Part shown: piece after piece, positions 1-18,587 of the stretch
Numbering within the stretch: position 1 is the stretch's first letter
Layout of the letters: every line of letters starts with the position of its first letter
Source of the DNA: Azolla caroliniana
Taxonomy: Eukaryota > Plantae > Polypodiophyta
Length of the DNA: 18,587 nucleotides
Direction of reading: 5' to 3'
NCBI GenBank assembly: GCA_043228905.1
Contig: JBHGNT010000640.1
Location: 1 to 18,587, forward strand
The notes under the pieces: model-generated
The model's database searches: none
What the model saw: the letters and a program-made list of their open reading frames with translations, nothing else
What the model was told of the DNA's origin: nothing
Position numbers and translations under genes: made by a program

Positions 1-484
1 AGTACGGACACCGGTCTATCTACGTTCATCGATGTTAGCACACTCGGGAGCCACACTCGTCCCGCAGTAGCCTCCGCGTGCTTAGTGTCTCGGCACTAGC
101 GCGTTCTAGTTTAATGTGCACGTGCCCGCACCCCCTACGCGCACGCGCGAGTGCGCCACATTTACCTATGTATGTATTAAATGATTATGTTGCTCGACAA
201 GCTCTCGCGCGAGGAGGAGGAGTACCCGCTACAGGTTGCGCCACAGATTGTCTGGTGAGCAATACGACACCTAGGACTAGCGCTAGACGTGTGGGAGGGT
301 GGACTAGTTGGTATGGGTCTTGGGCAAGAGTGTGTACGCAGAGACACACACGTTATGGTAATGGGAGTGGTGAGTGACATGCATGTGCTCTGATTGCATG
401 GCCATGTGTATATTAAAGGTGGAGGGAGCAAAGTCAATACAATCCATTAGGAGACAAGCCCGGGATCATGAGGACACAATCGCA

Positions 485-1270
485 ATGGCAAAGCTTACTT
501 CCGTATTCCTCATGGCCGTGATCATGCTCGCCGCGTGTACCGCGGCCAATGCTAGGTCTGTAGGGCGGGACCGTGAAGAGGAGCGACGCGATCGACGTCG
601 TGAGGGAGACATTGACGAGGAGAGGCGCGATCGACGCCGAGAGGGGGAGTGCGATGACGAGAGGCGCGAGCGACGTCGTGAGGGGTTCCTTGAGGAGGGG
701 CGCCGCTACAGAGACAACAAGAGAGACTCCGAAGAGGAAAGGGAACGTCGTAGCCGTGGTCGCGATGAGCCACGTGACGAGGAACTGAGGCGAGAGTGCG
801 GTGATTTCATCGACAAGCAGATCCGAGAGCTACAAGAGCGCTCCGAAAGAGAGGAAGGTGAACAAGGACGTCGCTCCCCATGGATCGAAAACACTCGATA
901 CTCAAGACCCTCGGAACGGTGCTGCAGGAACGTCGAACGAATCCCCGCCGAAGATCGATGCGATCGCCTACGTGATGCCTTGTATGCTGACGAGGAGGAA
1001 CGACGCAATGATGAAGGCCGACGCCATGGCCAACAATCAAGGGAACACCGTAGCTGGGAGGAAGAGGACGAGGAGCGCGAGAGAGATAGCAGCCGTGAGC
1101 GACGAGAGGGTGACGAACGCCGCCACCGCATGTCTCGACGACAAGAGGACGAACGTCAACAACGTCGCCAATTCAAGGCCGATGACGAGGAAAGAGCTCT
1201 AGGCGTCGCCGCCTCCCGCCTACTCCAACAGTGCGATCTTCGCCCTCGTGCTTGTATTCGTCGCTTCTAA
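485..1270 (+). CDS. Arg/Glu-rich 2S-albumin-like (prolamin superfamily) storage protein precursor, copy 1 (261 aa)
   Basis: ATG at 485 (gcaATGGCA) is equivalent to the start in all other copies; the 374 start in the ORF track arises from indels unique to this copy. Signal peptide MAKLTSVFLMAVIMLAACTAANA; Cys at 105, 146-147, 159, 250, 257. Confidence 0.8.
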   Translation: MAKLTSVFLMAVIMLAACTAANARSVGRDREEERRDRRREGDIDEERRDRRREGECDDERRERRREGFLEEGRRYRDNKRDSEEERERRSRGRDEPRDEELRRECGDFIDKQIRELQERSEREEGEQGRRSPWIENTRYSRPSERCCRNVERIPAEDRCDRLRDALYADEEERRNDEGRRHGQQSREHRSWEEEDEERERDSSRERREGDERRHRMSRRQEDERQQRRQFKADDEERALGVAASRLLQQCDLRPRACIRRF

Positions 1271-1369
1271 ATAGTACATAAACCTTGTTCAAATTATTCT
1301 CGTGGTCTCTCTCTAATTTCTCGTAAGTGTTTACGAACAAGTGCGTCTCCCCAATCGCGCATTACACCC

Positions 1370-1431
1370 ACACGAACGTAAACACGAGCACCAACGTCCC
1401 TCCAACACGAACGTAAACACGAGCACCAACG
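1370..1431 (+). repeat. 27-bp perfect direct repeat x2 (35-bp period) downstream of the stop codon; present in every unit
   Basis: ACACGAACGTAAACACGAGCACCAACG at 1370-1396 and 1405-1431, separated by TCCCTCCA. Confidence 0.95.
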
Positions 1432-1778
1432 CATAGAATTTGCCTATAGGGACCGCAAACCACCCAAACGGAAAAGAAAACATCAAAGCAGGACACCCAT
1501 ACCGCACACGCCACGGCAACGGCTAAGGCTAAGGTCAACTTGTACACGCGGCGAATGTGAACTTGCTTCCACACTTGCCCGATAGGACACTCCTAGTGTG
1601 GTAGTCCGGTTAGCTTTCCTTGTCGTCGTCGTTACCAACCCCTCGTCCGTCCGAACGAGCGAGTACGGACACCGGTCTATCTACGTTCATCGATGTAGCA
1701 CACTCGGGAGCCACCACTCGTCCCGCAGTAGCCTCCGCGTGCTTAGTGTCTCGGCACTAGCGCGTTCTAGTTTAATGT

Positions 1779-1786
1779 GCACGTGC
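1779..1786. promoter_or_regulatory. G-box (GCACGTGC), ~360 bp upstream of the ATG; representative copy, deleted upstream of copy 7
   Basis: CACGTG at 1780-1785 is an established bZIP/bHLH site in plant storage-protein promoters. Function here is inferred. Confidence 0.5.
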
Positions 1787-1942
1787 CCGCACACCCCTAC
1801 GCGCACGCGCGAGTGCGCACATTTACCTATGTATGTATAAATGTTATGTTGCTCGACAAGCTCTCGCGCGAGGAGGAGGAGTACCCGCTACAGGTTGCGC
1901 CCAGATTGTCTGGTGACAATACGACACCTAGGACTAGCCTAG

Positions 1943-2007
1943 ACGTGTGGGAGGGTGGACTAGTTGGTATGGGTCTTGGGCAAGAGTTGTACGCAGGACA
2001 CACACGT
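1943..2007. promoter_or_regulatory. Two ABRE-like ACGTGT cores in opposite orientation (representative copy)
   Basis: gACGTGTgg at 1943-1948 and ACACGT at 2002-2007, both just upstream of the RY element. Confidence 0.5.
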
Positions 2008-2030
2008 TATGGTAATGGGAGTGGTGAGTG

Positions 2031-2060
2031 ACATGCATGTGCTCTGATTGCATGGCCATG
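2031..2060. promoter_or_regulatory. RY/Sph element cluster (B3-domain ABI3/FUS3/LEC2-type site); representative copy, present in all 12 promoters
   Basis: Palindrome ACATGCATGT at 2031-2040 contains canonical CATGCATG. A second TGCATG at 2049-2054 overlaps the palindrome CATGGCCATG at 2051-2060. The cluster lies immediately 5' of the TATA box. Confidence 0.75.
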
Positions 2061-2062
2061 TG

Positions 2063-2073
2063 TATATATTAAA
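2063..2073 (+). promoter_or_regulatory. TATA box (representative copy)
   Basis: TATATATTAAA begins 77 bp upstream of the ATG in an otherwise GC-rich region. Confidence 0.75.
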
Positions 2074-2139
2074 GGTGGAGGGAGCAATGTCAATACAATC
2101 CATTAGGAGACAAGCACCGGGATCATAAGGACAATCGCA

Positions 2140-2925
2140 ATGGCAAAGCTTACTTCCGTATTCCTCATGGCCGTGATCATGCTCGCCGCGTGTACCGCGG
2201 CCAATGCTAGGTCTGTAGGGCGGGACCGTGAAGAGGAGCGACGCGATCGACGTCGTGAGGGAGACATTGACGAGGAGAGGCGCGATCGACGCCGAGAGGG
2301 GGAGTGCGATGACGAGAGGCGCGAGCGACGTCGTGAGGGGTTCCTTGAGGAGGGGCGCCGCTACAGAGACAACAAGAGAGACTCCGAAGAGGAAAGGGAA
2401 CGTCGTAGCCGTGGTCGCGATGAGCCACGTGACGAGGAACTGAGGCGAGAGTGCGGTGATTTCATCGACAAGCAGATCCGAGAGCTACAAGAGCGCTCCG
2501 AAAGAGAGGAAGGTGAACAAGGACGTCGCTCCCCATGGATCGAAAACACTCGATACTCAAGACCCTCGGAACGGTGCTGCAGGAACGTCGAACGAATCCC
2601 CGCCGAAGATCGATGCGATCGCCTACGTGATGCCTTGTATGCTGACGAGGAGGAACGACGCAATGATGAAGGCCGACGCCATGGCCAACAATCAAGGGAA
2701 CACCGTAGCTGGGAGGAAGAGGACGAGGAGCGCGAGAGAGATAGCAGCCGTGAGCGACGAGAGGGTGACGAACGCCGCCACCGCATGTCTCGACGACAAG
2801 AGGACGAACGTCAACAACGTCGCCAATTCAAGGCCGATGACGAGGAAAGAGCTCTAGGCGTCGCCGCCTCCCGCCTACTCCAACAGTGCGATCTTCGCCC
2901 TCGTGCTTGTATTCGTCGCTTCTAA
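2140..2925 (+). CDS. Arg/Glu-rich 2S-albumin-like storage protein precursor, copy 2 (261 aa)
   Basis: Seen: hydrophobic signal peptide ending A-N-A, plant-like start context aATGGC, and motifs ECGDFI...PSERCCRNVERIPAEDRCDRL...AASRLLQQCDLRPRAC. Knowledge: spacing CC-x9-[C]xC...L-x-x-x-C-x6-C matches the 2S albumin large subunit. The family call is by eye, with no database search. Confidence 0.82.
   Translation: MAKLTSVFLMAVIMLAACTAANARSVGRDREEERRDRRREGDIDEERRDRRREGECDDERRERRREGFLEEGRRYRDNKRDSEEERERRSRGRDEPRDEELRRECGDFIDKQIRELQERSEREEGEQGRRSPWIENTRYSRPSERCCRNVERIPAEDRCDRLRDALYADEEERRNDEGRRHGQQSREHRSWEEEDEERERDSSRERREGDERRHRMSRRQEDERQQRRQFKADDEERALGVAASRLLQQCDLRPRACIRRF
2230..2346 (+). repeat. 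Intragenic 39-nt (13-aa) repeat x3 in the N-terminal region (representative copy)
   Basis: EEERRDRRREGDI / DEERRDRRREGEC / DDERRERRREGFL at aa 31-69, followed by a degenerate EEGRR. Confidence 0.9.
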
Positions 2926-3794
2926 ATAGTACATAAACCTTGTTCAAATTATTCTCGTGGTCTCTCTCTAATTTCTCGTAAGTGTTTACGAACAAGTGCG
3001 TCTCCCCAATCGCGCATTACACCCACACGAACGTAAACACGAGCACCAACGTCCCTCCAACACGAACGTAAACACGAGCACCAACGCATAGAATTTGCCT
3101 ATAGGGACCGCAAACCACCCAAACGGAAAAGAAAACATCAAAGCAGGACACCCATACCGCACACGCCACGGCAACGGCTAAGGCTAAGGTCAACTTGTAC
3201 ACGCGGCGAATGTGAACTTGCTTCCACACTTGCCCGATAGGACACTCCTAGTGTGGTAGTCCGGTTAGCTTTCCTTGTCGTCGTCGTTACCAACCCCTCG
3301 TCCGTCCGAACGAGCGAGTACGGACACCGGTCTATCTACGTTCATCGATGTAGCACACTCGGGAGCCACCACTCGTCCCGCAGTAGCCTCCGCGTGCTTA
3401 GTGTCTCGGCACTAGCGCGTTCTAGTTTAATGTGCACGTGCCCGCACACCCCTACGCGCACGCGCGAGTGCGCACATTTACCTATGTATGTATAAATGTT
3501 ATGTTGCTCGACAAGCTCTCGCGCGAGGAGGAGGAGTACCCGCTACAGGTTGCGCCCAGATTGTCTGGTGACAATACGACACCTAGGACTAGCCTAGACG
3601 TGTGGGAGGGTGGACTAGTTGGTATGGGTCTTGGGCAAGAGTTGTACGCAGGACACACACGTTATGGTAATGGGAGTGGTGAGTGACATGCATGTGCTCT
3701 GATTGCATGGCCATGTGTATATATTAAAGGTGGAGGGAGCAATGTCAATACAATCCATTAGGAGACAAGCACCGGGATCATAAGGACAATCGCA

Positions 3795-4580
3795 ATGGCA
3801 AAGCTTACTTCCGTATTCCTCATGGCCGTGATCATGCTCGCCGCGTGTACCGCGGCCAATGCTAGGTCTGTAGGGCGGGACCGTGAAGAGGAGCGACGCG
3901 ATCGACGTCGTGAGGGAGACATTGACGAGGAGAGGCGCGATCGACGCCGAGAGGGGGAGTGCGATGACGAGAGGCGCGAGCGACGTCGTGAGGGGTTCCT
4001 TGAGGAGGGGCGCCGCTACAGAGACAACAAGAGAGACTCCGAAGAGGAAAGGGAACGTCGTAGCCGTGGTCGCGATGAGCCACGTGACGAGGAACTGAGG
4101 CGAGAGTGCGGTGATTTCATCGACAAGCAGATCCGAGAGCTACAAGAGCGCTCCGAAAGAGAGGAAGGTGAACAAGGACGTCGCTCCCCATGGATCGAAA
4201 ACACTCGATACTCAAGACCCTCGGAACGGTGCTGCAGGAACGTCGAACGAATCCCCGCCGAAGATCGATGCGATCGCCTACGTGATGCCTTGTATGCTGA
4301 CGAGGAGGAACGACGCAATGATGAAGGCCGACGCCATGGCCAACAATCAAGGGAACACCGTAGCTGGGAGGAAGAGGACGAGGAGCGCGAGAGAGATAGC
4401 AGCCGTGAGCGACGAGAGGGTGACGAACGCCGCCACCGCATGTCTCGACGACAAGAGGACGAACGTCAACAACGTCGCCAATTCAAGGCCGATGACGAGG
4501 AAAGAGCTCTAGGCGTCGCCGCCTCCCGCCTACTCCAACAGTGCGATCTTCGCCCTCGTGCTTGTATTCGTCGCTTCTAA
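3795..4580 (+). CDS. 2S-albumin-like storage protein precursor, copy 3
   Basis: Translation identical to copy 2. Confidence 0.82.
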   Translation: MAKLTSVFLMAVIMLAACTAANARSVGRDREEERRDRRREGDIDEERRDRRREGECDDERRERRREGFLEEGRRYRDNKRDSEEERERRSRGRDEPRDEELRRECGDFIDKQIRELQERSEREEGEQGRRSPWIENTRYSRPSERCCRNVERIPAEDRCDRLRDALYADEEERRNDEGRRHGQQSREHRSWEEEDEERERDSSRERREGDERRHRMSRRQEDERQQRRQFKADDEERALGVAASRLLQQCDLRPRACIRRF

Positions 4581-5449
4581 ATAGTACATAAACCTTGTTC
4601 AAATTATTCTCGTGGTCTCTCTCTAATTTCTCGTAAGTGTTTACGAACAAGTGCGTCTCCCCAATCGCGCATTACACCCACACGAACGTAAACACGAGCA
4701 CCAACGTCCCTCCAACACGAACGTAAACACGAGCACCAACGCATAGAATTTGCCTATAGGGACCGCAAACCACCCAAACGGAAAAGAAAACATCAAAGCA
4801 GGACACCCATACCGCACACGCCACGGCAACGGCTAAGGCTAAGGTCAACTTGTACACGCGGCGAATGTGAACTTGCTTCCACACTTGCCCGATAGGACAC
4901 TCCTAGTGTGGTAGTCCGGTTAGCTTTCCTTGTCGTCGTCGTTACCAACCCCTCGTCCGTCCGAACGAGCGAGTACGGACACCGGTCTATCTACGTTCAT
5001 CGATGTAGCACACTCGGGAGCCACCACTCGTCCCGCAGTAGCCTCCGCGTGCTTAGTGTCTCGGCACTAGCGCGTTCTAGTTTAATGTGCACGTGCCCGC
5101 ACACCCCTACGCGCACGCGCGAGTGCGCACATTTACCTATGTATGTATAAATGTTATGTTGCTCGACAAGCTCTCGCGCGAGGAGGAGGAGTACCCGCTA
5201 CAGGTTGCGCCCAGATTGTCTGGTGACAATACGACACCTAGGACTAGCCTAGACGTGTGGGAGGGTGGACTAGTTGGTATGGGTCTTGGGCAAGAGTTGT
5301 ACGCAGGACACACACGTTATGGTAATGGGAGTGGTGAGTGACATGCATGTGCTCTGATTGCATGGCCATGTGTATATATTAAAGGTGGAGGGAGCAATGT
5401 CAATACAATCCATTAGGAGACAAGCACCGGGATCATAAGGACAATCGCA

Positions 5450-6235
5450 ATGGCAAAGCTTACTTCCGTATTCCTCATGGCCGTGATCATGCTCGCCGCG
5501 TGTACCGCGGCCAATGCTAGGTCTGTAGGGCGGGACCGTGAAGAGGAGCGACGCGATCGACGTCGTGAGGGAGACATTGACGAGGAGAGGCGCGATCGAC
5601 GCCGAGAGGGGGAGTGCGATGACGAGAGGCGCGAGCGACGTCGTGAGGGGTTCCTTGAGGAGGGGCGCCGCTACAGAGACAACAAGAGAGACTCCGAAGA
5701 GGAAAGGGAACGTCGTAGCCGTGGTCGCGATGAGCCACGTGACGAGGAACTGAGGCGAGAGTGCGGTGATTTCATCGACAAGCAGATCCGAGAGCTACAA
5801 GAGCGCTCCGAAAGAGAGGAAGGTGAACAAGGACGTCGCTCCCCATGGATCGAAAACACTCGATACTCAAGACCCTCGGAACGGTGCTGCAGGAACGTCG
5901 AACGAATCCCCGCCGAAGATCGATGCGATCGCCTACGTGATGCCTTGTATGCTGACGAGGAGGAACGACGCAATGATGAAGGCCGACGCCATGGCCAACA
6001 ATCAAGGGAACACCGTAGCTGGGAGGAAGAGGACGAGGAGCGCGAGAGAGATAGCAGCCGTGAGCGACGAGAGGGTGACGAACGCCGCCACCGCATGTCT
6101 CGACGACAAGAGGACGAACGTCAACAACGTCGCCAATTCAAGGCCGATGACGAGGAAAGAGCTCTAGGCGTCGCCGCCTCCCGCCTACTCCAACAGTGCG
6201 ATCTTCGCCCTCGTGCTTGTATTCGTCGCTTCTAA
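5450..6235 (+). CDS. 2S-albumin-like storage protein precursor, copy 4
   Basis: Translation identical to copy 2. Confidence 0.82.
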   Translation: MAKLTSVFLMAVIMLAACTAANARSVGRDREEERRDRRREGDIDEERRDRRREGECDDERRERRREGFLEEGRRYRDNKRDSEEERERRSRGRDEPRDEELRRECGDFIDKQIRELQERSEREEGEQGRRSPWIENTRYSRPSERCCRNVERIPAEDRCDRLRDALYADEEERRNDEGRRHGQQSREHRSWEEEDEERERDSSRERREGDERRHRMSRRQEDERQQRRQFKADDEERALGVAASRLLQQCDLRPRACIRRF

Positions 6236-7104
6236 ATAGTACATAAACCTTGTTCAAATTATTCTCGTGGTCTCTCTCTAATTTCTCGTAAGTGTTTACG
6301 AACAAGTGCGTCTCCCCAATCGCGCATTACACCCACACGAACGTAAACACGAGCACCAACGTCCCTCCAACACGAACGTAAACACGAGCACCAACGCATA
6401 GAATTTGCCTATAGGGACCGCAAACCACCCAAACGGAAAAGAAAACATCAAAGCAGGACACCCATACCGCACACGCCACGGCAACGGCTAAGGCTAAGGT
6501 CAACTTGTACACGCGGCGAATGTGAACTTGCTTCCACACTTGCCCGATAGGACACTCCTAGTGTGGTAGTCCGGTTAGCTTTCCTTGTCGTCGTCGTTAC
6601 CAACCCCTCGTCCGTCCGAACGAGCGAGTACGGACACCGGTCTATCTACGTTCATCGATGTAGCACACTCGGGAGCCACCACTCGTCCCGCAGTAGCCTC
6701 CGCGTGCTTAGTGTCTCGGCACTAGCGCGTTCTAGTTTAATGTGCACGTGCCCGCACACCCCTACGCGCACGCGCGAGTGCGCACATTTACCTATGTATG
6801 TATAAATGTTATGTTGCTCGACAAGCTCTCGCGCGAGGAGGAGGAGTACCCGCTACAGGTTGCGCCCAGATTGTCTGGTGACAATACGACACCTAGGACT
6901 AGCCTAGACGTGTGGGAGGGTGGACTAGTTGGTATGGGTCTTGGGCAAGAGTTGTACGCAGGACACACACGTTATGGTAATGGGAGTGGTGAGTGACATG
7001 CATGTGCTCTGATTGCATGGCCATGTGTATATATTAAAGGTGGAGGGAGCAATGTCAATACAATCCATTAGGAGACAAGCACCGGGATCATAAGGACAAT
7101 CGCA

Positions 7105-7890
7105 ATGGCAAAGCTTACTTCCGTATTCCTCATGGCCGTGATCATGCTCGCCGCGTGTACCGCGGCCAATGCTAGGTCTGTAGGGCGGGACCGTGAAGAG
7201 GAGCGACGCGATCGACGTCGTGAGGGAGACATTGACGAGGAGAGGCGCGATCGACGCCGAGAGGGGGAGTGCGATGACGAGAGGCGCGAGCGACGTCGTG
7301 AGGGGTTCCTTGAGGAGGGGCGCCGCTACAGAGACAACAAGAGAGACTCCGAAGAGGAAAGGGAACGTCGTAGCCGTGGTCGCGATGAGCCACGTGACGA
7401 GGAACTGAGGCGAGAGTGCGGTGATTTCATCGACAAGCAGATCCGAGAGCTACAAGAGCGCTCCGAAAGAGAGGAAGGTGAACAAGGACGTCGCTCCCCA
7501 TGGATCGAAAACACTCGATACTCAAGACCCTCGGAACGGTGCTGCAGGAACGTCGAACGAATCCCCGCCGAAGATCGATGCGATCGCCTACGTGATGCCT
7601 TGTATGCTGACGAGGAGGAACGACGCAATGATGAAGGCCGACGCCATGGCCAACAATCAAGGGAACACCGTAGCTGGGAGGAAGAGGACGAGGAGCGCGA
7701 GAGAGATAGCAGCCGTGAGCGACGAGAGGGTGACGAACGCCGCCACCGCATGTCTCGACGACAAGAGGACGAACGTCAACAACGTCGCCAATTCAAGGCC
7801 GATGACGAGGAAAGAGCTCTAGGCGTCGCCGCCTCCCGCCTACTCCAACAGTGCGATCTTCGCCCTCGTGCTTGTATTCGTCGCTTCTAA
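7105..7890 (+). CDS. 2S-albumin-like storage protein precursor, copy 5
   Basis: Translation identical to copy 2. Confidence 0.82.
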   Translation: MAKLTSVFLMAVIMLAACTAANARSVGRDREEERRDRRREGDIDEERRDRRREGECDDERRERRREGFLEEGRRYRDNKRDSEEERERRSRGRDEPRDEELRRECGDFIDKQIRELQERSEREEGEQGRRSPWIENTRYSRPSERCCRNVERIPAEDRCDRLRDALYADEEERRNDEGRRHGQQSREHRSWEEEDEERERDSSRERREGDERRHRMSRRQEDERQQRRQFKADDEERALGVAASRLLQQCDLRPRACIRRF

Positions 7891-8759
7891 ATAGTACATA
7901 AACCTTGTTCAAATTATTCTCGTGGTCTCTCTCTAATTTCTCGTAAGTGTTTACGAACAAGTGCGTCTCCCCAATCGCGCATTACACCCACACGAACGTA
8001 AACACGAGCACCAACGTCCCTCCAACACGAACGTAAACACGAGCACCAACGCATAGAATTTGCCTATAGGGACCGCAAACCACCCAAACGGAAAAGAAAA
8101 CATCAAAGCAGGACACCCATACCGCACACGCCACGGCAACGGCTAAGGCTAAGGTCAACTTGTACACGCGGCGAATGTGAACTTGCTTCCACACTTGCCC
8201 GATAGGACACTCCTAGTGTGGTAGTCCGGTTAGCTTTCCTTGTCGTCGTCGTTACCAACCCCTCGTCCGTCCGAACGAGCGAGTACGGACACCGGTCTAT
8301 CTACGTTCATCGATGTAGCACACTCGGGAGCCACCACTCGTCCCGCAGTAGCCTCCGCGTGCTTAGTGTCTCGGCACTAGCGCGTTCTAGTTTAATGTGC
8401 ACGTGCCCGCACACCCCTACGCGCACGCGCGAGTGCGCACATTTACCTATGTATGTATAAATGTTATGTTGCTCGACAAGCTCTCGCGCGAGGAGGAGGA
8501 GTACCCGCTACAGGTTGCGCCCAGATTGTCTGGTGACAATACGACACCTAGGACTAGCCTAGACGTGTGGGAGGGTGGACTAGTTGGTATGGGTCTTGGG
8601 CAAGAGTTGTACGCAGGACACACACGTTATGGTAATGGGAGTGGTGAGTGACATGCATGTGCTCTGATTGCATGGCCATGTGTATATATTAAAGGTGGAG
8701 GGAGCAATGTCAATACAATCCATTAGGAGACAAGCACCGGGATCATAAGGACAATCGCA

Positions 8760-9545
8760 ATGGCAAAGCTTACTTCCGTATTCCTCATGGCCGTGATCAT
8801 GCTCGCCGCGTGTACCGCGGCCAATGCTAGGTCTGTAGGGCGGGACCGTGAAGAGGAGCGACGCGATCGACGTCGTGAGGGAGACATTGACGAGGAGAGG
8901 CGCGATCGACGCCGAGAGGGGGAGTGCGATGACGAGAGGCGCGAGCGACGTCGTGAGGGGTTCCTTGAGGAGGGGCGCCGCTACAGAGACAACAAGAGAG
9001 ACTCCGAAGAGGAAAGGGAACGTCGTAGCCGTGGTCGCGATGAGCCACGTGACGAGGAACTGAGGCGAGAGTGCGGTGATTTCATCGACAAGCAGATCCG
9101 AGAGCTACAAGAGCGCTCCGAAAGAGAGGAAGGTGAACAAGGACGTCGCTCCCCATGGATCGAAAACACTCGATACTCAAGACCCTCGGAACGGTGCTGC
9201 AGGAACGTCGAACGAATCCCCGCCGAAGATCGATGCGATCGCCTACGTGATGCCTTGTATGCTGACGAGGAGGAACGACGCAATGATGAAGGCCGACGCC
9301 ATGGCCAACAATCAAGGGAACACCGTAGCTGGGAGGAAGAGGACGAGGAGCGCGAGAGAGATAGCAGCCGTGAGCGACGAGAGGGTGACGAACGCCGCCA
9401 CCGCATGTCTCGACGACAAGAGGACGAACGTCAACAACGTCGCCAATTCAAGGCCGATGACGAGGAAAGAGCTCTAGGCGTCGCCGCCTCCCGCCTACTC
9501 CAACAGTGCGATCTTCGCCCTCGTGCTTGTATTCGTCGCTTCTAA
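8760..9545 (+). CDS. 2S-albumin-like storage protein precursor, copy 6
   Basis: Translation identical to copy 2. Confidence 0.82.
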   Translation: MAKLTSVFLMAVIMLAACTAANARSVGRDREEERRDRRREGDIDEERRDRRREGECDDERRERRREGFLEEGRRYRDNKRDSEEERERRSRGRDEPRDEELRRECGDFIDKQIRELQERSEREEGEQGRRSPWIENTRYSRPSERCCRNVERIPAEDRCDRLRDALYADEEERRNDEGRRHGQQSREHRSWEEEDEERERDSSRERREGDERRHRMSRRQEDERQQRRQFKADDEERALGVAASRLLQQCDLRPRACIRRF

Positions 9546-10389
9546 ATAGTACATAAACCTTGTTCAAATTATTCTCGTGGTCTCTCTCTAATTTCTCGTA
9601 AGTGTTTACGAACAAGTGCGTCTCCCCAATCGCGCATTACACCCACACGAACGTAAACACGAGCACCAACGTCCCTCCAACACGAACGTAAACACGAGCA
9701 CCAACGCATAGAATTTGCCTATAGGGACCGCAAACCACCCAAACGGAAAAGAAAACATCAAAGCAGGACACCCATACCGCACACGCCACGGCAACGGCTA
9801 AGGCTAAGGTCAACTTGTACACGCGGCGAATGTGAACTTGCTTCCACACTTGCCCGATAGGACACTCCTAGTGTGGTAGTCCGGTTAGCTTTCCTTGTCG
9901 TCGTCGTTACCAACCCCTCGTCCGTCCGAACGAGCGAGTACGGACACCGGTCTATCTACGTTCATCGATGTAGCACACTCGGGAGCCACCACTCGTCCCG
10001 CAGTAGCCTCCGCGTGCTTAGTGTCTCGGCACTAGCGCGTACACCCCTACGCGCACGCGCGAGTGCGCACATTTACCTATGTATGTATAAATGTTATGTT
10101 GCTCGACAAGCTCTCGCGCGAGGAGGAGGAGTACCCGCTACAGGTTGCGCCCAGATTGTCTGGTGACAATACGACACCTAGGACTAGCCTAGACGTGTGG
10201 GAGGGTGGACTAGTTGGTATGGGTCTTGGGCAAGAGTTGCACGCAGGACACACACGTTATGGTAATGGGAGTGGTGAGTGACATGCATGTGCTCTGATTG
10301 CATGGCCATGTGTATATATTAAAGGTGGAGGGAGCAATGTCAATACAATCCATTAGGAGACAAGCACCGGGATCATAAGGACAATTGCA

Positions 10390-11175
10390 ATGGCAAAGCT
10401 TACTTCCGTATTCCTCATGGCCGTGATCATGCTCGCCGCGTGTACCGCGGCCAATGCTAGGTCTGTAGGGCGGGACCGTGAAGAGGAGCGACGCGATCGA
10501 CGTCGTGAGGGAGACATTGACGAGGAGAGGCGCGATCGACGCCGAGAGGGGGAGTGCGATGACGAGAGGCGCGAGCGACGTCGTGAGGGGTTCCTTGAGG
10601 AGGGGCGCCGCTACAGAGACAACAAGAGAGACTCCGAAGAGGAAAGGGAACGTCGTAGCCGTGGTCGCGATGAGCCACGTGACGAGGAACTGAGGCGAGA
10701 GTGCGGTGATTTCATCGACAAGCAGATCCGAGAGCTACAAGAGCGCTCCGAAAGAGAGGAAGGTGAACAAGGACGTCGCTCCCCATGGATCGAAAACACT
10801 CGATACTCAAGACCCTCGGAACGGTGCTGCAGGAACGTCGAACGAATCCCCGCCGAAGATCGATGCGATCGCCTACGTGATGCCTTGTATGCTGACGAGG
10901 AGGAACGACGCAATGATGAAGGCCGACGCCATGGCCAACAATCAAGGGAACACCGTAGCTGGGAGGAAGAGGACGAGGAGCGCGAGAGAGATAGCAGCCG
11001 TGAGCGACGAGAGGGTGACGAACGCCGCCACCGCATGTCTCGACGACAAGAGGACGAACGTCAACAACGTCGCCAATTCAAGGCCGATGACGAGGAAAGA
11101 GCTCTAGGCGTCGCCGCCTCCCGCCTACTCCAACAGTGCGATCTTCGCCCTCGTGCTTGTATTCGTCGCTTCTAA
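10390..11175 (+). CDS. 2S-albumin-like storage protein precursor, copy 7 (promoter carries a 25-bp deletion)
   Basis: Translation identical to copy 2; the upstream region differs. Confidence 0.82.
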   Translation: MAKLTSVFLMAVIMLAACTAANARSVGRDREEERRDRRREGDIDEERRDRRREGECDDERRERRREGFLEEGRRYRDNKRDSEEERERRSRGRDEPRDEELRRECGDFIDKQIRELQERSEREEGEQGRRSPWIENTRYSRPSERCCRNVERIPAEDRCDRLRDALYADEEERRNDEGRRHGQQSREHRSWEEEDEERERDSSRERREGDERRHRMSRRQEDERQQRRQFKADDEERALGVAASRLLQQCDLRPRACIRRF

Positions 11176-12044
11176 ATAGTACATAAACCTTGTTCAAATT
11201 ATTCTCGTGGTCTCTCTCTAATTTCTCGTAAGTGTTTACGAACAAGTGCGTCTCCCCAATCGCGCATTACACCCACACGAACGTAAACACGAGCACCAAC
11301 GTCCCTCCAACACGAACGTAAACACGAGCACCAACGCATAGAATTTGCCTATAGGGACCGCAAACCACCCAAACGGAAAAGAAAACATCAAAGCAGGACA
11401 CCCATACCGCACACGCCACGGCAACGGCTAAGGCTAAGGTCAACTTGTACACGCGGCGAATGTGAACTTGCTTCCACACTTGCCCGATAGGACACTCCTA
11501 GTGTGGTAGTCCGGTTAGCTTTCCTTGTCGTCGTCGTTACCAACCCCTCGTCCGTCCGAACGAGCGAGTACGGACACCGGTCTATCTACGTTCATCGATG
11601 TAGCACACTCGGGAGCCACCACTCGTCCCGCAGTAGCCTCCGCGTGCTTAGTGTCTCGGCACTAGCGCGTTCTAGTTTAATGTGCACGTGCCCGCACACC
11701 CCTACGCGCACGCGCGAGTGCGCACATTTACCTATGTATGTATAAATGTTATGTTGCTCGACAAGCTCTCGCGCGAGGAGGAGGAGTACCCGCTACAGGT
11801 TGCGCCCAGATTGTCTGGTGACAATACGACACCTAGGACTAGCCTAGACGTGTGGGAGGGTGGACTAGTTGGTATGGGTCTTGGGCAAGAGTTGCACGCA
11901 GGACACACACGTTATGGTAATGGGAGTGGTGAGTGACATGCATGTGCTCTGATTGCATGGCCATGTGTATATATTAAAGGTGGAGGGAGCAATGTCAATA
12001 CAATCCATTAGGAGACAAGCACCGGGATCATAAGGACAATCGCA

Positions 12045-12830
12045 ATGGCAAAGCTTACTTCCGTATTCCTCATGGCCGTGATCATGCTCGCCGCGTGTAC
12101 CGCGGCCAATGCTAGGTCTGTAGGGCGGGACCGTGAAGAGGAGCGACGCGATCGACGTCGTGAGGGAGACATTGACGAGGAGAGGCGCGATCGACGCCGA
12201 GAGGGGGAGTGCGATGACGAGAGGCGCGAGCGACGTCGTGAGGGGTTCCTTGAGGAGGGGCGCCGCTACAGAGACAACAAGAGAGACTCCGAAGAGGAAA
12301 GGGAACGTCGTAGCCGTGGTCGCGATGAGCCACGTGACGAGGAACTGAGGCGAGAGTGCGGTGATTTCATCGACAAGCAGATCCGAGAGCTACAAGAGCG
12401 CTCCGAAAGAGAGGAAGGTGAACAAGGACGTCGCTCCCCATGGATCGAAAACACTCGATACTCAAGACCCTCGGAACGGTGCTGCAGGAACGTCGAACGA
12501 ATCCCCGCCGAAGATCGATGCGATCGCCTACGTGATGCCTTGTATGCTGACGAGGAGGAACGACGCAATGATGAAGGCCGACGCCATGGCCAACAATCAA
12601 GGGAACACCGTAGCTGGGAGGAAGAGGACGAGGAGCGCGAGAGAGATAGCAGCCGTGAGCGACGAGAGGGTGACGAACGCCGCCACCGCATGTCTCGACG
12701 ACAAGAGGACGAACGTCAACAACGTCGCCAATTCAAGGCCGATGACGAGGAAAGAGCTCTAGGCGTCGCCGCCTCCCGCCTACTCCAACAGTGCGATCTT
12801 CGCCCTCGTGCTTGTATTCGTCGCTTCTAA
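12045..12830 (+). CDS. 2S-albumin-like storage protein precursor, copy 8
   Basis: Translation identical to copy 2. Confidence 0.82.
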   Translation: MAKLTSVFLMAVIMLAACTAANARSVGRDREEERRDRRREGDIDEERRDRRREGECDDERRERRREGFLEEGRRYRDNKRDSEEERERRSRGRDEPRDEELRRECGDFIDKQIRELQERSEREEGEQGRRSPWIENTRYSRPSERCCRNVERIPAEDRCDRLRDALYADEEERRNDEGRRHGQQSREHRSWEEEDEERERDSSRERREGDERRHRMSRRQEDERQQRRQFKADDEERALGVAASRLLQQCDLRPRACIRRF

Positions 12831-13699
12831 ATAGTACATAAACCTTGTTCAAATTATTCTCGTGGTCTCTCTCTAATTTCTCGTAAGTGTTTACGAACAA
12901 GTGCGTCTCCCCAATCGCGCATTACACCCACACGAACGTAAACACGAGCACCAACGTCCCTCCAACACGAACGTAAACACGAGCACCAACGCATAGAATT
13001 TGCCTATAGGGACCGCAAACCACCCAAACGGAAAAGAAAACATCAAAGCAGGACACCCATACCGCACACGCCACGGCAACGGCTAAGGCTAAGGTCAACT
13101 TGTACACGCGGCGAATGTGAACTTGCTTCCACACTTGCCCGATAGGACACTCCTAGTGTGGTAGTCCGGTTAGCTTTCCTTGTCGTCGTCGTTACCAACC
13201 CCTCGTCCGTCCGAACGAGCGAGTACGGACACCGGTCTATCTACGTTCATCGATGTAGCACACTCGGGAGCCACCACTCGTCCCGCAGTAGCCTCCGCGT
13301 GCTTAGTGTCTCGGCACTAGCGCGTTCTAGTTTAATGTGCACGTGCCCGCACACCCCTACGCGCACGCGCCAGTGCGCACATTTACCTATGTATGTATAA
13401 ATGTTATGTTGCTCGACAAGCTCTCGCGCGAGGAGGAGGAGTACCCGCTACAGGTTGCGCCCAGATTGTCTGGTGACAATACGACACCTAGGACTAGCCT
13501 AGACGTGTGGGAGGGTGGACTAGTTGGTATGGGTCTTGGGCAAGAGTTGTACGCAGGACACACACGTTATGGTAATGGGAGTGGTGAGTGACATGCATGT
13601 GCTCTGATTGCATGGCCATGTGTATATATTAAAGGTGGAGGGAGCAATGTCAATACAATCCATTAGGAGACAAGCACCGGGATCATAAGGACAATCGCA

Positions 13700-14485
13700 A
13701 TGGCAAAGCTTACTTCCGTATTCCTCATGGCCGTGATCATGCTCGCCGCGTGTACCGCGGCCAATGCTAGGTCTGTAGGGCGGGACCGTGAAGAGGAGCG
13801 ACGCGATCGACGTCGTGAGGGAGACATTGACGAGGAGAGGCGCGATCGACGCCGAGAGGGGGAGTGCGATGACGAGAGGCGCGAGCGACGTCGTGAGGGG
13901 TTCCTTGAGGAGGGGCGCCGCTACAGAGACAACAAGAGAGACTCCGAAGAGGAAAGGGAACGTCGTAGCCGTGGTCGCGATGAGCCACGTGACGAGGAAC
14001 TGAGGCGAGAGTGCGGTGATTTCATCGACAAGCAGATCCGAGAGCTACAAGAGCGCTCCGAAAGAGAGGAAGGTGAACAAGGACGTCGCTCCCCATGGAT
14101 CGAAAACACTCGATACTCAAGACCCTCGGAACGGTGCTGCAGGAACGTCGAACGAATCCCCGCCGAAGATCGATGCGATCGCCTACGTGATGCCTTGTAT
14201 GCTGACGAGGAGGAACGACGCAATGATGAAGGCCGACGCCATGGCCAACAATCAAGGGAACACCGTAGCTGGGAGGAAGAGGACGAGGAGCGCGAGAGAG
14301 ATAGCAGCCGTGAGCGACGAGAGGGTGACGAACGCCGCCACCGCATGTCTCGACGACAAGAGGACGAACGTCAACAACGTCGCCAATTCAAGGCCGATGA
14401 CGAGGAAAGAGCTCTAGGCGTCGCCGCCTCCCGCCTACTCCAACAGTGCGATCTTCGCCCTCGTGCTTGTATTCGTCGCTTCTAA
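13700..14485 (+). CDS. 2S-albumin-like storage protein precursor, copy 9
   Basis: Translation identical to copy 2. Confidence 0.82.
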   Translation: MAKLTSVFLMAVIMLAACTAANARSVGRDREEERRDRRREGDIDEERRDRRREGECDDERRERRREGFLEEGRRYRDNKRDSEEERERRSRGRDEPRDEELRRECGDFIDKQIRELQERSEREEGEQGRRSPWIENTRYSRPSERCCRNVERIPAEDRCDRLRDALYADEEERRNDEGRRHGQQSREHRSWEEEDEERERDSSRERREGDERRHRMSRRQEDERQQRRQFKADDEERALGVAASRLLQQCDLRPRACIRRF

Positions 14486-15354
14486 ATAGTACATAAACCT
14501 TGTTCAAATTATTCTCGTGGTCTCTCTCTAATTTCTCGTAAGTGTTTACGAACAAGTGCGTCTCCCCAATCGCGCATTACACCCACACGAACGTAAACAC
14601 GAGCACCAACGTCCCTCCAACACGAACGTAAACACGAGCACCAACGCATAGAATTTGCCTATAGGGACCGCAAACCACCCAAACGGAAAAGAAAACATCA
14701 AAGCAGGACACCCATACCGCACACGCCACGGCAACGGCTAAGGCTAAGGTCAACTTGTACACGCGGCGAATGTGAACTTGCTTCCACACTTGCCCGATAG
14801 GACACTCCTAGTGTGGTAGTCCGGTTAGCTTTCCTTGTCGTCGTCGTTACCAACCCCTCGTCCGTCCGAACGAGCGAGTACGGACACCGGTCTATCTACG
14901 TTCATCGATGTAGCACACTCGGGAGCCACCACTCGTCCCGCAGTAGCCTCCGCGTGCTTAGTGTCTCGGCACTAGCGCGTTCTAGTTTAATGTGCACGTG
15001 CCCGCACACCCCTACGCGCACGCGCGAGTGCGCACATTTACCTATGTATGTATAAATGTTATGTTGCTCGACAAGCTCTCGCGCGAGGAGGAGGAGTACC
15101 CGCTACAGGTTGCGCCCAGATTGTCTGGTGACAATACGACACCTAGGACTAGCCTAGACGTGTGGGAGGGTGGACTAGTTGGTATGGGTCTTGGGCAAGA
15201 GTTGCACGCAGGACACACACGTTATGGTAATGGGAGTGGTGAGTGACATGCATGTGCTCTGATTGCATGGCCATGTGTATATATTAAAGGTGGAGGGAGC
15301 AATGTCAATACAATCCATTAGGAGACAAGCACCGGGATCATAAGGACAATCGCA

Positions 15355-16140
15355 ATGGCAAAGCTTACTTCCGTATTCCTCATGGCCGTGATCATGCTCG
15401 CCGCGTGTACCGCGGCCAATGCTAGGTCTGTAGGGCGGGACCGTGAAGAGGAGCGACGCGATCGACGTCGTGAGGGAGACATTGACGAGGAGAGGCGCGA
15501 TCGACGCCGAGAGGGGGAGTGCGATGACGAGAGGCGCGAGCGACGTCGTGAGGGGTTCCTTGAGGAGGGGCGCCGCTACAGAGACAACAAGAGAGACTCC
15601 GAAGAGGAAAGGGAACGTCGTAGCCGTGGTCGCGATGAGCCACGTGACGAGGAACTGAGGCGAGAGTGCGGTGATTTCATCGACAAGCAGATCCGAGAGC
15701 TACAAGAGCGCTCCGAAAGAGAGGAAGGTGAACAAGGACGTCGCTCCCCATGGATCGAAAACACTCGATACTCAAGACCCTCGGAACGGTGCTGCAGGAA
15801 CGTCGAACGAATCCCCGCCGAAGATCGATGCGATCGCCTACGTGATGCCTTGTATGCTGACGAGGAGGAACGACGCAATGATGAAGGCCGACGCCATGGC
15901 CAACAATCAAGGGAACACCGTAGCTGGGAGGAAGAGGACGAGGAGCGCGAGAGAGATAGCAGCCGTGAGCGACGAGAGGGTGACGAACGCCGCCACCGCA
16001 TGTCTCGACGACAAGAGGACGAACGTCAACAACGTCGCCAATTCAAGGCCGATGACGAGGAAAGAGCTCTAGGCGTCGCCGCCTCCCGCCTACTCCAACA
16101 GTGCGATCTTCGCCCTCGTGCTTGTATTCGTCGCTTCTAA
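15355..16140 (+). CDS. 2S-albumin-like storage protein precursor, copy 10
   Basis: Translation identical to copy 2. Confidence 0.82.
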   Translation: MAKLTSVFLMAVIMLAACTAANARSVGRDREEERRDRRREGDIDEERRDRRREGECDDERRERRREGFLEEGRRYRDNKRDSEEERERRSRGRDEPRDEELRRECGDFIDKQIRELQERSEREEGEQGRRSPWIENTRYSRPSERCCRNVERIPAEDRCDRLRDALYADEEERRNDEGRRHGQQSREHRSWEEEDEERERDSSRERREGDERRHRMSRRQEDERQQRRQFKADDEERALGVAASRLLQQCDLRPRACIRRF

Positions 16141-17009
16141 ATAGTACATAAACCTTGTTCAAATTATTCTCGTGGTCTCTCTCTAATTTCTCGTAAGTGT
16201 TTACGAACAAGTGCGTCTCCCCAATCGCGCATTACACCCACACGAACGTAAACACGAGCACCAACGTCCCTCCAACACGAACGTAAACACGAGCACCAAC
16301 GCATAGAATTTGCCTATAGGGACCGCAAACCACCCAAACGGAAAAGAAAACATCAAAGCAGGACACCCATACCGCACACGCCACGGCAACGGCTAAGGCT
16401 AAGGTCAACTTGTACACGCGGCGAATGTGAACTTGCTTCCACACTTGCCCGATAGGACACTCCTAGTGTGGTAGTCCGGTTAGCTTTCCTTGTCGTCGTC
16501 GTTACCAACCCCTCGTCCGTCCGAACGAGCGAGTACGGACACCGGTCTATCTACGTTCATCGATGTAGCACACTCGGGAGCCACCACTCGTCCCGCAGTA
16601 GCCTCCGCGTGCTTAGTGTCTCGGCACTAGCGCGTTCTAGTTTAATGTGCACGTGCCCGCACACCCCTACGCGCACGCGCGAGTGCGCACATTTACCTAT
16701 GTATGTATAAATGTTATGTTGCTCGACAAGCTCTCGCGCGAGGAGGAGGAGTACCCGCTACAGGTTGCGCCCAGATTGTCTGGTGACAATACGACACCTA
16801 GGACTAGCCTAGACGTGTGGGAGGGTGGACTAGTTGGTATGGGTCTTGGGCAAGAGTTGCACGCAGGACACACACGTTATGGTAATGGGAGTGGTGAGTG
16901 ACATGCATGTGCTCTGATTGCATGGCCATGTGTATATATTAAAGGTGGAGGGAGCAATGTCAATACAATCCATTAGGAGACAAGCACCGGGATCATAAGG
17001 ACAATCGCA

Positions 17010-17795
17010 ATGGCAAAGCTTACTTCCGTATTCCTCATGGCCGTGATCATGCTCGCCGCGTGTACCGCGGCCAATGCTAGGTCTGTAGGGCGGGACCGTG
17101 AAGAGGAGCGACGCGATCGACGTCGTGAGGGAGACATTGACGAGGAGAGGCGCGATCGACGCCGAGAGGGGGAGTGCGATGACGAGAGGCGCGAGCGACG
17201 TCGTGAGGGGTTCCTTGAGGAGGGGCGCCGCTACAGAGACAACAAGAGAGACTCCGAAGAGGAAAGGGAACGTCGTAGCCGTGGTCGCGATGAGCCACGT
17301 GACGAGGAACTGAGGCGAGAGTGCGGTGATTTCATCGACAAGCAGATCCGAGAGCTACAAGAGCGCTCCGAAAGAGAGGAAGGTGAACAAGGACGTCGCT
17401 CCCCATGGATCGAAAACACTCGATACTCAAGACCCTCGGAACGGTGCTGCAGGAACGTCGAACGAATCCCCGCCGAAGATCGATGCGATCGCCTACGTGA
17501 TGCCTTGTATGCTGACGAGGAGGAACGACGCAATGATGAAGGCCGACGCCATGGCCAACAATCAAGGGAACACCGTAGCTGGGAGGAAGAGGACGAGGAG
17601 CGCGAGAGAGATAGCAGCCGTGAGCGACGAGAGGGTGACGAACGCCGCCACCGCATGTCTCGACGACAAGAGGACGAACGTCAACAACGTCGCCAATTCA
17701 AGGCCGATGACGAGGAAAGAGCTCTAGGCGTCGCCGCCTCCCGCCTACTCCAACAGTGCGATCTTCGCCCTCGTGCTTGTATTCGTCGCTTCTAA
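17010..17795 (+). CDS. 2S-albumin-like storage protein precursor, copy 11
   Basis: Translation identical to copy 2. Confidence 0.82.
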   Translation: MAKLTSVFLMAVIMLAACTAANARSVGRDREEERRDRRREGDIDEERRDRRREGECDDERRERRREGFLEEGRRYRDNKRDSEEERERRSRGRDEPRDEELRRECGDFIDKQIRELQERSEREEGEQGRRSPWIENTRYSRPSERCCRNVERIPAEDRCDRLRDALYADEEERRNDEGRRHGQQSREHRSWEEEDEERERDSSRERREGDERRHRMSRRQEDERQQRRQFKADDEERALGVAASRLLQQCDLRPRACIRRF

Positions 17796-18587
17796 ATAGT
17801 ACATAAACCTTGTTCAAATTATTCTCGTGGTCTCTCTCTAATTTCTCGTAAGTGTTTACGAACAAGTGCGTCTCCCCAATCGCGCATTACACCCACACGA
17901 ACGTAAACACGAGCACCAACGTCCCTCCAACACGAACGTAAACACGAGCACCAACGCATAGAATTTGCCTATAGGGACCGCAAACCACCCAAACGGAAAA
18001 GAAAACATCAAAGCAGGACACCCATACCGCACACGCCACGGCAACGGCTAAGGCTAAGGTCAACTTGTACACGCGGCGAATGTGAACTTGCTTCCACACT
18101 TGCCCGATAGGACACTCCTAGTGTGGTAGTCCGGTTAGCTTTCCTTGTCGTCGTCGTTACCAACCCCTCGTCCGTCCGAACGAGCGAGTACGGACACCGG
18201 TCTATCTACGTTCATCGATGTAGCACACTCGGGAGCCACCACTCGTCCCGCAGTAGCCTCCGCGTGCTTAGTGTCTCGGCACTAGCGCGTTCTAGTTTAA
18301 TGTGCACGTGCCCGCACACCCCTACGCGCACGCGCGAGTGCGCACATTTACCTATGTATGTATAAATGTTATGTTGCTCGACAAGCTCTCGCGCGAGGAG
18401 GAGGAGTACCCGCTACAGGTTGCGCCCAGATTGTCTGGTGACAATACGACACCTAGGACTAGCCTAGACGTGTGGGAGGGTGGACTAGTTGGTATGGGTC
18501 TTGGGCAAGAGTTGTACGCAGGACACACACGTTATGGTAATGGGAGTGGTGAGTGACATGCATGTGCTCTGATTGCATGGCCATGTG
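17796..18587 (+). other. 3' region of copy 11 and promoter of a 12th copy, cut by the window edge just before the TATA box
   Basis: The sequence ends ...acatgcatgtgctctgattgcatggccatgtg, equivalent to position 2062 of the array. Confidence 0.95.

Follow-up and report, generated by a model that had tools for sequence, protein, structure and literature searches.

A near-uniform tandem array of a gene cassette encoding a marginally 2S-albumin-like protein

The 18,587-nucleotide stretch of DNA analysed here (the window) is a head-to-tail array in which 11 complete coding sequences (CDSs), each of 786 bp, are nucleotide-identical and the spacers between them nearly so. Comparison of this sequence with its relatives suggests that the window probably belongs to a long-lived, native array of a functional intronless gene that is kept uniform by concerted evolution, and that the product is a 2S-albumin-like protein and a probable nitrogen reserve. 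Seed plants keep their storage-protein genes in small groups of diverged paralogues, and for plants it is unusual to find an entire Pol II expression cassette repeated letter for letter in the manner of a satellite. Such an array would provide a clean natural example of a protein-coding gene and its promoter undergoing concerted evolution as one unit.

The array and its relatives

All features lie on the + strand. The CDS copies occupy positions 485–1270 (261 codons plus stop), 2140–2925 (the reference copy), 3795–4580, 5450–6235, 7105–7890, 8760–9545, 10390–11175, 12045–12830, 13700–14485, 15355–16140 and 17010–17795, and all 11 open reading frames (ORFs) translate into the same 261 residues. 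The period from one ATG to the next is 1,655 bp, the exception being 1,630 bp between the ATGs at 8760 and 10390, where the spacer upstream of copy 7 lacks 25 bp (deletion site at 10041). Both edges of the window fall inside units, leaving a partial unit at each end. On the right, the final partial spacer (17796–18587) is the same as in other units and stops 78 bp short of the next expected ATG. On the left, positions 1–484 hold the distal spacer and promoter of gene 1 and are noisy relative to the other units, with five substitutions and 16 indel columns. These differences are nearly all unique single-base insertions that occur in no related variant, so this segment probably represents an unpolished contig end and not a diverged edge copy. 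With such a left end, the window may be a complete small contig.

A preliminary description had proposed at least 11 complete cassettes in tandem, about 870 bp between genes, four variant sites, homogeneity extending into the spacer and a HindIII site (AAGCTT) near the start codon, and the measurements bear this out. Within each unit, a conserved promoter with RY and TATA elements precedes an intronless ORF, and a conserved 3′ block follows it; adjacent genes are separated by 869 bp, and AAGCTT lies at +7 of each ATG. The four variant sites resolve into three single-nucleotide variant (SNV) sites and the 25-bp deletion, all of them in the spacer. No column of the unit alignment varies within the CDS or over the initial ~425 bp of spacer, and the ten full units have a mean pairwise SNV diversity of 5.7 × 10^-4. 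Two of the SNVs are private (G>C at 13371 and C>T at 10386) and one is shared (T/C at 10240, 11895, 15205 and 16860).

Related sequence comes from ten independent short contigs, drawn from ten other public samples and two data sources, that join a CDS end through a spacer to the next CDS start. In one of them (L005) the alignment to the window unit covers 2,042 bases with 0 mismatches, and the contig's two ends overlap by 417 bp; L003, L006 and L007 likewise wrap end to end, and L004 and L009–L012 run from CDS end through spacer into the next CDS start. The contigs group into four types, which could represent different species, different strains or several arrays within a single genome, with head-to-tail junctions in each and periods of 1,640, 1,650, 1,730 and 1,857 bp. 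ORFs are intact in all five reconstructed types (256–295 aa), and between types dN/dS is 0.10–0.32 at a dS of 0.06–0.34. Spacers of different types are identical at 62–73% of aligned columns (93% in the closest pair), and 15–26% of columns are gapped.

The encoded protein

The product appears to be a secreted, charge-balanced protein in which a six-cysteine helical core is set among segments rich in Arg, Glu and Asp. In the translation of CDS copy 2, a predicted signal peptide (residues 1–23), hydrophobic and ending in A-N-A at residue 23, is followed by Arg/Glu repeats (24–95), an albumin-like core in two parts (96–172 and 239–261) and, between these parts, a charged insert (173–238). After signal cleavage the composition would be 28.6% Arg and 31% Asp plus Glu, and the nitrogen content is ~1.97 N per residue. 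There are three 13-residue repeats. The N-terminal 72 residues rich in Arg and Glu are nearly invariant between types (dN/dS 0.05–0.16), and the charged insert varies freely in length. Asn 134, in the sequence I-E-N ahead of the large-chain-like part, is conserved across all array types, and a more distant relative (L002; 45% protein identity) also has an Asn ahead of this part.

Six cysteines are invariant (105, 146, 147, 159, 250 and 257; C...CC...C...C...C), whereas Cys 56 is not conserved. The protein thus retains six of the eight canonical cysteines of the skeleton C...C...CC...CxC...C...C. When aligned with cereal inhibitors, the protein has Asp in place of the first Cys of the CxC motif, and the absent positions are Cys1 and Cys5. 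These two pair in one disulfide in 2S albumins; their joint absence would therefore remove one whole bridge and leave the scaffold unbroken.

The preliminary description had also called the protein 2S-albumin-like, and profile and structure searches agree with this at low scores. PF00234 is matched with 21.7 bits, exactly at the cut-off of 21.7 bits, and all five family members scanned match it at E up to 1. Profile matches in the PDB are all to the prolamin superfamily but weak (best E 0.045), and in the ESM Atlas the clusters lying nearest are those of Globulin 1, 2S albumin and gamma-hordein. A model of the core built from a 5-sequence alignment (pTM 0.56, mean pLDDT 67.5) was compared with 48,161 chains. 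The top match is 5dom, a Moringa 2S albumin, superimposed over 83 of 90 residues with an r.m.s.d. of 2.9 Å and a Z of 6.4, which is under the value that the tool itself regards as safe for a helical protein; the second is the wheat amylase inhibitor 1hss (Z 5.8), and nsLTP2, DIR1, RBI and the soybean hydrophobic protein are among the top 25. Foldseek gave 11 rows, all from the superfamily but each with an E of at least 2; Moringa 2S albumins and chitin-binding proteins take ranks 1, 2 and 9. We regard the protein as a very divergent 2S-albumin-like member at the edge of the prolamin superfamily, a membership that is marginal.

Searches of protein databases holding billions of sequences gave three matches to the family, none of them named, and no named relative was found among the 5.8 and 1.84 billion proteins searched. 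A family so nearly absent from these databases is likely to be overlooked or repeat-masked in genome annotations.

Promoter and possible function

The proximal promoter and 5′ leader (3660–3794 in a representative copy) recur every 1,655 bp. Every unit contains CATGCATG at −108 (3687 in this copy), TGCATG at −91 (3704) and a TATA-like box at −77 (3718), and all three elements are invariant among the four array types. They lie within a block of ~100 bp (about −135 to −35) that is nearly invariant in these types, whereas the remaining spacer is 62–73% identical. An RY core (CATGCA) near the TATA box is thus conserved among relatives; in L002, TGCATG sits at −95 and TATAAA at −72, alongside two further RY cores and a G-box. 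A distal G-box (CACGTG, −360; 3435–3440) is kept in three of the four types; within the window, the spacer ahead of CDS 7 has lost it as part of the 25-bp deletion. Past the stop codon, a conserved block of ~110 nt (2926–3035) is the probable 3′ UTR, in which no canonical AATAAA was found. An 18-bp imperfect repeat lies at 3026–3086, and the variable mid-spacer spans 3036–3434. The promoter, which combines a TATA box with two RY cores and a more distal G-box, appears to be of the maturation type.

Expression, tissue and storage role are read here from promoter motifs and composition only. Transcription would be driven by B3 (ABI3/LEC2-type) and bZIP factors in spore or seed maturation, and many identical copies would raise output. 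The product would enter the secretory pathway, be cut after conserved Asn residues and reach the storage vacuole, where it would act as a nitrogen (arginine) reserve used at germination. "Seed" may be the wrong organ, with spores the likely site if the host is a fern. Maturing fern sporangia express ABI3/LEC2-type genes (PMC5379062), and fern spores are described as containing 2S albumins and globulins (Rodin & Rask 1990 and Shutov 1998, as relayed in PMC4973428). For a fern host the array would bear on the origin of the seed programme, and the RY/TATA spacing kept at 45% protein identity would make a role of ABI3/LEC2-RY control in spore reserve deposition testable.

An unlikely alternative, though one to be taken seriously, is that the array is real but that its product mainly does something other than store nitrogen, serving as a defence protein or an antimicrobial-peptide precursor, as several 2S albumins and the chitin-binding albumins of Moringa do, or else as a desiccation-protective polyampholyte of the secretory pathway. 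The near-invariance of the N-terminal 72 residues suggests a sequence-specific role and exceeds the needs of a mere amino-acid depot. The three 13-residue repeats and the conserved Asn could mark the release of several peptides, and AlphaFold run without an alignment gives long single helices for the charged segments. Among the closest structures are Mo-CBP3-4 and Mo-CBP4, which are antifungal chitin-binding 2S albumins (PMC4366206). However, the RY and TATA promoter, the extreme Arg content, the charge balance and the free variation in insert length are typical of reserve proteins, and 2S albumins can combine storage with defence.

A bolder extension of the storage reading, which we consider rather improbable, is that the array forms half of a dosage-matched supply-and-demand system, in which hundreds of copies would be paired with co-amplified tRNA-Arg arrays (ACG and UCG). 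These two anticodons read 55 of the 68 Arg codons of the protein. Were this so, gene dose and decoding capacity would have been raised together to meet a brief surge in reserve synthesis, and a seed-free plant would be using a "seed" maturation promoter older than seeds.

Maintenance of uniformity and comparison with known systems

The preliminary description had left the choice between a recent amplification and ongoing concerted evolution. The latter fits better, since four diverged unit types (dS 0.06–0.34) are each found head to tail in independent contigs. The tandem state is common to these types, and their spacers align blockwise along the whole length, which places the tandem state before the split of the types. 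Units are more alike within than between arrays, spacer included; this within-array homogeneity is seen directly in the window, the other arrays being collapsed short-read contigs. Unequal crossing-over, gene conversion or both would keep the copies and their spacers near letter-identical.

That the copies are alike through youth and not through maintenance, this genome having amplified the unit once and very recently, we find distinctly improbable. The copies are nearly undiverged, units 1–5 (8,275 bp) differ nowhere, and CpG observed/expected is above 1, so that decay through methylation is not visible; all of this would suit a burst. Such a burst would not, however, account for diverged types with periods of 1,640–1,857 bp that are all head to tail, three of them at high SPAdes k-mer coverage (657x, 596x and 441x in the contig names, given without a single-copy host baseline from the same samples). 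The contigs at 1.5x give no such baseline, as L008 comes from another plant and L001, found in a different sample, is a diverged relative. Nor do the between-type spacer alignments contain separate amplification junctions, and over units 6–11 the shared T/C site reads C-C-T, C-C-T, the pattern that blocks of three units exchanged out of register should leave.

It is very improbable that the array is spurious, generated from a low-copy gene by the assembler or through rolling-circle amplification of a circular molecule. The window consists entirely of repeat and is perhaps an entire unplaced contig, its left end is noisy like raw long-read sequence, and contigs with overlapping ends are also compatible with a circle. 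Against this, the units differ in the variants they carry, and the order of these along the array is non-random (the 25-bp deletion, the two private SNVs and the shared one), and the CDS–spacer–CDS junction is common to the ten independent contigs from both data sources. Finally, the idea of a non-coding satellite derived by chance from a gene, with ORFs intact only because the copies are young, suits the period and the uniformity but is scarcely credible given 29–52 synonymous versus 13–52 non-synonymous differences between types, the intactness of every ORF, and promoter and 3′ blocks that are conserved where the rest of the spacer is not.

Among known proteins, the 2S albumins and chitin-binding proteins of Moringa oleifera (5dom, 6vj0 and 6s3f) give the best matches to the core model (Z 6.4 and 4.0). 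Like the window protein they are Arg-rich, and they are basic seed albumins. They differ from it in that identity over the short core is 13–31%, all eight cysteines are kept and the long charged insertions are absent. Should the host be a fern, the natural functional counterpart would be a reserve protein of the 2S-albumin type from a vascular plant without seeds, likened by type and not by sequence; we found no report in the literature of a gene array for such a protein.

Angiosperm 2S albumin clusters (Arabidopsis At2S1-4 and the Brassica napins) consist of intronless tandem genes with RY promoters under ABI3/FUS3/LEC2, and their products have a signal peptide, undergo Asn cleavage into small and large chains and carry a variable loop between helices 3 and 4. 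The window array resembles the At2S1-4 and napin clusters in its intronless tandem genes, RY promoter and predicted signal peptide. Those clusters, however, comprise few diverged paralogues with unlike spacers, whereas the window has at least 11 identical CDSs with near-identical spacers, and its protein is about twice as long, contains 28.6% Arg and lacks the canonical disulfide that involves Cys1 and Cys5.

In organization the array is comparable to rDNA, 5S rDNA, animal histone repeats and the tubulin arrays of trypanosomatids, which evolve concertedly and provide high dosage for bulk production. It shares with them head-to-tail units that each hold a complete gene, and spacers that are uniform within an array and diverge fast between lineages. 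Unlike them, the array in the window repeats a Pol II gene whose product appears to be a secreted, stage-specific plant protein.

Uniformity of the cassette array

The array is highly regular in its layout. The ORF begins at 485, 2140, 3795, 5450, 7105, 8760, 10390, 12045, 13700, 15355 and 17010, a constant step of 1,655 bp with the single exception of one 1,630-bp unit, and all 11 ORFs give the identical 261-residue translation. Consecutive genes are separated by an 869-bp spacer and AAGCTT lies just after every ATG. In a MAFFT alignment of the window units, the CDS and the first ~425 bp of spacer contain no variable columns. The ten full units vary at three single-base sites and one 25-bp deletion and nowhere else, corresponding to a mean pairwise SNV diversity of 5.7 × 10−4. 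The sites are a G>C change at 13371, a C>T change at 10386 and a T/C site that reads C at 10240, 11895, 15205 and 16860, and the deletion is located at 10041 (compare 3421–3445). Units 1–5 are without any difference across 8,275 bp. The copies, unit length, spacer and variant sites listed in the preliminary description all hold in this alignment.

The variants that do occur are not scattered evenly. At the T/C site in the spacer (10240, 11895, 13550, 15205, 16860 and 18515), units 6–11 read C-C-T, C-C-T, with T in units 1–5. Such a pattern is what exchange of three-unit blocks would yield, and it hints at a three-unit higher-order repeat formed via out-of-register exchange. The deletion at 10041, the sole length variant in the window, leaves the promoter of CDS copy 7 without its distal G-box (CACGTG), and that copy may be regulated differently as a result. 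The observed/expected CpG ratio is 1.36 in the CDS and 1.12 in the spacer (2140–3794), so that the array lacks, despite its repeat nature, the depletion expected for long-methylated repeats.

The right end of the window is clean, whereas the left end (1–484) is far noisier, with 5 substitutions and 16 indel columns relative to the other units. Almost all of these differences are unique single-base insertions, and the four related unit types side with the other units there. This suggests that the left end is a poorly polished contig end, and the window may thus be a whole short contig.

Diverged unit types and probable concerted evolution

Searches of 5.8 billion protein clusters (word index) and 1.84 billion representatives (full HMMER, phmmer) returned three related proteins, none with a name or taxon: a diverged relative (P0001), a protein called as 246 residues whose true start lies further upstream, giving 267 residues with a signal peptide (P0002), and a 45-residue fragment (P0003). 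The exact window protein is absent from a 15-billion-sequence collection. Following the protein matches, together with one scan of metagenome contigs, yielded ten short array contigs. One of these, L005 (ENA ERZ1034427), aligns to the window unit over 2,042 bases with 0 mismatches, and so derives from the same species; it also confirms the head-to-tail junction independently. A 417-bp overlap between its two ends sets the period at 1,640 bp, and the contig carries one in-frame 15-bp deletion. Comparison of L005:1475–2057 with window 640–700 places these five missing codons within the third of the Arg/Glu repeats, with the direct repeat GCGA on either side. Because the deletion is found in none of the 11 window copies, units must vary from individual to individual or elsewhere in the array. 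Eight contigs from eight further samples (L003, L004, L006, L007 and L009–L012) span the end of a CDS, the spacer and the start of the next CDS; they fall into three other unit types, whose periods are 1,650, 1,730 and 1,857 bp. The samples behind the four unit types are ENA analyses ERZ1034427, ERZ1034383 and ERZ1034411 and JGI 3300047525, 3300047528–30, 3300047541 and 3300047572. The CDS of L006 crosses the contig ends, and only its contiguous piece was given to tools that take a reference.

The reconstructed ORFs of the unit types are all intact (256–295 residues), their length differences being confined to a charged insert and the five-codon deletion. Between types, dS is 0.06–0.34 and dN/dS 0.10–0.32, showing purifying selection on the protein. 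The spacers are 62–73% identical over aligned columns, with 15–26% of columns gapped and the closest pair at 93%. Diversity inside the window is thus roughly 350-fold below the synonymous distance of ~0.2 to the other types. Taken together, these alignments show the pattern classically left by concerted evolution where the gene is also under purifying selection; within-array uniformity is directly visible in the window only, as the other contigs are collapsed assemblies.

The preliminary description had left a choice between very recent amplification and ongoing concerted evolution. The second option is favoured by the divergence of the types combined with the low diversity in the window. A single recent burst would have to reconcile that low diversity with diverged types whose spacers still align in blocks, from 3′ region to promoter. 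Such alignment argues that the types share one ancestral tandem unit, not separate amplifications, and the array predates its sequence types. The contrast between within-window and between-type divergence, together with purifying selection between types, likewise argues against a dead satellite and an assembly artefact.

More distant relatives were also recovered. The gene at L001:106–928 is 67–70% identical to the array at the DNA level in its N-terminal part and has the same signal peptide. Extra cysteines are numerous in it, Arg/Glu/His modules recur and a frameshift is probable; it represents a separate branch of the family. L002:414–1214 and L008:138–953 encode a 267-residue relative at 45% identity, in which Arg makes up 20% and His 6.6%. 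The six cysteines, the motifs S-R-P-S-E-R-C-C and L-L-Q-Q-C and the RY/TATA spacing are all conserved. This relative comes from a plant with AT-rich flanks, so the family spans at least two well-separated taxa.

The window contains at least 11 copies. SPAdes contig names give k-mer coverages of 657×, 596× and 441×, values that could reflect about ten copies or several hundred. The 1.5× coverage of L001 and L008 was rejected as a single-copy baseline, since L008 is the gene of L002 from a different, AT-rich plant and the samples differ.

Composition and family of the array protein

Read from its sequence, the protein begins with a typical signal peptide (residues 1–23) ending in A-N-A. In the chain that follows, Arg accounts for 28.6%, Glu for 20.6% and Asp for 10.5%; 71 residues are basic and 74 acidic, and nitrogen averages ~1.97 atoms per residue. 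Three 13-residue Arg/Glu repeats, encoded by a 39-bp DNA repeat, form the N-terminus and are followed by a cysteine-bearing core, a 66-residue charged insert and a conserved C-terminus. Arginine is encoded by 68 codons (2140–2922), 53 of them CGT, CGC or CGA, 2 CGG and 13 AGA or AGG. ORFs of 80–141 residues in other frames, the spacer and the minus strand were rejected as genes, being unsupported by-products of repeated Arg/Glu codon composition. These include a Ser/Arg-rich ORF of 141 residues on the minus strand (2361–2786) and a 133-residue ORF in another frame of the plus strand, both found in every unit.

Several comparisons point to the prolamin superfamily. It scores 21.7 bits against Pfam PF00234, exactly the curated cut-off, and all five family members scanned match this model at E up to 1. 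A family profile searched against the PDB retrieves prolamin-superfamily chains only (ragi, barley and maize inhibitors, Mo-CBP4 and a 2S albumin; best E 0.045). In the ESM Atlas, the Globulin 1, 2S albumin and gamma-hordein clusters lie closest, with scores of 0.77–0.82 that the tool rates as leads only. A core model built from a five-sequence alignment (pTM 0.56, pLDDT 67.5) was compared with 48,161 representative chains. Moringa 2S albumin ranked first (Z 6.4, 2.9 Å, 83 of 90 residues) and wheat 0.19 inhibitor second (Z 5.8), and the top 25 also include nsLTP2, DIR1, soybean hydrophobic protein, Mo-CBP3-4 and RBI. Foldseek found no PDB match at E <2, and all 11 of its weak rows are superfamily members. 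A single-sequence AlphaFold model of the whole protein (three long helices, pTM 0.25) was unusable for fold assignment.

The window protein departs from the canonical eight-cysteine pattern of the superfamily. Six cysteines are invariant (105, 146/147, 159, 250, 257), with predicted disulfides 105–146, 147–250 and 159–257, and the first cysteine of the CxC motif is replaced by Asp in an alignment to cereal inhibitors. By position, the missing residues are Cys1 and Cys5, which in 2S albumins form one bridge, and the charged insert occupies the place of the variable loop of those proteins. The family evidence is consistent but weak, making the protein, marginally, a very divergent and enlarged superfamily member. 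As to its source, this assignment indicates a plant and nothing narrower.

Cassette, proposed role and known systems

Each unit is a complete cassette. Relative to the ATG, the promoter contains CATGCATG at −108, TGCATG at −91, a TATA-like box at −77 and a G-box (CACGTG) at −360. The ORF is unbroken from signal peptide to conserved C-terminus and thus has no intron. About 110 nt past the stop codon are kept among relatives, with no canonical AATAAA in this stretch. An Rfam search of two units gave no match, and a sigma-70/terminator scan of the array, irrelevant to a plant gene, stayed at chance level. The region from about −135 to −35, comprising both RY cores, the TATA box and the leader, is nearly invariant across the four unit types, and the remainder of the spacer shows no comparable conservation. 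In L002 and L008, where the protein is only 45% identical, TGCATG lies at −95 and TATAAA at −72, versus −91 and −77 in the window; L002 has two further RY cores and a G-box within 200 bp.

RY elements near a TATA box typify seed-maturation genes, which are bound by B3 factors of the ABI3/FUS3/LEC2 type. In a fern, ABI3 and LEC2 homologues are expressed while the sporangia mature (PMC5379062), and fern spores are reported to contain 2S albumins and globulins (Rodin & Rask 1990; Shutov et al. 1998, as cited in PMC4973428). The array would probably be transcribed late in spore or seed maturation, its many identical copies allowing high output in a short developmental window. The product would enter the ER, be cleaved after conserved Asn residues and be deposited in the vacuole as an arginine reserve; Asn134, in I-E-N, is present in all unit types, and Asn77 is another candidate for the cleavage site. 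Homogenization presumably proceeds by unequal crossing-over and gene conversion.

A defence, peptide-precursor or protective function, as an alternative or in addition to storage, stays a live rival. Residues 24–95 (2209–2424), the Arg/Glu-rich N-terminal 72 residues, have a dN/dS of 0.05–0.16 between types, with 5–12 synonymous changes, a constraint equal to that on the cysteine core. This is unexpected for a low-complexity region in a mere amino-acid depot or discarded propeptide, and so fits poorly with a pure reserve.

No such array is described in the searchable literature on fern 2S-albumin gene arrays, Ceratopteris 2S albumin and arginine-rich fern spore proteins. Its parts, namely tandem storage-protein genes, RY promoters, fern spore albumins and concerted evolution of gene arrays, are each already known separately. 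What appears to be undescribed there is the combination: a whole Pol II storage-type cassette arrayed like a satellite in letter-identical copies, and maintained through sequence divergence reaching a dS of 0.34.
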